From assembly GCA_965652295.1 (NCBI GenBank), contig CBFGTS010000003.1:160001-224000 (forward strand): a stretch of 64,000 nt of DNA, written 5' to 3'. This document shows positions 1-64,000 of the stretch, one piece after another. This stretch comes from an uncultured Haloferula sp. (GTDB taxonomy: Bacteria; Verrucomicrobiota; Verrucomicrobiia; Verrucomicrobiales; Akkermansiaceae). How positions within the stretch are numbered: the first letter of the stretch is position 1; every line of letters begins with the position of its first letter. The notes below the pieces were generated by a model. The model saw only the letters and a list, made by a program, of their open reading frames with translations, made no database searches and was not told the origin of the DNA. The translations under genes and the position numbers were made by a program.

Positions 1-2
1 TC

Positions 3-287
3 CTGGTCGACCGCCTGTGGCCGCGCGGCGTTTCAAAGGAGGATGCCGCGATCGACGACTGGCCGAAGGAAATCGCCCCCAGTGCCGAGCTGCGGAAATG
101 GTTCGGCCACGACCCGGAAAAGTGGGGCGAATTCCGCAAGCGCTACCGCAAGGAACTCCAGGACCACGCCGACGAGCTGGGGCGGATCCGCGATCACGCC
201 CGCCACGGCACCGTCACCCTAGTTTACGCCGCCAAGGACGAGGAGCACAACCAAGCCGTCGTACTCAAGGACGTGCTCGAAGCCTGA
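3..287 (+). CDS. DUF488/YeaO family protein (5' truncated by window)
   Basis: Manual translation: LVDRLWPRGVSKEDAAIDDWPKEIAPSAELRKWFGHDPEKWGEFRKRY...VTLVYAAKDEEHNQAVVLK; stop TGA 285-287. Confidence 0.85.
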   Translation: MVDRLWPRGVSKEDAAIDDWPKEIAPSAELRKWFGHDPEKWGEFRKRYRKELQDHADELGRIRDHARHGTVTLVYAAKDEEHNQAVVLKDVLEA

Positions 288-294
288 AGCGGTT

Positions 295-615
295 TCAGAC
301 TCCGTCCTCCTCGTCGAGCCGGCGGATCGCTCCGAGCAACTCGACCAGCCGCCGTCCCTTGCCGGTGAGCGAATACTCAGTCCGCAGCGGCACCTCGGGA
401 AAGACCTTCTTGGTCAGCAATCCGTAGGCGCTCAATTTCCTCAGCCGTTCCGCGAGTACCTTCTTCGAGATCCCCTCGATCTCCCGCTCCAGCGCACCCG
501 GGCGGTTGACGCCGAGTTCCACGCAACGCAATACCGAGACCGACCACTTGCAGCCGATCACCTGTTCAAGACAGCGGTAGTTCCGCTCCCGGGCCTTGGA
601 GATTTTTTTCTCCAT
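295..615 (-). CDS. HxlR-family winged-helix regulator
   Basis: IGCKWSVSVL...GISKKVLAERLRKL...VPLRTEYSLT signature. Confidence 0.85.
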   Translation of the reverse strand: MEKKISKARERNYRCLEQVIGCKWSVSVLRCVELGVNRPGALEREIEGISKKVLAERLRKLSAYGLLTKKVFPEVPLRTEYSLTGKGRRLVELLGAIRRLDEEDGV

Positions 616-648
616 GATCCTGCGCGATTTCTACCGATTGGTGCCCGA

Positions 649-664
649 GGCACCGAAAAGTGCC
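649..664. promoter_or_regulatory. Putative HxlR-type operator
   Basis: Palindrome GGCAC-CGAAAA-GTGCC between the HxlR gene and the divergent CxxC protein. Confidence 0.45.
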
Positions 665-746
665 CGGTTTTCACCTCAGGCAGGACGCGTGATGTTCCGT
701 CGTGCCTGAAGCAATCGAGCACAACCAATCCACAACCAATACCGAC

Positions 747-980
747 ATGAAACAAGCCACATTCTACCACGCCGGATGCCCCGTCTGCGTCGAAGCCGAA
801 CAAACCATCGCCGGAGCGCTCGATCCGAACCGCTATCAGCTCGAGGTCGTGTACCTCGGCAGCGACAAGTCCCGCCTCGCCGAAGCCGAAGCCGCCGGCG
901 TGAAATCCGTCCCCGCCCTGGTCCTCGACGGCACCGCGCTCCACATCAATCACGGGGCCGACCTCGCCGCCCTGAAGTAA
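747..980 (+). CDS. Small thioredoxin/glutaredoxin-like protein
   Basis: MKQATFYHAGCPVC...GVKSVPALVLDG: CxxC plus cis-Pro motif. Confidence 0.75.
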   Translation: MKQATFYHAGCPVCVEAEQTIAGALDPNRYQLEVVYLGSDKSRLAEAEAAGVKSVPALVLDGTALHINHGADLAALK

Positions 981-1046
981 TCCCTCCGCCGCCTGCCGCG
1001 CCAAGGCAGGCGGCTACCCTTCTCCCCAAGGGACGGAAATTCTCCG

Positions 1047-1745
1047 TCACTTCCGCACACCGGGCTGTCCGCCACAACACGCGCTGGCGGTCACCGGCAG
1101 GCAAGCGCCGTCGTCGGGAGCGGGATCCGTCTTTCCCTGAGAGGGCAGCGACAGCGATTCGCCCGGAGCCTCCGCGACCGAATTGATGACTCCAGGAAAC
1201 TTACCCACTGGAAACACCCCCGCCTGCACGGTCCGCAGGTCCTCCAGCGTCACGAACAACGACGGATCAAACCTCCGCAGAACCGCCATCAGTCCCCGCA
1301 CCTTCGAGCGGGCCACGGCCACCAGCACCACTTCAACCCGTCCCCGTCCGCCATTGCCTGGCACCGCGGTGACCGCGTATTGGTGCTCGCGCAACAACCC
1401 GACCAGCTCGTCCGGATTCTGATGGCAAAAGATCCGGACCAACTGGTGGCCCAGCGCCAGCTTTTCCTCCAGCGCCATACCGCAGTAGGTTCCCGCCGCG
1501 AATCCCGTCGCCCAGGCAAACGCATAGGCGAGATTGTCGAGGTTGCTCATGATCTGCGTCATTGCCAGAAGCCACACCGTCACCTCCACGAAAGCCAGCA
1601 ACGGCACAATTCGCTTCGCACCACGGGTGATCAGGATATGCCGCATCGTAGCCAGCGTCACGTCGATCAACCGCGCCACAAAGATCAGCACGGGAATCAC
1701 CACCCACGCGATCATATCATTTGTATCCATAATTGCAGCCATCAT
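1047..1745 (-). CDS. DUF2179/UPF0316-type membrane protein
   Basis: LIFVARLIDVTLATMR, GFAAGTYCGMALEEKLALG, C-terminal PII-like domain. Confidence 0.75.
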   Translation of the reverse strand: MMAAIMDTNDMIAWVVIPVLIFVARLIDVTLATMRHILITRGAKRIVPLLAFVEVTVWLLAMTQIMSNLDNLAYAFAWATGFAAGTYCGMALEEKLALGHQLVRIFCHQNPDELVGLLREHQYAVTAVPGNGGRGRVEVVLVAVARSKVRGLMAVLRRFDPSLFVTLEDLRTVQAGVFPVGKFPGVINSVAEAPGESLSLPSQGKTDPAPDDGACLPVTASACCGGQPGVRK

Positions 1746-1790
1746 ATCATCTCGGAAAATGCATAAGCTCAGCGAGATCGCCGGAACGAT

Positions 1791-2312
1791 TTATCTTGGG
1801 TTCAGCGTATGACACGAGAACGCGGCCGGCGCCGCGTCTCGGAAACAGCGTCGTCCTCTGGAACCCGACGATTGTTGTCGATCGGCGAAAGCAAACCCCG
1901 TCCCACCGGCGTCGTCGATCACATGCTCCGTCCCGCCGAACTTGCACACCGATATCACCCGCGCCCATCTGGCCAGCCAGATTCTCTCGCCGCAGCTCCG
2001 TCCCAGCAGCTCCAACGCGGCGGGCGCGAGAACGGACAGCTGGTTTTTTCCGTCACAATCGAATATGTTCGCCGGAGCGATCCGGATCTGGCGGAAATGT
2101 CCGGAGCCGGAAGGCTCCTCGAGAATCACATGGTCGAGCACTCCGACCCGGTCGGCCAACAGTTTCCTGTTGGAGGTCAGGTGCACGGACGAAAGGAAGC
2201 GGTGGAGCGCGCTCCGGATTGATCGGTCAAGCGCGCCGCGAGCTGCGGCAAGGTCGATTTCACGGTAGAGGAGGCGTACGTCCGCCTCACCCAGCAAAGG
2301 GATTCGTTTCAT
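1791..2312 (-). CDS. Divergent Rnk/GreA C-terminal-like protein
   Basis: QLSVLAPAALELLGRSCGE resembles the GreA/Rnk 'ISVLAPxGxALLG' motif. Confidence 0.4.
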   Translation of the reverse strand: MKRIPLLGEADVRLLYREIDLAAARGALDRSIRSALHRFLSSVHLTSNRKLLADRVGVLDHVILEEPSGSGHFRQIRIAPANIFDCDGKNQLSVLAPAALELLGRSCGERIWLARWARVISVCKFGGTEHVIDDAGGTGFAFADRQQSSGSRGRRCFRDAAPAAFSCHTLNPR

Positions 2313-3082
2313 TGGATTGGTCAGAGAGTCGATGTGGCGGCGTTTCAGCAGTCCACCACGAGAAAAACGGGGAACCGGGGACGCCGACGGCCTGTTGGCC
2401 GAGTCAGATCAGGCGTCCCACATGACCCCGGAAGGCCGCCTGCCGACGCCCGGGCGGGCGCGGAAGCACTCTCTTTCGATCCGTTGAAGACATGGCTTGC
2501 CGTCAGTTACTCCGCTTCGGCGCAAAGTCAAATCCGCAAAGTTTTGTGACCGCCTCGCTGCCCAATCACCGCATGCCATCCGGGCTTTCGATGGTTCCGT
2601 CAATTCCGATTGGCGGGACGGACGACAGCAGGAAGCGCTTCCGTGCGTCTGGCTTGGCGACCTTGGCGGTGAAAGGTCCACTTGGTTTGGGCGTTCGCCG
2701 CCAACCTCTCCCGAGAGAGGGGTCCCGTTCGGACTGGCAATCCGCTCCAATCGCCTGTTTCTCCGGAACTCGCAGTCCCAAAATGGAACTACTTTGGCAG
2801 CCCGAAAAAGTCTCGGAACAATCTCCTTGCTATTTCAACGCGGCAAACGACTCTCTTGGACTTTGATGCACCTTTCACACACCAGACCATTCTCTACGGG
2901 ACTTCGTTGGTTGACGAAGCCTTCCCAGGGTTGGTGTGCGCACCGACTCTCGGCCTTTCGGTCATAGGCGGGCGATCTCACGAAGTGGTCTTCTGACCCG
3001 GGATCGCCCGAGGTCGAATTTGTTTTTACCACTTCATGCCCTTCCCGTCGGAAGCGGCACCAACCTGTTTTTGAATCAAGCC

Positions 3083-3493
3083 ATGAAAAGTATCATTCGT
3101 TTGTCTCGGGAAGACCACGCCTGTCTTCGGGATCTTGTCCAAGGCGAACAGCCGGGCGGCCGGCTCAATGCCGACCAAACCCTCAATCTCAAGGCCGTGT
3201 TGAATGTCGCCGAAACCGGCGACAGCCCCGCGCAACTCATCGACCATGTAGGCCTCGAGGACCGCATCACCCTGGTATCGCCAACCGATCCGGACGATGT
3301 CTTCGTCTTGAGCATCGTGCTTCCTTCCGAGGAAGACATTGATTCCGACCGAATTGGAATCGGAAAGCCGGTCGCGCTGGCCTGTCTCGGTCGCCGCCAG
3401 AACGAACTCGTCACTTGGATCGGACCTCAGGGCATCCGTGCCATGAAGATCGTTGAAATCGACAAGGCGGTCGCACCCGCGGCCCTGCTTTGA
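3083..3493 (+). CDS. Rnk/GreA-GreB C-terminal domain protein
   Basis: IVLPSEEDIDSDRIGIGKPVALACLGRRQNELVTWIGPQGIRAMKIVEI. Confidence 0.65.
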   Translation: MKSIIRLSREDHACLRDLVQGEQPGGRLNADQTLNLKAVLNVAETGDSPAQLIDHVGLEDRITLVSPTDPDDVFVLSIVLPSEEDIDSDRIGIGKPVALACLGRRQNELVTWIGPQGIRAMKIVEIDKAVAPAALL

Positions 3494-3631
3494 GGCAAGA
3501 GAGGCACCGCTGCGATCGCTTCCGGGATCCGCAGCGGTGCCGGATCCCGGCTCACGCGATGAAACGTTTGGCCGTCTTCCGTCTCGGACCGAGCGGATAC
3601 AGCCCCAGGCAGGGTCCCGTCGCTTCCGGCT

Positions 3632-4321
3632 TCATCCCTCGAGCCGACGTCGGTGGTCCTCGTCACCGTGATCAGAATCGGCCTTCCGCGCAAAAGCCCG
3701 GCGCCAGCCTTCGGCCAGTTCCGGTAATTCCGCCAGCTCCCGCGCCAATTCCGGATCAATCCTGGGCGCGAAACGCGCGCCGGTAACTTGGCGCACCGTC
3801 CAGCGAGGATGGCGGCGTTCGACCAGCCGCAGTCGTTCACCCTCCGCGACCTGACCCGGCGTGAGCACCCGATAATACCATCCCGTGCGCAGGCTTTCCT
3901 GCATCCGCCGCGCCATGTCGCCGACGCCTGTGTGGGCGTTTAGCTTCCAACACGGCTGTCGACCTTGGCTCACCTGCACCCGCGCACCACCCAGCTCAAG
4001 GATGTCGCCGATGCACAGGTCGATCTCGGTCACGCCCGAGGTCGACAGGTTCTCCCCGAAATGTCCGGGACCGAAGCGGACTGCAACGGTACCCAACTCG
4101 GCCCGCCACCACAGATAGTGGTCGGTCGGATAATGATGCAGCGCCTTGTCCGGCCCACCATGCACGGCGAGATCCGCCTGTTCGTCCCCTACGATACCCG
4201 TCGTAGAAATCTCAACCCCTCCGGACAAACGTGTTTTGCCGATCGCCGATGGAGGCCGCCCTGACCAGCGCGTTAGGCTTCGACCGGCGAACAGCCCCCT
4301 GACTTCGACTTCAAACATCAT
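3632..4321 (-). CDS. MOSC domain protein (YiiM-like)
   Basis: GDEQADLAVHGGPDKALHHY, FGENL, QVSQGRQPCWKL, TGWYYRVL. Confidence 0.9.
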   Translation of the reverse strand: MMFEVEVRGLFAGRSLTRWSGRPPSAIGKTRLSGGVEISTTGIVGDEQADLAVHGGPDKALHHYPTDHYLWWRAELGTVAVRFGPGHFGENLSTSGVTEIDLCIGDILELGGARVQVSQGRQPCWKLNAHTGVGDMARRMQESLRTGWYYRVLTPGQVAEGERLRLVERRHPRWTVRQVTGARFAPRIDPELARELAELPELAEGWRRAFARKADSDHGDEDHRRRLEG

Positions 4322-4439
4322 GGGACGATTCTAGCTACAGCAACCCCGACGGACAATCCTCACGCGGTCTCCAACGGACCCCGGGGCCTCTTTGTTTTCC
4401 TCTCTTGTTCACCTTGCCGATACCCACTAAGCGCTGGGC

Positions 4440-5489
4440 ATGTTCAGCGGATGCTCAAGCATTCCAGGTGCCCCGTCGAACACCTCCGCACTGGTGCGCT
4501 GGCTGCTCGGTGTCGCGACGCTGGTATTCCTGATGGTCGTGGTCGGCGGCATCACCCGCATCACCGAGTCGGGTCTTTCCATCACCGAGTGGAAGCCCAT
4601 CACGGGCGCCGTGCCGCCGCTCAGCGAGCAGGCCTGGCTGACGGAGTTCGAGAAATACCAGCGGATCCCCGAGTACCAGGAGATCAGCGGACCGATGGGC
4701 ATGACGCTGGCGGACTTCAAGTTCATCTACTTCTGGGAATGGGTGCATCGCCTGCTCGGCCGTCTCATCGGCCTGGCATTCGCTCTTCCTCTGCTTTGGT
4801 TCTGGGCACAGAAGCGCATCCCTCGAGGATTCAAATTTCGTCTGTTGATCCTTCTCACCCTCGGTGGGCTCCAAGGCGTCGCCGGCTGGTGGATGGTTGC
4901 CTCCGGCCTCACCGAGCGCACCGACGTTAGCCACTACCGTCTCGCCGTCCACCTGCTACTCGCCCTGGCGATCCTGGGAGGGCTGGTTTGGACCGCGCTC
5001 GATCTCCAAATGCTGGCGAAAAGATGGGCCAAGCCCGCCCGGCTGACGGGGTTCGGAGTCACGGTACTGGCCATCCTCTCCATCGAGCTCCTGCTCGGCG
5101 CCTTCACCGCCGGACTCAACGCAGGCTACGTCTCGAACACCTGGCCGCTGATGTACGGGCACTTCTTTCCCCCCGGCATCGAGTGGTCGCTGGAAACCCT
5201 CAAAACCTTTCCGGACCACCCGGTCCTCATCCACTTCCTCCACCGCTGGTGGGCCTGGGTGGTGGTGATCGCGCTCACTGTGCTCGCTCGCCGCGTGCGC
5301 AAGGACCACCGCAAGGCTTCGGTCGCGCTCCACACCGCCTTCGGCACGCAGATCGTCCTCGGCATTGCCACGGTCATGACCACGGTGAACCTCACTCTCG
5401 CGGTCCTGCACCAGGCGGTTGGCGCGCTGGTCGTGATAATCACCGTCTGGTGCGTGCACCTGGCGGGCCGCAGCGCGAACGGCCGATGA
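4440..5489 (+). CDS. ctaA: Heme A synthase (COX15/CtaA, type 2)
   Basis: GGITRITESGLSITEWKP, EWVHRLLGRLIG, GWWMVASGL, HFLHRW, LHQAVG. Confidence 0.9.
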   Translation: MFSGCSSIPGAPSNTSALVRWLLGVATLVFLMVVVGGITRITESGLSITEWKPITGAVPPLSEQAWLTEFEKYQRIPEYQEISGPMGMTLADFKFIYFWEWVHRLLGRLIGLAFALPLLWFWAQKRIPRGFKFRLLILLTLGGLQGVAGWWMVASGLTERTDVSHYRLAVHLLLALAILGGLVWTALDLQMLAKRWAKPARLTGFGVTVLAILSIELLLGAFTAGLNAGYVSNTWPLMYGHFFPPGIEWSLETLKTFPDHPVLIHFLHRWWAWVVVIALTVLARRVRKDHRKASVALHTAFGTQIVLGIATVMTTVNLTLAVLHQAVGALVVIITVWCVHLAGRSANGR

Positions 5490-5498
5490 GCTCTCGTT

Positions 5499-5960
5499 TC
5501 AGCGTCCCACCCCGTCCCGATACGCCGCGTAGCGCGCCCGCTTTTCGGGTGTGAGTCTGGCGGGATCCAGGCGGTCGTCGGGGATTGCGTTGATCTTCGA
5601 GTGAATCACGTTAGCCATGTCCTCGGCGCAGCGCTTGATATGTTCCGCGTTCTCGCCGGAAAACAGCTCGTCCACCGTTTCGCGGAACAACTCGAGCCAG
5701 CGGTCGAATTGCTCGCGGCCCATCGTTGTCAGAGGAACCAGGCGGGCGTGCTTGCCGATCGGGTCGCCACGGAAGCCGCCGTCGCGGAAAAGCACGGTCT
5801 GCCAGAAGGCATACATTTTCGGCAGGTGCGCGTCCCAGTCGATGGCCGCCACTTCGTCGAAGATGAAGCCGAGAGTGTCGTCGCTACGAACTTTATAGTA
5901 GAAGGTGTCCACCAACCGCACGATCTCGTCGCGGCCCAGGATGTCGGTTTTTTCGCTCAT
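5499..5960 (-). CDS. Group III truncated haemoglobin
   Basis: IVRLVDTFYYKVRSDDTLGFIF...DWDAHLPKMYAFW...FDRWLELF; ATG at 5960. Confidence 0.85.
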   Translation of the reverse strand: MSEKTDILGRDEIVRLVDTFYYKVRSDDTLGFIFDEVAAIDWDAHLPKMYAFWQTVLFRDGGFRGDPIGKHARLVPLTTMGREQFDRWLELFRETVDELFSGENAEHIKRCAEDMANVIHSKINAIPDDRLDPARLTPEKRARYAAYRDGVGR

Positions 5961-6268
5961 GAGAAGTCGTGCTCGATGCGGACGATGCGGAACAATCCGC
6001 CCGGCAGCGGCATCAGGGTGTCCCACCAGGTTTTCCCCTCGTGGCGGTAGCGGAGCTGGAGACCGCGCACGGAGCGGGACACGAGCAGCCGGAAGGCCTC
6101 GTCGAGTTGCAGCGGCTCGAGGTTTTCGGCGACGTATCCCGGCGCGTGTTTGGGGATGATCTCGATGATCTCGGTGTGGGTGCCAACGTCGGTGAAGAGC
6201 TGGCGCAGCGTGGCCTCGTCCACTTCGGACTGGTGCAGGTCGGGCAAGGGCGGGGATTCGTCGGACAT
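5957..6268 (-). CDS. Hypothetical protein in nap operon
   Basis: Coupled to both neighbours (4-nt overlap, 2-nt gap); natural-looking composition. Confidence 0.6.
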   Translation of the reverse strand: MSDESPPLPDLHQSEVDEATLRQLFTDVGTHTEIIEIIPKHAPGYVAENLEPLQLDEAFRLLVSRSVRGLQLRYRHEGKTWWDTLMPLPGGLFRIVRIEHDFS

Positions 6269-6270
6269 GG

Positions 6271-6624
6271 TCAGGCGGGGCGGGTTTCATCGACGGTCCG
6301 CCCGATCATCCCGCCACGGGCCTTTCGTGTGACCAGGAAGACGGCGTTCTTCGGCGCGGGGCAGACGTCGTGGCAGGCGCGGCAGCCGGTGCATTTCTCC
6401 GGATCGACTCGCGGCTTTCCCTGCTCGATGACGATCGCGCCGGGCTCGGGGCAGCGCTCGGAACACACGGAACAGAAGCTGCCCTGCCAGGCAAGGCAGA
6501 AGCGGTCGAGGATGAGGGCGAGTTCATCGCCGCCCGTCTTTGCGACCGGCGGCGGCTGGGAAATTTTTTCGCGACCACGGCCAAGCAGCACGCGGAACAT
6601 GTCACGACGGCTGACTCCGCTCAT
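6271..6624 (-). CDS. NapF-like 4Fe-4S ferredoxin
   Basis: SRRDMF twin-Arg-like start; CSVCSERCP and CTGCRACHDVCP. Confidence 0.7.
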   Translation of the reverse strand: MSGVSRRDMFRVLLGRGREKISQPPPVAKTGGDELALILDRFCLAWQGSFCSVCSERCPEPGAIVIEQGKPRVDPEKCTGCRACHDVCPAPKNAVFLVTRKARGGMIGRTVDETRPA

Positions 6625-7427
6625 GGCTCGGCGACGGGCGGGTGGTTCGGGATGCGCTCGCGATTGTCGAAGCCGGCATCCGGCGCGTGGCACTGCAAGC
6701 AGTTCTGGCGGTCCGGATGGCTGCTGCGAATCGCGTTCGGCCGGGTCGGCCCGTGGCAACTCATGCAGTTCTGCCGCATGAAAATCTGGTGCGGAACGGT
6801 CGGCGGCGCGCCGGGATAAGCGCGACTCCCCGGTCCGGGAGTCTCCAAGCCCATGAAGGCGGAGGCGACGACCAAGTGCTCCTCGTCGGTCAGCCGTCGC
6901 AAGCCGTCAGCCGGCACGTGGCACTGCGTGCAGCTCGTGTAGTAGGGATGACTCAAGGCGGATGGGCGACGACCCGCGATCACCATCGTGGCGTCCGTGT
7001 CGTGGCAGGCCATGCACGAGGCCGAGCTGAGCTGGTCGATCTCGTGCGGCACCGTCGGCGGCGCGCCATTGAAGGCACGGCGGGTGGCTCGTGCCGCGAG
7101 GACTGCGGCAAGCTCTTCTGCGGTGAGAGTCGCTCCGGGTTCACGCTCGTTTCCCACCTGCGGCAGGTTTTCGAGGGTGAAAAACCAGTGCTCGTTGGCG
7201 AGCCAGCCGGTCTCCGGGATTTCCCCGTACTTCGGTGCCGGCGGCAGGCCGGTGGCAGGGGACGGCGGATCGATCGGATACTCCATCTCCGGCGGTTTCG
7301 TATCGGCCGCCGTCTGGCGGATGCCGACAAAAACGCCCGAGACCGCAGCAATGCCGACGCCCAGCAGGATCACCGCGAGCGTCCGCCGGTGCTGCTGGAA
7401 GTAGGCCTCGATGTCGTGCGTGTCCAT
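6621..7427 (-). CDS. napB: NapB-family cytochrome c with duplicated domain (4 CxxCH)
   Basis: Two APPTVPH motifs; CMACH, CTQCH, CMSCH, CLQCH; N-terminal TM segment; downstream of napA. Confidence 0.8.
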   Translation of the reverse strand: MDTHDIEAYFQQHRRTLAVILLGVGIAAVSGVFVGIRQTAADTKPPEMEYPIDPPSPATGLPPAPKYGEIPETGWLANEHWFFTLENLPQVGNEREPGATLTAEELAAVLAARATRRAFNGAPPTVPHEIDQLSSASCMACHDTDATMVIAGRRPSALSHPYYTSCTQCHVPADGLRRLTDEEHLVVASAFMGLETPGPGSRAYPGAPPTVPHQIFMRQNCMSCHGPTRPNAIRSSHPDRQNCLQCHAPDAGFDNRERIPNHPPVAEP

Positions 7428-7440
7428 GACTGCAAATCCT

Positions 7441-7582
7441 AACCCCGAATGAACGCGAATGGGCTCGAATGGGGATGACGGTTTGTGGATCTCGTGGATT
7501 CTCTTGAGTAGCTTGCCACGCGAAGGTGGCGAACGACCGGGGTTTCAAAAAAATTCACGTCCATTGGCGTCCATTCGCGGTT
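7441..7582. repeat. Palindromic REP/MITE-like element
   Basis: Left end AACCCCGAAT GAACGCGAAT GGGCTCGAAT; reverse complement of right end AACCGCGAAT GGACGCCAAT GGACGTGAAT. Confidence 0.6.
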
Positions 7583-7590
7583 GATGCTCC

Positions 7591-9978
7591 TCAGGCCTTG
7601 CGAATGCGCGCGGCGCATTTCTTGTAGTCCGGTTCCTTGGAGATCGGGCAGTGGGCGTCGAGGGTGAGCAGGTTGATCTGGCGGATCTGGTCGAAGAACG
7701 GGACGAACAGGCTGCCGCGCGGCGGACGACCGCGGCCGTTGATCCAGGCGTTCAGCTCAAGCTTCCCGCGGCGGGTGGCGAGGATCACCTTGTCGCCGTT
7801 GCCGATTCCCGCCTCACGGGCGTCGTCGGGGTGAATCTCGACGTAGTTGTTCGGCACCGCACCGCGGAGCTGCGGCACGCGCATCGTCATGGTCCCGGTG
7901 TGCCAGTGCTCAAGCACCCGGCCGGTGCACAGCCAGAACGGAAACTCCTCGTCCGGTTCCTCCGGATGCGCCTCGTACGGACAGAACCAGATCTGGGCGC
8001 GGCCGTCGTGCGTCGTGGAATGATAGAACTCGATGCCGTTGCCCTTTTTCACGAAGGGATCGTCGAACTCGGAGAAGCGGAAGCGGGTTTCGCGGAAAGA
8101 ACCGTCGGATTGCTCGACGACCGGCCAGCGCAGGCCGGTGTGGTCCTTGAGCACGTCGTACGGGGCGAGATGCTTGTGCTTGAGGAAAGTCAGCGGGCGG
8201 TAGTCGTCGTAGAGCGCGCGATCGACGTTGATTTCGTGGAAACGATCGTATTCCCAGACGGGCACTTCGTTTCCTGCATCGTCGGTGAAGCGGAAGATGA
8301 AGTTGCCGTCCTTGTCCTTCATCCCGGGATGACCGAGGTCGTAAAGCCGGCGGGCGATGGCGATGGTCATCCACACGTCCTCGCGCGCTTCGCCGGGCGG
8401 CTCGACCTGCTTGAACCACTGCTGGGTGCGGCGCTCGGAATTGCCGAAGACGCCGTTCTTTTCGACCCACAGCGCGGCGGGCAGAACCAGGTCGGCCAGC
8501 TCGGTGGTGGCGGTCGGATAGACGTCGGAAACGATCAGGAACTTGTCCTCCAGGCCCTTCTTCGCACGGAACAGCTTGTGGAGGTTCGGCAGCGACTGGC
8601 CGGGATTGGTCACCTGGACGAGGATCGTCCTGATGTCGCCACCCTCCGCCGTGGGCGTGCAGAATTTCTCCCACATCAGCACCGTGTGGTGGCCGGGAGT
8701 GGCGTTGATCCGACCTGCGGGAAGGTTCCAGTGCTGCTCGCACTGTTCGCGGTGCTCGGGCTTGGCGACCAGGCGTCCGCCGGGCAGCGCGTGGCACAGC
8801 GTGCCGACCTCGCGCGCGGTGCCGCAGGCGGAGGGCTGGCCGGTCAGGGATGTCGGCGCGTTGCCGGGGGTGCCGAATTTTCCGCTGAGCAAATGGATGC
8901 CGTGGACCAGCCGGTTGATCGCGGTGGCGCGGGTGTGCTGGTTCATGCCCATGCACCAGGTGGAGGTGATCTTCACGTTCGGATCGGCGAAAAGATCGCC
9001 CAACAAGCGAAGCTGCTCGACCGGGAGACCCGAAATCTGACTCACCTTTTCCGGCGTATACTCGGCCACCCGCTCCTTGAAGTCCTCGAAATCGATCGCC
9101 ACGCCGTTCAGGTCGGGCTTCGAAATGTCGGCATCGGCGCGAAAGGCGCAGTGCTTTTCGACGAAGTCCTTGTCCCACGCGCCGCGCTCGATGAGTTGTT
9201 GGGCGATGCAGTTGGCGATCGCCAGGTCGCTCTGCGGGCGGAATTCCATGTAGTGGTCGGCGAACTCGCTGGTGCGGGTGCGGCGCGTGCCGAGGTCGAT
9301 GAGCGTGACCTTTTCGCCACGCGACTTCCGGTCATAGAAACGCGAGAACAGCACCGGGTGCATCTCGGACATGTTGTTTCCCCACAGGATCAGCACGTCG
9401 CAGGCGTCGAAATCGTCGTAGCAACCGGCGGGCTCGTCGACGCCGTAGGTGGAAATGAAGCCGGTCACCGCCGAGGCCATGCACAAGCGGGCGTTCGGCT
9501 CGATGTGGTTGTTCGAGAGCCCGCCTTTCATCAGCTTCTGCGCGGCGTAGCCCTCAGGGATCGTCCACTGGCCGGAGCCGTAGAAAGCGAACTGCCCGGG
9601 CGCGTCCATGATCTTGCGCGCGGCGAGGTCGATCGCCTCATCCCAGGAAATCCGCTCCAGCGCGCCGTTGCGACGCAGCATCGGGTGCTTCAGACGGTCC
9701 TCACCATAGAGGATCCCGCCGACGTGGTAGCCCTTCACGCACAGCAGGCCCTTGTTGACCTCGGCGTCGGGGTGTCCCGCGATGGCGACCACCTTGCCGT
9801 CACGCACGCCGACCTTGACGTGACACCCGGTGCCGCAGAACCGGCAGGGTGCCTTATCCCATCGGATCCCCGCATCGGGCGCATTGACGGGCGCGGCTCC
9901 CGCACGCTGCCCGGCTGCCGCCGTGGCCGCCGCCATCGCCGCCGCCTTGAGAAAGGTTCTTCGCTCAAGCGCTTCCAT
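7591..9978 (-). CDS. napA: Periplasmic nitrate reductase catalytic subunit
   Basis: Tat ERRTFLK; CRFCGTGC; GSGQWT; NARLCMASAV; LTGQPSACGTAREVG; TGRVLEHWHTGTMT; EPDYKKCA. Confidence 0.95.
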   Translation of the reverse strand: MEALERRTFLKAAAMAAATAAAGQRAGAAPVNAPDAGIRWDKAPCRFCGTGCHVKVGVRDGKVVAIAGHPDAEVNKGLLCVKGYHVGGILYGEDRLKHPMLRRNGALERISWDEAIDLAARKIMDAPGQFAFYGSGQWTIPEGYAAQKLMKGGLSNNHIEPNARLCMASAVTGFISTYGVDEPAGCYDDFDACDVLILWGNNMSEMHPVLFSRFYDRKSRGEKVTLIDLGTRRTRTSEFADHYMEFRPQSDLAIANCIAQQLIERGAWDKDFVEKHCAFRADADISKPDLNGVAIDFEDFKERVAEYTPEKVSQISGLPVEQLRLLGDLFADPNVKITSTWCMGMNQHTRATAINRLVHGIHLLSGKFGTPGNAPTSLTGQPSACGTAREVGTLCHALPGGRLVAKPEHREQCEQHWNLPAGRINATPGHHTVLMWEKFCTPTAEGGDIRTILVQVTNPGQSLPNLHKLFRAKKGLEDKFLIVSDVYPTATTELADLVLPAALWVEKNGVFGNSERRTQQWFKQVEPPGEAREDVWMTIAIARRLYDLGHPGMKDKDGNFIFRFTDDAGNEVPVWEYDRFHEINVDRALYDDYRPLTFLKHKHLAPYDVLKDHTGLRWPVVEQSDGSFRETRFRFSEFDDPFVKKGNGIEFYHSTTHDGRAQIWFCPYEAHPEEPDEEFPFWLCTGRVLEHWHTGTMTMRVPQLRGAVPNNYVEIHPDDAREAGIGNGDKVILATRRGKLELNAWINGRGRPPRGSLFVPFFDQIRQINLLTLDAHCPISKEPDYKKCAARIRKA

Positions 9979-9983
9979 TGTCT

Positions 9984-10226
9984 TCAGGTGTTGGGTTCAT
10001 CGAAGCCAACCAGAATCACATCGACCTGATCCACCCCGTGCAGGGATTCCAGCCATCTATGAACCTCCCGCGCCTCTCGGTCGTCGGCCGTGTCCGTCAC
10101 CAACGCCAGCCAACGGTCCTGCCGCTCGCCCCGCTCCAGATCCGGACGTGTGGCGATTCGCTCGCAGGCGTCGGCCGCCAAGGCGGAGTCACAGGAAAGG
10201 GTCACCATCAGGCCGTTGATTGGCAT
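9984..10226 (-). CDS. napD: NapD-like chaperone
   Basis: 80 aa, MPINGLMV...LVTDT...LHGVDQVDVI, directly upstream of napA. Confidence 0.65.
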   Translation of the reverse strand: MPINGLMVTLSCDSALAADACERIATRPDLERGERQDRWLALVTDTADDREAREVHRWLESLHGVDQVDVILVGFDEPNT

Positions 10227-10271
10227 CGCGTCTTCGGGTTACAGGAAAGGAGTGATCGCTTGAGGAGGCGA

Positions 10272-10303
10272 ATTCAAGAAAAACCTCGTTGTTTTTCTTG
10301 AAT
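10272..10303. promoter_or_regulatory. Perfect 13-bp inverted repeat between divergent operons (candidate operator)
   Basis: ATTCAAGAAAAAC-CTCGTT-GTTTTTCTTGAAT. Confidence 0.6.
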
Positions 10304-10385
10304 AGCGGAATCAGATTCACTATCTCCGACTTCAGCCGAGGAATCCCCTCCGGAACCGTCTCGTGCCATCATCGTATTAGACACA

Positions 10386-11033
10386 ATGACTCGCGGCATC
10401 GGCAAGATCGTATTTGGAGGCATCGTTGCCTTCATTGGTCTGTATTTCGTGACCGCCCTGGCATGGACATGGTACACCAGTGAAAAACGAACCGCCGCGG
10501 AAAAGCCGGGGCAACTCACCGTGGCAGCCCCGGCCCTAGGGGAGCCCCATCCCGTCGTGATCCGCCAGCCGGACGGGAAGGTGATGGTCGACAGCGGCCG
10601 TCGCGACAGCCGCGGCGAGCCGATGATGGTGGCCTGCGCGACCTGCCACGACACCCGCCCGCCCGAACCTTCGGTCCACTCCGCTGCCGAACTCGACGAG
10701 TTTCACCAAGGTCTCACCTACGCCCACGGCGAGCTGAGTTGCCTAAGCTGTCACAACGCGGACGACTACGACACCCTCAAACTGGCCAACGGCCAGGCGG
10801 TCGATTTCAGCGCCAGCATGATCCTCTGCGCCCAGTGCCACGGACCGCAATTCCGCGATTACCGGAATGGTAGCCATGGCGGCATGCAGGGCCACTGGGA
10901 CCTGACCCGGGGCGGTCGCAACCGCAACACCTGCATCGATTGCCACGACGCCCATCATCCGGCCTTCCCCCAGGTGATGCCGGTCTTTCCACCCAAGCCC
11001 GAGAAGGGCGAAACCCCAAGCCACCATGAATGA
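10386..11033 (+). CDS. Membrane-anchored tetraheme cytochrome c
   Basis: N-terminal TM; CATCH, CLSCH, CAQCH, CIDCH. Confidence 0.85.
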   Translation: MTRGIGKIVFGGIVAFIGLYFVTALAWTWYTSEKRTAAEKPGQLTVAAPALGEPHPVVIRQPDGKVMVDSGRRDSRGEPMMVACATCHDTRPPEPSVHSAAELDEFHQGLTYAHGELSCLSCHNADDYDTLKLANGQAVDFSASMILCAQCHGPQFRDYRNGSHGGMQGHWDLTRGGRNRNTCIDCHDAHHPAFPQVMPVFPPKPEKGETPSHHE

Positions 11034-11988
11034 TTCCTCCTGCGGATCCAGCTGCGGCTGCAAGGACGGCAGTGGCCGCGACGACTCCCTCTTTTCGCGG
11101 CGCAACCTGCTCAAGGGCGGAGCCATGACCCTCGGCGCGGCAGCCTTCGCCAAGGCACTCTCGCCGCTCGCTCACTGGACTCGCGAGGAAACCTCCGTCG
11201 AGGAGTTCCTTCAGAAACACTACCGCGAGTTGACCAAGATCGACCTCGAACTGGTCCTCAAGCGTCTCGAGAAGGACACCAAGGAAAACTACGGTGCCGA
11301 CGTCACCATCACCGACCACCGGCCGCAGAAGGGCGTCAAATTCGGCTATGCGCTCAATCTAAGCATCTGCATCGGCTGCCGCCGCTGCGCCGAGGCCTGC
11401 CACCACGAGAACAACCACGACCGCGACACCAGCAATTCGTACATCCGCGTCCTTGAGATGACCAAGGGGTCGATGGACATGGAGAAGGGCAACGTCCACT
11501 ACGACCATCCGGTCCCCCACCCCGACAAGTTCTATATGCCGGTCCAGTGCCAGCAGTGCGACAACCCGCCCTGCGTCGACGTCTGCCCGGTCGAAGCAAC
11601 CTGGAAAGAGGAGGACGGCATCGTGGTGGTCGATTACAACTGGTGCATCGGTTGCCGTTACTGCGAGGCCGCCTGCCCCTATCACGCCCGCCGTTTCAAT
11701 TGGAAAAAACCGGTGGTGCCCAAGGACGAGATCAACCCGAACCAATCCTACCTCAGCAACCGCATCCGCCCGCAGGGCGTGATGGAAAAATGCACTTTCT
11801 GCCTACACCGGACCCGCGAGGGCCGCATGCCCGCCTGCCTCGAGGCCTGCCCGACCGGTGCCCGCGTTTTCGGCAACCTGCTCGATCCCGACTCCGAGAT
11901 CCGCAAGGTCATCGACACCAAGCGGGTCTTCGTTCTCAAGGAGGAACTCGGAACCCGGCCCAGCTTCTTCTATTTCTTCGACGAATAG
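11026..11988 (+). CDS. NrfC/DmsB-like 4x[4Fe-4S] protein
   Basis: SRRNLLK; CIGCRRCAEAC, CQQCDNPPCVDVCP, CIGCRYCEAACP, EKCTFC...PACLEACP. Confidence 0.9.
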   Translation: MNDSSCGSSCGCKDGSGRDDSLFSRRNLLKGGAMTLGAAAFAKALSPLAHWTREETSVEEFLQKHYRELTKIDLELVLKRLEKDTKENYGADVTITDHRPQKGVKFGYALNLSICIGCRRCAEACHHENNHDRDTSNSYIRVLEMTKGSMDMEKGNVHYDHPVPHPDKFYMPVQCQQCDNPPCVDVCPVEATWKEEDGIVVVDYNWCIGCRYCEAACPYHARRFNWKKPVVPKDEINPNQSYLSNRIRPQGVMEKCTFCLHRTREGRMPACLEACPTGARVFGNLLDPDSEIRKVIDTKRVFVLKEELGTRPSFFYFFDE

Positions 11989-11992
11989 GCTC

Positions 11993-13288
11993 ATGACTCC
12001 GCCCGATGCCGAAACCGCGGACGCGCCCCATCACGACGCACGTTTCCACGCGACCAGCTACCTGAAGTTCCTGCGCCTCGCCTTCCGCCTGGCCACCGAG
12101 GGCAGCTGGCTGTTCTACGTCTGGATGTTTGTACTGACGTGCATCGCGCTCGTTGGCACCCACGCTTGGGCGGTCCAGGTCCGCGACGGCATGGCCGTCA
12201 CCGCCATGACCGATCACGTCTCGTGGGGTCTCTATATCGCGAATTTCACCTTCATCGTCGGCCTCGCCGCCGGCGGCGTGATGATGGTCATACCGGCCTA
12301 CATCTATCACGACCGCGACATGCACGACACGGTCATCATCGGTGAGTTGCTCGCCATCGCGTCGATCGTGATGTGCTTGCTATTCGTGGTCGTCGATCTC
12401 GGCCGGCCCGACCGCTTTTGGCATATCATGCCCTTCCTCGGGAAGTTCAACTGGCCGATTTCAATGCTCACCTGGGACGTCATTGTGCTCAACGGCTATC
12501 TGCTGCTCAATCTGCACATCTGTGGCTATCTGCTCTACAAGCGCTTCCTCGGCGAGGAACCCGACAGGCGTTGGTATGTCCCCTTCGTGTTCCTGAGTAT
12601 CGCTTGGGCGATCTCGATCCACACCGTGACCGCCTTCCTTTACTGCGGTCTCGGCGGGCGCCCGTTCTGGAACACTGCCCTACTCGCCCCGCGTTTCCTG
12701 ACGTCCGCCTTCGTCGCGGGACCGGCCTTCATTGTCGTGGTGCTGCAGATCATCCGTCGGCTGACGAAGATGCGCACCGGCGAGGGTTCGATCCGGACGC
12801 TGATTGGCATCATGCGTATCACGATCCTAATCAACCTAGTGATGCTCGTGTCGGAGATCTTCACTTCCTTTTACACCGGTGGAGCACACGGAGTGTCAGC
12901 CAAATATCTGTTCTTCGGCCACCATGGCCACAGCGCGTTGGTGCCTTGGATGTGGACATCGGTAACATTCAGTGTCGTCGCCGCCATCCTCTTGATGCGT
13001 CCGAAAGTCCACAATCACGTTTGGACGCTCGACATCGCCTGCGCACTGGCTTTCGCGGGCATCTGGATCGAAAAGGGCATGGGCCTGATCATTCCCGGCT
13101 TCATCCCCTCCACCCTTCACGAATGGGTCGAGTATCTCCCAAGCGCCACCGAGTGGAAAATCACCGCCGGCATTTGGGCTGGCGGGCTCATGATCTACAC
13201 CCTGCTTCTGAAGATTGCCATCCCGGTTTTCTCAGGCGAAGCGCGGACAGTTTCAAACTCACCGTTATGTTCGGATACGGAAAAATGA
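11993..13288 (+). CDS. NrfD/PsrC (DsrP-like) membrane quinol-interacting subunit
   Basis: WGLYIANFTFIVGLAAG, DLGRPDRFWH, SMLTWDV, SIHTVTAFL; multiple TM helices. Confidence 0.85.
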   Translation: MTPPDAETADAPHHDARFHATSYLKFLRLAFRLATEGSWLFYVWMFVLTCIALVGTHAWAVQVRDGMAVTAMTDHVSWGLYIANFTFIVGLAAGGVMMVIPAYIYHDRDMHDTVIIGELLAIASIVMCLLFVVVDLGRPDRFWHIMPFLGKFNWPISMLTWDVIVLNGYLLLNLHICGYLLYKRFLGEEPDRRWYVPFVFLSIAWAISIHTVTAFLYCGLGGRPFWNTALLAPRFLTSAFVAGPAFIVVVLQIIRRLTKMRTGEGSIRTLIGIMRITILINLVMLVSEIFTSFYTGGAHGVSAKYLFFGHHGHSALVPWMWTSVTFSVVAAILLMRPKVHNHVWTLDIACALAFAGIWIEKGMGLIIPGFIPSTLHEWVEYLPSATEWKITAGIWAGGLMIYTLLLKIAIPVFSGEARTVSNSPLCSDTEK

Positions 13289-13698
13289 GCGGCTGCGCGG
13301 TCGCCTCGATGAGTTCTCTCGCGGAAGTATACCCGACTGGGATTACTCTGAACTCACACCAGATTGCCAAAAACCGGAACCTCTCCCAACCCGTGATTGG
13401 GAAAGTGATGACGGTGCTGTCGCAGCACGGCTTCGTGCACGGAACTCGGGGCCCCGGCGGGGGCTACCGGCTGGCTCGCGATCCTTCGACCATTACGATC
13501 TATGAAATCGTCGAGCTGTTCGAAGGCCATCGCGACTCCAGCTCCTGTCCCTTCGGCCCTGGCTGGTGCGGAGTCGGCGAACCCTGCCCGCTTCACGACG
13601 CGCTCGCGGCGATGAGCGAGTCCGCTGCCCAGACGCTTCGGGACATCACTTTCGCCGCATTTGTCGATCATCCCAAACAGTCGGCAGCTTCCGACTAG
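13267..13698 (+). CDS. Rrf2-family Fe-S regulator
   Basis: GTRGPGGGYRLARDP; CPFGPGWC...CPLHD. Confidence 0.85.
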   Translation: MFGYGKMSGCAVASMSSLAEVYPTGITLNSHQIAKNRNLSQPVIGKVMTVLSQHGFVHGTRGPGGGYRLARDPSTITIYEIVELFEGHRDSSSCPFGPGWCGVGEPCPLHDALAAMSESAAQTLRDITFAAFVDHPKQSAASD

Positions 13699-14030
13699 CT
13701 TTTGAAACAAAGGCCCGTTAAACGATTTTTCTTGGTCGTCTCATTCACCGCCCTCAGTTCGGTCTAACCTATATCTCCATCGATTCAGCCACCCCAGCCA
13801 TGGCTGAACTCTCGATCAAGTCGGCGCTGAAGTCGCACCCCATTTCAATACAATGACGCTTGGTCCGGGCAACCCGGTCCATCCTCCGCACACAGATTTC
13901 GACACCGCCGATAGGGGCGATCGCACATTTTGGAGAGACAATCCTGAGGCTTGGTCAGCCGAATTCATCCCCTCTGAACGAAGGGAAAGCAACCCAACTG
14001 GCGTGAGGTAGGTGCCAACGGCGATCTGCT

Positions 14031-14702
14031 TCATTCCCTTTCGAAACGGAAACCCTTCAGGCGGCGGCCCAAACCCTTGAGTCGGGGCAGATGGGGGGGC
14101 AACTCGTTGTAGCCGCCGGACAGGAGATTTCCGAGAATCCCTCCCAGCAGGAAATCGGCGAATACCGGCTCGTCTCCCAACAGGAACGGATTGACCGAAA
14201 CCATGCCCTCCAACGGACGCAGCAGTTCGGCGGACTTCTGCAGGATCGACTCTCGGTCCTGACTCCACAGATCCACGCAGCCCCGGCCGAACTTCCGTTC
14301 TTTGTGCCGCACGATCATGCCTCGCTCGGCAACATCTTCGACCGCATCGATGAAAAATGGATCGTAAGCCCGGAAGGTGACGCCTTCGACTTCGTTCTCT
14401 AGGTAGCGGATCACCAGATCGTGGACACCCCACAACCTGTCAGGAAACAGCCGTCCTAGGGCGAAGACTCTGTCGATGTATCGCGCGATGTCCTGACTGT
14501 CGCCTCCCGACTCGAACACCACCCTCTCTCCGTGCACCAGCACCGGAACCTCGTAGCAGGCACCTCCGGTCAAACGGAGCACGCTGCTGCGGTCGGCAAC
14601 AGACACCTCGCGTCGCTCGAAAGGAACCTCCAGAGACCCGAGGGCGGTCTCGATGGCGATACAAAAGGGACTATGGGCGAACCCGTGGACTTCGACATTC
14701 AT
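14031..14702 (-). CDS. Glutathione S-transferase-like protein
   Basis: HSPFC, YEVPVL, SQDIARYI, FLLGDEPVFADF. Confidence 0.75.
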   Translation of the reverse strand: MNVEVHGFAHSPFCIAIETALGSLEVPFERREVSVADRSSVLRLTGGACYEVPVLVHGERVVFESGGDSQDIARYIDRVFALGRLFPDRLWGVHDLVIRYLENEVEGVTFRAYDPFFIDAVEDVAERGMIVRHKERKFGRGCVDLWSQDRESILQKSAELLRPLEGMVSVNPFLLGDEPVFADFLLGGILGNLLSGGYNELPPHLPRLKGLGRRLKGFRFERE

Positions 14703-14745
14703 AGCGTGGGAGGCCGATGAGCCGCCCTCATCGGCGCGACAAGCC

Positions 14746-14780
14746 GCTTGCATAATATCGCACTACGACATAATGCAAGC
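14746..14780. promoter_or_regulatory. MarR operator candidate
   Basis: GCTTGCATAATATCG-N5-CGACATAATGCAAGC (13/15 inverted match) ending 5 nt before the marR ATG. Confidence 0.6.
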
Positions 14781-14785
14781 GCCGG

Positions 14786-15211
14786 ATGTCCAAATTCCGC
14801 AAGAAACTTACCGACGGCGACTACAATCGTCTCGCGAACTTCCGCTTCGCCCTGCGCCGCTTCCTTGAGTTCAGCGCCGCGGCCGCCCGCACCGAAGGGC
14901 TCACACCCCGCCAGCACCAGGCGATGCTGGCGATCCGGGGCAGCGAGCACGCGCGTGCCAGCGTGGGACACCTCGCCGAACGCCTCTGCCTCAAACCGAA
15001 CACGGCGGCGGAACTGGCCAAGCGTTTGGAGGCTGGCGGGTGGATCACCCGTACGCCCGACAAAGCCGATCGGCGGGTGGTCGTTCTAGAGCTGACACCC
15101 TCTGCGAGGGGAATTCTCGAACGCCTGAGCCATGCGCATCGTCGAGAACTGCGTCAGATAGGTCCGGAGATCGCCGCACTTTTCCAATCCCTTTCCGAGG
15201 AGGTCGAATGA
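14786..15211 (+). CDS. MarR-family regulator
   Basis: FRFALRRFL, GLTPRQHQAML, DRRVVVLELT. Confidence 0.9.
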   Translation: MSKFRKKLTDGDYNRLANFRFALRRFLEFSAAAARTEGLTPRQHQAMLAIRGSEHARASVGHLAERLCLKPNTAAELAKRLEAGGWITRTPDKADRRVVVLELTPSARGILERLSHAHRRELRQIGPEIAALFQSLSEEVE

Positions 15212-16965
15212 GAAAATCCGCATGGGAGCGCTTTCGGCTGCCCCTCGTGGCGATGCCGGTCGGAGTGGCCGTCGCCGTGGGAGGCGTTGCCCTACTCCAG
15301 TTGATCCATCTGATCTCCAATCTTTCGTTCCGCGGAGCGTTCTCTGTGCATGAGATGCCTCCCACTTTCACGCGGTTGGGTTGGCTGGCGATCTTCGTGC
15401 CGGCGGCCGGTGGTCTCGTCATCGGACTCATCGCACGATTTGTAAGTCCCGAAATCCGAGGTCATGGCATCCCCGAAGCCATGCAGGGCGTGGTCATGAA
15501 TCAAAGCCGAATCCCGCTCAAGGTAGCGATTCTCAAGCCATTGGCCACGGCGCTCTCCATCGGTACCGGAGGCCCGTTCGGAGCGGAAGGTCCGATCATC
15601 GCCACCGGCGGCGGGATTGGATCACTGGCAGGCCAGTGGATTCCGCACCCTCATGCGGAGCGCAAAGTATTGCTCGCCGCGGGGGCCGCTGCCGGGATGA
15701 CCGCGGTGTTCGGTACACCCTTGGCTGGCGTCCTGCTGGCGGTCGAGTTGTTGCTCTTTGAGTTCCGTGCCCGCAGTTTGCTGCCGGTCGCGATGGCGGC
15801 CGGAACCGCGATGGCGGTGCGCGGTCTCCTCAACCAGCCGTTCCCCATGCTACCATTGCCGGCACCGGAGGCCCCGGGACCCGCCATTGCCCTCGGCTCG
15901 ATCCTAATTGGAATCGTGTGCGGAGCCTTGGGCGCGGGCATGACGGTGGCGCTTCACGGAATCGAGCACCTCTATGAGCGTTTGCCCATCCCGCGGGTCT
16001 GGTGGCCGGCCATCGGTGGATTGTTGGTCGGCGTGATCGGATGGATTGATCCGAGGACATTGGGTTCCGGATATTTCAATCTGCGCGCCTTGTTGGATGG
16101 CGACATGGTGGTTCCAGCGATCGTGACTTTGGCTATTCTGAAATTCCTCTCATGGTCGCTCTACCTCGGCAGCGGCACCGCCGGAGGCACGCTGGCTCCG
16201 GTCATGACAGTTGGAGGGGCCGCAGCCGCCCTACTGGCTCATGCATTGACCGGTATTCCCGCGCTGGCGGACCTTCCCGTCGGCATCGCCGCCTTGATCG
16301 GCATGGCCGCCGTGTTCGCTGGAATGTCCCGAGCCTTCCTCGCCTCGGTCGCCTTCGCCTTCGAGGCAACGCATTCCACCTCCACCTTCGGCCCGCTGCT
16401 CCTCGGCTGTGCGTTCGCGGTGCTGGTATCGCGGCTTCTGATGAAGGAGTCGATCATGACCGAAAAAATGGCCCGCCAGGGAGTGCGTGTTCCGGAGGAC
16501 TATGAACCTGACGTGCTCGCCACAACCACGGTGGAAGCGGTGATGAACCGCAATCCCCACACCATTCCGCCCGACTTTCCGCTTGATCGGCTTCTCGACG
16601 AAACCCTCAACGCCCCCCATCAGGTCCGTCTCTTCCCGATGGTGGCCGAGGACCGGACTCTGCTCGGTGTGGTCTCCCGTGCGGACCTTCTTAAGGCCGC
16701 GTGCTCCGACAACGACGCAAGCGCAGGCGACCTGGCGAACCGCCGACCGTTCACGGCTCACCCCGACGAATCATTGGCCGCCGCCGCGGACCGGATGCTG
16801 ATTCATGGAGTGGGACGACTCCCCGTGGTGTCGCGGGGCGCGCAACCCGTGCTCGTTGGGCTGATCTCCCGGAAGGAAATCCTCGGAGCCCGGTGGCGGC
16901 GCCTCGTTGAAGAGCACGACCTTGCGGCTCCAGCATCCTCGCCCACTTCTCATCCCCCTGCATGA
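15208..16965 (+). CDS. ClC-family channel/antiporter with CBS pair
   Basis: GHGIPE, GGPFGAEGP, GTAGGTLAP; C-terminal CBS domains; ATGA overlap with marR. Confidence 0.9.
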   Translation: MRKSAWERFRLPLVAMPVGVAVAVGGVALLQLIHLISNLSFRGAFSVHEMPPTFTRLGWLAIFVPAAGGLVIGLIARFVSPEIRGHGIPEAMQGVVMNQSRIPLKVAILKPLATALSIGTGGPFGAEGPIIATGGGIGSLAGQWIPHPHAERKVLLAAGAAAGMTAVFGTPLAGVLLAVELLLFEFRARSLLPVAMAAGTAMAVRGLLNQPFPMLPLPAPEAPGPAIALGSILIGIVCGALGAGMTVALHGIEHLYERLPIPRVWWPAIGGLLVGVIGWIDPRTLGSGYFNLRALLDGDMVVPAIVTLAILKFLSWSLYLGSGTAGGTLAPVMTVGGAAAALLAHALTGIPALADLPVGIAALIGMAAVFAGMSRAFLASVAFAFEATHSTSTFGPLLLGCAFAVLVSRLLMKESIMTEKMARQGVRVPEDYEPDVLATTTVEAVMNRNPHTIPPDFPLDRLLDETLNAPHQVRLFPMVAEDRTLLGVVSRADLLKAACSDNDASAGDLANRRPFTAHPDESLAAAADRMLIHGVGRLPVVSRGAQPVLVGLISRKEILGARWRRLVEEHDLAAPASSPTSHPPA

Positions 16966-17043
16966 TTCGCCAGTTCCCGCGCGGCCTCCTCATCCCGTGG
17001 CGAATCCAACTCAACACCTCAACGCTCACCTACTCCACGTCCG

Positions 17044-18330
17044 ATGACTGAACAAGCCACCCAATTCTTCCTCCAGATGGCCGTGATTCTCTTGGCATGC
17101 CGCTGGGTGGGAGCGCTCGCCCAACGACTCGGCCAGCCGCAGGTGGTGGGCGAAATGATCGCCGGCGTGTTACTAGGACCCTCATTACTGGGGTGGATCT
17201 TACCGCAGACGACCGACCTGGTTTTCACAAGCGAATCCCGCGGCATCCTCTATGCCGGCGCACAGCTCGGAGTGGGCCTCTACATGTTTCTGGTCGGGCT
17301 CGAGTTCAGGACGGATCATTTCCGGGCCAGGGCCAGGAGCGCCGTAAGCGTCTCCCTCGCGGGGATGGCGGTGCCCTTCGCTCTCGGCGCGCTCCTCGTG
17401 CTCTGGCTGCGCCACGTGCCCGGCCTTTTTTCACCCGACCTCCGCTACTTCGAGGGTGCCTTGTTCATGGGCGCGTCGATCGCCATCACCGCCTTTCCCA
17501 TGCTGGCGAGAATCATCTCCGAACGCGGACTCGCCGGAACCTCGCTCGGCACGCTCGCGCTCTCGGCCGGTGCGATCGACGACGCCGCCGCCTGGGCCCT
17601 ACTTGCGGTCGTGCTTTCGACCTTCGGCGCTTCCCAGCCTGTGGAAATCGGTAATCTGAAAATTGGTGCCGAGATCGTCGCCATCGGAGGAGCTCTCGTC
17701 TACGGCGTCGTGGTGCTCACCGTCGGTCGAAAGATGCTCGCCGTGTTTGGCCGACAGGCCGAGAGATCCGGCGGAGTGAGCCAGCCAGCTCTCGCGACCA
17801 TCCTCGCCCTCTTCTGCCTGGCCGCTTGGTATGCCGACACCATCGGCGTGCACGCCGTCTTCGGCGGCTTCATCCTCGGAATTGCCATGCCTCGCGGTGT
17901 TCTGGCCGCAGACTTGAAGCAGAAGCTACAGCCGATGTGCGTCGTATTCCTGCTCCCCATGTTTTTCACCTTCTCGGGTCTCAACACCCGGCTCGGACTC
18001 CTCGTTTCTCCCGGCCTGATCCTGGTCGGTCTGGCGGTGCTGGCGGCTTCGGTTGTGGGCAAGGGCGTCGCCTGCTGGGCCGCCGCCCGGCTCAATGGCG
18101 AGGACAACGCCACCGCGATGGCGGTCGGCACCTTGATGAACGCTCGCGGGCTGATGGAATTGATCATCATCAACATCGGGCTCGAACGAGGTATCATCGG
18201 AGAATCGCTGTTCTCGATTCTCGTCCTAATGGCCATCGTCACCACCCTGATGACCAGTCCCCTCTTCGAAGCCGTCTACGGGCGCAAGAAGCGCGAAGCA
18301 GAATTCCCCGTTTTGCCCTCCGATGCCTGA
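17044..18330 (+). CDS. CPA2 cation/proton antiporter
   Basis: LGQPQVVGEMIAGVLLGPS, ITAFPMLARI, AIDD, MNARGLMEL. Confidence 0.9.
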   Translation: MTEQATQFFLQMAVILLACRWVGALAQRLGQPQVVGEMIAGVLLGPSLLGWILPQTTDLVFTSESRGILYAGAQLGVGLYMFLVGLEFRTDHFRARARSAVSVSLAGMAVPFALGALLVLWLRHVPGLFSPDLRYFEGALFMGASIAITAFPMLARIISERGLAGTSLGTLALSAGAIDDAAAWALLAVVLSTFGASQPVEIGNLKIGAEIVAIGGALVYGVVVLTVGRKMLAVFGRQAERSGGVSQPALATILALFCLAAWYADTIGVHAVFGGFILGIAMPRGVLAADLKQKLQPMCVVFLLPMFFTFSGLNTRLGLLVSPGLILVGLAVLAASVVGKGVACWAAARLNGEDNATAMAVGTLMNARGLMELIIINIGLERGIIGESLFSILVLMAIVTTLMTSPLFEAVYGRKKREAEFPVLPSDA

Positions 18331-18346
18331 GCGCGAGTATCTGCCA

Positions 18347-18787
18347 TCACACCTCGGGATCCGGCATGGAACACGGCGGACTCGCGCAGCCGCCCGATTC
18401 CCCGTGCGCCGAAGGCAGTTCCTCAAGCGCTTCGATCACCAGTTCCCGCAGTACGGAGCGATGGCAACTTGCCTCATCCTCACAAAAACATCCAAGATGC
18501 AGCGGGAGACGGAGGGCTGTCGCGGCCAGGAAGGTGATAACGTGTCGCGCATCGGGTTGTCGCATTTCAGCGCGATACCGGCGAAAGAATTGAGCCGTCG
18601 AATACACCCCATGCTGGTAGCTTCGCACCAGTTCGGAACTCGGAGCGAGAATCGGAAGCCAAACATCGAAAAAGCCTCCCGACACATAGGCTTCCTTCCG
18701 AATTCCCCTGGGCACCTGCCGGGCCACCCCGACGCAGAGCCCTTCCAGATTCTGACACGTCCCATAAGTGTAGCTGCCGACGACCAT
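18347..18787 (-). CDS. DUF488-family protein (second copy)
   Basis: WLPILAPSSELV, FFRRYRAEM, GCFCEDEASCHRSVL; start uncertain. Confidence 0.7.
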   Translation of the reverse strand: MVVGSYTYGTCQNLEGLCVGVARQVPRGIRKEAYVSGGFFDVWLPILAPSSELVRSYQHGVYSTAQFFRRYRAEMRQPDARHVITFLAATALRLPLHLGCFCEDEASCHRSVLRELVIEALEELPSAHGESGGCASPPCSMPDPEV

Positions 18788-18882
18788 GTTTTCCTATTTT
18801 AGCCACACGTCTCGACCCGGCAATGTTTCACTCCTTCCGCGAAGGGATTGTTCTCCCAACCTCCTTTGACTCCACTCGTCCC

Positions 18883-20067
18883 ATGAAAAACCCACGCTTC
18901 GCGATCGATACCCGATGCGCTCATGCCGGCTCCAATATCGAAGACGGCACGAATCCACCCTTCCAAGCCGCCATCGCCCAAACCAGCCTCTTCCGGCTCG
19001 GCACCTCAGTCGCAGCCGAAGCGATCTTTTCCGGCAACTCCCCTGGCTTCGCCTATACCCGTTTCGGCAATCCTACCGTCGATCATTTCGCAGAGTGCAT
19101 CGCCGAGCTCGAGGGCGGGAGCAACGCTTTGATCACGAGCTCGGGAAACGCCGCCGTGCTCTGTGCCGTGACCGCCGCCATTTCAGGTCGGTCCGGGCCT
19201 CTTGTCACTCATCCCGGTATCTACGGTGGAAGCTTCGAGTTGCTTCGCCTCCTAGCGGAAACCTACGCCCTCCCGGTGAACACCGTGGATCCTCGCGAAC
19301 CGACCAAGTGGCGAGAGGCCCTGCAGAACGCAGGAGCGGTTCTGATCGAGACTCCCTCAAATCCGCTGATGCGCCTGATCGACATTGCCGATGTGGTGCA
19401 CCAGGCCCGCAAAGCGAAGGCTCCGGTGATCGTCGACAACACGGTCGCGACGCCCTTCAACCAACGTCCGTTCGAGTGGGGTGCAGACTGGGTCATTCAT
19501 TCAACCTCGAAATACCTCAATGGTCACTCCGACCTGATCGGCGGTGCCGTCGTCAAGCGTCTGCCACTCAATGAACGGGACCGCCGCATCCACAAGAACC
19601 TTGGCGGCACGGTCAACGCGTTAGACGCTTGGCTCGGCATGAGGGGACTCCGAACTTTCGCGCTGCGAATGCGTCAACACAACCGCAATGGAGAAGCAGT
19701 CGCGGAATGGCTCGGTGGGCACCCCGAAGTTCAAGCCGTTCACTACCCGGGTTTAGAAGACGGCGGACAACGGGAAACCAGAGAACGCCAGATGCGGCAT
19801 CCGGGCTCTCTGCTTTCCTTCGAACTCAAGGGCGGCGAGCAAGCCGCGACTCGGTTCATCGACAGGCTCCGCCTCATCGTCCATGCAGTGAGCCTCGGCG
19901 GCATGGAAAGCCTCGTCACACGACCTGCCGGATCGAGCCACAGCGGCATGACAGAGAAAGCCCGCACCGCGGCAGGCATTTCCGCCGGATTGATCCGACT
20001 TTCTGTTGGCACGGAGGACATTGATGACATCATCGCGGATCTTTCGCTTTCTCTGGCTGCTCCCTGA
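18883..20067 (+). CDS. Cys/Met metabolism PLP enzyme (cystathionine gamma-synthase / Met gamma-lyase family)
   Basis: YTRFGNPT, ETPSNP, VDNT, HSTSKYLNGHSD, SLGGMESL, LIRLSVG. Confidence 0.9.
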   Translation: MKNPRFAIDTRCAHAGSNIEDGTNPPFQAAIAQTSLFRLGTSVAAEAIFSGNSPGFAYTRFGNPTVDHFAECIAELEGGSNALITSSGNAAVLCAVTAAISGRSGPLVTHPGIYGGSFELLRLLAETYALPVNTVDPREPTKWREALQNAGAVLIETPSNPLMRLIDIADVVHQARKAKAPVIVDNTVATPFNQRPFEWGADWVIHSTSKYLNGHSDLIGGAVVKRLPLNERDRRIHKNLGGTVNALDAWLGMRGLRTFALRMRQHNRNGEAVAEWLGGHPEVQAVHYPGLEDGGQRETRERQMRHPGSLLSFELKGGEQAATRFIDRLRLIVHAVSLGGMESLVTRPAGSSHSGMTEKARTAAGISAGLIRLSVGTEDIDDIIADLSLSLAAP

Positions 20068-20289
20068 AATCAGGGCCGCTGCATACTACTCAAAGTGGCG
20101 CACATCCTGCGGCGTCAACCGAAGCTGGAATCGCTTGCCTGATGGAATTCCGGCGGTCCTCTTTCGATCGAGCAACGAGTCGTCGACAACCGGTGCAATT
20201 CGCGGCCGGAAAAGGTCATAAGATGATGACGGACGCCCTTTAGGCGGCCCTGTCCTCCCACGGATTCCCTTCGATTCGACGGGCTGCCC

Positions 20290-20571
20290 GTGCCCTCCTC
20301 ACTCCACATCTCAATGCTCATGCTCAATCCATTCGTCCTCTACCACCTTTCGAAACCCATTCACGTTCAAAGAAGGTCAGTAACTTCACTCCTGATTCCT
20401 GCCGTCTCGCTGACCCTGATCTACGGGTCCTGCTCGGAGGCTCCTCCCGATCCTCCGCCGCCAGCCCGCGTAACCGATACGAAGCCTGTCGGTGATGGGC
20501 TCAAGGTGATCGGCTATGCGCTGCTGGGCAGCGCGATCGTGCTTGTCCTTGGTTCGATGAGCCGACGGTGA
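20290..20571 (+). CDS. Small hypothetical membrane protein
   Basis: Hydrophobic segments flanking a Pro-rich linker; start uncertain. Confidence 0.4.
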   Translation: MPSSLHISMLMLNPFVLYHLSKPIHVQRRSVTSLLIPAVSLTLIYGSCSEAPPDPPPPARVTDTKPVGDGLKVIGYALLGSAIVLVLGSMSRR

Positions 20572-20588
20572 ACCCAAGCTCCACGCCC

Positions 20589-20738
20589 ATGAACCCTGTG
20601 TTCTACCTCAAGGTCTTCGCTTGGATCGCGATCACCGGTCTCTGCTGCATAATCTTCAACGACTCATGGCTGCCGATTCTCATCGGGACGGTGGTTCTGA
20701 CGGTCGTCATCACCATGATCACGCCACGCCGAGACTGA
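20589..20738 (+). CDS. 49-aa two-TM protein (below ORF-track cut-off)
   Basis: MNPVFYLKVFAWIAITGLCCIIFNDSWLPILIGTVVLTVVITMITPRRD*. Confidence 0.5.
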   Translation: MNPVFYLKVFAWIAITGLCCIIFNDSWLPILIGTVVLTVVITMITPRRD

Positions 20739-20752
20739 GCCCTCTCTGATCC

Positions 20753-20959
20753 ATGCCTCGCACCTTGTATTCCCCCCGTTTGTCGGACGACGTCGTGCGC
20801 TCTCTCTATCGGGAGGGCAAGCGACGGCGAATGCCGATGACCCGGCTTGCCGATGAACTGCTTCGGCAGGCGCTGGGTTCCACTCCGGAGCTTCACGCTC
20901 TGGAGGACGAACCCGTCCCACGGGCTCACGCCCGTCTCCTCCAACGCGGAGCCGCCTGA
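20753..20959 (+). CDS. Small ribbon-helix-helix-like protein
   Basis: LYSPRLSDDVVRSLYREGKRRRMPMTRLADELLRQAL fits a beta-helix-helix pattern. Confidence 0.5.
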   Translation: MPRTLYSPRLSDDVVRSLYREGKRRRMPMTRLADELLRQALGSTPELHALEDEPVPRAHARLLQRGAA

Positions 20960-21055
20960 GGTTCTGCTCTCCCACACCCCCTGCGTCACGATGAAGCCCG
21001 GCAACGCGCCGGGCTTCGTCGTTTCCAACCCCTCAACTCCCAACCCCATCCCCCT

Positions 21056-21559
21056 ATGGCCATCAAACTGATCGCAAACTACAGCAAACGCCTGGGCCTC
21101 CCGGGCTACTCGAGCCACCAGTTCAGCGTCTCCGTGGAGGCTGAGCTGGTGAAGACGGACGACGTCCCGGCGGAAGCCGAACGCCTCTACCAGCTCCTTC
21201 AGACGAACGTCGATGAGCAGATCCAATCCACGGGTTTTGTCCCTCCCGGTGACTATGGGATGCAGAATCCATCCGCCGACCCGCACCCACCCGAGCCGTC
21301 TCCAAATGGAGACAACTGGAAATGCTCTGAGAAGCAGCGGGATCTCATTCTGCGGATCGTCGACGAGCACTCGCTCGACAAGAACGAGATCGACCACCTC
21401 GCCCGCCAACGCTTCGGCAAAGGTGTGCGGCAACTCAACAAGATCGAGGCCAGCGGCCTCATTGACGAACTGATCGACACCCATGGTGGCGGGCAACGGC
21501 GGACCAATGGACGTCGCGCCGCCTACGCCGGGACTCAGAACCAAGGAGGTCGTGCATGA
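21056..21559 (+). CDS. Hypothetical protein, coupled to nuclease
   Basis: YSKRLGLPGYSSHQFSVSVE N-domain; C-terminal SEKQ...EASGLIDEL helical motif; ATGA overlap. Confidence 0.7.
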   Translation: MAIKLIANYSKRLGLPGYSSHQFSVSVEAELVKTDDVPAEAERLYQLLQTNVDEQIQSTGFVPPGDYGMQNPSADPHPPEPSPNGDNWKCSEKQRDLILRIVDEHSLDKNEIDHLARQRFGKGVRQLNKIEASGLIDELIDTHGGGQRRTNGRRAAYAGTQNQGGRA

Positions 21560-22380
21560 TTGCGTTCGTCGAACAACCGGTGGCGCTCGGGATCCACCCT
21601 GCACATATCTCACCCTCGGCCGCGAAGTCGTATTTGAGCTGCTCGCTCCAGTTCTACTTCGAGCGGGTCGCCCGAATCCCGCGGCCCACATCGCCGTCCC
21701 TCCACCTGGGAAAGGCGGTGCATGCAGCGCTCCAGGCATTCCACCTCGCCCGCTGGCGTGGGGGCGACGACACGCCCGCAGCGATCGAGGCGGCCTTCAT
21801 CAAGGCCTTCGCCGAGCTGGAAGCCACCGAAGGTCCGGTGAAGTGGAAGGACGACAAGGACCGCACGAAAGCCTACGAAGCGGGATTGCGGGTGCTTGCC
21901 GCCTACCTCGACTCCGCAGAAGTGCTCAAGGGCAGGCCGACGGCCGTGGAAGTGCCGCTCACTGAAACGATCGAAGGGCTGCCGGTTCCCCTCACCGGGA
22001 CGGTGGATCTGGTCACCGGCGACATGGTGGCGGTCGATTTCAAATCGTCGGCCACCTCCCCAAATCCGAGGCTCGCGACGTTCGATCACGAACTCCAGCT
22101 CGTTGCCTACCAGCTGCTCATCGAGCGTGCCAGCGGGAGCGTCCCCAAGTCGCTCGACCTGATCTTCCTGGTGAAAACGAAGGTGCCTAAGGTGGTCCGG
22201 GTTTCCTCACCCCCGGCAACCAAGGCCCGCGTACTGCGAACGATCAACCTGCTGCGGGTGGCGGTCGATGGCATGAGCGAAGGACGCTTCCACCCGCAAC
22301 CCGGCATGCAATGCTCATGGTGTAGCTACCGCCGGGAGTGCGGGAAGTGGCCTGCAAGTCTGCACCGGGTCGCCGCCTGA
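21556..22380 (+). CDS. PD-(D/E)XK nuclease, RecB/AddB/Cas4-like with Fe-S cysteines
   Basis: ISPS...YLSCSLQFYF, GKAVHAAL, GTVDL, VDFKS, QLVAY, CSWCSYRREC. Confidence 0.85.
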   Translation: MIAFVEQPVALGIHPAHISPSAAKSYLSCSLQFYFERVARIPRPTSPSLHLGKAVHAALQAFHLARWRGGDDTPAAIEAAFIKAFAELEATEGPVKWKDDKDRTKAYEAGLRVLAAYLDSAEVLKGRPTAVEVPLTETIEGLPVPLTGTVDLVTGDMVAVDFKSSATSPNPRLATFDHELQLVAYQLLIERASGSVPKSLDLIFLVKTKVPKVVRVSSPPATKARVLRTINLLRVAVDGMSEGRFHPQPGMQCSWCSYRRECGKWPASLHRVAA

Positions 22381-22518
22381 CTCTCCATCCCGGCGGGTGC
22401 TTGCGCTCCCGCCGGGACCTGGAGATGGCAGACCTTTTCCCATATCCTGCGGGAAGGGCGACTCCACGACTGGGGTCGCCCTTTTCGCGTCCTCCAAACC
22501 AACAACCAGCCAACCATC

Positions 22519-23535
22519 ATGTCCAACGACTACAACCTCCCGCTCCTTGAAGCCGTGTGCCGCAGAGGGGTTCTGTGTGCGACCAGCATCCGCTATTGGC
22601 GGGGCTGCAAGCGCCTCAAACCTGAAGACTTGGGACTCGATCCATCCCACGTTTCCGACCGGTTGATCCAGCTCGGTCACAAACGGCTCGTCCCCAGCGA
22701 GTCGCTCTCGGCCTTCGCCCTGATCGAAAGCCGGGCTCATGCACTCGTCGAAACGGCCAGTTTTCCGTTCCTCGGGGGCATCGCCCGCTTCGTTCCGAAC
22801 CCACGGCTGTTTGGGCTCACCAACGGACTGGATCGCCTGCGCGATGAGTTCCGGCAGGCGACGCTCGACTTCGTGGCCGGCTACGGGGACCTGCGTGAGC
22901 AGGCACTCGGCGAGTGGCGCGAAGCTTCGGAACATCTCAATGGCAGTGCAGAGCACCTCCTGGCGACCATCGAGCAATCCTTTCCCCCGTCCGGGGAAAT
23001 CACCCGCAAGTTCGCGTTCGATACCCGGCTCTTCCAAATCGCGGCTCCCGAAAGCCTGCGGATCGATGTGGCCGAGTCCATCGATCAGTTGGAAATCGCC
23101 GATGAGCGCCGCCGCATCGCGGAGGACGCGGGCCGACGGCTCCAGTCCGACCTGGATGGATTCATCCGGGAAAGCGTCACCACGCTGCGTGAGGAAACCG
23201 CGCGGCTCGCCTCGGAGGTGCTGGCCACCATCAGCGGCGGTGAGGGCGGCGTGCATCAGCGCACCCTCAACCGGCTGACCAGCTTCATCGACCAGTTCCG
23301 GTCGCTGAACTTCGCTGGCGACGCCCAGTTGGAAAATACGCTGGAACGTTTCCGTCGCGATCTCCTCAGCCGCAGTGCCGAAGACTATCGCAACCAGCCG
23401 GGCGCGATGGATTCGCTGACCGATGGCCTGAGCCGTCTCCGTGAAAACGCCGTGCAGCTCGCCCGCAACGATGCCCGCGACATCATCTCCCGCTTCGGCC
23501 AGATGGGCGGGCGGAAGCTCGCTGCGGTCAGCTGA
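22519..23535 (+). CDS. DUF3150-like protein
   Basis: W.G.KRL.PEDLG...LGHKRL, FPFLGG..RFVP, RSLNFAGD pattern recalled from ICE/phage proteins. Confidence 0.55.
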   Translation: MSNDYNLPLLEAVCRRGVLCATSIRYWRGCKRLKPEDLGLDPSHVSDRLIQLGHKRLVPSESLSAFALIESRAHALVETASFPFLGGIARFVPNPRLFGLTNGLDRLRDEFRQATLDFVAGYGDLREQALGEWREASEHLNGSAEHLLATIEQSFPPSGEITRKFAFDTRLFQIAAPESLRIDVAESIDQLEIADERRRIAEDAGRRLQSDLDGFIRESVTTLREETARLASEVLATISGGEGGVHQRTLNRLTSFIDQFRSLNFAGDAQLENTLERFRRDLLSRSAEDYRNQPGAMDSLTDGLSRLRENAVQLARNDARDIISRFGQMGGRKLAAVS

Positions 23536-23857
23536 AGTGGCGCACGCCGAAACGTAAAGGGGAGGGGGCTTGGGAAACACTACTTCACCAAGCCCCATCC
23601 CCCCCGGCGGCGGGACCTCACCGCCGCCAGCCCCTCCCGATCCGTTGACATCCCCTCCCGACATCACTGCCTCTGCCCCAATCTGCCTGAATTGAAACCC
23701 TCCTCCTACCTCCTCCGCCTACTACCTCTCCGAAAGCCAAGACCCTCCCTCGAAGCCACTCTCCCCCAACTCCCCCCAACCCCGCACCAAGGGCGGCTCC
23801 ATTCACGGAGCCGCCCTTGGTGCATCCACCTCCAAACCAATCCTCATTCCCATCAAT

Positions 23858-24247
23858 ATGTCCCATTTCACCACTATCCAAACCGCCATCCGCGATCTTG
23901 ATGCCCTTCACGACGCGTGTGCTGAACTTGACGTCGAACTCCGCCTCGACACGCCGTGCCGGGGCTATGGAAGCATCATGCGTGAGGCCCACCGCACGAT
24001 CGTGCTCAAGGGGCCTTACGACATCGCCGTCGATCCAACCGGGGAAGGCAGCGATGCCTTCGGCCTCACTACCGACTGGTGGGGCGGTCACGTCGCCCGG
24101 GAGGTGGGGGCCGGCTACGGTCGGCTCCTCCAGTGCTACGGCGTCCACAAGACGATGCGCGAGGCCCGCCACCGCGGACTGCGCACCACACGGTGTGCCC
24201 AGGCTGACGGCTCCATTCTCCTCATTTTGGAAGGAGGGGCGCTGTGA
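23858..24247 (+). CDS. DUF1257 (Ycf35-like) protein
   Basis: MSHFTTIQTAIRDLDAL...YDIAV...TDWW...LLQCY...DGSILL. Confidence 0.75.
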   Translation: MSHFTTIQTAIRDLDALHDACAELDVELRLDTPCRGYGSIMREAHRTIVLKGPYDIAVDPTGEGSDAFGLTTDWWGGHVAREVGAGYGRLLQCYGVHKTMREARHRGLRTTRCAQADGSILLILEGGAL

Positions 24248-24450
24248 GCCGCAGCATCCACGTCCGCGTTTCGCCCAGCGGTGACATCGCCGTCGAGGCC
24301 TTTGGCTTTCAGGGCAAGGGTTGCGAAGACGCCACCCGGGCGATCGAGCAGGCTCTCGGTCAAAGCACGGGACGACGCTTCAAGCCGGAGCACCGGCAAT
24401 CCATGAGCGTTGTCCATCAGCTGGCTCTTGGAAAAGGGGGTGATGCATGA
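24244..24450 (+). CDS. DUF2997-like protein
   Basis: VSPSGDIAVEAFGFQGKGCEDATRAIEQALG...KPE. Confidence 0.75.
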   Translation: MSRSIHVRVSPSGDIAVEAFGFQGKGCEDATRAIEQALGQSTGRRFKPEHRQSMSVVHQLALGKGGDA

Positions 24451-24710
24451 CCACCGCCACCCTCCGCATTGACCTCCAAGGCTGCATCGATTGCCTCTAC
24501 ACCGAGGCGATCGACCTGCGCTCCTTGGGCAAGCTTGAAGTCACCCGTGCCACCGAGATCGTCTTCCATCCCGACCAACAAGCTTGGGAGGTCCGCTCGG
24601 TGTCGTCCGATGATGTCCTGTTTGCCGCTCCTTCCCGTGAGGCTTGCCTTCAGTGGGAAAGGGAAAACATGCAGCCCGGGGTCACTCCCCCTGCCGAAGC
24701 ACCAGCCTGA
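24447..24710 (+). CDS. Hypothetical protein
   Basis: ATGA-coupled; CLYTEAIDLRSLG.LEVTRATEI...SREACLQWE. Confidence 0.65.
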   Translation: MTTATLRIDLQGCIDCLYTEAIDLRSLGKLEVTRATEIVFHPDQQAWEVRSVSSDDVLFAAPSREACLQWERENMQPGVTPPAEAPA

Positions 24711-24951
24711 TCTGTGCGGCGGGAAATCCGCCCAGCAGCTCGTCCATGGAGCATTTCAGCACCTTTGCCAGGATCACCACCTCGGCGTCGGTCACCCGGC
24801 GCAGGCCGGATTCGATCTTGGCGAAGGTGCCGCGGCTCACATCCCAACCCGCCACCTGACAGCGTCCGGCAATGCTCTCCTGGGACAGCCCCGCTTCCAA
24901 GCGGAGTTTCCTCACCCGGGGTCCAACGAGATTCTGCCGTGCGCTTGCCAT
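24682..24951 (-). CDS. XRE-family HTH regulator
   Basis: NLVGPRVRKLRLEAGLSQ...SRGTFAKIESGLRRVTDAE. Confidence 0.85.
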   Translation of the reverse strand: MASARQNLVGPRVRKLRLEAGLSQESIAGRCQVAGWDVSRGTFAKIESGLRRVTDAEVVILAKVLKCSMDELLGGFPAAQIRLVLRQGE

Positions 24952-25017
24952 TGCTCCGATTGCGGAGCTTGACCCTACCTCCAACAATTGCCTCTATTGC
25001 TCCACTGTCGGAGCAAT
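24950..25017. promoter_or_regulatory. Tandem XRE operator candidates
   Basis: ATTGCTCC-GATTGC-GGAGC (24950-24968) and ATTGCTCC-ACTGTC-GGAGCAAT (24996-25017), with TTGACC between them. Confidence 0.6.
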
Positions 25018-25060
25018 CGGCAGCCTTCCAAACCCCTTCCAACCCCCACCTCCAATCACG

Positions 25061-25420
25061 ATGAAACCAACTCTATGGGTGGTCCTGCTCGTTGCGGGAT
25101 TGCTCACCGCCTGTGGTCCCAGCGAAAGCGACCTCCGCACGGAACTCAGGGAGATCGAAAGCGAAATGCTCGCGATCGAACTCGCCACCCGGGATCACAT
25201 GGCCCGGATGGACCAGGCCGCGATCAGCGCCGCAGCCGGCAGTTTCAACGCTGGATATGGCCTCACCGCAGGCGACTACGATACCGTCGGCGAAGGCATC
25301 GACGTCGCTGTCGAAGCCACCCGCCGCTACGACGTGTCCGCCTATTCCATCGAACAACTGCGCACCCGCTTCCAAAAGCTGGACGCACGCAAACAGGAAA
25401 TCCTCGATGCTCTCCAATAA
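25061..25420 (+). CDS. Lipoprotein
   Basis: Lipobox LLTAC after a hydrophobic signal. Confidence 0.65.
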   Translation: MKPTLWVVLLVAGLLTACGPSESDLRTELREIESEMLAIELATRDHMARMDQAAISAAAGSFNAGYGLTAGDYDTVGEGIDVAVEATRRYDVSAYSIEQLRTRFQKLDARKQEILDALQ

Positions 25421-25904
25421 ACAGAAGCTGCTCATTGCAGCGAAAATCAACGCGTTTACCCACCGGATGAGATCGCATCCCAATCGCTATGTCTGCGGGC
25501 TGTTCGTGGCCGTGGTGGTGGTCTTCCTCAGCTACGAAAAGTGGGCCGAGTACCAGGATTCCAAGCCCGATCCACTCAAAGAGGCCTACGCCAAGCAACA
25601 AGCTGAAGCCGAAGCGAAACGGAGACGGCAGCGGGTATATCCGGCCTACACGCCCCAGAACAGGAAAGCCATCGAAGAGTTCGACGGCCTGTTCTACGTC
25701 GCCTCGCAGATTCATTCCGATGGAGACCTTTCCGGACTGGTCGTGCGGTTACTTTCCACGGTTCCGAACGTGAACTGGTACCCCTGTAGCCCGGACCTAA
25801 GAGGAGCTGCAGCTGACATCGAGTCGATCAAAAGCGGAGACCCTCCAGACGAGGTCACCGCGAAGATCCAGACCTTTGTCGATGTCTGCAATCGCTACCG
25901 ATAG
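25407..25904 (+). CDS. Hypothetical single-TM protein
   Basis: TM YVCGLFVAVVVVFLSY; overlaps the lipoprotein stop. Confidence 0.5.
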   Translation: MLSNKQKLLIAAKINAFTHRMRSHPNRYVCGLFVAVVVVFLSYEKWAEYQDSKPDPLKEAYAKQQAEAEAKRRRQRVYPAYTPQNRKAIEEFDGLFYVASQIHSDGDLSGLVVRLLSTVPNVNWYPCSPDLRGAAADIESIKSGDPPDEVTAKIQTFVDVCNRYR

Positions 25905-26015
25905 CCTCGAATCCCCAAGGCTTCCTCCGCCCCCAGAGACCGCGGTTTCCCACGAAAGGCACCAAATCCCGAAGACCCGGGAGGGCAAAAATCCCATCTA
26001 CTTCACCCGCGTCCG

Positions 26016-26354
26016 ATGAAAAATCTTCAACGCCTCAAGCTTGCAGCTCTGCTCGCTGCCATCGCCGTCCTGTCCCTCCCTGCCGTTGCAGAACCTAGCG
26101 TTCACAAGGCAAACATCGAAGTCGCCGCCGGGCTTCCAAACAGGATGGCCTCGACCCACGTCCTCGCCGCCCGGGTCGAGCTGTTCCACAAGGACCAGCT
26201 CGGCCACTGGGTAAAGGTCAGGAGCTTCATTCGCTACGATTCTTTCGTCGGGCTCGTAACGGCCTTCGACCAGCGATCCCGGAAGGAGATTGAATACCAT
26301 CAAGGCGATTGGCGGGTTGAATGGGCACGGACCATTCACACCGAACGTGACTGA
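26016..26354 (+). CDS. Secreted hypothetical protein
   Basis: Signal peptide MKNLQRLKLAALLAAIAVLSLPAVA. Confidence 0.55.
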   Translation: MKNLQRLKLAALLAAIAVLSLPAVAEPSVHKANIEVAAGLPNRMASTHVLAARVELFHKDQLGHWVKVRSFIRYDSFVGLVTAFDQRSRKEIEYHQGDWRVEWARTIHTERD

Positions 26355-26468
26355 CTCCGATCCCCTACGCTTCCCCCTCCCCCCAGAGACCCCGGTTCCC
26401 AGCGTGGAACCGGGGTCTTCTGTTTTCACCCCCAACCTCACTTCAACCGCAACACCGCAATCTCCATC

Positions 26469-27998
26469 ATGAACCACACCCCCATCACCACCTACCTCCG
26501 CGCCGGCTACCCCGGCCTCATCCTGGTGACGTCCGAGGAGGCGCGCGCCGAGGCCGAAGTCGCCTCGGTCTGTGTCGAGCTCGACCGTCACCTCCATGCC
26601 TGGTCGTCAACCGACGGCCTCGTTGACATCGGAGCGTCCCACGCCACTCCTTGTGCTGATCCGCTGGAAGCCCTCCAACTTGTCGAGGATCTCTTCTCAG
26701 CGCGGGACACCCGACATGTCGTGCTGATGCGCGACCTTCAGCCCTATTTCGACCAGCAGGATCCGCAGCTCGTCCGCCGGCTCAAAGACCTCCTTCGCGC
26801 CGCCAAGACCACGGGTCATGCGCTCATCCTGACCGGTTGCCGATCGAAGCTGCCACCCGAACTCGAACACGAGCTCACCCGGGTCGAGCTGGCACTGCCG
26901 GATGCCGGCCAGCTTGCTGCCGTTCTCGACGGCATCCTGGCCTCCAGCGATCATCCGATATCCGATCCCACCGCACGGGAAGCGATCCTGCAAGCCGCCC
27001 TCGGGTTGACGACGATTGAAGCGGAGAATGTCTTCGCTCTGTCGATGGTCGAAACCGGACACATCGATCCAGAAGTGGTCGCGCGCGAAAAGGCCAGCCG
27101 TCTGAAAAGCGGCGGCCTCGTCGAAGTCATCGAGGCAGGCATCGGGCTCGGCGACATCGGCGGTCTCGACGAATTGAAACGATGGCTTTCCGGGCGGCGG
27201 CGCGCCTTCGGCACGACCGCCCGAAGCTACGGCCTTCCGGCCCCGAAGGGGCTGCTCATCGTCGGCATCCCCGGCACCGGCAAGAGCCTTACCGCCAAGG
27301 CTGCTGCCAGCGCTCTCCAGCTCCCGTTGCTCCGCCTCGACATGGGGCGGGTCTTTGGCGGCATCGTCGGTCAGAGCGAGGCCAACCTGCGTACGGTCAT
27401 TCACACCACTGAGGCGATCGCCCCGTGCGTGCTGTGGATTGATGAAATCGAAAAAGGATTCGCGGGTAGCAGCAACAGCGGCAGTACCGATGGCGGCACT
27501 TCCTCCCGTGTCTTCGGCTCGTTCCTGAGCTGGATGCAGGAAAAGGAGAAGCCGGTGTTCGTGGTCGCAACCGCCAACGATGTTTCCCAGCTGCCACCGG
27601 AGTTTCTGCGCAAGGGCCGGTTCGACGAGATCTTCTTCGTGGACCTCCCGGATGCAAAAGAGCGCGCGAACATCTGGGACATCGTCATCGCCCGACATGG
27701 CAGATGTCCGACGGACTTCGATCCTGTCGTCCTGGCTGGTGCGGGAGAGTCCTTCACCGGAGCGGAAATCGAAGCCGCATTCGTGGACGCGCTTCACGAG
27801 GCCTTCGCCGAAGATCGCGAACCGACCATGGCCGACATCGGTGAAGCCATCGGCCGCATCGTCCCGCTGGCGCAGCTCATGGACGGACGGATCGCCGCGC
27901 TCCGCCACTGGGCGACGGGACGTGCTCGTGAAGCGGGCACGCGCGAGATCCAATCAACGGGGAAGCGAAGTTCGCGGCGAGTCACTCCCATGAACTAA
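26469..27998 (+). CDS. Ycf46-type AAA+ ATPase
   Basis: IGGLDELKRW; Walker A GIPGTGKS; Walker B LWIDEIEK; PPEFLRKGRFDEIFFVDLP; inactive N-terminal AAA-like domain. Confidence 0.9.
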   Translation: MNHTPITTYLRAGYPGLILVTSEEARAEAEVASVCVELDRHLHAWSSTDGLVDIGASHATPCADPLEALQLVEDLFSARDTRHVVLMRDLQPYFDQQDPQLVRRLKDLLRAAKTTGHALILTGCRSKLPPELEHELTRVELALPDAGQLAAVLDGILASSDHPISDPTAREAILQAALGLTTIEAENVFALSMVETGHIDPEVVAREKASRLKSGGLVEVIEAGIGLGDIGGLDELKRWLSGRRRAFGTTARSYGLPAPKGLLIVGIPGTGKSLTAKAAASALQLPLLRLDMGRVFGGIVGQSEANLRTVIHTTEAIAPCVLWIDEIEKGFAGSSNSGSTDGGTSSRVFGSFLSWMQEKEKPVFVVATANDVSQLPPEFLRKGRFDEIFFVDLPDAKERANIWDIVIARHGRCPTDFDPVVLAGAGESFTGAEIEAAFVDALHEAFAEDREPTMADIGEAIGRIVPLAQLMDGRIAALRHWATGRAREAGTREIQSTGKRSSRRVTPMN

Positions 27999-28408
27999 CG
28001 GACGCATGACAGCCCTCCAATACTTGTGTGGCGAAAGCCACACCCGTCCCGACGAATGGGAAGAGCAAGATGGTCCGGACTCGGGCGTGGGAGTGGATCA
28101 CTGATTCCACCATCCAGACTTGGGCCTCTGGTACGTCTGCACCGATCAGGGTGTCTTGAGCGCGTCCCCAATCGAAGAGCAGCCGTGAGTCAGCTCAGGT
28201 GCCACCCCTCCGGTTGCGCTACGACTTCCTCCACTCCCTTGAACAGCCCGCTGAACGGCTGCCCCCTTTCAGCCCACGCGTTCCGGGCACTTGCGAACCG
28301 CTCCAGTTCGCCGGGGCCACCCCCCTCCGCTTCGCGGGGGGCGGCCCACCTCCTTCCTCTCTCACTGCCGTTCTCTGGCAGCGCTCCACCCCAACAACCA
28401 ATACCCCC

Positions 28409-29461
28409 ATGATAACCACACTGCATTACCGCCAAGGTTCCTCTGACAAAGTCTACCAAGTCTCCATCGACCCGGCGGACGATGGCTTCCTCGTGAACTT
28501 CGCGTATGGACGCCGTGGAGCCACGTTCAGCACTGGCTCCAAGACTCCGGCTCCCGTTTCCCGGGAAGAGGCCCAACGCCTCCACGACCGCCTTGTCGCC
28601 TCCAAGACGGCCAAGGGTTACGTCCTCACCACCGACGGCACGCCCTACAGCGGCACCGACCACGAGAGCCGCCACATCGGGATCCAGTGCCAGCTCCTCA
28701 ACCCTGTGGAGGAATCGGAAGCCTTCGATCTGCTCCGGGATCATCGTCATGTCCTTCAGGAAAAGTTCGATGGTCGCCGGTTGCTGGTTCGCCGGCAGGA
28801 TGGCGAGGTCATCGGCATCAACCGGCGCGGCCTTCAAGTGGGCCTCCCCGAACCCATCGCCAACGCCGCGAAGGATCTGCCGCTCGATTGCCTCATCGAC
28901 GGTGAGGCCATCGGCGACACCCTCCACGCCTTCGATCTGCTCGAACTGAAAGGGATTGATTTGCGTGATCGTGGCTATCTCTACCGTTTGGCGGGGCTGT
29001 TGCGATTGCTCGATCCCGGGTCCGCCATCCGCCCGGTATCCACCGTCATCGACCCTGCCGACAAGGAGGCGACGTTCCAGACGCTCCGGATCACCGGGGC
29101 AGAAGGCGTCGTGTTCAAAGACGGGGACGCACCCTACACTCCAGGTCGCCCGGCTTCCGGCGGCACTCAGCTGAAGTTCAAATTCGTGGCGAGCGCATCG
29201 TTCATCGTCTCGGCCATCAACGCCCGCCGAAGCGTGGCCCTCGCGCTCTTCGATGAGTCCATCAAGGTCCCGGCAGGCAATGTCACGATTCCCCCCAACC
29301 ATGACCTGCCATCCGCCGGGTGCGTCGTGGAGGTCCGTTACCTGTACGCCTATCGGGAAAGCGGCCGCATCTACCAGCCGGTCTACCTCGGCCGGCGGGA
29401 CGACATCCCCGTGGAGGCATGCACCGTCACGCAGCTGAAGTTCAAACCAGTGCCCTATTGA
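28409..29461 (+). CDS. WGR domain-fused ATP-dependent DNA ligase
   Basis: SSDKVY...AYGRRG (WGR); QEKFDG, IDGE, AFDLL, EGVVFKD, QLKFK; C-terminal OB fold. Confidence 0.85.
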   Translation: MITTLHYRQGSSDKVYQVSIDPADDGFLVNFAYGRRGATFSTGSKTPAPVSREEAQRLHDRLVASKTAKGYVLTTDGTPYSGTDHESRHIGIQCQLLNPVEESEAFDLLRDHRHVLQEKFDGRRLLVRRQDGEVIGINRRGLQVGLPEPIANAAKDLPLDCLIDGEAIGDTLHAFDLLELKGIDLRDRGYLYRLAGLLRLLDPGSAIRPVSTVIDPADKEATFQTLRITGAEGVVFKDGDAPYTPGRPASGGTQLKFKFVASASFIVSAINARRSVALALFDESIKVPAGNVTIPPNHDLPSAGCVVEVRYLYAYRESGRIYQPVYLGRRDDIPVEACTVTQLKFKPVPY

Positions 29462-29529
29462 CTTTGAGCCCACGGACCAAATCGGTCCGTGGGTCCGGCC
29501 TTATCCGGGGTCCGTAGGGGCCACCCCAC

Positions 29530-29565
29530 AAAAAAAGCCCGTCCCTGCTTCCAGGAACGGGCTTT
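29530..29565 (-). terminator. Rho-independent terminator
   Basis: Minus strand AAAGCCCGTTCCTGGAAGCAGGGACGGGC-TTTTTTT just after the 29583 stop. Confidence 0.75.
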
Positions 29566-29582
29566 CGACGGTCTCGTTGCTG

Positions 29583-30308
29583 CTACGCAAGCTTCAGATC
29601 GATCAAGCTCTTGATCTTGCGATCCAGATTGATCAGCTCCCGCAAATCACACGCAGCCAGGTGGGAGTCGATACCCGAGCGGACGGCGGTCGGAGCTGGC
29701 TCCTTTCGGCGCGGCCGACGCCGGCGCCGACGCTTGCCACTCCGCTGCGGTTCCTCCACAGGCTCTACTTGATTCTTGGCGACCGGAGATTTGACTTCGG
29801 CATCGGCCGAGCCCGTGGCGACAGATCTCATCGCAGGATCTCCGCTGGCATCAGCGCCGGTGACATCACCGCTACCACGGGGATGCTCACTCTGGACCAA
29901 TTGGGTTGCCGACTCCGTTCCTACTACATTTAAGGGGGACATCGGCACCGGTCCCGGCACGTCGGCGGCGGCCTTCGGATGGAACACGCTTGCCACCGCG
30001 GAAGACTTCTTGAGCAGCTCCGCGACATCCCTCAAGCGGACCATGTAAGGAGCTTTGGCGGCCGCCTGAGTCGCAGACAGCTTGCCTCCCTTGACCCAGT
30101 TCTTCAGGGTACTGACAGCCGCAGAAAACTCCGCCGCCGCCGCCTTCAGATTTACAGGTTCGTCCGCATAGATCACGGGCTCCTCCGAAGGCTTGGTGTT
30201 TTCGGTGGTCGGACTCACCCCTGTGCCTTCGACGTGGACCGGGAGGTTTTCCGCCACTCCGTCTGCCGCTTTTTTAAGCGGATCGGCACCGCCTTTGTTT
30301 TTGTTCAT
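29583..30308 (-). CDS. MerR/excisionase-like HTH protein with low-complexity basic tail
   Basis: NLKAAAAEFSAAVSTLKNWVKGGKLSA...YMVRLRDV; KRRRRRRPRRK tail. Confidence 0.6.
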   Translation of the reverse strand: MNKNKGGADPLKKAADGVAENLPVHVEGTGVSPTTENTKPSEEPVIYADEPVNLKAAAAEFSAAVSTLKNWVKGGKLSATQAAAKAPYMVRLRDVAELLKKSSAVASVFHPKAAADVPGPVPMSPLNVVGTESATQLVQSEHPRGSGDVTGADASGDPAMRSVATGSADAEVKSPVAKNQVEPVEEPQRSGKRRRRRRPRRKEPAPTAVRSGIDSHLAACDLRELINLDRKIKSLIDLKLA

Positions 30309-30496
30309 AGCTGAAATGTGAGAGCGGGCGAAACGATTCCCGGTTTCGCCCGGTTTCCAAAGTGGTCCGGGTACCACAGAAAGTTCCCAGCCCGAGCCGG
30401 ATGCCCGAACTGGGATTGCTACGTAATGGCCCCGGCCGGAGTGGCAGGGGCGACTCAAAGACGCTTCGTCAGCTCCTCACGGAACTGACTAGGCAG

Positions 30497-30530
30497 AAAC
30501 CCGGCGGGCACGTCTCCGCGCACCGGGCTT
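30497..30530 (-). ncRNA. Group II intron domain V
   Basis: AAGCCCGGT GCGCG GAGA CGTGC CC GCCGGGTTT: AGC triad, GNRA loop, 2-nt bulge, 34 nt. Confidence 0.85.
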
Positions 30531-30546
30531 GCTGGAAGCCATCCCG

Positions 30547-32328
30547 TCAGTGAGCGGTCGACAGGTCGACCACCCCGGTGACCGGAGGGCTGTGAGACAT
30601 TGAGCAATGATTGTGGACGACGACGGACTGCCGTTGACCCTCAGGAGTGAGGGTTCGGCACGCATCCGTGAGCAGGATCGGTCCCTCACAGTACGCACAG
30701 TGCCCCTTCTGGCGCCGAAATGCGGCCGCTTCGATGTTTAGGGGAGTCGCGTAGTAGCGGCTCCGTCTGAGGCGGAGCTGCCAGTACGGCCAGTCACTAT
30801 CGTAGTAGGACTTCCCTGGCTGAACGAGGATCTGTTTGGAGATCCCGGTGTCTGCGAGTCTCTTCAGGGTGGGGCCATTCTTCACGAACGGCGACGTGAA
30901 CGCCCAGTCGCGATTCCGCGGCGTCCCGTCCTTCCGTTTCAACGGATTTCCGTTGTGGTCCAGCTCGATCCCGCTGAAGAGACGCTTCTTGATCCATCCC
31001 GCGGACTTGTCGGAGAATCGGCGCTTTGCCCACCCTCTCAACTTCGTGTGGATCTTGTGATCCATCCGGGAGAAGGTCTCCGTGGCGTTGCTGTAGCGAT
31101 AATAGTTCGCCCAACCGCTGATCATCCGATTGAGGTGGACGATCATGATCGAGATCGGGTCCTTCCTCCCCGACTTCATCCGATGTTGTCTTGCCCCCCG
31201 GCTCTTCCGGGAGAGCTTGAGCCGGTCTGCGTAGTCGGCGATGTCGCGGTAGAACCGCTTCTCGGCGGCCTTGCTAGGCCGCACGATGAGGTATGGCCTC
31301 TTGGTTCCTCCAAATTCGGTCGTCTCATGATGCTGGAGGTGGAAGCCCAGAAAGTCGAAGCCTGCGTGGGCCTCGTTCCCGGTGCGGTCCATCGTGTGGA
31401 CGATCTTGGTTTTCTGAAGGCTCAGTCTCAGCCCGAGCCCGGCCAGGTATTCGCCAATCGCCGTCGCGCTCCACTCGACAACCGCGTGGTCGGAGTGCGC
31501 TACGACCAGGTCGTCCGCGTAGATACTGATCGCCGGCTCGCCGAGCTTCGTCACCCGTCCGCGGAACTCCTTTCGGAACTCCTGGTGTAGGTGGGGCTCA
31601 AGGCTTGCCAAGGCGACGTTCGCCAGCAGAGGCGAAAGAGGTCCGCCTTGTGGCGTCCCCTTCATCGTGGGCTCAAAGGCCACCTCACTGAGCGCTCCGG
31701 CCTTGAGGATTCTCCTCAAGGAGAGCGTGATAAGAGGTAGTCGGCTTGTCCTGCGCAGCAACTCGTCGTGATCGAGATGGTCAAAGAACTTCTCGATATC
31801 CGCATCCAGAACCCATTCAGGTCCCGTTTTTCGGAAGTGACGCTGTAGATAGCCGATCGCATCATGGGTCCCCCGGCCCTTGCGGAATCCGTATTGCCTC
31901 GGCGAGAAGCGCGCTTCCCACTCGGGCTCCAGCGCCAACGCGATTAGGGCCTGATGGGCCCTGTCGATGAGATTAGGAATACCTAGGGGGCGCTTCTCCG
32001 TCTTTCCCGGCTTGGGGATGAGGAGACGCCTCACGGCGGATGGTCGGTGGCCAGCGTCGAGCTGCTCCGCCATGCGGAACCGCTGAACGGGCGTGGGACT
32101 CTCTACACCGTCGATGCCGGCGGTCTTCTTGCCTGAGCTGCTCTGGGCCACCTGCCTGACGGCAAGCAGCTTCGCTTGGAAGCTCCCGAGCAGCCGGCGC
32201 TGATACCGGTGTATTGCTTCAATGTCATCACGCAATGCCGCGTCGAAGACGTTCCGTTGCAGTTTGGTGACGTAGCGCCTGACCTCGGGCCAGTCGACAT
32301 CACCCCATCGATTGATTTCGCTTTTCAT
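30547..32328 (-). CDS. Group II intron-type reverse transcriptase/maturase
   Basis: RVT_N (WGDVDW...KLQ...GKKTAGIDG), IPKPGKTEKRPLGIP, YGFRKGR, DADIEKFFD, GTPQGGPLSPLLAN, YADD, FDFLGF, X domain GWANYY; C-terminal CAYC without a clear HNH. Confidence 0.95.
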   Translation of the reverse strand: MKSEINRWGDVDWPEVRRYVTKLQRNVFDAALRDDIEAIHRYQRRLLGSFQAKLLAVRQVAQSSSGKKTAGIDGVESPTPVQRFRMAEQLDAGHRPSAVRRLLIPKPGKTEKRPLGIPNLIDRAHQALIALALEPEWEARFSPRQYGFRKGRGTHDAIGYLQRHFRKTGPEWVLDADIEKFFDHLDHDELLRRTSRLPLITLSLRRILKAGALSEVAFEPTMKGTPQGGPLSPLLANVALASLEPHLHQEFRKEFRGRVTKLGEPAISIYADDLVVAHSDHAVVEWSATAIGEYLAGLGLRLSLQKTKIVHTMDRTGNEAHAGFDFLGFHLQHHETTEFGGTKRPYLIVRPSKAAEKRFYRDIADYADRLKLSRKSRGARQHRMKSGRKDPISIMIVHLNRMISGWANYYRYSNATETFSRMDHKIHTKLRGWAKRRFSDKSAGWIKKRLFSGIELDHNGNPLKRKDGTPRNRDWAFTSPFVKNGPTLKRLADTGISKQILVQPGKSYYDSDWPYWQLRLRRSRYYATPLNIEAAAFRRQKGHCAYCEGPILLTDACRTLTPEGQRQSVVVHNHCSMSHSPPVTGVVDLSTAH

Positions 32329-33159
32329 GGTTCTAATGATTTCGGTTCGTTCCGATGCGCTCCCGCGACCAGTTTTGCGTATCCCGGGCACTACCCCGGG
32401 CCTTTGCTTGGTGGTGCACCTGCCCGACGGCAGCATGCGGCCATGAGCCTGCTCGCCGCTTTCGCGGAGAGAGCCGGCGTCGGTGACCACGTTCCGGGAG
32501 AGCATGATTTCGCGGGGCTCGGACGAGGGCATCCCACCGAGGTCTGGCCGGTGATCCAGCGGAGAACCCGCTCCGTTGGTGCCCTTCCACCCGGCGAACC
32601 GGGGTTCTCGACCTAAGTTTACGTGTTTACGATGGCTTGTATCCCTTTCCTTGTAGTCGTCGTTGCCCCACCTGAGTGCGCCGGCTGCATTGCCGACGCG
32701 TTTCCCCCCGCTACAGCCCGCCGGCCCTTCATGGCGGTCGGCAGGTCGAGGGGGTCTTTGCATCGATCACCGCGATGGCGGGAGTTGTGCGACGGTGACC
32801 GCCACACTCACCCGCATGCTCTACCGACATCAACGTGGGGGTCGGACCCCCAGTTGTCACCCATCCCCCGCCTGTTGGCGGTTTCGGGTCATCGTGTCGC
32901 TTATGAGATTACGTGATTCTGACATTCGCAGGCATTCTGATGTCGGGCTGCCTGCGGGCCCTCTCGTCTGTCAAAGAGCTTCCGTTTCAGGATCACAACA
33001 CAGGAGGCGAGCCACCTGCACAGGAACCTGAAGAGGAGCACTGGGCGCCTCCCGGAACGGCGTAGCCTCTTCGCAACCCCCGGTCGCCCGGGTGGCCACG
33101 GCGATTGCCACCACCGATGTATGTTCCGGCCGCGGAGGACCGGGAGTGATCCCGTCCGG

Positions 33160-33441
33160 TTACCCAATGACGATGCCGAGGGCCTTGACTACCGCTGCTG
33201 GGTTGAACCTCACCGTCCGGCCCGACCGAAGGGCCGCAGGGATCTTCCCCTGGGCCTCCCACTCAAGGATGGTCCGTGAGGTGACCTGGAGCGCATCGCC
33301 AATCTGGGTCGCCGTTGAGGGAGCCGGAAGCGGCACGCCATCGCGTCCCCGGAGGACGAAGTCCCCAGAGGTGTCGGTGGTGTAGCCGTTCGGTTTCACG
33401 AGGCGGAACTGACAATGCAGTCGGCTACGCTGCAAGGCCAA
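33160..33441 (-). CDS. Excisionase-like HTH protein
   Basis: TATQIGDALQVTSRTILEWEAQGKIPAALRSGRTVRFNPAAV; start uncertain. Confidence 0.65.
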   Translation of the reverse strand: MALQRSRLHCQFRLVKPNGYTTDTSGDFVLRGRDGVPLPAPSTATQIGDALQVTSRTILEWEAQGKIPAALRSGRTVRFNPAAVVKALGIVIG

Positions 33442-33724
33442 TTTTCACGTAACCGACTCATTCAGAACAGGTTACGAAATACGATCAAACGCCTGTTTGA
33501 ACACCTAATGAACAGAATGGTCAGGAACAGCCGAGCCTGACTGAACACCTTCAAAACGGAGTACAGGTCGCCCTCCGTGGCTCATGAACAGCTTGTGAAC
33601 ACGGACTTCGCCCCAGTCCTCCCCCAAAAAAATGGCGAAAATTGTGTGCAGCGGCTTTGTAAGCTTCACCTGAAGACACGGATCACCAACGCTCCCTACC
33701 AAAAATCCTCCAGATCACCCTGAT

Positions 33725-34654
33725 ATGAACCACAACGAACCATTAGCCGAAAGACGCCTTCAGCTCGTCGACAAGGTGATCGATACACTCATCTCGAAGC
33801 ATCCTGAGTGGCGCACGAGGGCATATCGACCGAGTCATCAGGAAATGGCGGCTCTGACCGAAGACGCCGAGTTCCTTCTGAGAACAGTGGAGTCGCACTA
33901 CACCCGTTCCGTATACGCCTATCAGCTGTTCTCACCGGACGACCCGATGATGAGCGCCAGAAAAATCGCCGACCGATTCAAGGAGTTCGGCTGGGTCAAC
34001 GGAAAGAGTCACAACACCATCCGGTCGTTGATCAACACGCTCCTCGGCCATGCGGCGACGGAGGCTTCAGCACGGTCAGAGGCGTTCGCAGGATTGATCA
34101 CCGAGCGCACCACGCCTTCGGATTCGACATCCCCATACCGCCCAAAGTCGATTACCGATATTCTGGAAGAACTCGGTGGTGAGGTCGGGCAGCTACTCGA
34201 CAAACTCGGGTTCTCTGACGTCGTCACGGATTCCACCGCGCTGCGAGAGGCGGTGGTGGCATCGGTGGTGAAGTGTGTTGGGATGCAGCTTCATCATGCG
34301 AGTCCCGCCTTCAGAAATGAAGACCTCACCGCTTCTCTAGCCGCCAGTAGCTTTATGAAATACGTTTGTGGGGCGGCCACCGTGAAAGAGTTCGAAGCTC
34401 GCGACGAGAAGTCCGTTCGACCTCACGAGCTGTTTCTCTTCGCTTACCAGCAAGGGCTTTGCGAGGCCGATCTCAGCATTGACATCCGGCGACTAGCCAG
34501 CGATGCGGAGGAATCACTGGGTAGATCCACCCGAAACGCCCTCTCAATACTTGAGAGCCACGGCGGGATCGACGAAGCCATCAACGCGTGGCTAAGAAAA
34601 AATGATCCGCAAAGCTTGGAACCTTACGAAGCCAAACTCCCTTCAACCGATTAA
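33725..34654 (+). CDS. Hypothetical protein
   Basis: 309-aa ATG ORF with visibly more AT-rich codons; no family recognised. Confidence 0.65.
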   Translation: MNHNEPLAERRLQLVDKVIDTLISKHPEWRTRAYRPSHQEMAALTEDAEFLLRTVESHYTRSVYAYQLFSPDDPMMSARKIADRFKEFGWVNGKSHNTIRSLINTLLGHAATEASARSEAFAGLITERTTPSDSTSPYRPKSITDILEELGGEVGQLLDKLGFSDVVTDSTALREAVVASVVKCVGMQLHHASPAFRNEDLTASLAASSFMKYVCGAATVKEFEARDEKSVRPHELFLFAYQQGLCEADLSIDIRRLASDAEESLGRSTRNALSILESHGGIDEAINAWLRKNDPQSLEPYEAKLPSTD

Positions 34655-34768
34655 CATTCTGGAGGCCACCCGCCCTCTACGATGCCAGTTCGGATTTTAA
34701 GGGCAGTTTTCGGGCATCGCCAAATAGAACCCCCTCCGCCCTACTAGCGTAACTCTTTGATCATAAGA

Positions 34769-34853
34769 TGCCACCGGGGGGACTCGAACCCCCACGCCGG
34801 TTGCCCGGCAGCGGATTTTAAGTCCGCGGCGTCTACCATTCCGCCACGGTGGC
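34769..34853 (-). tRNA. tRNA-Leu(TAA)
   Basis: GCCACCGTGGCGGAATGGTAGACGCCGCGGACTTAAAATCCGC...GGTTCGAGTCCCCCCGGTGGCA; long variable arm; CCA not encoded. Confidence 0.95.
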
Positions 34854-34874
34854 TTTCGCAAAAATCGACCAAGC

Positions 34875-36467
34875 TCACCCCCGCTTGCGGATGGCGGCGA
34901 GGGCTTGCTCGATCTGAGTTCGGATCTCGCCCTGCGCACCCTCCCGGACGCGCTCCAGAGGAGCAAGCGATTTGTCGGTGCCGACGCGCTCGAGCAGACG
35001 GATCGCCGACACGCGCAGAAGCAGCGAATCGGCATCGAGAGCCTCGATCACCGGCTCCTCGATGGTGCTGCCGAGATCGCCGTAGAGAGCCTCCCAGTCG
35101 CCGGGACGTTCAAGCCAAAGGCCGTGGATGAAATCGATGGCGCGACTGTCTCCTCCCTTCACGAGGAACTCGATCATCGGGCGGGGAACTTCACCGCCTT
35201 TGCGATCGATTTCCGCGGCAGCCTCATGAACCGCTTCGATCGAGCCATCGCCCGGCTGGGACCACACCGCGAGGGCCCGCGCCAAATCGGAGCGGAGGTC
35301 CTTGTCTCCCGTTTTCAACAGCTCACGGAGCCGCGCGGCGATATCGGTGCGGTAGCGCACTGGCTCGACGGTGGCCAGACGCTTGACCGCCTGCTCGACG
35401 CGGTCCTGATCGATGCTCTGGAGTTCGCGCAGGTTCAGATCGAAAAACGCCGGATCCTTCGGGTCGCCGAGTTTGCTGAGCGAGCCCGCGACAAAGCGTT
35501 GGTTGTCGACGTTGACCTCGACGACGTTGAGTTCGTCCACAACGCGGCCGACCTCTCCGAACCGTTCGCAAACGGCGGCGACCGCCTTGACGTCCGGCTT
35601 CACCCCGTGGAGGACCACGAGATAGTCCGAGGGCGGGCGGCTGTAGGCCCATGACTTGTCTCCGGCCTGTGTGGAGCGGATGAGGTACTTGACGATGAGG
35701 TCCTTGTTATACTCGCGCACATCGCGCAGCCACACGCCGATCGCCGTCACTCCGTCCTTCACGCCATCGGGGCCGTATTCCGTGATCGCTTCCTGGAGTT
35801 TCGAATACGTCATCTCCTCCTTCATGGCGGCATGAGGATCGAGAGGCAGAGGCTCGGCGACCACCGGGACGGGGCCGGCATCCACGCCGACAGTCCTCCG
35901 CGGGTCCGGCAGTCCGGTGCGGAAGACGAATGGCAGCGACAGGAGAACAACAAGGCTGACCAGCCCGCCAGCCAGGCCCTTTTTTCGAGCGTAGGGATTC
36001 GCGGCCACCAACAGGCACAGGGCAATGACTCCAGTGAAAGCGGCCAGCACGAGGCGTTTGGTCATCGATGCTCCGTCGAGCAGCTGGCCGGGCCCGCCGC
36101 CGACGATGAAAAGCAGGCCGACGAGAACCACGAAAAGCACCGCGACGATGCCGACCACCAGGCGCAGGGGGGAAAAGGTCTGAACCGGCCGGCCTTCGCC
36201 ACCACCGTAAACTTGAGCTGGCTGGAACTGAGGCATGGGCCCGGATTTCATCGGCACCCGGCTGAAACGCTCCAGGGCCGGGTCGCGATGTTCTCCCGGA
36301 TAGAATTTCCGCGCGCGCACCACCACGTCCTCGCTGACGCGAAAACGCTCATCGCAACCGCCGCATTCCACCATCTTCCCCATGAAGTCCGGGCCGACCT
36401 TGAAACGCTGGGTGCACTTGGGGCACCGGATTGTGATTTTTCCCGAGTCGTCGGAGGCAATGTCCAT
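34875..36467 (-). CDS. Zinc-ribbon membrane protein with C-terminal HEAT-like repeats
   Basis: CPKC...CGGC, three TM helices, HEAT-like C-terminus. Confidence 0.7.
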   Translation of the reverse strand: MDIASDDSGKITIRCPKCTQRFKVGPDFMGKMVECGGCDERFRVSEDVVVRARKFYPGEHRDPALERFSRVPMKSGPMPQFQPAQVYGGGEGRPVQTFSPLRLVVGIVAVLFVVLVGLLFIVGGGPGQLLDGASMTKRLVLAAFTGVIALCLLVAANPYARKKGLAGGLVSLVVLLSLPFVFRTGLPDPRRTVGVDAGPVPVVAEPLPLDPHAAMKEEMTYSKLQEAITEYGPDGVKDGVTAIGVWLRDVREYNKDLIVKYLIRSTQAGDKSWAYSRPPSDYLVVLHGVKPDVKAVAAVCERFGEVGRVVDELNVVEVNVDNQRFVAGSLSKLGDPKDPAFFDLNLRELQSIDQDRVEQAVKRLATVEPVRYRTDIAARLRELLKTGDKDLRSDLARALAVWSQPGDGSIEAVHEAAAEIDRKGGEVPRPMIEFLVKGGDSRAIDFIHGLWLERPGDWEALYGDLGSTIEEPVIEALDADSLLLRVSAIRLLERVGTDKSLAPLERVREGAQGEIRTQIEQALAAIRKRG

Positions 36468-36557
36468 CTGGAGGGAGCTTGCACAGGCCGGCCGAAACAA
36501 TGCAATCCTCCTTCCCCGGGGCTTGCCCGGCGGACCCGCCTTCGCCACTGTCGCTTC

Positions 36558-37262
36558 ATGCTACCCACCATTGAGGCTCTGCTGGTCGTGCAGGACCGTG
36601 ACCGCCGCCTGCTTGATCTCGAAAACCAGCTCGGCAAGATTCCCGGCGATGAGGCGAGGGCTCAGGGCAAGCTTGACCGGGATCTGGCGGCTCTTGCCAA
36701 GGCCAAGGAGGCCGTCCAAGCGAACGGCGTGGCGGCCAAGAAGCTCGAAATCGACATCGAGACCCGGAAGACCACCATCATCCGCCTACGCCAGCAGCAG
36801 TTCGAGACGCGGAAGAACGAGGAATACCGGGCGCTCGGCAATGAAGTCGACCGCTACAACGCAGAGGTCGACAAGTTGGAAACGCAGCTTCTCGAGCTGA
36901 TGGAGGAAGCCGACGGATTGCGCAGCCGCCAGGCCGAAGCCGAACAGGCCTTGGCCGCTTCACGCAAACTGGTGGACGAGGACCTGGCGAACCTGGCGAG
37001 CCGACGGGAAAATTTGGAAGCCCAGCTCGCGGAGACCCGGGCGGAGCGTACGGAGCTGGCGAAAGCTGCCGATCCCGAGTTGTTGGACCTCTATGACCGC
37101 CTGCTGAGGAAGAAGGGCGGCATGGCGATCGCCCCCGCCGAGCAGGGTCAATGCGGCGGCTGCCACGTCAAGCTCATCCCCGCGACCTTGGTCAAGCTCC
37201 AGGGAGGAAGCTCGGTGGTGCAGTGCGAGACCTGCGGGCGGATTCTCTATCTTCCCGCCTGA
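36558..37262 (+). CDS. Coiled-coil C4 zinc-ribbon protein (DUF164/HP0958-like)
   Basis: Long coiled coil; CGGCH...CETCGRILY. Confidence 0.85.
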   Translation: MLPTIEALLVVQDRDRRLLDLENQLGKIPGDEARAQGKLDRDLAALAKAKEAVQANGVAAKKLEIDIETRKTTIIRLRQQQFETRKNEEYRALGNEVDRYNAEVDKLETQLLELMEEADGLRSRQAEAEQALAASRKLVDEDLANLASRRENLEAQLAETRAERTELAKAADPELLDLYDRLLRKKGGMAIAPAEQGQCGGCHVKLIPATLVKLQGGSSVVQCETCGRILYLPA

Positions 37263-37267
37263 TCCTC

Positions 37268-39478
37268 TCAGTTGCTCACGGCGCTGCCCTCGTAGAACTC
37301 GCGGGGCTTCTCTTCGAGCACCACCAGCCAGTTCAGCATCGACACCGGCGGCAGCGCCGCCGGGTGTCCGATGGGTGCCAGGTTGACCACCATCTTGTCG
37401 TGACCGAGTTCCTTGTTGGACGCGGTTTTCACATCGAGGAGGTGGACGGAGGTCGAGGACGCCGAGTCCGTCCCCGCCAAGCTGCCGAGCTGGCCCGAGA
37501 GCGTCAGGTTGTAGGGATCATTCTCCGCTCCGTAGCGCTTCTCCGGGGCGAAAAGAGAACACGGCGGATAGAAGGGCGAGGGCAACCCACTACCCGTCGG
37601 AGGGGTGGTCGCGACGATGTTGAAATCGTCCGCAATGTAGAGCCTCAGGTTCGTCACCACGGAAAAGCCTTTGGTGAAGGTCGTCAGATCGCCGCACTCG
37701 TGCAGGATCACCCCGTAGTCGAGATCGGTGCAAGGGATCGAAGGTTTGGGAATGAAGGAATTCGCCACGTAATCGACATTGATCGCTATGGAGTGGTTCA
37801 CCGCCGGTCCGTCGGCTCCGATCAACTCCAGGAACCGCTTGAAGCGCTCGGGGTAGAGGGTGATGCAGGGTTTCGAGCCGTGCAACACCGTCACCTCGAA
37901 CGGATAGCTCGGCCGGAAGTAGCCGTTCTTGAGCACACCCACGTAAGGGTCTCCAAAACGCGCATTGTCGAAGGTGACGGAGCCGCTGACACCCGTCTGA
38001 TAGTAATACTGGCCGCTTTTTCCATACGCCACGTCCACCGGATAGGGAAACAGCACGGTCTCGTGCTCCACGCAGCACTGGACGTAGCCCGGGGGCAGTC
38101 CCACATCGGCCCCCTCCTGCAGATCGATCACCATCGTCTGCATGGTGCCGCCTTTTTTGTACCTGAAGGTAAGCTCGGAGGGCGTGAGATCATCGCTGCT
38201 GACGACATCGGTGATGTCGAGCGTCATCGCGCAACGCCGGGCGCCGATCGAGTAATCATCCCAGGTCGTGGGGGAAAGAGTCAGCGTCTGCGCGGTGCCT
38301 GCAAAACGGTCGAAGAAGTCCACGCCGCGGTTGATCGGAATGAAGGCCGCCAGACCGCTCTCCGATGCCAGGGAAACCGGCATGTAGCTGCCATGGGTAA
38401 CCTCGAACTTTTCGCGAACACCGGGAGCGAAGGGATTGGTGGCCACCGCCGCGCCGGAATCATCCGTCACCACCCCGGTGGTGTCGCCGGTCGCGAGCAA
38501 CGGGTTGTCGCCGATCTGGGCGTCCGGCGCGATCTCCAGCCCGTTCCGGCCCGCCACCCAGTCCACGTCCATGCCGGAGCCAACCCGGGCACGGGACGCG
38601 AAGACCCCTCCCGCGATCGTGGTGTTCTGCCATTGGGTCCCATCCTCGTACTCACCAAGCACCGCAAAAGCCTCGGCGGAAATCGCAAGCTGCGAGGGCA
38701 CTTCGTAGATTGAGAGCACGAAGTCGCGCTCGCGCCGCTGGACCTTGGTGGCGGCCTTCTGATGGTCCCCGAGGTTCATGGTGAAGGCCCACCAGTTCTG
38801 CTTCGCCACGAAGGGCTGACCCGGCTCGGAATAACCGAAGCGAATGTTGGGGTAGGAGATCACGTTGAACTGCGGGTAGTCGGTCACCGACGCCCCCACG
38901 CGCGATTCCGCACGGCTGCCGTAGACTTTGGACTCCGTGATGATCGGATACGTGCGGTCCCTGCTGGCGACCGTCGAGCTGCTGGTTTCCAGAGGCGGTG
39001 GAAAATCGGTGCCGAAATCCGCATTCAGACCGGGGGTGGCATAGCCGGTCCCGGAATAGGCGCGGAAGGTCGTCGAGGAGTCGGACGCCGCATCACCGGT
39101 GTTGCCGTTGATCGCGCCATCCAGGCCAAAGTCACTCAACATGGTCGCATCGACCGAGGATTCGGCGTTGGCAGAGAGAATGGCGTCTTCGAAGATCGAT
39201 TCCCACTTCAAGGGAGTGCGGGTCGCGGACGACGCGTCGGACCCGCCACGCATCACCTTCATTGCGGCGTTGGCCGTGAGAGGGATGATGGCCCGGAGCA
39301 CGGCGTCTTCCTTCGAGTCGTAGTCGCCCCGCAGGGTGACCTCCGCCTGGACCGTATGAGACCGGGACGCCTCGCGGTAGGTGCCCATCATCATCACCAA
39401 TACCGTGAGACCCATGGTGAGGACCAGAACGTAGGAGATGTAGCCGCGCGGCTGATGGAATGCGTTCGTTTTCATCAC
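37268..39478 (-). CDS. Large PilX/pseudopilin-like exported protein
   Basis: RG|YISYVLVLTMGL prepilin-like N-terminus; coupled to the pilin gene. Confidence 0.55.
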   Translation of the reverse strand: MMKTNAFHQPRGYISYVLVLTMGLTVLVMMMGTYREASRSHTVQAEVTLRGDYDSKEDAVLRAIIPLTANAAMKVMRGGSDASSATRTPLKWESIFEDAILSANAESSVDATMLSDFGLDGAINGNTGDAASDSSTTFRAYSGTGYATPGLNADFGTDFPPPLETSSSTVASRDRTYPIITESKVYGSRAESRVGASVTDYPQFNVISYPNIRFGYSEPGQPFVAKQNWWAFTMNLGDHQKAATKVQRRERDFVLSIYEVPSQLAISAEAFAVLGEYEDGTQWQNTTIAGGVFASRARVGSGMDVDWVAGRNGLEIAPDAQIGDNPLLATGDTTGVVTDDSGAAVATNPFAPGVREKFEVTHGSYMPVSLASESGLAAFIPINRGVDFFDRFAGTAQTLTLSPTTWDDYSIGARRCAMTLDITDVVSSDDLTPSELTFRYKKGGTMQTMVIDLQEGADVGLPPGYVQCCVEHETVLFPYPVDVAYGKSGQYYYQTGVSGSVTFDNARFGDPYVGVLKNGYFRPSYPFEVTVLHGSKPCITLYPERFKRFLELIGADGPAVNHSIAINVDYVANSFIPKPSIPCTDLDYGVILHECGDLTTFTKGFSVVTNLRLYIADDFNIVATTPPTGSGLPSPFYPPCSLFAPEKRYGAENDPYNLTLSGQLGSLAGTDSASSTSVHLLDVKTASNKELGHDKMVVNLAPIGHPAALPPVSMLNWLVVLEEKPREFYEGSAVSN

Positions 39479-40008
39479 TGTTCGGTTCCTGAATAGACAA
39501 GCTCTTCGCCGTTCGGACCGGCCAGGCGCATCCGGAGGATTCCCTGTTCCACGGAAAAGGTGACGTCGGCAGGTTCCTTCGTCACCGCCCAGTCCGGATC
39601 GCCGATGGTGCCGGAGGTCGGGACCAGCCGATAATAAAGTCCCTGCCCGAAACCCGATCCGGGGTCTTCGAAGGAAAGCACGCTGGCCTTGAGGGTGCCG
39701 TTCGGAAGGCGGTAGCGAAGCACCAGCACGTCGGCGTCGGCGAGCACCGGCTGTCCGCCGTTCCGCAAAGCGGCGATGTCCGTGTAGAGCCGATAGCCCT
39801 CGGCGCTCCCGATCACCTTGGAGATCTGGGCGTGGATCATCGGAGCCTCGCGGGTGAGGAAATCCTGGGCGTTGAAGATCCGGATGAACGCCAGCTGTTG
39901 GTTCATCATCAGAATCGACATCGACGCCGCGGTGAGACCGATGACGATGGCCAGCGCGAGCTCGATGAGGGTGAACCCCCGACGTTTTCTGGTGAATCCC
40001 GTTCTCAT
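39475..40008 (-). CDS. Prepilin-type N-terminal cleavage/methylation protein
   Basis: RRG|FTLIELALAIVIG. Confidence 0.85.
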   Translation of the reverse strand: MRTGFTRKRRGFTLIELALAIVIGLTAASMSILMMNQQLAFIRIFNAQDFLTREAPMIHAQISKVIGSAEGYRLYTDIAALRNGGQPVLADADVLVLRYRLPNGTLKASVLSFEDPGSGFGQGLYYRLVPTSGTIGDPDWAVTKEPADVTFSVEQGILRMRLAGPNGEELVYSGTEQ

Positions 40009-40532
40009 TGGGAGCGGACGACGGTTCGGGTTTTCACATAGGTCCTGCCACCGATCTCGTAGGTCAGGATGCTCTGGAAGTTCCAGATGCGGATTCCCGC
40101 GGGGTTCTTGGTGACGTCTCCCGTCCCTCCATCGACGGGGAAATTGTCCGGATCGGGCATCCGGGTGCGGATCACGGTGCCGCTGATGGCTGCGCCACCC
40201 GGCAGCTTGCCCAGCTCGACGGTCGACTGCGCCTTCTCCGGATAGGCCGGCCAAGGAGAGGTATCGGCGAGGAGGTCGTTGAAAGGCAGCCGCTGGGCGA
40301 GGGCTTTCTCGTAGGTGAGGTAGGCGTCGGTGACGGTCTGCTGGAGCGTCCACTGGCGCGGCGCGGTGATGTTGAGCGCCAGTTTCATGAAGATCAGCGC
40401 CAGCCCCGCCAGGAACAACATGGCGTAGGTGGCCTCCAGCAGAGCGGAGCCGCGGAGGCGCGCCCGGGGAGGACGCAGCCGGGCTGCTCGTCTGCCAGAG
40501 AGGCATCGTGGGGGTGGAGCCGCTCCAAACAC
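40005..40532 (-). CDS. Pseudopilin-like protein
   Basis: RG|SALLEATYAMLFLAG (E at +5); start uncertain. Confidence 0.6.
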   Translation of the reverse strand: MFGAAPPPRCLSGRRAARLRPPRARLRGSALLEATYAMLFLAGLALIFMKLALNITAPRQWTLQQTVTDAYLTYEKALAQRLPFNDLLADTSPWPAYPEKAQSTVELGKLPGGAAISGTVIRTRMPDPDNFPVDGGTGDVTKNPAGIRIWNFQSILTYEIGGRTYVKTRTVVRSQ

Positions 40533-40617
40533 TTAATTTGACTTAATAAAATTTCTCTCGTTTGGCAACCCGCGTCATCGCGGGCTCGCTTGGAGAGGAG
40601 TCCGGCCGGGACTTGCG

Positions 40618-41238
40618 GTGATCCCGATCCCTCCTCAAGCTGCCCGCATGCGGATCGCGATCATGATGCTGTGGCTGACCGCTGCCGGCCTGCTGCACGC
40701 GCAGGCGGTGCTGGAGCCGCCTCTGGGGATGAAATGGGGCGACCGCCCGGAGCGCCTCATCGGGTGGGCAGACGACCATGAACTCGACGTCCGGATCGAC
40801 CTCCCGGCCAAGGAGCCGCACCTCAGGGTGATCCGTCTCTCCTCTCCCGCCGGGAAGCTTCCCAAGGGCGACGCAAGCAGCCTTGAAGCCCGCTATGTGG
40901 ACGGACGGCTGATCGAAATGACCCTGCACTACGGCGGTTCGACGGCAGAGGCCGCCCGGGTCGAAGCCGCGTTCCAAGCGGAGCGCAAGCGGCTCACGGC
41001 GGAGCACGGAAAGCTCACGGCGAACCGCCAGGAGCGCTCCGTCGAAAACCAGTTTTCCACCGTGACGTATTCGTTTCATCGCGAGCCGGTCCGCGGCCTT
41101 TTCCTGCTGATCGCCTTCACCCGGATCGAGGATTTGCTCCGCGACCAGAGCGAGGCCGAGTTCTCGGTGATGTACCGCAACGACAACCTGAGGACCCGGA
41201 TTGAGAACGAACGGACGTCAGCCGACGGCTCCCGCTGA
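40618..41238 (+). CDS. Secreted hypothetical protein
   Basis: Signal-like N-terminus, PPLGMKWGD motif. Confidence 0.6.
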   Translation: MIPIPPQAARMRIAIMMLWLTAAGLLHAQAVLEPPLGMKWGDRPERLIGWADDHELDVRIDLPAKEPHLRVIRLSSPAGKLPKGDASSLEARYVDGRLIEMTLHYGGSTAEAARVEAAFQAERKRLTAEHGKLTANRQERSVENQFSTVTYSFHREPVRGLFLLIAFTRIEDLLRDQSEAEFSVMYRNDNLRTRIENERTSADGSR

Positions 41239-41252
41239 CCCACGGCCGACCG

Positions 41253-42299
41253 CTATTCCACGGTGACCACCGAGCCATTGACCTCGATGCGCCGGTCGAT
41301 ATCGAAGGTCACATAGTCCAGGCGATCGATGCCGAAAGGAGTCACGGTGAGGAGTTCGATGGTGTATTGGCCGCTGTCGTCGATGGCGGTGTCCCAATCA
41401 TCGATGACCAGCGTGCGGTCCTGCGGCACGGAGTCGTAGTGAACCAGCCCCGATCCTGGAATGACCACACCTTCCGTTCCGAGCACGGGCGGCCCCGGAT
41501 AGATCTGCGCGTAGGTGCGCGAGTCGGGGTAGAGATCGTTCATGGTGAACGTGAGCGACGGCGTTTCAAAGCCGACCTGCTGGTCGTCGACCAAACCATC
41601 GATCGTCCCGTCGGCCACCGGCCAGATCTGCACGAACATCGCCGCGAGCTGCAAAGACGGTGCTTGATAGTCTTCCAGCGAATAAACCGAGAACCGCTCC
41701 TCGCCACGAACCTTGGAACGATCCGCTCCCGGAACCGAGTTGACCTGAATGGTCATGCGATGGAGCGCGTTGTTTGTCAGGGAAACCTGGCTGAGTAGGG
41801 CAGCTTGGGTCCGATCGATCTCCAAGCCGCTCCCCCCTTCCCCATACGACTGGACGTGGCGCAGCAGGTTCACGCTTGTAGACGCCTCCGTCGCATTTGG
41901 GTCATCCGCCGCCAGCAGCCCGGAAACCTCGATATCAACCACGAAAGGCCGGTCGGCGCGGGTCCGTGGAATGCCGGTGTAAATGTAGGGGTCTTCGGTA
42001 CGAATCAACACATTTGCCTTCGGAACGTAAGTGCTTACGTAACGAGTATCGAGCAAGTAGACTTTGACCGGATCGTTCTTGATCGTCCACAGCTCGAAGC
42101 GCGCACCACCTTCCTCGATTTCGAGCGGAGAATACGTTGCTTCAGTTCCATTGGTGGGCTCCACGGACATATCCCAGGTCACACCTGTCACGACTTGGAC
42201 CTGACGCACGAAGTTGGTGAAGTAGTCAGCCGCCTGGCCGAAGACCGGGCCACAGATTGCGATCAGCGCCAGGGAACGTGCGATGAGTTTCATTTTCAT
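41253..42299 (-). CDS. Secreted beta-rich hypothetical protein
   Basis: Signal peptide; ATGA coupling. Confidence 0.7.
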   Translation of the reverse strand: MKMKLIARSLALIAICGPVFGQAADYFTNFVRQVQVVTGVTWDMSVEPTNGTEATYSPLEIEEGGARFELWTIKNDPVKVYLLDTRYVSTYVPKANVLIRTEDPYIYTGIPRTRADRPFVVDIEVSGLLAADDPNATEASTSVNLLRHVQSYGEGGSGLEIDRTQAALLSQVSLTNNALHRMTIQVNSVPGADRSKVRGEERFSVYSLEDYQAPSLQLAAMFVQIWPVADGTIDGLVDDQQVGFETPSLTFTMNDLYPDSRTYAQIYPGPPVLGTEGVVIPGSGLVHYDSVPQDRTLVIDDWDTAIDDSGQYTIELLTVTPFGIDRLDYVTFDIDRRIEVNGSVVTVE

Positions 42300-42850
42300 T
42301 CCGCTTCGGTCTGGGTGATGGTGGCTTCCGGGTCGATCTTGAGGGGCAGCACCGAGATCGGTCCCCCTTTCAGAACGGCGACGACCAAATTCGAACTGGT
42401 TGCGATGTAATCCCGCTTCTCCTTCGCGATCGCCTCATTGCCCTCGGCTTGGGCCTGGGAAACTTCAATGGTGGTGATCCACCCGCGGTTGCGTTTGTAG
42501 AACTCCGACCAGCCCACGATGCGGGTACCGGGCTTCATCCCGAGATGCTCTTTGTGATCTTCAGGCGTCGAGAGGATGGCCTGCTTCGGAACGAGTGTCG
42601 TGAATCCGCCGAAGCTGATGATGTCGGACTGCTCCAACAGGTTGATTGGCTGATTGACCTTCGTCGGGTCCTCGCCATGGACGGTTTCGAGCTTTTTCAT
42701 CGGGTCCCGCTGGCGGAACTTCCGGAGCTCCAGCTCCAGCTGTTCGTGGGTGGCGGCGTCGCGATAGACCGGCATGTCTTCGCTGCCGGCGACCTGTGTC
42801 GGGATCGACTGGAGAAGAATGGCGGCGAGAACGGGAGAAAGTCGTTTCAT
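42296..42850 (-). CDS. Secreted hypothetical protein
   Basis: MKRLSPVLAAILL signal; operonic position. Confidence 0.65.
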   Translation of the reverse strand: MKRLSPVLAAILLQSIPTQVAGSEDMPVYRDAATHEQLELELRKFRQRDPMKKLETVHGEDPTKVNQPINLLEQSDIISFGGFTTLVPKQAILSTPEDHKEHLGMKPGTRIVGWSEFYKRNRGWITTIEVSQAQAEGNEAIAKEKRDYIATSSNLVVAVLKGGPISVLPLKIDPEATITQTEAE

Positions 42851-42879
42851 GGAAATGCATGGTGAAGTGGGACGCCTGC

Positions 42880-43770
42880 TCACGGGGCTTCGTCATCGAC
42901 GGTGGGATCCGAATCGAGATCGATGAACGGCGCGCTGCCCGGATTGCTTGAATCGATGCCGTCGAGGTTGTTCCCGTGGCCGTTGTTGTTTTTCGCCTTG
43001 GACTTGAAGGTGACCAGAATGACCAGATCCTGAAGGTCATAGCCGGGGTCAGACTGCTGGGAATCGTAGTGGGTCAACTCCATGAAGAGGATCACGTCCA
43101 TGGGGCCGATCGCCGTCTTTCCGTCCTGCGACAGGTAGGGCTTGATGAAGCTTTCCAGCGACGGCGCGTTGTAGTCAGGGACGTTTGAAGGCGGAGTGTC
43201 GCGGTTGACCAAGGAGCGGACGTTGTCCGTTCCGCTGTCCGAATTGAAAAGAGGCCCCCAGGAGCGGTTGTAGTAATACCGTCCGCCAAACTTGAGTTTT
43301 TGGTTCTTACCGAGGGTAAAGGTACTCACCACTTGGTTCGGATTCACCTCCAGGTTCGTGCCGTAGAAGATGCGCTGGTAGCTTCCTCCACCCACGCTCA
43401 TCAATGCCTCGGTGGGCACGAAGGTGTAATCGCTACTGCCGTAGCTCGTCGCCGTCACCCCCGCACCGAGAATGCGGATTTCACAATCGACCTCCTCATC
43501 CGCCTCAAGCGTGGCCGGTGGGATGATGGTGACGTAATCCTCGACGATCGAGGGATAGTTGATCCCCCAAGTCAATGTCGGTCGGGTGCCGGCTTGGACT
43601 ACCTGCGGCGAAGCGGTCAACCACCCTGACGGAAGAATCGGAAAGGTCTTTGCCGTGGAGCTATTCTTATCCGGATCGGATGAAGAAGTCCTGCGTCTTG
43701 CGAATGCCGTGTCGGGGATCGCAGTGAACGCAACGCACAGCGCCGTGGTGGCGATGAGGCTGGTTTTCAT
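42880..43770 (-). CDS. Secreted protein with NNGHGNN..G.DSSNPG tail
   Basis: Signal peptide; acidic GYDLQDLVILV motif. Confidence 0.7.
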   Translation of the reverse strand: MKTSLIATTALCVAFTAIPDTAFARRRTSSSDPDKNSSTAKTFPILPSGWLTASPQVVQAGTRPTLTWGINYPSIVEDYVTIIPPATLEADEEVDCEIRILGAGVTATSYGSSDYTFVPTEALMSVGGGSYQRIFYGTNLEVNPNQVVSTFTLGKNQKLKFGGRYYYNRSWGPLFNSDSGTDNVRSLVNRDTPPSNVPDYNAPSLESFIKPYLSQDGKTAIGPMDVILFMELTHYDSQQSDPGYDLQDLVILVTFKSKAKNNNGHGNNLDGIDSSNPGSAPFIDLDSDPTVDDEAP

Positions 43771-44082
43771 GGCTGGTGTGTGGGTGTGACTGCCGGGCAG
43801 CTATCGGCTGGCTCCGGATCGGCGATCGGGATGGATCGCCGGCGGAAGCCGGTCCGGAGGAGGTAAAGGCAGGGAGGCTCCTTGGCTTAGGATTCGCCCT
43901 GCCGGTTCGGGACAGAACCCCTCTCCGGACCGCCGCAACCTCCCGTCAGGACTCGGGAATTGCGGACAACTTTGCTAGTGTGGGACTAAAGGATGCTCGG
44001 CAGTCGGGTGTTGGGTGTGTGGTGTAAGGGTGGGTCAGCAGTGAACAGAATAGATGAATTGCCGCGATCAGGTATTACGCGA

Positions 44083-44856
44083 TCAGTTAGGGTGCCGATG
44101 TCGCCAGGGACCGGCAGGTACGTCCCGCTCCTCGACGAAACGCCACTGGACGCGATCGCCGCTGCGCAGGCCGAGAAAATCGCGGACCGCAGGGCTCAGA
44201 TCGATGCCGGCCCCGCCGTTGCGGTTCTCACGCGGCTCTTCGCCGCCGAAGACATACTCCCAGTGGTCGGTCTGGAACGGGCCCACGTCCTCCCATTGGG
44301 CGTAGCAGACGCGGCCGTGACGGTGGATCGCGAGCCAGCGGCCGCGGCACACGGAGACTCCGGCACCACGGTATTCGCTCCAGAACCAGGGAATCACTTG
44401 GGCGGCCTCCGGGCGATGATACCCGTCGGGCCCCAGATCGTTGTAGGGCAGGGCGATGTAAAACGGGTTCAGCCGCGGACGGAAGCCGGCGGGGAGGTAG
44501 CCCGCGCGCCGCGACGGGTCATCGTAGCCGCCGAAATTGTCCTGCCAGTTCGGATCCCAGGCACTGGCCACGTTCGCCACCGGGTTGTTCTCGGTGGCCT
44601 GCTCGCCCACCCAGAACACCGTCGCCACCACGTTTCCGCGCCAGGAGGCGACGTCGTGGTAGGGTGAAAGCGCAGGCTCGAGCACGATCTTCGCCGGCTC
44701 CGGAGCACCAAAAGGATCGCTGAGGGCGGGAAGCCGCTCACGGCGATCTTCCAGCAGCCATTCATGCCTCTCCGAAAGCATCCGACCAAGCCCCATGCCC
44801 TCGGCGGTGACCGCAGTCACCCAGGCAAGGAGGAAGATCGGGACGGAGGAATTCAT
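44083..44856 (-). CDS. Exported RlpA/double-psi-beta-barrel-like protein
   Basis: YIALP, YAQWEDVGPF, GIDLSPAV. Confidence 0.55.
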   Translation of the reverse strand: MNSSVPIFLLAWVTAVTAEGMGLGRMLSERHEWLLEDRRERLPALSDPFGAPEPAKIVLEPALSPYHDVASWRGNVVATVFWVGEQATENNPVANVASAWDPNWQDNFGGYDDPSRRAGYLPAGFRPRLNPFYIALPYNDLGPDGYHRPEAAQVIPWFWSEYRGAGVSVCRGRWLAIHRHGRVCYAQWEDVGPFQTDHWEYVFGGEEPRENRNGGAGIDLSPAVRDFLGLRSGDRVQWRFVEERDVPAGPWRHRHPN

Positions 44857-45088
44857 AAAAATTGTGTGCGCTTTAACGATTCGAGGTATATTTCACCTTT
44901 CCTAAGCATCCAAGAGTTTTTTGAAAAAACTTTGAACGTTTTGAATATTTTGCGGTCTGAAGCTCACGGCGGTGAATCCTTGGTGGGCTTCAAGTCCTTC
45001 TGGAGGAGGCCCGCTCTTTCCTCAATCGTGAAGGTCCCTTAGGAATTTTAACGGTTAGGATCCGTAGATGTTCGCAGATCCGGGGCTT

Positions 45089-46834
45089 TCAACGCCCGAG
45101 CCCGAAGCGTCGCTCCAGCTCACCGAGGGAAAACTCGGTCAAAGTGGGACGCCCGTCCGCGGCACAATAGGGCAGGTCGCACTCGAAAAGCTGGTCCAGC
45201 ACGGCGAGTGCCTCTTCCGGCCGCGGCGCTTCCAGCAGGGCGGCCCGGCGTGCCAGCGAACGGGCGAGCTTTTCGTAGGCGAAACGCCGTGACATCGAGG
45301 CCTCGTCCGCCAGTTCGTCGGCCAGTTCGGTGAGGAGTTTGCCCACTTCCGCTGGCTCGACAAATCCCGGCGCGGCGGAAACCTGAACGCTGCCGCCTCC
45401 GAAATCGCCGACCTCGAACCCGGCGGACCCCAGCCCATCGCGGTGCGCCAGCAACAGTTCAGCCTCGCGCGGCCCCGGATCGAGCACCACGGGCACCAGC
45501 AGGCTTTGCGAAGCCACCCCGCCTTGACCGCCCGCGAGCAGTTTTTCGTAGAGAATCCGTTCCCGCGCCGCGCGGGGATCGAGCATCACCAGCCCGTCCT
45601 CCGATTCCAACAACGCGAACCGCCCGAGCAAGGTGCCAATGTAACGGAATCCCGGCCCCTCACGCTGAGGCGGCGTCTCCGGGATCAGCGGACGTTCCAC
45701 CATGACCGGATTCCAGCTCGCCGCCCGCGCTGGCGGGGCGGCGTAGGAAGGAGCGATGGCCGGGCGCGAGACCGGTTCGGCGGTGTCGGCCGGCCGCACG
45801 GGCGGAGCCGCCGCCGGCTCGCGCAGGACCGGACGTGGCGGCTGGAAGGCGGAGGAAGCACCCATCACCGCCGCGGCCACCGCTTCCCGCAGCTCGTGCG
45901 GACGCCGCAGACGGATCTCTCGCTTGGCCGGGTGGACGTTGACATCGACGAGCGAAGGATCGAGGTCGATCCACAGCCACGCCGCCGGGTTCAAGCCCTC
46001 ACCCAACCCGCCGCGGAAGCCCTCGATGAGCCCGCGGGAAATCGCCGAATCCTCCACCGGGCGACCGTTCAGGAACACGCACTGGTGCTTCCGCCCGCGC
46101 CGCGCATGGCCATGCGGCAACATGAAGCCTTCCACCTTCAGCCCATGGCCCTCGGTGGTTTCCAGCCGCAGCAACTCCTTCCCCACCGCCAGCCCCACGA
46201 TCTGCCGCAGCCGGTCGAAGCGATCCAGGCCCGCGGGCAGGTCGAACACCTCCTTCCCGTCCTTGCCGAAACGCAGCCGCACCCCCGCCGCCGCCAAGGC
46301 GTGCAACCGAAGTTGGTGCTCGATGTGGGCCGACTCGGTCGTCTCCGTCCGCAGGAATTTCCGCCGCGCCGGGACGTTGAAAAACAGATCCCGCACCTCG
46401 ATCACCGTACCCACCGGACAGCCGGCGTCGCGCGCCTCACCGATCGCTCCGCCGTTCACCTCGATCTCCACACCCGCCACGGTCTCGCCCGTTCTCGTTT
46501 TCAGGCGAAAACGGGAAACGCTCGCAATGCTCGGGATCGCCTCGCCGCGGAATCCCAGCGTGCGGATCCGGTGGAGATCAGCCGAATCCCGGAGTTTGCT
46601 CGTCGCGTGACGTTCCAGGCACATCCGGGCGTCCTCCGGCTCCATGCCGCAGCCGTCATCGGTCACCCGGATCATTGCCGCGCCGCCGCGGCGGATCTCC
46701 ACCAGCACTTCCCGCGCGCCGGCATCGATGCTGTTCTCAACCAACTCCTTGACCACGCTGGCCGGGCGCTCGACCACCTCGCCGGCTGCCACCTGGCTGG
46801 CCAGAACGTCGGGGAGCACTTGGATGCGCGGCAC
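45089..46834 (-). CDS. mutL: DNA mismatch repair protein MutL
   Basis: AAGEVVERPASVVKELVENSIDAG, HATSK, GFRGEA, DVNVHPAKRE. Confidence 0.95.
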   Translation of the reverse strand: MPRIQVLPDVLASQVAAGEVVERPASVVKELVENSIDAGAREVLVEIRRGGAAMIRVTDDGCGMEPEDARMCLERHATSKLRDSADLHRIRTLGFRGEAIPSIASVSRFRLKTRTGETVAGVEIEVNGGAIGEARDAGCPVGTVIEVRDLFFNVPARRKFLRTETTESAHIEHQLRLHALAAAGVRLRFGKDGKEVFDLPAGLDRFDRLRQIVGLAVGKELLRLETTEGHGLKVEGFMLPHGHARRGRKHQCVFLNGRPVEDSAISRGLIEGFRGGLGEGLNPAAWLWIDLDPSLVDVNVHPAKREIRLRRPHELREAVAAAVMGASSAFQPPRPVLREPAAAPPVRPADTAEPVSRPAIAPSYAAPPARAASWNPVMVERPLIPETPPQREGPGFRYIGTLLGRFALLESEDGLVMLDPRAARERILYEKLLAGGQGGVASQSLLVPVVLDPGPREAELLLAHRDGLGSAGFEVGDFGGGSVQVSAAPGFVEPAEVGKLLTELADELADEASMSRRFAYEKLARSLARRAALLEAPRPEEALAVLDQLFECDLPYCAADGRPTLTEFSLGELERRFGLGR

Positions 46835-46942
46835 GCCGCCACTTCAAACCCCAATTGCCAATTATCCAACATCCAATCACTCTCGTCCGTCGGCTCATTT
46901 TTCCCTCGCACCCCCGCCCTGCCGCCTTATCTAGACCTCGTC

Positions 46943-47317
46943 ATGATCACCATCAGCGAACGCGCCGCCAGCGCCCTCCGCGACCTCCTTGCCAGCAAGG
47001 GCGCGTCGGAGCAGACCGGCCTGCGCCTCGCCGTCCGCCGCGGCGGCTGCGCCGGCTGGCAGTATGAGATGAAAATCGCCGAAGCCGAAGAGGGCGACCA
47101 GATTTCCGCCTTCGAGGGTGGCCGCCTGATCGTCGCCGGCGACAGCGCCGAAAAACTCGACGGCTGCGAGGTCGATTACTCCGACGGCCTCTCCGACGCC
47201 GGTTTCCGCATCGTCAATCCCCAGGCCGTCCGCTCGTGCGGCTGCGGCACCTCGTTCGAAACCGCCGCCGACCCGCCGTCGGACTTCGATCCCGAGGACG
47301 ACTGCACCACGAAATAG
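46943..47317 (+). CDS. HesB/IscA-family Fe-S carrier
   Basis: GGCAGWQY, NPQAVRSCGCGTSF. Confidence 0.9.
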   Translation: MITISERAASALRDLLASKGASEQTGLRLAVRRGGCAGWQYEMKIAEAEEGDQISAFEGGRLIVAGDSAEKLDGCEVDYSDGLSDAGFRIVNPQAVRSCGCGTSFETAADPPSDFDPEDDCTTK

Positions 47318-48070
47318 ATGAGCCCGAAGGCGGAAGCAGCTCCCCGACGCCGTCGCGGCCACTACTACTGGTGGCTGCTGGCCAATACCGTCGCCGCCTG
47401 CCTCGCGGTGCTCTCCTGGCTGCTCACCCTGCATGTTTTCGGCCACCCGGAGATCCCGCAGTTCTACGACCTGATCAGCAAGCTCGGCCGCGCCGAGCCA
47501 CCCGTCGGTTTCACCCTTCAGGAAGCCCCGCCCGGCGAGGCCGCCGATCCACAGAAGCTCTACACCCGCTACGCCGAGCTGCCCGAGGACAAGACCGCCA
47601 CCCTCAACCGCGCCCTGATGCGCAACTACCTCACCGGCCTCAAGCAGCCGGACCTCATCCAGTACGTCGAGGGCACCCTGGAAGTCGTCGAAACCCGCGA
47701 CCTCGGTCCGGACGACCTCTTTTCCGAAGGCTTCGCCGTCCGTGGCCGCGCCATGGTCCGGCCCGATGAATTCACCCAGCCGGTCCCCTATCCCGTCGTC
47801 ATCGACTACCTCTTCCCCACCGCCAACACCGCCGCGAGGAAATGGTTCGTCCCCGGCGACCAACTCAAGATTTCCAAGATCCCCAACTGCGCCATGCTCC
47901 TTCACGTGGGCCGCGCGATCGATGGAGATACGCCGTTGGTCGTGCTCAGCGTCGTGCCGCTCGTCATGACCGAGTATCAGGTCGGCGAAGACCGCCGCTT
48001 TTCCCTGAAAACCCCGGAGACCCTCGATCCCGGCGCGCGCCTCCCGGCCTTCGGGACCGGTGGCGAGTAG
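47318..48070 (+). CDS. Hypothetical single-TM protein
   Basis: Abuts the iscA-like stop; N-terminal TM; strong GC3 bias. Confidence 0.7.
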   Translation: MSPKAEAAPRRRRGHYYWWLLANTVAACLAVLSWLLTLHVFGHPEIPQFYDLISKLGRAEPPVGFTLQEAPPGEAADPQKLYTRYAELPEDKTATLNRALMRNYLTGLKQPDLIQYVEGTLEVVETRDLGPDDLFSEGFAVRGRAMVRPDEFTQPVPYPVVIDYLFPTANTAARKWFVPGDQLKISKIPNCAMLLHVGRAIDGDTPLVVLSVVPLVMTEYQVGEDRRFSLKTPETLDPGARLPAFGTGGE

Positions 48071-48125
48071 CTCCAAACCTTCTCTTCGCTTGGCACCGGT
48101 CGTCACGCCCGGCAGCCTCTCGGTC

Positions 48126-49355
48126 ATGGCTTGGCGTATCGACGAACAAGTGATCCGCGGCGAAATCGACAGCCGCACGCAAGGTCGCACCACCGGCCGC
48201 ATCTGGTTGCTCGGGCGCGATGAGCCCCTGCAGCTCGACCTCGAAGGCAACCCCTGGGCCGACCTCGCCGGGCACCTCCTTCATTTCAGCCACCCCGCGC
48301 CGGTTCCCGGTGAAATCGACCGCCTCGCCACCGAACAACGCGGCTCCGTCGGCGACATCACCGCCTCTCGCAAGCTCCGCGTGCCGGAGTGCCCGCTCGA
48401 CGAAATGCTGGCCCTCTCCAAAGCCGGCAAAGCCTACCCCTGGCACTGGTCCAACAGCCTCTACCTCGAGTGGTTCAGCCAGCGGAACGGCCGCGTCGTG
48501 ATCGAAAGCACCGACTTCGAACTCACCATCGATCCCGAACCGGCCTGGAGCATGTCTCCGGACGACGAGATCGCCCAACGCACCCGCAATGCCTCCGCCC
48601 TCAGCCGTTTCATGGACCGTCTCGGCGCGGTCACCGCCGGCGAGGCTCTCGATGACGACGCTCCGCAAAGCAAAGCCGAGGCGGAGGCCGACGCCCACAC
48701 CGACTGGATGAACCGCCTGCTCGATCGCATCGAGGCGCGGCTCGAACGCGAAGGACTCGACGAAGCCGACTACGAGAGCATCTACGAAGAAGAACGCGCG
48801 CGTTTGCAGAAGGAGACCGGCTATCCACCCGAACCGGCGGACGACGACGAGACCGAAGAAGAGCGGCAGGCATGGATCGATGAGATGAACGCCATCGCCG
48901 CCGAGGCCCTCGTGGAAATGGAAAGCGAGGCGTGGAAAGAGCGGCCCGAACCCCGGCGGCCCGAGCTGCTCGACCGCGCCATGGACCTCGGCATCCAGCT
49001 CCATGCCGACATCGAAGCCTGGATCTCGGAAGACTCTCCTGCCGAGCACCCGCTCCGCGAAATCGCCTGGGGCGTGCAGTTCGCCTCCGTCAAAATCGGC
49101 GGCGCCCTCGGTCACGATGCCGATGAACCGTGGCCGCCCGATCCGCTCATGGCGGGCGACAGCCTGGTGCGCCTCAAGAAGTCCCGCGACTGCCTCCGCG
49201 ACGCCCTGCGCGCCATGGATTGCGCTGATGAGGAAAGCCTCGCCACGCCCGAGTGGCGCATCACCTCCCGCCGCGCCATCGCCGACATCCTCGGCGAGGT
49301 CCAGCTGCTCATTGTGCAGCTCCGTGAGGTGTTGAAAGACACGCCGGAGGCCTGA
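48126..49355 (+). CDS. Acidic hypothetical protein
   Basis: Long ORF with GC3 bias; MAWRIDEQVIRGEID start. Confidence 0.7.
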   Translation: MAWRIDEQVIRGEIDSRTQGRTTGRIWLLGRDEPLQLDLEGNPWADLAGHLLHFSHPAPVPGEIDRLATEQRGSVGDITASRKLRVPECPLDEMLALSKAGKAYPWHWSNSLYLEWFSQRNGRVVIESTDFELTIDPEPAWSMSPDDEIAQRTRNASALSRFMDRLGAVTAGEALDDDAPQSKAEAEADAHTDWMNRLLDRIEARLEREGLDEADYESIYEEERARLQKETGYPPEPADDDETEEERQAWIDEMNAIAAEALVEMESEAWKERPEPRRPELLDRAMDLGIQLHADIEAWISEDSPAEHPLREIAWGVQFASVKIGGALGHDADEPWPPDPLMAGDSLVRLKKSRDCLRDALRAMDCADEESLATPEWRITSRRAIADILGEVQLLIVQLREVLKDTPEA

Positions 49356-49434
49356 GAGATCGCAACGCAAGAGCCGCGCCCCGTCCGGAAAAGCCCCGAA
49401 CCGGAGGGACGCGGTCTGTTTACCCGGAAAAAGC

Positions 49435-51765
49435 CTACGGCTCGGTCTGCGAGACTTCGATCCGGGTGAACAAACGGGCCGGAACCGGGCCGGTGACGGT
49501 CGCGGTGACCGTCGTCGTTCCGCTGGCTGGCATGTCCCCGGTCGCGACGAAGGTCACCGTCGTTCCCGCGGCCGTTTCGCCGCTGGCGTGCCACGTCACC
49601 AGGTCGGTGGACCAGCGGTAGGCTGCGCTCACGTCGCCCGCCACCTCCTCGTTCTGCGGATGGAGGAACGTGACGGTGCCGCCGGACTTCGCGATGCCGG
49701 TCACCCCTGAATTCGTTGCGCCCGGATCGGTGCCGAAGAAATTCTCAACACCGTTCGCAAGGCCATCGCCGTCCGGATCGTCGTTGAAACCGGTCGCCCC
49801 CCCCACGCCGGGGTAGTTCGAGATCCAGGTCGCGTAATCGTCGGCCGGACCGCTGAGACCGGTGAGGTCCACATGGAAAGCACGATCGCCCGCGAGTTCG
49901 ACGTAGCTGCCGTCGATCTCCGCCACCGCCTCGCCACGGAAGGCGGTGCCACCGGCATAGCCGTCCAGCGACGTCCCGCTCAGCTCGAAGTAGGGATCAC
50001 CGGCCGTCGTGGAGATTTCGAAGTAATAGGTGGTATCGGGATCCAAGGTTCCGATTTCAGCCGCCGACAGATCGAAGGTCAGGTAGGTTCCCGAGCCAAG
50101 GTTGTCCGGCTGGGCGGCATTCACCAGCGCATCGCCGGTGTAGAGGGCCGCGTCGGAGTGGAAGACCGGGGTCTTCACACCGCCCGTGACCGTGCCGAAC
50201 TGGAACTTGAGGAGGTCGCCGTTTTGTAGGTCGTAGTAGGTCCCGTTGCCGAGATAGTTGTCCCACTGCACGTGGCGGACGGTGACCGAAGCGATGGTGT
50301 AGCCGAGCGGATCGGAGCCCGTGGTGAACGACATGCCCTGGCTTGTTTTGTCGAAGGCTACATAAGTCGACTCATCATTGTCCCCCGAGGTGACGATCGG
50401 AATGCCGCCGGGACTGCCGTCGATGTTGTCGACATCGTCCACATTGCCCGGGAGATAGAACTCGTCGAACGAATCCGTCGCAGGCGCGGTGAGACCTGCG
50501 GTGACCGTGAGATCGACCAGACGCACCGTCGCCACCTCCGAGAACGTCTCCCTCGGAAACCCCTCTTCCGCCACTGCCGCATCGTCGGAAACAATCACGT
50601 AGTAGCCCCCCGCCTCGGCAGCACCGATCCCGCCAAGTTCAAGCGTCGCGGTCGTCGCACCCGTGATGTTGCCGCCATCGGAAAGCTCGATGTCGCCTCC
50701 CTCGCCGACTTTGAACCACTGGTAGCTCAGGTTCCCCACGCCAGTGGCGATCACGGTTAGCTCGACCGTCGAGCCGGCGAAAGCACCGGTCGATGCCGGT
50801 TGTTGCGTGATGGTCGGATTGGGAAAAATCAAATCCACCAACACCTCGTCGCTGGTGGCATCTCCATTCTCATTGCTGGCGATCACCCGGTAGAAACCGT
50901 TGTCGGCGGTCGCCGCGGGATCGATGACCAGCGAGGCGTTCGTCTCGCCCCCCAGGTCGATCCACGGATCCTCCCCGTCCGCGGAATACTGCCACTGATA
51001 GGTCGGCGCGGGCTCGGCTGCCGCCGAGGAGGTCAGGGTCACCGTATCCCCCACGAAACCGAAGAAATCCTCCGGCTGGGTGACGAAGACCGGCACCGGC
51101 GAATCGGGGATGAGGACCACGTTGTCCAGCACCGGCCATGACTCCGTAGCCGCCGGGCGGAAGGTGTTGAAACGAAGGAAAAGCTCCTGCGTCCCCGCCG
51201 CGCTGAGATCGAGCGTGGCCGTGACGGACTCGACCAGCCCGTCCACGCCCGTGGTGGTCATGGTGAAACTCTGCGAACCGAGGAAGGTGACCCCGTCGGC
51301 ACCACGAACGTCGGCGGTGTCATCCGGCGTGAACGCTCCGACCCCGTCATAGGCATAGACACCGATGGTCAGCCCGAGCTCGCGCCCTCCGGGGTCGTCG
51401 TTCGGCGCACCCCAGTCGAACTGCACGTCGACCGAGGTCAGCCCGTCGGCGGTCCCGATGCTTTGGTAGAGATGATTGCCCGTGTCGGCGTCGGCCGATG
51501 CCGTGTTCTGGACCGCTCCCGCTTCATACGAGCCAAGCACGACGACCGTCGTACCATTGGGAGTGATGGCTGCGGCGTTCGTCTGCCAGGTGCCGTGCCA
51601 GAACGTGCCATCGCTGGTGTCATTCCAATCGCTGACGTTGTCGATATTGTTGCCGGCACCGGTCTCGAAGTTGCCGTTGGTGATCGCGAGCTGGGCGTGC
51701 GCAGCCGGCGCGCCACCCATCACGGCACCGAACATGCAGGCCAGAACGAGTTCGTGGTATTTCAT
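49435..51765 (-). CDS. Secreted multidomain protein with two Ig-like domains
   Basis: Signal; ITNGNFE domain; FVTQP/ITQQP...YQW...G.Y Ig repeats; DPDGDG...STDLVTW C-terminal domain. Confidence 0.8.
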   Translation of the reverse strand: MKYHELVLACMFGAVMGGAPAAHAQLAITNGNFETGAGNNIDNVSDWNDTSDGTFWHGTWQTNAAAITPNGTTVVVLGSYEAGAVQNTASADADTGNHLYQSIGTADGLTSVDVQFDWGAPNDDPGGRELGLTIGVYAYDGVGAFTPDDTADVRGADGVTFLGSQSFTMTTTGVDGLVESVTATLDLSAAGTQELFLRFNTFRPAATESWPVLDNVVLIPDSPVPVFVTQPEDFFGFVGDTVTLTSSAAAEPAPTYQWQYSADGEDPWIDLGGETNASLVIDPAATADNGFYRVIASNENGDATSDEVLVDLIFPNPTITQQPASTGAFAGSTVELTVIATGVGNLSYQWFKVGEGGDIELSDGGNITGATTATLELGGIGAAEAGGYYVIVSDDAAVAEEGFPRETFSEVATVRLVDLTVTAGLTAPATDSFDEFYLPGNVDDVDNIDGSPGGIPIVTSGDNDESTYVAFDKTSQGMSFTTGSDPLGYTIASVTVRHVQWDNYLGNGTYYDLQNGDLLKFQFGTVTGGVKTPVFHSDAALYTGDALVNAAQPDNLGSGTYLTFDLSAAEIGTLDPDTTYYFEISTTAGDPYFELSGTSLDGYAGGTAFRGEAVAEIDGSYVELAGDRAFHVDLTGLSGPADDYATWISNYPGVGGATGFNDDPDGDGLANGVENFFGTDPGATNSGVTGIAKSGGTVTFLHPQNEEVAGDVSAAYRWSTDLVTWHASGETAAGTTVTFVATGDMPASGTTTVTATVTGPVPARLFTRIEVSQTEP

Positions 51766-51848
51766 GGAGTCCATCATCGGGGGGGTTCTCGTGCTGCTCG
51801 GACGCCTGCCGCAGGTCGGCACCGTCGTGAGCAGTCCTTCGTGCCCAA

Positions 51849-51877
51849 GAAGCGGATTGTGCGCGGAGAATCCGACA
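51849..51877 (-). promoter_or_regulatory. Candidate ECF promoter, copy 1
   Basis: TGTCGGATTC-N10-ATCCGCTTC upstream of the Ig protein. Confidence 0.6.
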
Positions 51878-51921
51878 GGGGTGCCGTGATTTCTTCCGCC
51901 TCCACCGCGCCCGGGCTTTTG

Positions 51922-51959
51922 AAAACGAAAAGGCCGCCGCGGGGCTCTCCGCGGCGGCC
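51922..51959 (-). terminator. Rho-independent terminator
   Basis: GGCCGCCGCGG-AGAGCC-CCGCGGCGGCC-TTTTCGTTTT after the PEP-CTERM gene. Confidence 0.75.
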
Positions 51960-51984
51960 CGTGGTGAGACAGGTTTCGGAGAGA

Positions 51985-52710
51985 TCAGGCGCGGCGACGG
52001 CGCAGCAGGCCGAGGAGTCCGAGGCCACCGAGCAGGGCAGCCGTGGGCTCGGGAACGATGGTGATGTTGTCCAGCGCGGACCAGGACTGGGTGTCCGCAG
52101 GGCGATAGTTGCTGAATCGAAGAAAAAGCTCCTGCGTCCCGGCACTCGAGATATCGAGCGTCGCGAGCTGAGTAAAGATCTGGTCGTCCAGATTGACCGA
52201 ATCGTAAGTGAAGCTCATCGAGTCAAGCAAAGTAACGCCGGTGGCACCCCGCACGTCGGTATTATTGCCCGGGGTGAAGCCACCGAGGCCATCGTAGGCA
52301 TAGATCCCGACGGTGATCCCCAAAGTGCGCCCGCCGTTGTCATCATTCGGCTGGCCAAAATCGAAACTGAGCGGAAGCAAAAGCGCGCCGTCCGCAGTTC
52401 CGATGCTCTGGAAGAGGTAGTTGCCGTCGTTCACATTGGCCGAAGTCGTGCTTTGGATCGCTCCCGATTCGTAGGAGCCAAGGATCACAACATTCGTGTC
52501 GTTGGGGGTGATGGTAGCGGCATTCGTCTGCCAGGTGCCTTGCCAGAAGGTTCCGTTGCTGTTGTCGAACCAGCTGGTGACATCGTCGATGTTGTTGCCA
52601 CCTCCGGTTTCGAAGTCGCCGTTGGTAATTGCCAGGGCTCCGAAAGCCGCGGGGCTGAGGAGGGAAAGCGCCGCGAGGGTGCCGATACTGTACAGGTTTT
52701 TCATTCTCAT
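51985..52710 (-). CDS. PEP-CTERM protein
   Basis: Signal peptide; VPEPTAALLGGLGLLGLLRRRRA. Confidence 0.92.
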   Translation of the reverse strand: MRMKNLYSIGTLAALSLLSPAAFGALAITNGDFETGGGNNIDDVTSWFDNSNGTFWQGTWQTNAATITPNDTNVVILGSYESGAIQSTTSANVNDGNYLFQSIGTADGALLLPLSFDFGQPNDDNGGRTLGITVGIYAYDGLGGFTPGNNTDVRGATGVTLLDSMSFTYDSVNLDDQIFTQLATLDISSAGTQELFLRFSNYRPADTQSWSALDNITIVPEPTAALLGGLGLLGLLRRRRA

Positions 52711-52777
52711 GGAGGTTTTGATGGTTCGAGGGGAGAGACGGCTTCCGTTTGGGGGCTCACCTGTTCTCCCATGCCGA

Positions 52778-52806
52778 GAAGCGGATCTTCCGGAGAGAAT
52801 CCGACA
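52778..52806 (-). promoter_or_regulatory. Candidate ECF promoter, copy 2
   Basis: TGTCGGATTC-N10-ATCCGCTTC upstream of the PEP-CTERM gene. Confidence 0.6.
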
Positions 52807-52911
52807 CGGGCTCCGAAGTTTTTTTCTCAGGGTCCGAACCTGAGCCTCCAAAAGCGGCGGCTGTCACCGGGAACAACCTCCGCCGGGACTGCCGTCGTTT
52901 CCCCCGGGAGA

Positions 52912-55119
52912 CTATTCCCCGCCTTCTTCCACCTGCTGGCCGGCTTCCTCAAGCAGGAGGCGGACGTTGACCCAATCGAACCAGAAACCGGCATTCGTCC
53001 CTCCCAGCTTCTCGATGCCACAATGCCCGGCTGCCTCCTCCTCCGCCCCTTCAAGATAAGCTTCGGCCTCACCGCCAGATCCGGAGCGTCGCTCAACCAT
53101 GGCCAGAAGGATGCGGCTCGATATGGGACAGGTGGGATTCACCTGCGGCTGCGCCAAACAGCGCTCCGCCCAGATCCGCGCCAACTCGTCGTCGCCCTGC
53201 CGGTAGTGGAACAGCGCCAACGCGAAACAACTCCATGCCCTGAGGTCGTGGTCGGTCCAGGTCCGGCTGTCCTTGTCTTCCAAGGCGGTTTCCACGCGCT
53301 CGGCCAGCGGTGCCAGGCGATCCAGAATCTCCGGACCCGCCGGCCGCAACAGACAGCCCTTGAGCATTTGCTCCGCCACCACCGGCTGGTTGGTGTTCCC
53401 GAAGCGCTCGATCGCGATCTTGCGGAACCAATCGTAGCGCCGCATGTCGCCGGACTGGCAAACAGCCGTCGCGGCCGGCAGCAGACGCATGGAGACCTTT
53501 TCGTTGTCCGTCGAATCCACCCGCGCCAGAGCCACGGCCATCGCGACCAGACGCCTGTCCACCTCCGCCATCCGTCCTGCGAAAAGGTGCCATTCCGCGA
53601 CCTTTGCGAAAACGTCCACCGCCTCAAGTGACGCCGGTGTGTCCTCCACCGGAATCGTCGCCAGGAGACGGTCCGCCCCCTCCATGTCCTTGTAGTGGAT
53701 CCGCACCGCCGCCTCGGCGACCCGCGAACGCACATCGGCCCGTTCCCGCAGCACCATTTCCGAGGCATGGGCGCGCTCGGCCTCGGCGCGGGCCGCCTTC
53801 TCCCGCAAAAAGAGCACCGTCGCCGCACTGAGGCCACCCAGCAAACCCACCAGCGCCAGCGTCCCGGCACCGAAAACCAGCCGGTTCCGCCGTACCAGCT
53901 TCACCAGCCGGTAGCGCCGCGTCTGCGGTCTCGCGAGCACCGGCTCCTCGTCCAGCCAGCGGCGGACATCCGCCGCCAATCCATTCACCGTGGCATAGCG
54001 CTGCGCCGGATCGCGATCCACGGCTTTGCGGACGATCCAGTCCAGCTCCTGCTCGCACCACAGAATCAACTTCTGCGCTGAAATCCCCCGCAGCCCCGCG
54101 ATCTTCGTCCGCTCGCAGGCCGGCAGCCTCCGCAACGCCTCCGATGGCGGCCTCGGCGGATTCCTTTGGAGAAACTCACGCACGTTCTGGGTTTCTCCTC
54201 CCGCCAGCTCAGCCGGCACCGGACGCGGTGGTCCGCCCAGCAGCTCCCCGAGAACAATCCCAAGGCTGTAGATATCGCTCCGGGTATCCACCGGCTCGTC
54301 CCCGGTCGCCTGCTCCGGGCTCATGTAATCCGGCGTCCCTATCTTCCGCTGCTGCCCGCCCTCGTCCGCGTCCTCGCTTTCCATCGCGATCCCGAAATCA
54401 ATCACCTTCGGTATCGGCATTCCGTCATGACTCGTCACCAGAATGTTCGAAGGCTTGATGTCCCGGTGCACCACCCCGCGCTGGTGGGCGTGCTGGATCG
54501 CCCGACACACCTTCTCGAAAAGCTCCAGCCGCTCCCGCACGCTCAACCTACGGGAATCACAGTAATCCGAGATCGACTCACCATCGACCAGTTCCATCAC
54601 GAAAAACGGGCGACCGTTCGAGGTCGTCACCGCATCCAGAACCCGGGCGATGTGCGGATGATTCATCGACGCCAGCGCCTGCGTCTCCGCCCGGAACCGG
54701 GCGATCACCTCGGGCGAGTCCAGACCGAGGCGGATGATCTTGATCGCCACCTTCCTCCGCACCGGCTCCAGCTGCTCCGCCAGATACACCACCCCGCATC
54801 CTCCCGAACCCAGCCGCTCGATCAACCGGTAGCGGCCGAGGCCGATGCCCAGGCCGCCGTCCGGCATGGGCTCATCCTCCTCGTCCGCCACCGCGTGGCG
54901 CGGGTCGAACTCGAAGAAATCATCAGCATCCTCCTGCACGCCGAGCAGCACATCCAACCGCGCGCGCAACTCCGGATCGCCCCGGCAGACGTGCTCGAGA
55001 AAAACCGATTGCTCCGCCGCCGAGCCGAACATCGAAGCCGCATCGAACAGCAGCTTCTCCACCGCGGCAGACGTTTCCGCGCCGTGCCCCGCCGCCTCGT
55101 CCCTTGCGCTAGAGTTCAT
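52912..55119 (-). CDS. Hanks-type Ser/Thr kinase with TM and TPR-like C-terminus
   Basis: GSGGCGVV, VAIK, HRDIKPSN, DFG, GTPDYMSPEQ. Confidence 0.92.
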   Translation of the reverse strand: MNSSARDEAAGHGAETSAAVEKLLFDAASMFGSAAEQSVFLEHVCRGDPELRARLDVLLGVQEDADDFFEFDPRHAVADEEDEPMPDGGLGIGLGRYRLIERLGSGGCGVVYLAEQLEPVRRKVAIKIIRLGLDSPEVIARFRAETQALASMNHPHIARVLDAVTTSNGRPFFVMELVDGESISDYCDSRRLSVRERLELFEKVCRAIQHAHQRGVVHRDIKPSNILVTSHDGMPIPKVIDFGIAMESEDADEGGQQRKIGTPDYMSPEQATGDEPVDTRSDIYSLGIVLGELLGGPPRPVPAELAGGETQNVREFLQRNPPRPPSEALRRLPACERTKIAGLRGISAQKLILWCEQELDWIVRKAVDRDPAQRYATVNGLAADVRRWLDEEPVLARPQTRRYRLVKLVRRNRLVFGAGTLALVGLLGGLSAATVLFLREKAARAEAERAHASEMVLRERADVRSRVAEAAVRIHYKDMEGADRLLATIPVEDTPASLEAVDVFAKVAEWHLFAGRMAEVDRRLVAMAVALARVDSTDNEKVSMRLLPAATAVCQSGDMRRYDWFRKIAIERFGNTNQPVVAEQMLKGCLLRPAGPEILDRLAPLAERVETALEDKDSRTWTDHDLRAWSCFALALFHYRQGDDELARIWAERCLAQPQVNPTCPISSRILLAMVERRSGSGGEAEAYLEGAEEEAAGHCGIEKLGGTNAGFWFDWVNVRLLLEEAGQQVEEGGE

Positions 55120-55666
55120 CCCGGATCATCTGGAACAGCCGCGCCTTGGCGTAGCGCCAGTGGCGCTCGATCGTCCGCTCACTCACTCCATCCATCGCCG
55201 CGATCTCCTTGTTCGTAAGCCCGCCGAAAAACTTGAGCGACACCACCCGCGCGATGTCCGGCTGATCGGACTCAAGGCGATTCAGCACCTCGTCCACCAT
55301 CAGCACCCGCTGATCCTGACTCGCGTCCGCGACGTCGAACCTCTCCAGATCCGAGGGCCTGACCCCCGCGCCACGTTTCTTCGCGGCCTTCTCCCGTGCC
55401 CGGTCCACCAGAATGCGCCGCATGGCCTGCGCCGCGGTGCGGAAAAAATGCTCGCGATCATTCCAATCCTGCGTCTCGTCGCCTCCCAGCTTCAACCACG
55501 CCTCGTGCACCAGGGCCGTCGGCTGGATCGTCTGCTGGGTCCGCTCGCGCGACATGTTCCGCGCCGCCAGACTACGCAGCTCATCGTAGACCAAGGGCAG
55601 GAGATCGCCGGAAACCGGCCGGCCCGTTGGACTCGAAGCTTTCAGGATATGGGTGATCTTGCTCAA
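55109..55666 (-). CDS. ECF sigma factor (kinase-associated type)
   Basis: LLPLVYDELRSLA, QPTALVHEAW, AMRRILVD, VSERTIERHW; TTG start assumed. Confidence 0.9.
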   Translation of the reverse strand: MSKITHILKASSPTGRPVSGDLLPLVYDELRSLAARNMSRERTQQTIQPTALVHEAWLKLGGDETQDWNDREHFFRTAAQAMRRILVDRAREKAAKKRGAGVRPSDLERFDVADASQDQRVLMVDEVLNRLESDQPDIARVVSLKFFGGLTNKEIAAMDGVSERTIERHWRYAKARLFQMIRDEL

Positions 55667-55911
55667 TGGCTTGGGGATGCCGCACGGCGGAGCTCGATCA
55701 CAGCCTAGCCGCCGCCCCATCCAGGCGGCAATCCCGATCTCCGCCGCCTACTTTTCGGTCCGCTCTGACATCAGGCCCGGCGGCGATCCGACCTCTCCCA
55801 TCGCCCCATATTCGACCCCTTTTCTGCCTTGGCGGAAGCACTGCTTGCTTCGAAAGCGGATCGGGATTAACGGAATAACAACCTCGTCCCGTTCATCCCC
55901 TTTACGAAAAG

Positions 55912-56289
55912 GTGAGTTTTCTCCGTTCCGTCCTCGCACTGCTGCTGGTCTTCCTCATGGGAAGCCCGCTTTGTTGCTGCGCCGCAGGCGGAGGGAATAC
56001 GGAGACGGCTCCCGGGCCGTCCACGTGCTGCAGCCAGACCGGAGGTCAGCCCTCCGACGAACGCGCTCCGGATGATCACGTCTGCCTCTGCAAGTCGAAG
56101 GAACCCCGCGATGTCGGCGAGTTGACAGTCGCGCCGCAGCCACCCCTCTTGCCTCTCCCGCGAGAAGCCGCGGTGGCCGTCCCGCCTCCCGAGGCAAGCC
56201 GCGCCCCCGCGTGCGTCGCCGCCCCCCTCTTCTCCGGTATCGATCCGCCGCGGGCGCTTCTCGCTCGTTTTTCGCGCTGGATCATTTGA
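55912..56289 (+). CDS. Small Cys-rich exported protein
   Basis: Signal then CCC, CC, HVCLC, Pro-rich DPP tail; typical leader gene of metal efflux operons. Confidence 0.55.
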   Translation: MSFLRSVLALLLVFLMGSPLCCCAAGGGNTETAPGPSTCCSQTGGQPSDERAPDDHVCLCKSKEPRDVGELTVAPQPPLLPLPREAAVAVPPPEASRAPACVAAPLFSGIDPPRALLARFSRWII

Positions 56290-56446
56290 TACCCTCGTAG
56301 CGCCCCGACCTTTCCGGAGCAGCGCTCCCTTCACGCATTCCCGCTGCCGGGCATGCATCCCGTCCACGATGGCCCGGCCATCGCTCCTTCGTCGATTTCA
56401 CGAAGGCTCGTATTCTCTCTAACATTCTATCCAATCACCACTCATC

Positions 56447-56731
56447 ATGAAAACCATCCTCATCCTCAGCTCCATGTCCGCCGTTCTCGCCCTCGCCTCG
56501 TGCAGCAAGGACGAAACCACCACCTCGAACCCACCCGCGGGGGCCGAAAGCCCGGCCGCCACCCCCTACCCGCTGGAGGTCTGTCTGGTCTCCGGCGAAG
56601 AACTCGGCTCGATGGGCGAGCCCCATGTCATCGTCCACGAAGGACAGGAGATCCGTTTCTGCTGCGAGCAGTGCGAACCGAAGTTCAAAGCAAATCCCGA
56701 GAAATACCTCTCGCAGCTCGCAAACCCCTGA
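56447..56731 (+). CDS. YHS/TRASH-like metal-binding lipoprotein
   Basis: LASC lipobox; CLVSGEELGSMG...FCCEQC...PEKY. Confidence 0.8.
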   Translation: MKTILILSSMSAVLALASCSKDETTTSNPPAGAESPAATPYPLEVCLVSGEELGSMGEPHVIVHEGQEIRFCCEQCEPKFKANPEKYLSQLANP

Positions 56732-56772
56732 ACCTCCAACCCGGGGGCTCTCCGGTTCCCTATCCGCAACCG

Positions 56773-58083
56773 ATGAGACCAATCATTCTGATGCTGGGCG
56801 CTGGCCTGCTGCTACCCGCCTGTACGACCGCGCCGGATTCGGCACCCGGGAAATCCGTGACGCTCATCCCCGCCCCACCAAGCGGTGCCGTGAGCTACGG
56901 AGTGCCGGGCAACGCCGGTCCGGAGGAACTCGCCCGCCTTGCGATGCGCCATCATCCGTCGATCGCCGCCGCCCGGCACCGGGCCGAGCGCCTTGAGGCC
57001 AAGGCTCCGCAGGAGCGGTCGCTGCCGGATCCCAGCATCGAGGTGGCGGCCGGTTCCATGGCCGAGACGGCCGCCGGTCGGATGCAGGCGATGGGTGGGG
57101 TGAAGCAGAAGATTCCCTTCCCGGGAAAACGTCGGGAGGCGGCCGCGGCCGCCGAGCGCGAGGCCGCCGCAGCACGGGCGGAGATCGCGGCGCTCGAACT
57201 CAAGCTCACCGAGCAGGTCCACGCCGCCTGGTGGGACCTCTACCTCGCCCACCGGACCCTCGAACTCACCGGCGAAAGTCGCTCGGTTCTGGGAGCCGTG
57301 CGCGAAACGGTCGATGCCCGCGTCGCCGCGGATCAGGCCAATCAAGCGGACCAGCTGCAGCTTTCCAACGAGCTGGCCATGATCGACTCCGACCTCGCCG
57401 CCGCCCGCCAGCTCCAGGCCAGTGCGCGGGCGCGGCTCAATTCCCTGCTCAACCGGCCGGCCGGGGCATCCCTGCCGCCACCACGCGAGGTCGCGATTCC
57501 CAGCTCCGGCAGCTTGGAACACCTGCTGGCCACCGCCCAGGCACATCACCCGGAGGTCGCCGCTGCCGAGCAGCGGGCCAATGCCTTCCGTCACCGGCTG
57601 AAGCGTGCGGAGCTTGAGAAGTTCCCCGATTTCACCGCAGGGATCACAGGTGCCGCGGTTTCGGATTCCGGGCTCTCGCGCATGGCCAACGGCCGCGATC
57701 AGGTCTACGCGACCCTCGGCGTGAACATCCCGCTGTGGCAGGAGCCCCGCAAGGCGATGATCCGCGAGGCACGGGAAGGCATGGCGGAAACCGAAGCCAT
57801 GATCGCCAGCACCCGCTCCGATCTCCGCTACCGGGTGGAAGAGGCCTGGTTCCGCGCCAAAACCGCGCGCGAGGTGGCCGATCTTTTCCAGACCCGTCTC
57901 GTCCCGGACGCCCGACAGGCCTACGACGTGACCCTGACGGGCTACAGCGCCGGCAGCCGCGATTTCAACGATTTGATCGAAACCTGGCGGCAACACCTCG
58001 CCTACCGCCTCCAACTCGCCCGCAACCAAGCCCAGCTCGGCAAGGCCACCGCCACCCTCCGGGCCGCCGCCGGCATCCGGTAA
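56773..58083 (+). CDS. TolC/CusC-like outer-membrane efflux protein
   Basis: LPAC lipobox; two OEP repeats (QKIPFPGK, VNIPLW). Confidence 0.85.
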   Translation: MRPIILMLGAGLLLPACTTAPDSAPGKSVTLIPAPPSGAVSYGVPGNAGPEELARLAMRHHPSIAAARHRAERLEAKAPQERSLPDPSIEVAAGSMAETAAGRMQAMGGVKQKIPFPGKRREAAAAAEREAAAARAEIAALELKLTEQVHAAWWDLYLAHRTLELTGESRSVLGAVRETVDARVAADQANQADQLQLSNELAMIDSDLAAARQLQASARARLNSLLNRPAGASLPPPREVAIPSSGSLEHLLATAQAHHPEVAAAEQRANAFRHRLKRAELEKFPDFTAGITGAAVSDSGLSRMANGRDQVYATLGVNIPLWQEPRKAMIREAREGMAETEAMIASTRSDLRYRVEEAWFRAKTAREVADLFQTRLVPDARQAYDVTLTGYSAGSRDFNDLIETWRQHLAYRLQLARNQAQLGKATATLRAAAGIR

Positions 58084-58092
58084 CACCTTCCC

Positions 58093-60327
58093 ATGAAAAC
58101 TCCCGTCGTGTCTCAACGCGTGAAACGCGCCTCGCGCAAACTGGCAGCCCTCGCCCTGCCTCTGCTCTTGTTCTTCGCCGGCTGGTGGTTCGGCCTGCCG
58201 CCGTCGGAAAAAGACGATGGCAGCGACCCGGCCGCCGGCACTGGAACGATCTGGACCTGCTCCATGCACCCGCAGATCCGGCAACCGAATTCGGGCCTGT
58301 GCCCGATCTGCAACATGGACCTGATCCCGCTGACGGACGACGCCGGCGGGGGCCTGCGCGAAGTCACGGTGAGCCCCGAGGCCGCCGCTTTGCTCGACCT
58401 CCGGGTGGCCCCGGTCGTCCGGGCACCCGCCGAGGCGGAAGTCCACCTCTTCGGCCGAATCGACTACGACGAGCGTGGCGTCACCACCATCACGTCACGC
58501 GTCGCCGGGCGGCTCGACCGCTTGTTCGTCGATTTCACCGGTGCGCGGGTGCGGAAAGGAGATCACCTCGCGGAAATCTACTCGCCCGACCTGCTCGTGG
58601 CCCAACGCGAGTTGATCGAAGCCAGTCGGGCGTTCGAGGCGCTGAATGGAGCTTCCTCCGCCGTCAAGGACACCCGCCGGCGCTTGCTCGAAGCCGCCCG
58701 GGAAAAACTCCGGTTGCTCCAGTTCACCGAAGAGCAGGTGCTCCAGATCGAGAACTCCGCCCAACCCACCGATCATCTCACGCTCTACGCCCCGCAGTCC
58801 GGCATCGTCACCGAAAAGTTCGCCTCGGAAGGCCAGTACGTGAACACCGGCGATCCGCTTTTCAAAGTGGCCGACCTCTCCACCGTGTGGCTTGAGCTGG
58901 AAGCCTACGAGGCCGATCTGACATGGCTGCGTTACGGTCAGGACGTCGCTTTTTCCGTCGAAGCCCTCCCGGGTCGCACCTTTCACGGCCGCATCGCCTT
59001 CATCGATCCGGAGATCGATCCGATGCGCCGGGTCGCGCGGGTCCGGGTGAACGTGAAAAACGACGACCTGGCGCTCAAGCCCGGGATGTTCGCCCAGGCG
59101 GTCGTCCACTCGACCATGACCGCGAATGGCAACGTGCTGGACCCCTCGCTGCGGGGCAAATGGATCAGCCCGATGCACCCCGAGATCATCAAGGACGGAC
59201 CCGGCCAGTGCGACATCTGCGGCATGGACCTGGTGCCTGCCGAGCAGCTGGGTTTCATCCCCTCCGCCGAGTCGTCTCCGAACCCCTTGCTGGTGCCCGC
59301 CTCGGCGGTCCTCAGGACCGGGGAGCGCGCCGTCGTTTACGTCCGCACCGGAACCGACGCAGGCCCCACCTTCGAGGGTCGGGAAATCGTGACCGGTCCC
59401 CGAGTCGGCAACCAGTTCATCGTCGAGGCCGGGCTGGAGGAAGGTGAGCTGGTCGTCGCGCGCGGTGCCTTCAAGCTCGATTCCGAACTCCAGATCAAGG
59501 CCAAGCCCTCGATGATGAACCCCAACGCGGGACTCGAGGAACGCCCGGCGGGTAGCGCACCCGACGAGCTGGCCGGTCAGTGGGCTCCCGTTCCACGACT
59601 CCTTTTCCGCTTCATGGAAGATCCGGACCTCCAGGGAATCGATGCCCTCTCGTCGCTCGTGCGGGGAGTGGACGTGGATTCACTCCAACCCGACGACCTC
59701 AATCTCTGGAATGAATTTTCCCAACGTCTGCTCAACGACCTGACCGTGGCCGCCGACGAACTCGATGCCACCCCGCAGGCCGCGGCAAGGCGCGTCGCCC
59801 GGGCCGTGGAAAACGCCGGCCGACACCTCGGCCTGCCCTATCAACCCCAGCCGACTCCCTCCGCCGATCCGTCGCAGGCGGCCTCGCTGCGCAAGGCCGT
59901 CGCTGCCTACCTGCCCGTCGCGCAGGCCTTGGCCGCCGACGATGACGCGGAGGCCCGACAAGCCGCGCGAGACCTCGTCCCGGCGGTCCCCACCGACCTC
60001 CGTCCCCTCGCCGAAGCCGTGGCCGACGCCGCCGATCTCAAATCCCGCCGCGCCGCCTTCAAACCCTTGAGCGACGCCCTCATCGCCCGCATCCGCGAGG
60101 GCGGGATCGATGCCGTCGGCAACGCTTACATCGTCCACTGCCCGATGGCCTTCGGCAATCAAGGGGCCGACTGGATCTCCGACGAACCTGTGGTCCTCAA
60201 TCCCTACTACGGCGACGCCATGCTCACCTGCGGCAGCGTGACCGACACGCTCTCCGTAGAGTCCACATCCGCGCCGGAAAACTCCGCGAAACCCCAGAAG
60301 CCCGAACGCAAGAACACCGATCACTAG
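58093..60327 (+). CDS. CusB-like RND adaptor with heavy-metal-binding and DUF3347-like domains
   Basis: WTCSMHPQI...CPICNMDL, PMHP...CDICGMDL, LKPGMF, HCPMAF...NPYYG..MLTCG. Confidence 0.88.
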   Translation: MKTPVVSQRVKRASRKLAALALPLLLFFAGWWFGLPPSEKDDGSDPAAGTGTIWTCSMHPQIRQPNSGLCPICNMDLIPLTDDAGGGLREVTVSPEAAALLDLRVAPVVRAPAEAEVHLFGRIDYDERGVTTITSRVAGRLDRLFVDFTGARVRKGDHLAEIYSPDLLVAQRELIEASRAFEALNGASSAVKDTRRRLLEAAREKLRLLQFTEEQVLQIENSAQPTDHLTLYAPQSGIVTEKFASEGQYVNTGDPLFKVADLSTVWLELEAYEADLTWLRYGQDVAFSVEALPGRTFHGRIAFIDPEIDPMRRVARVRVNVKNDDLALKPGMFAQAVVHSTMTANGNVLDPSLRGKWISPMHPEIIKDGPGQCDICGMDLVPAEQLGFIPSAESSPNPLLVPASAVLRTGERAVVYVRTGTDAGPTFEGREIVTGPRVGNQFIVEAGLEEGELVVARGAFKLDSELQIKAKPSMMNPNAGLEERPAGSAPDELAGQWAPVPRLLFRFMEDPDLQGIDALSSLVRGVDVDSLQPDDLNLWNEFSQRLLNDLTVAADELDATPQAAARRVARAVENAGRHLGLPYQPQPTPSADPSQAASLRKAVAAYLPVAQALAADDDAEARQAARDLVPAVPTDLRPLAEAVADAADLKSRRAAFKPLSDALIARIREGGIDAVGNAYIVHCPMAFGNQGADWISDEPVVLNPYYGDAMLTCGSVTDTLSVESTSAPENSAKPQKPERKNTDH

Positions 60328-60351
60328 TCACCGGTTACCGATCATTCCGCG

Positions 60352-63300
60352 ATGAACCGCCTCATCCATTTCTGCCTTCATCAGAAGCTGGTCGTCCTGT
60401 TGCTGCTGATCTTCTTCATCGGCTGGGGAGTTCGCGTCGCGCCCTTCGACTGGGACACCGGCGGCTACCCGCGCGACCCCGTCGCGGTCGATGCCATCCC
60501 CGACCTCGGCGACAATCAACAGATCGTTTACACCGATTGGCCCGGCCGCTCGCCGCAGGACATCGAGGACCAGGTGACGTATCCGCTCACCGTCGCGCTG
60601 CTGGGCGTGCCCGGTGTCCGGGAAGTCCGCTCCTTCTCGATGTTCGGCAGCTCCTACATCTATCTGATCTTCGAGGAGGATGTGGAGTTCTACTGGAGTC
60701 GCAGTCGTGTGCTGGAAAAACTCAACTCACTGCCCGCCGGACTTCTCCCCGAAACGGTCGTGCCCACGCTCGGACCCGATGCCACCGGCCTCGGGCAGGT
60801 GTTCTGGTATGTGCTGGAGGGCCGCGATCCCGAGGGAAATCCGGTCGGCGGATGGGACCCGGACGAACTCCGCGCCATCCAGGACTGGCAGGTCCGCTAC
60901 GCCCTGCTCGCCTCCGGCGGCGTGGCCGAGGTCGCGTCCATCGGCGGCTACCAGCGGCAATATCAGGTCGATGTCGACCCGGACCGGCTCCGCGCCCACA
61001 ACGTCACCCTCGCCCAAGTCGTCGATGCCGTGCGCAAATCGAATCAGGAGATCGGCGCGCGCAACCTCGCCGTCAACGGGGTCGAGTATTTCCTTCGCGG
61101 CACCGGTTACATCGAGGATGTCGCCGACATCGAGAAGGCCGTCGTCGCCGTCCGCGGAAACACCGCGATCACCGTGAAGGAAGTCGCCGCCGTCACCCTT
61201 GGCCCGGCGATGCGGCGCGGCGCGCTCGACGTCAACGGCGCGGACGCCACCGGCGGAGTGGTCGTCGCCCGCTTCGGCGCCAACCCGCTCGCCACCATCA
61301 AGGCGACCAAGGCGAAGCTCAAAGACCTGGAAACCTCCTTGCCGGTCCGCGCCGTGATTGATTGGGAAAAGGTGGATTCCGAACAGGCCCGCGATTTCGC
61401 ACAACGACAGGGGATCGAGCCCGCCTTCGATGATGCCGGCACTCCCGACGAGGCGGCATGGCTCGATTTCACCCGCCGCACACCGCGCGCCGAATGGCCC
61501 GACTGGCTGACCACCTCCAAGGTGACCGTGGTCCCGTTCTACGACCGCTCGAAGCTCATCGACGAAACGCTCAATACCCTCGACGAAGCACTCTATCAAC
61601 AGGTGCTCGTGACCATCCTCGTGGTCATCGTGATGGTCCTCCATCTCCGCACCAGCCTGCTCATTTCCGCGATGCTGCCGCTGGCCGTGCTGATCACCTT
61701 CATCACCATGAAGCTCGCGGGCGTCGATGCCAACGTCGTCGCCCTCGCCGGCATTGCCATCGCCATCGGCACGGTCGTCGATGTCGGTATCGTGCTCACG
61801 GAGAACATCCTCAAGCACCTCGATGAAGCCGACCCCGGAGAATCCATCGCCTCCGTGATCTACCGGGCCGTCACCGAGGTCGCCAGCGCGGTGACCACCT
61901 CGGTCCTGACGACGGTGATCAGCTTCCTGCCCGTCTTCACCATGACCGGCGAGGCCGGACGTCTCTTCAAGCCGCTGGCCTTCACCAAAACCTTCGCCCT
62001 GATTGCCTCGATCGTCGTCGCTCTGACCATCATCCCACCGGTCGCGCATCTGCTCTTCGGCTCGTTTCCGAAACTCTTCCGCAGCCGTCGGGGGCTGTCT
62101 TCCGGGTTGCTCGCCGCCGCCGGAGTCATCGCCTTCGCCTTCTCCGTCCTACTGGCGGTCGCGCTGTGGGTGCTCGCCGCAGGGATCGCCATCGATCCCT
62201 TCGTCCGCGGCAAGGTCCGCAGAGGTTTCGTCCTCGGCGTCAACTGGATTGCCGCGCTGACGGTGGTGATCTTTCTCACCATCGACTGGATGCCGCTCGG
62301 TCTCGACCGCAGCACGCTGGAGAACGTCTTCTTCGTGGTCCTCGTCGTCGGCGGACTGCTGCTCGCTTTCAAGGGCTTCGAGGTGATCTATCCGCGCGTC
62401 CTCGCATGGTGTCTCGCGCACAAAGCGACCTTCCTCGTGCTGCCCGTCGGCCTTCTTGTCTTCGGACTCAGCGTGCTGGTCGGTTTCCCGAAACTCTTCG
62501 GCTTCATGCCGCGCATGTTCGGCCAAGGCATCGCCGAAACCCGCCTCTGGCAAAGCGCCGCGGAAAAAATCCCCGGTCTCGGTCAGGAATTCCGCCCGCC
62601 TCTGGACGAAGGCTCTTTCCTCTACATGCCGACGGTCAGCCCGCATGCCTCCATCGACGAGGCCATGAACTTTCTGCGCCAGACCGACGCCGCCATCGCC
62701 GCCATCCCCGAAGTCGAACGGGTCGTCGGCAAGATCGGACGAGTCGATTCCCCGCTCGATCCCGCACCCATCTCGATGATCGAGACGGTGATCAATTATG
62801 TTTCCGAGTACCGCACCGACGAGAAAGGGAGGGTTCTGAGATTCCGCACCGACGACGAGGGCAACTTCCTCTACGACGAGAGCGGCAACCTGATCGAAGA
62901 CCGTCGCGGCCAACCCTTCCGACAATGGCGTCCGGAGATCCGCACCCCCGAGGACATCTGGGCGAAAATCGACGAAGCCACCCGCATCCCCGGCATCACC
63001 GGAGCGCCCAAGCTCCAGCCCATCGAGACCCGCCTGGTGATGCTGCGAACCGGCATGCGCGCGCCGATGGGGCTCAAGATCAAAGGCGAATCCCTCGAAG
63101 AAATCGAATCCTTCGGCCTGCAGGTCGAGAAGCTCCTGCGCAGTGGCGAAGTCGAGGGCCTCGCGCCCGCCACCGTCAATGCCGACCGCATCGTCGGCAA
63201 ACCCTACCTTGAGATCGAACCCGACCGCGAGGCCGCCTCACGCTACGGACTCAACATCGCCGACATCCACGACACCGTCCAAACCGCGATCGGCGGGCGG

Positions 63301-64000
63301 ATCGTCAGCACGACCGTGGAAGGGCGGGAGCGCTTCGGCGTGCAGGTCCGCTACGCCCGCGAAGCCCGCGACACGCAGGAGGCGCTCGGTCGGGTGCTCG
63401 TCACCGCCCGCGACGGTGCCCAGGTGCCGCTCTCGCAACTGGCGAAAATCGACTATGTCCGTGGCCCTCAGGTCATCAAAGCGGAGGATACCTTCCTCAC
63501 CGGCTACGTCACTTTCGGCTCGGAGCCAGGCTACGCGGAAGTCGATGTCGTCCAGGCGGCCAAGGATTTCCTCGAACAGGCCGAACGCGACGGACGCCTC
63601 AAACGAACGCCCGGCATCCGCTACGATTTCGCCGGGAACTACGAGTCGGCCCTCGAATTCAACCGCACCCTCTGGACCATGGTGCCCCTCGCCCTCGGCG
63701 CGATCTTCATCCTGCTCTACCTCGACAACCGCTCGGTCACCACGACCCTCATCGTGTTCTCCGGCGTGGCGGTGGCGTGGTCCGGCGGCTTTCTTCTCCT
63801 CTGGCTCTACGGCCGCCCGGACTTCCTGGATATCGAGCTTTTCGGGCACAACCTGCGCCAGCTCTTCCAGGTCTCTCCGATCAATCTCTCGACCGCCGTC
63901 TGGGTCGGCTTTCTCGCCCTCTTCGGCATCGCCACCGACGATGGCGTCGTCATGTCCACCTATCTCCGCCAGCGGTTTGCGGAGCTGAAACCCCAAGGAC
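60352..64000 (+). CDS. cusA: CusA/CzcA-family RND permease (3' truncated)
   Basis: Manual translation: DAIPDLGDNQQIVYTDWPGRSPQDIEDQVTYPLT, GIAIAIGTVVD, LFKPLAFTKT, PPLDEGSFLYMP, GFLALFGIATDDGV; open to window end. Confidence 0.88.
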   Translation, partial: MNRLIHFCLHQKLVVLLLLIFFIGWGVRVAPFDWDTGGYPRDPVAVDAIPDLGDNQQIVYTDWPGRSPQDIEDQVTYPLTVALLGVPGVREVRSFSMFGSSYIYLIFEEDVEFYWSRSRVLEKLNSLPAGLLPETVVPTLGPDATGLGQVFWYVLEGRDPEGNPVGGWDPDELRAIQDWQVRYALLASGGVAEVASIGGYQRQYQVDVDPDRLRAHNVTLAQVVDAVRKSNQEIGARNLAVNGVEYFLRGTGYIEDVADIEKAVVAVRGNTAITVKEVAAVTLGPAMRRGALDVNGADATGGVVVARFGANPLATIKATKAKLKDLETSLPVRAVIDWEKVDSEQARDFAQRQGIEPAFDDAGTPDEAAWLDFTRRTPRAEWPDWLTTSKVTVVPFYDRSKLIDETLNTLDEALYQQVLVTILVVIVMVLHLRTSLLISAMLPLAVLITFITMKLAGVDANVVALAGIAIAIGTVVDVGIVLTENILKHLDEADPGESIASVIYRAVTEVASAVTTSVLTTVISFLPVFTMTGEAGRLFKPLAFTKTFALIASIVVALTIIPPVAHLLFGSFPKLFRSRRGLSSGLLAAAGVIAFAFSVLLAVALWVLAAGIAIDPFVRGKVRRGFVLGVNWIAALTVVIFLTIDWMPLGLDRSTLENVFFVVLVVGGLLLAFKGFEVIYPRVLAWCLAHKATFLVLPVGLLVFGLSVLVGFPKLFGFMPRMFGQGIAETRLWQSAAEKIPGLGQEFRPPLDEGSFLYMPTVSPHASIDEAMNFLRQTDAAIAAIPEVERVVGKIGRVDSPLDPAPISMIETVINYVSEYRTDEKGRVLRFRTDDEGNFLYDESGNLIEDRRGQPFRQWRPEIRTPEDIWAKIDEATRIPGITGAPKLQPIETRLVMLRTGMRAPMGLKIKGESLEEIESFGLQVEKLLRSGEVEGLAPATVNADRIVGKPYLEIEPDREAASRYGLNIADIHDTVQTAIGGRIVSTTVEGRERFGVQVRYAREARDTQEALGRVLVTARDGAQVPLSQLAKIDYVRGPQVIKAEDTFLTGYVTFGSEPGYAEVDVVQAAKDFLEQAERDGRLKRTPGIRYDFAGNYESALEFNRTLWTMVPLALGAIFILLYLDNRSVTTTLIVFSGVAVAWSGGFLLLWLYGRPDFLDIELFGHNLRQLFQVSPINLSTAVWVGFLALFGIATDDGVVMSTYLRQRFAELKPQG

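What the first reader, a model, noticed from the sequence alone, without database searches (positions are those of the whole stretch)
30310..33160. Group II intron-derived RT and ribozyme core that appears to have lost both splice ends
Seen: an intact 593-aa RT/maturase (YADD, X domain) and a canonical 34-nt domain V with the AGC triad at 30497-30530. Where domain VI should be, there is only a GTCAGTTCC-GTGA-GGAGCTGAC hairpin (30468-30489). It has no clean basal stem with a bulged A and no terminal AY. I found no GUGYG in the upstream region; the best look-alikes are AAGCGACACGATG at 32902 (574 nt before the ATG) and TTGCG at 33076. The C-terminus keeps CAYC but has no recognisable HNH histidines. 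Extra hairpins extend on both sides (30322-30416; 32910-33110). Inference: catalytic RNA and RT are retained while branching, splicing and endonuclease determinants are eroded. This suggests either a domesticated non-splicing RNP or a hydrolytic/linear variant, although a recently dead intron is also possible.
Basis: partly seen in the sequence, partly recalled or inferred. Interest (0 to 1): 0.78.

Follow-up and report, generated by a model that had tools for sequence, protein, structure and literature searches.

The report
Lariat-less intron keeping active reverse transcriptase
This is one member of a family of bacterial self-splicing introns that sit at one fixed spot in genomic islands; they have lost the usual branch-forming and DNA-cutting parts yet keep an intact copying enzyme, a combination earlier examples did not show.

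Summary
The RT (30547-32328, -) belongs to a Verrucomicrobiae clade (118 of 163 sequences in my tree) sister to chloroplast-like group II introns. YADD is kept in 117 of 118; the HNH motif is gone in all 110 with a C-terminus, though a CxxC..HxxC finger remains; dN/dS is 0.12-0.28. In 23 loci the 5' motif is never GUGYG. Domain VI is a conserved hairpin with no conserved branch A, followed by an RYC end in 22 of 22. The EBS1 loop pairs 3-5 bp with a site 2-4 nt upstream of the 5' motif (thinned test, p about 0.04). This matches the hydrolytic-splicing pattern of C.te.I1 and mitochondrial rRNA introns, which all lost their RT. The element sits in an island slot: excisionase-like gene, boxA-like leader, intron, co-diverging HTH gene. 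No clear empty allele was found. Best reading: an immobile, island-domesticated linear-splicing RNP whose polymerase is still used (0.45). Main rival: lariat-free homing limited to that slot (0.30). Splicing was not observed; no RNA run was listed.

The parts
33160..33441 (-). excisionase-like HTH gene upstream of the intron
   Evidence: HTH_17 E 1e-4, TIGR01764 E 8e-5, both below curated cut-offs; an HTH gene in this place in 16 of 23 clade loci by my reading
32969..32979 (-). boxA-like antitermination motif (GCUCUUUGACA) in the untranslated leader
   Evidence: within 2 mismatches in 20 of 23 loci, exact in 11 (motif derived from these loci); 6 exact sites in the 4.37-Mb genome, one in a CRISPR leader; a match lies in an rrn 16S-23S spacer of G137
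32906..32910 (-). predicted IBS1 (AAUCU); inferred 5' splice site 32906|32905
   Evidence: pairs 5 bp (two G-U) with the EBS1 loop; clade tests
32898..32905 (-). 3-nt 5' spacer (CAU) plus AAGCG in place of GUGYG
   Evidence: AAGCG 10, CUGCG 8, AAUCG 3, UAUCG 1, AUGCG 1 of 23 loci
32487..32897 (-). domain I, with a long-range pseudoknot (32765-32772 with 32549-32556)
   Evidence: alignment; pseudoknot complementarity above permutation, p 0.0004, 23 of 28 loci anchored, relatedness not controlled
32560..32575 (-). ID3 hairpin; EBS1 GGGUU at 32565-32569
   Evidence: same position as the EBS1 hairpin of canonical introns L233 and L224, whose loops pair with the exon next to GUGCG (my reading)
32365..32484 (-). 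domain II, J2/3 (AGGU, 32418-32421) and domain III
   Evidence: conserved blocks; compensatory DIII basal stem read by eye
30547..32328 (-). RT/maturase, 593 aa: RT, YADD, X, DNA-binding region, CxxC..HxxC finger without HNH catalytic motif
   Evidence: model pLDDT 81.6, best fold match group II maturase 8FLI/6ME0
30497..30530 (-). domain V with AGC triad, CC bulge, GNRA loop
   Evidence: 14 pairs, 100% of cells paired, 4 with two-sided changes in 8 close loci
30463..30494 (-). domain VI without branch A: 2-bp base, 3x3 loop, 9-bp stem, GUGA loop
   Evidence: 12 pairs, 89.5% paired, 8 with two-sided changes
30460..30462 (-). inferred 3' end GUC; last nucleotide C 30460
   Evidence: RYC follows DVI in 22 of 22 clade loci with a DV, read by eye
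30326..30415 (-). two 3'-flank hairpins (one terminator-like)
   Evidence: strong hairpins here in most loci but not conserved in sequence
29583..30308 (-). downstream HTH gene (HTH2, 241 aa)
   Evidence: in 20 of 22 clade loci with a DV; distances track the RT, rho 0.63, p 2e-4, 18 loci
34765..34853 (-). tRNA-Leu and att repeat: right end of an island of about 66 kb
   Evidence: integrase at the far end, L239:2097-3287

Best explanation
A chloroplast-like group IIB intron that settled long ago in the backbone of a family of Verrucomicrobiae genomic islands and has been inherited with its downstream HTH gene since. Shown: intact ribozyme core, lost branch A, lost G1 and penultimate A, dead HNH, conserved RT active site, fixed slot. 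Inferred: (1) it is transcribed from the excisionase operon, with boxA protecting the long untranslated RNA from Rho; (2) helped by the maturase, it cuts the 5' site at 32906|32905 with water and joins the leader to the exon after 30460, releasing a linear RNP and a processed HTH2 mRNA; (3) with no lariat or nuclease it does not spread, so the polymerase is kept because the island uses it. My guess for that use is cDNA synthesis or end repair in island DNA transactions; nuclease, DUF932 and WGR-ligase genes recur nearby. Step 2 I put at about 0.7; the exact use in step 3 is weakly supported.
For: Clade-wide ends. DV/DVI covariation, 0 of 500 shuffles reach the score. Shifted EBS1-IBS1: p 0.0008 for 19 loci; p 0.042 for 14 thinned loci after correcting for offset choice. 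EBS2-IBS2 seen in 5 canonical controls (p 0.009), not in 15 clade loci (p 0.11). YADD 117 of 118; HNH motif 0 of 110 against 28 of 28 in the sister group. dN/dS 0.12-0.28 in 16 pairs, 0.18-0.28 in the 11 with dS below 0.75. One match per positive genome. HTH2 found in 8 of 401 family genomes, 7 of them the RT-positive ones. In 9 of 15 pair comparisons DNA homology runs 28 nt or more past the 5' motif. PMC4024640 links this set of changes to immobility.
Against: No splicing or cDNA was observed. EBS1-IBS1 is only 2-3 bp in 5 of 19 loci (L207, L208, L212, L213, L214), the register was chosen after looking, and G-rich loops pair easily with U/C-rich flanks. I found no EBS3-IBS3 covariation by eye. 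The HTH2 profile was built from occupied loci, so the 7 matches are partly circular, and 5 of 25 clusters remain unmatched and could be empty alleles. L218 and L237 lack HTH2; 7 loci lack the upstream HTH gene, and that gene varies in type. An unrelated canonical intron (L224) occupies the same slot, so the slot can be invaded. No island function for the RT is shown.
Confidence: 0.45

Rival explanations
1. A selfish lariat-free retroelement confined to this island slot: the linear intron joins its 3' end to target DNA, the RT copies it, and the 5' junction is closed by template switching or a ligase.
For: Polymerase site, DNA-binding region and finger are all kept; copying its own RNA is the simplest use. 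Linear retrohoming works in eukaryotic test systems (PMC3280974, abstract). Spacer length varies, 2-4 nt. L224 shows the slot is a target. In L202 vs L209 homology starts at the intron 5' end but runs on past the 3' end. A WGR-ligase gene lies next door.
Against: No clear empty allele; RT and HTH2 co-diverge; flanks are shared in most close pairs; L202/L208 may carry a decayed boxA at -60, which points to drift rather than a new site; PMC4024640 argues that branching cannot be lost by mobile introns.
Confidence: 0.3
2. A non-splicing or cleave-only RT-ncRNA system: the ribozyme only cuts, or only scaffolds the RT, which makes a cDNA product as retrons or DRTs do.
For: Penultimate A and the bases after the last C are not conserved; no EBS3 support; boxA-like leader typical of long non-coding RNA; several islands carry defence-type cargo (HsdM, SIR2, HEPN/RES).
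Against: The last C and a candidate gamma G in J2/3 are conserved, as expected if exons are ligated; Drt and retron models score far below their cut-offs; no effector domain in HTH2.
Confidence: 0.13
3. An ordinary branching IIB intron with a cryptic branch site (the A of ACC at the base of DVI, or an A of the purine loop).
For: L223 can be drawn with a bulged A and 2 bp below it; an A follows DVI in most loci of the second subclade.
Against: That A is absent from all 9 loci of the window's subclade and L216 has no stem below it; G1 is lost in 23 of 23.
Confidence: 0.08
4. A recently dead intron.
For: This copy has a weak DVI base and a bulged DIII stem; L222 is a truncated relic.
Against: Features are shared across four families; purifying selection in all 16 pairs.
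Confidence: 0.03

Closest known systems
Chloroplast-like (CL) group IIB introns (cyanobacterial plasmid introns L233, L235, L236; maturase of PDB 6ME0/8FLI)
   Same: Sister group in the RT tree, 35-38% identity, best PDB sequence and fold match, same domain order and position of the EBS1 hairpin.
   Different: No GUGYG, branch A, AY end or HNH motif; EBS2-IBS2 not detected; one match per genome in a fixed intergenic island slot.
C.te.I1 of Clostridium tetani and the mitochondrial rRNA introns of Li et al. 2011 (as described in PMC4024640, discussion sections read)
   Same: 5' site upstream of the GUGYG-like motif, no branch A, no EBS2-IBS2; hydrolytic splicing expected.
   Different: Those lost the RT; here it is intact and selected. 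The GNRA loop of DVI is kept (C.te.I1 lost it), the GU itself is replaced, and no reading frames are fused.
Group IIC introns (recalled, apart from the PMC4748821 abstract)
   Same: Short IBS1, no EBS2, no working endonuclease, hydrolysis-prone, context-specific intergenic sites.
   Different: IIC introns keep a branch point and are mobile; this RT is CL-type (31% to the genome's other intron RT) with a large IIB-type domain I.
Group II-like RTs such as G2L4 (function recalled; structures)
   Same: Group II-derived RT kept without signs of spread.
   Different: G2L RTs lack the intron RNA (recalled); here the whole ribozyme is conserved, and G2L4 is a weak match (E 2.5e-10 against 6.5e-84).

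Membership tests
Mobile CL/IIB group II intron | Domain V with AGC triad and DI-DIII in normal order | tested here: met
Mobile CL/IIB group II intron | RT with YADD and X domain of CL lineage | tested here: met
   TIGR04416 269.9 bits, below its cut-off of 300; CL subclass not assigned
Mobile CL/IIB group II intron | 5' GUGYG | tested here: not met
   0 of 23 clade loci
Mobile CL/IIB group II intron | Bulged branch A in DVI and AY end | tested here: not met
   RYC end in 22 of 22 by my placement; L223 ambiguous
Mobile CL/IIB group II intron | IBS1 directly next to the 5' motif | tested here: not met
   offset 0 is not above chance, p 0.92
Mobile CL/IIB group II intron | HNH endonuclease | tested here: not met
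   0 of 110 against 28 of 28
Mobile CL/IIB group II intron | Retromobility (several sites, empty alleles) | tested here: inconclusive
   one match per genome; no clear empty allele; 5 of 25 HTH2 clusters unmatched
Derived hydrolytic introns (C.te.I1 / Li et al. type) | 5' splice site shifted upstream with EBS1-IBS1 kept | tested here: met
   modest support: p 0.0008 unthinned, 0.042 thinned and corrected
Derived hydrolytic introns (C.te.I1 / Li et al. type) | Loss of EBS2-IBS2 | tested here: inconclusive
   not above chance, p 0.11; one anchor misplaced; single loci pair 4-6 bp
Derived hydrolytic introns (C.te.I1 / Li et al. type) | Loss of the RT ORF | tested here: not met
Derived hydrolytic introns (C.te.I1 / Li et al. 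type) | Splicing by hydrolysis only | not testable with these tools
   no RNA run listed
G2L / retron / DRT stand-alone RTs | No group II ribozyme around the RT | tested here: not met

The most novel reading that the evidence does not exclude
The island family uses a group II ribozyme-RT as a core working part: under boxA antitermination the ribozyme cuts its transcript by hydrolysis, and the freed 3'-OH or the linear RNP primes DNA synthesis that copies or mobilises island DNA, including the downstream HTH gene. It would sit where satellites usually carry a primase-replicase (recalled), making it an intron turned into an island replication or transfer module.
Probability: 0.12. Interest if true: 0.9.

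Novelty: new variant of a known kind. Interest (0 to 1): 0.68.

Why it matters
The cases I read of group II introns that lost branching also lost their RT, and PMC4024640 argues that mobile introns cannot lose branching. Here a lineage of about a hundred protein clusters keeps both an intact ribozyme and a selected polymerase site without branch point or nuclease. Either natural lariat-free homing exists in bacteria, or a genomic island has domesticated a whole intron RNP. Predicted junctions (32906|32905 and after 30460) make both testable at once. No description of this clade turned up in my searches (Miura et al. PMC8919778 passages have no mention of Verrucomicrobia); the library lacks most subscription papers and I read no supplements, where these RTs may be listed.

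Tried and rejected
The search for related loci with P0001 or A1 returned only distant generic introns; those served as outgroups. A DV pattern scan of viral contigs found nothing; a DUF5131 query gave one distant locus, not examined. No RNA holder was listed, which is no evidence either way. The search for short RT forms listed mostly CL fragments and did not resolve the 5 unmatched HTH2 clusters. Complements of the EBS1 loop elsewhere, including just before DV, were not positionally consistent. EBS3-IBS3 could not be assigned even in controls (by eye). Circular permutation was rejected because domain order is normal. A 3' extension (domain 7) was rejected because downstream hairpins share no sequence. 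An exon fusion in frame with HTH2 was checked by hand for L202 only and fails. No sigma-70 promoter was found. The weak HTH2 hit in G336 has no intron or shared leader. The window's 309-aa ORF matches the corresponding ORF of L213 only marginally, and its island integrase does not match that of L211. Earlier-findings look-ups returned nothing.

Full report
Observation. The RT is the only copy of its kind in the genome; a second, unrelated intron RT of 31% identity lies on C35. Rfam scores DV-DVI at 29.4 bits, under the gathering score, but the stretch folds at z = -4.4.

Relatives. A protein search listed 120 of 5939 hits; about 40 full-length ones are 51-80% identical, with source names from Verrucomicrobia where given. 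Genome searches found the RT in 7 of 401 family genomes, 5 of 209 in one genus, 15 of 401 in the order and 2 of 186 in the class, one match per positive genome (the tool warns that matches are not copy numbers). I analysed the window, 23 loci with up to 20 kb and L237. L220 ends before DV and L222 is a truncated fragment; both drop out of 3'-end counts.

Protein. A FastTree tree of 163 sequences and 552 columns, biased towards the best hits of this RT, gives a clade of 118 (SH-like 0.94) sister to 30 CL-type sequences that include cyanobacterial plasmid introns; L224 falls outside both. YADD is present in 117 of 118. Of 110 clade members with a C-terminus, 108 keep CxxC..HxxC and none has the HNH motif, against 28 of 28 in the sister group. 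Nei-Gojobori dN/dS is 0.12-0.28 in 16 chosen pairs, five of them near saturation. The closest solved protein by sequence and fold is the 6ME0/8FLI maturase.

RNA. DI-DIII blocks are conserved, with a covarying pseudoknot and covarying DV and DVI in 8 close loci (relatedness can inflate such scores). The 5' motif is never GUGYG in 23 loci. DVI is a GNRA-capped hairpin without a conserved bulged A, and by my placement RYC follows it in 22 of 22, so the last C is kept while the penultimate A is lost. That G1 and the penultimate A interact only after lariat formation is recalled (Chanfreau and Jacquier 1993), not from a call. I identified the EBS1 hairpin by position against canonical introns L233 and L224. 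Its loop does not pair next to the 5' motif (p 0.92) but does 2-4 nt upstream: p 0.0008 in 19 loci, 0.042 in 14 thinned loci after allowing for the choice of offset; over offsets 0-8 the unthinned p is 0.03-0.05. L205, L206, L219 and L220 were left out because I did not place their loop. Five of 19 loci pair only 2-3 bp. L215 against L237, and the window against L202, show two-sided changes. EBS2-IBS2 is detected in 5 canonical controls, not in 15 clade loci. This is the set of changes that PMC4024640 (discussion sections read) describes for C.te.I1 and the introns of Li et al. 2011, which splice by hydrolysis and all lack an RT.

Context. The window copy lies at one end of an island of about 66 kb bounded by a 61-bp tRNA-Leu repeat, with an integrase at the other end. 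An excisionase-like gene precedes the intron in 16 of 23 loci and an HTH gene follows it in 20 of 22; DUF5131, integrase, PD-(D/E)XK, DUF932 and WGR-ligase genes recur. A motif between the E. coli and B. subtilis boxA consensus sequences (PMC13753749, passages read) lies 35-77 nt upstream in 19 loci and at -99 in one doubtful case. The same motif occurs in this genome's CRISPR leader and in an rrn spacer of G137 (1 of the 30 matches fetched), which supports but does not prove the boxA reading. RT and HTH2 distances correlate (rho 0.63). HTH2 was found in the 7 RT-positive genomes and weakly in one other of 401 (profile built from occupied loci). Of 25 HTH2 clusters on contigs of 5 kb or more, 20 pair with an RT and 5 do not. 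Against strict linkage: L218 and L237 lack HTH2, the upstream gene varies in type, homology between L202 and L209 begins at the intron 5' end, and the unrelated canonical intron L224 sits in the same slot.

Mechanism. I infer hydrolytic cleavage at 32906|32905 and ligation after 30460, giving a linear RNP (about 0.7). The direct evidence favours immobility, while retention of YADD shows the polymerase is used; that maturase-only proteins lose this motif is recalled. I therefore rank island domestication (0.45) above slot-limited lariat-free homing (0.30; linear homing is described for eukaryotic test systems in the PMC3280974 abstract), then a cleave-only RT-ncRNA system (0.13), cryptic branching (0.08) and a dead intron (0.03). 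No RNA run was listed, so every splicing step is inference.

Verdict. It works like the derived hydrolytic group II introns but fails their loss-of-RT feature, and it fails the end, branch and nuclease features of mobile CL introns. It is a new variant of a known kind; interest 0.68. Other papers were seen only as search listings or abstracts (PMC12584367 outline and abstract; PMC8919778 passages); no supplements were read.

Noticed in passing
window 34765-34853 and G000:C3:128883-128972: Island of about 66 kb between two tRNA-Leu(TAA) copies, carrying respiratory and nitrogen-metabolism genes, a ribonucleotide reductase, and a CARF-domain protein beside the integrase.
   Followed up: partly
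window 20753-29461: Backbone cluster of PD-(D/E)XK nuclease, DUF3150, AAA ATPase and WGR-ATP-dependent ligase; parts recur near related introns.
   Followed up: partly
L224:8513-10900 (G607): An unrelated intron with canonical ends and a bulged A sits in the same integrase-ORF-slot-HTH-DUF5131 arrangement, an apparent independent invasion.
   Followed up: partly
G000:C35 (1864 nt): A whole contig is a second group II intron with a canonical-looking DV/DVI end; it may be a collapsed multi-copy repeat.
   Followed up: no
G000:C14, minus strand near 13502: A boxA-like motif precedes several hundred bases that look non-coding and structured; a possible long leader or ncRNA.
   Followed up: no
G000:C8, minus strand near 205778: boxA-like motif in the leader of a CRISPR array.
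   Followed up: partly
L202, L208, L209 and several proteins: In many relatives the RT frame has lost its stop and reads through DV and DVI.
   Followed up: no
L202 and L208, about 60 nt before the 5' motif: The boxA-like motif is missing or decayed and the excisionase-like ORF runs to within 40 nt of the intron.
   Followed up: partly
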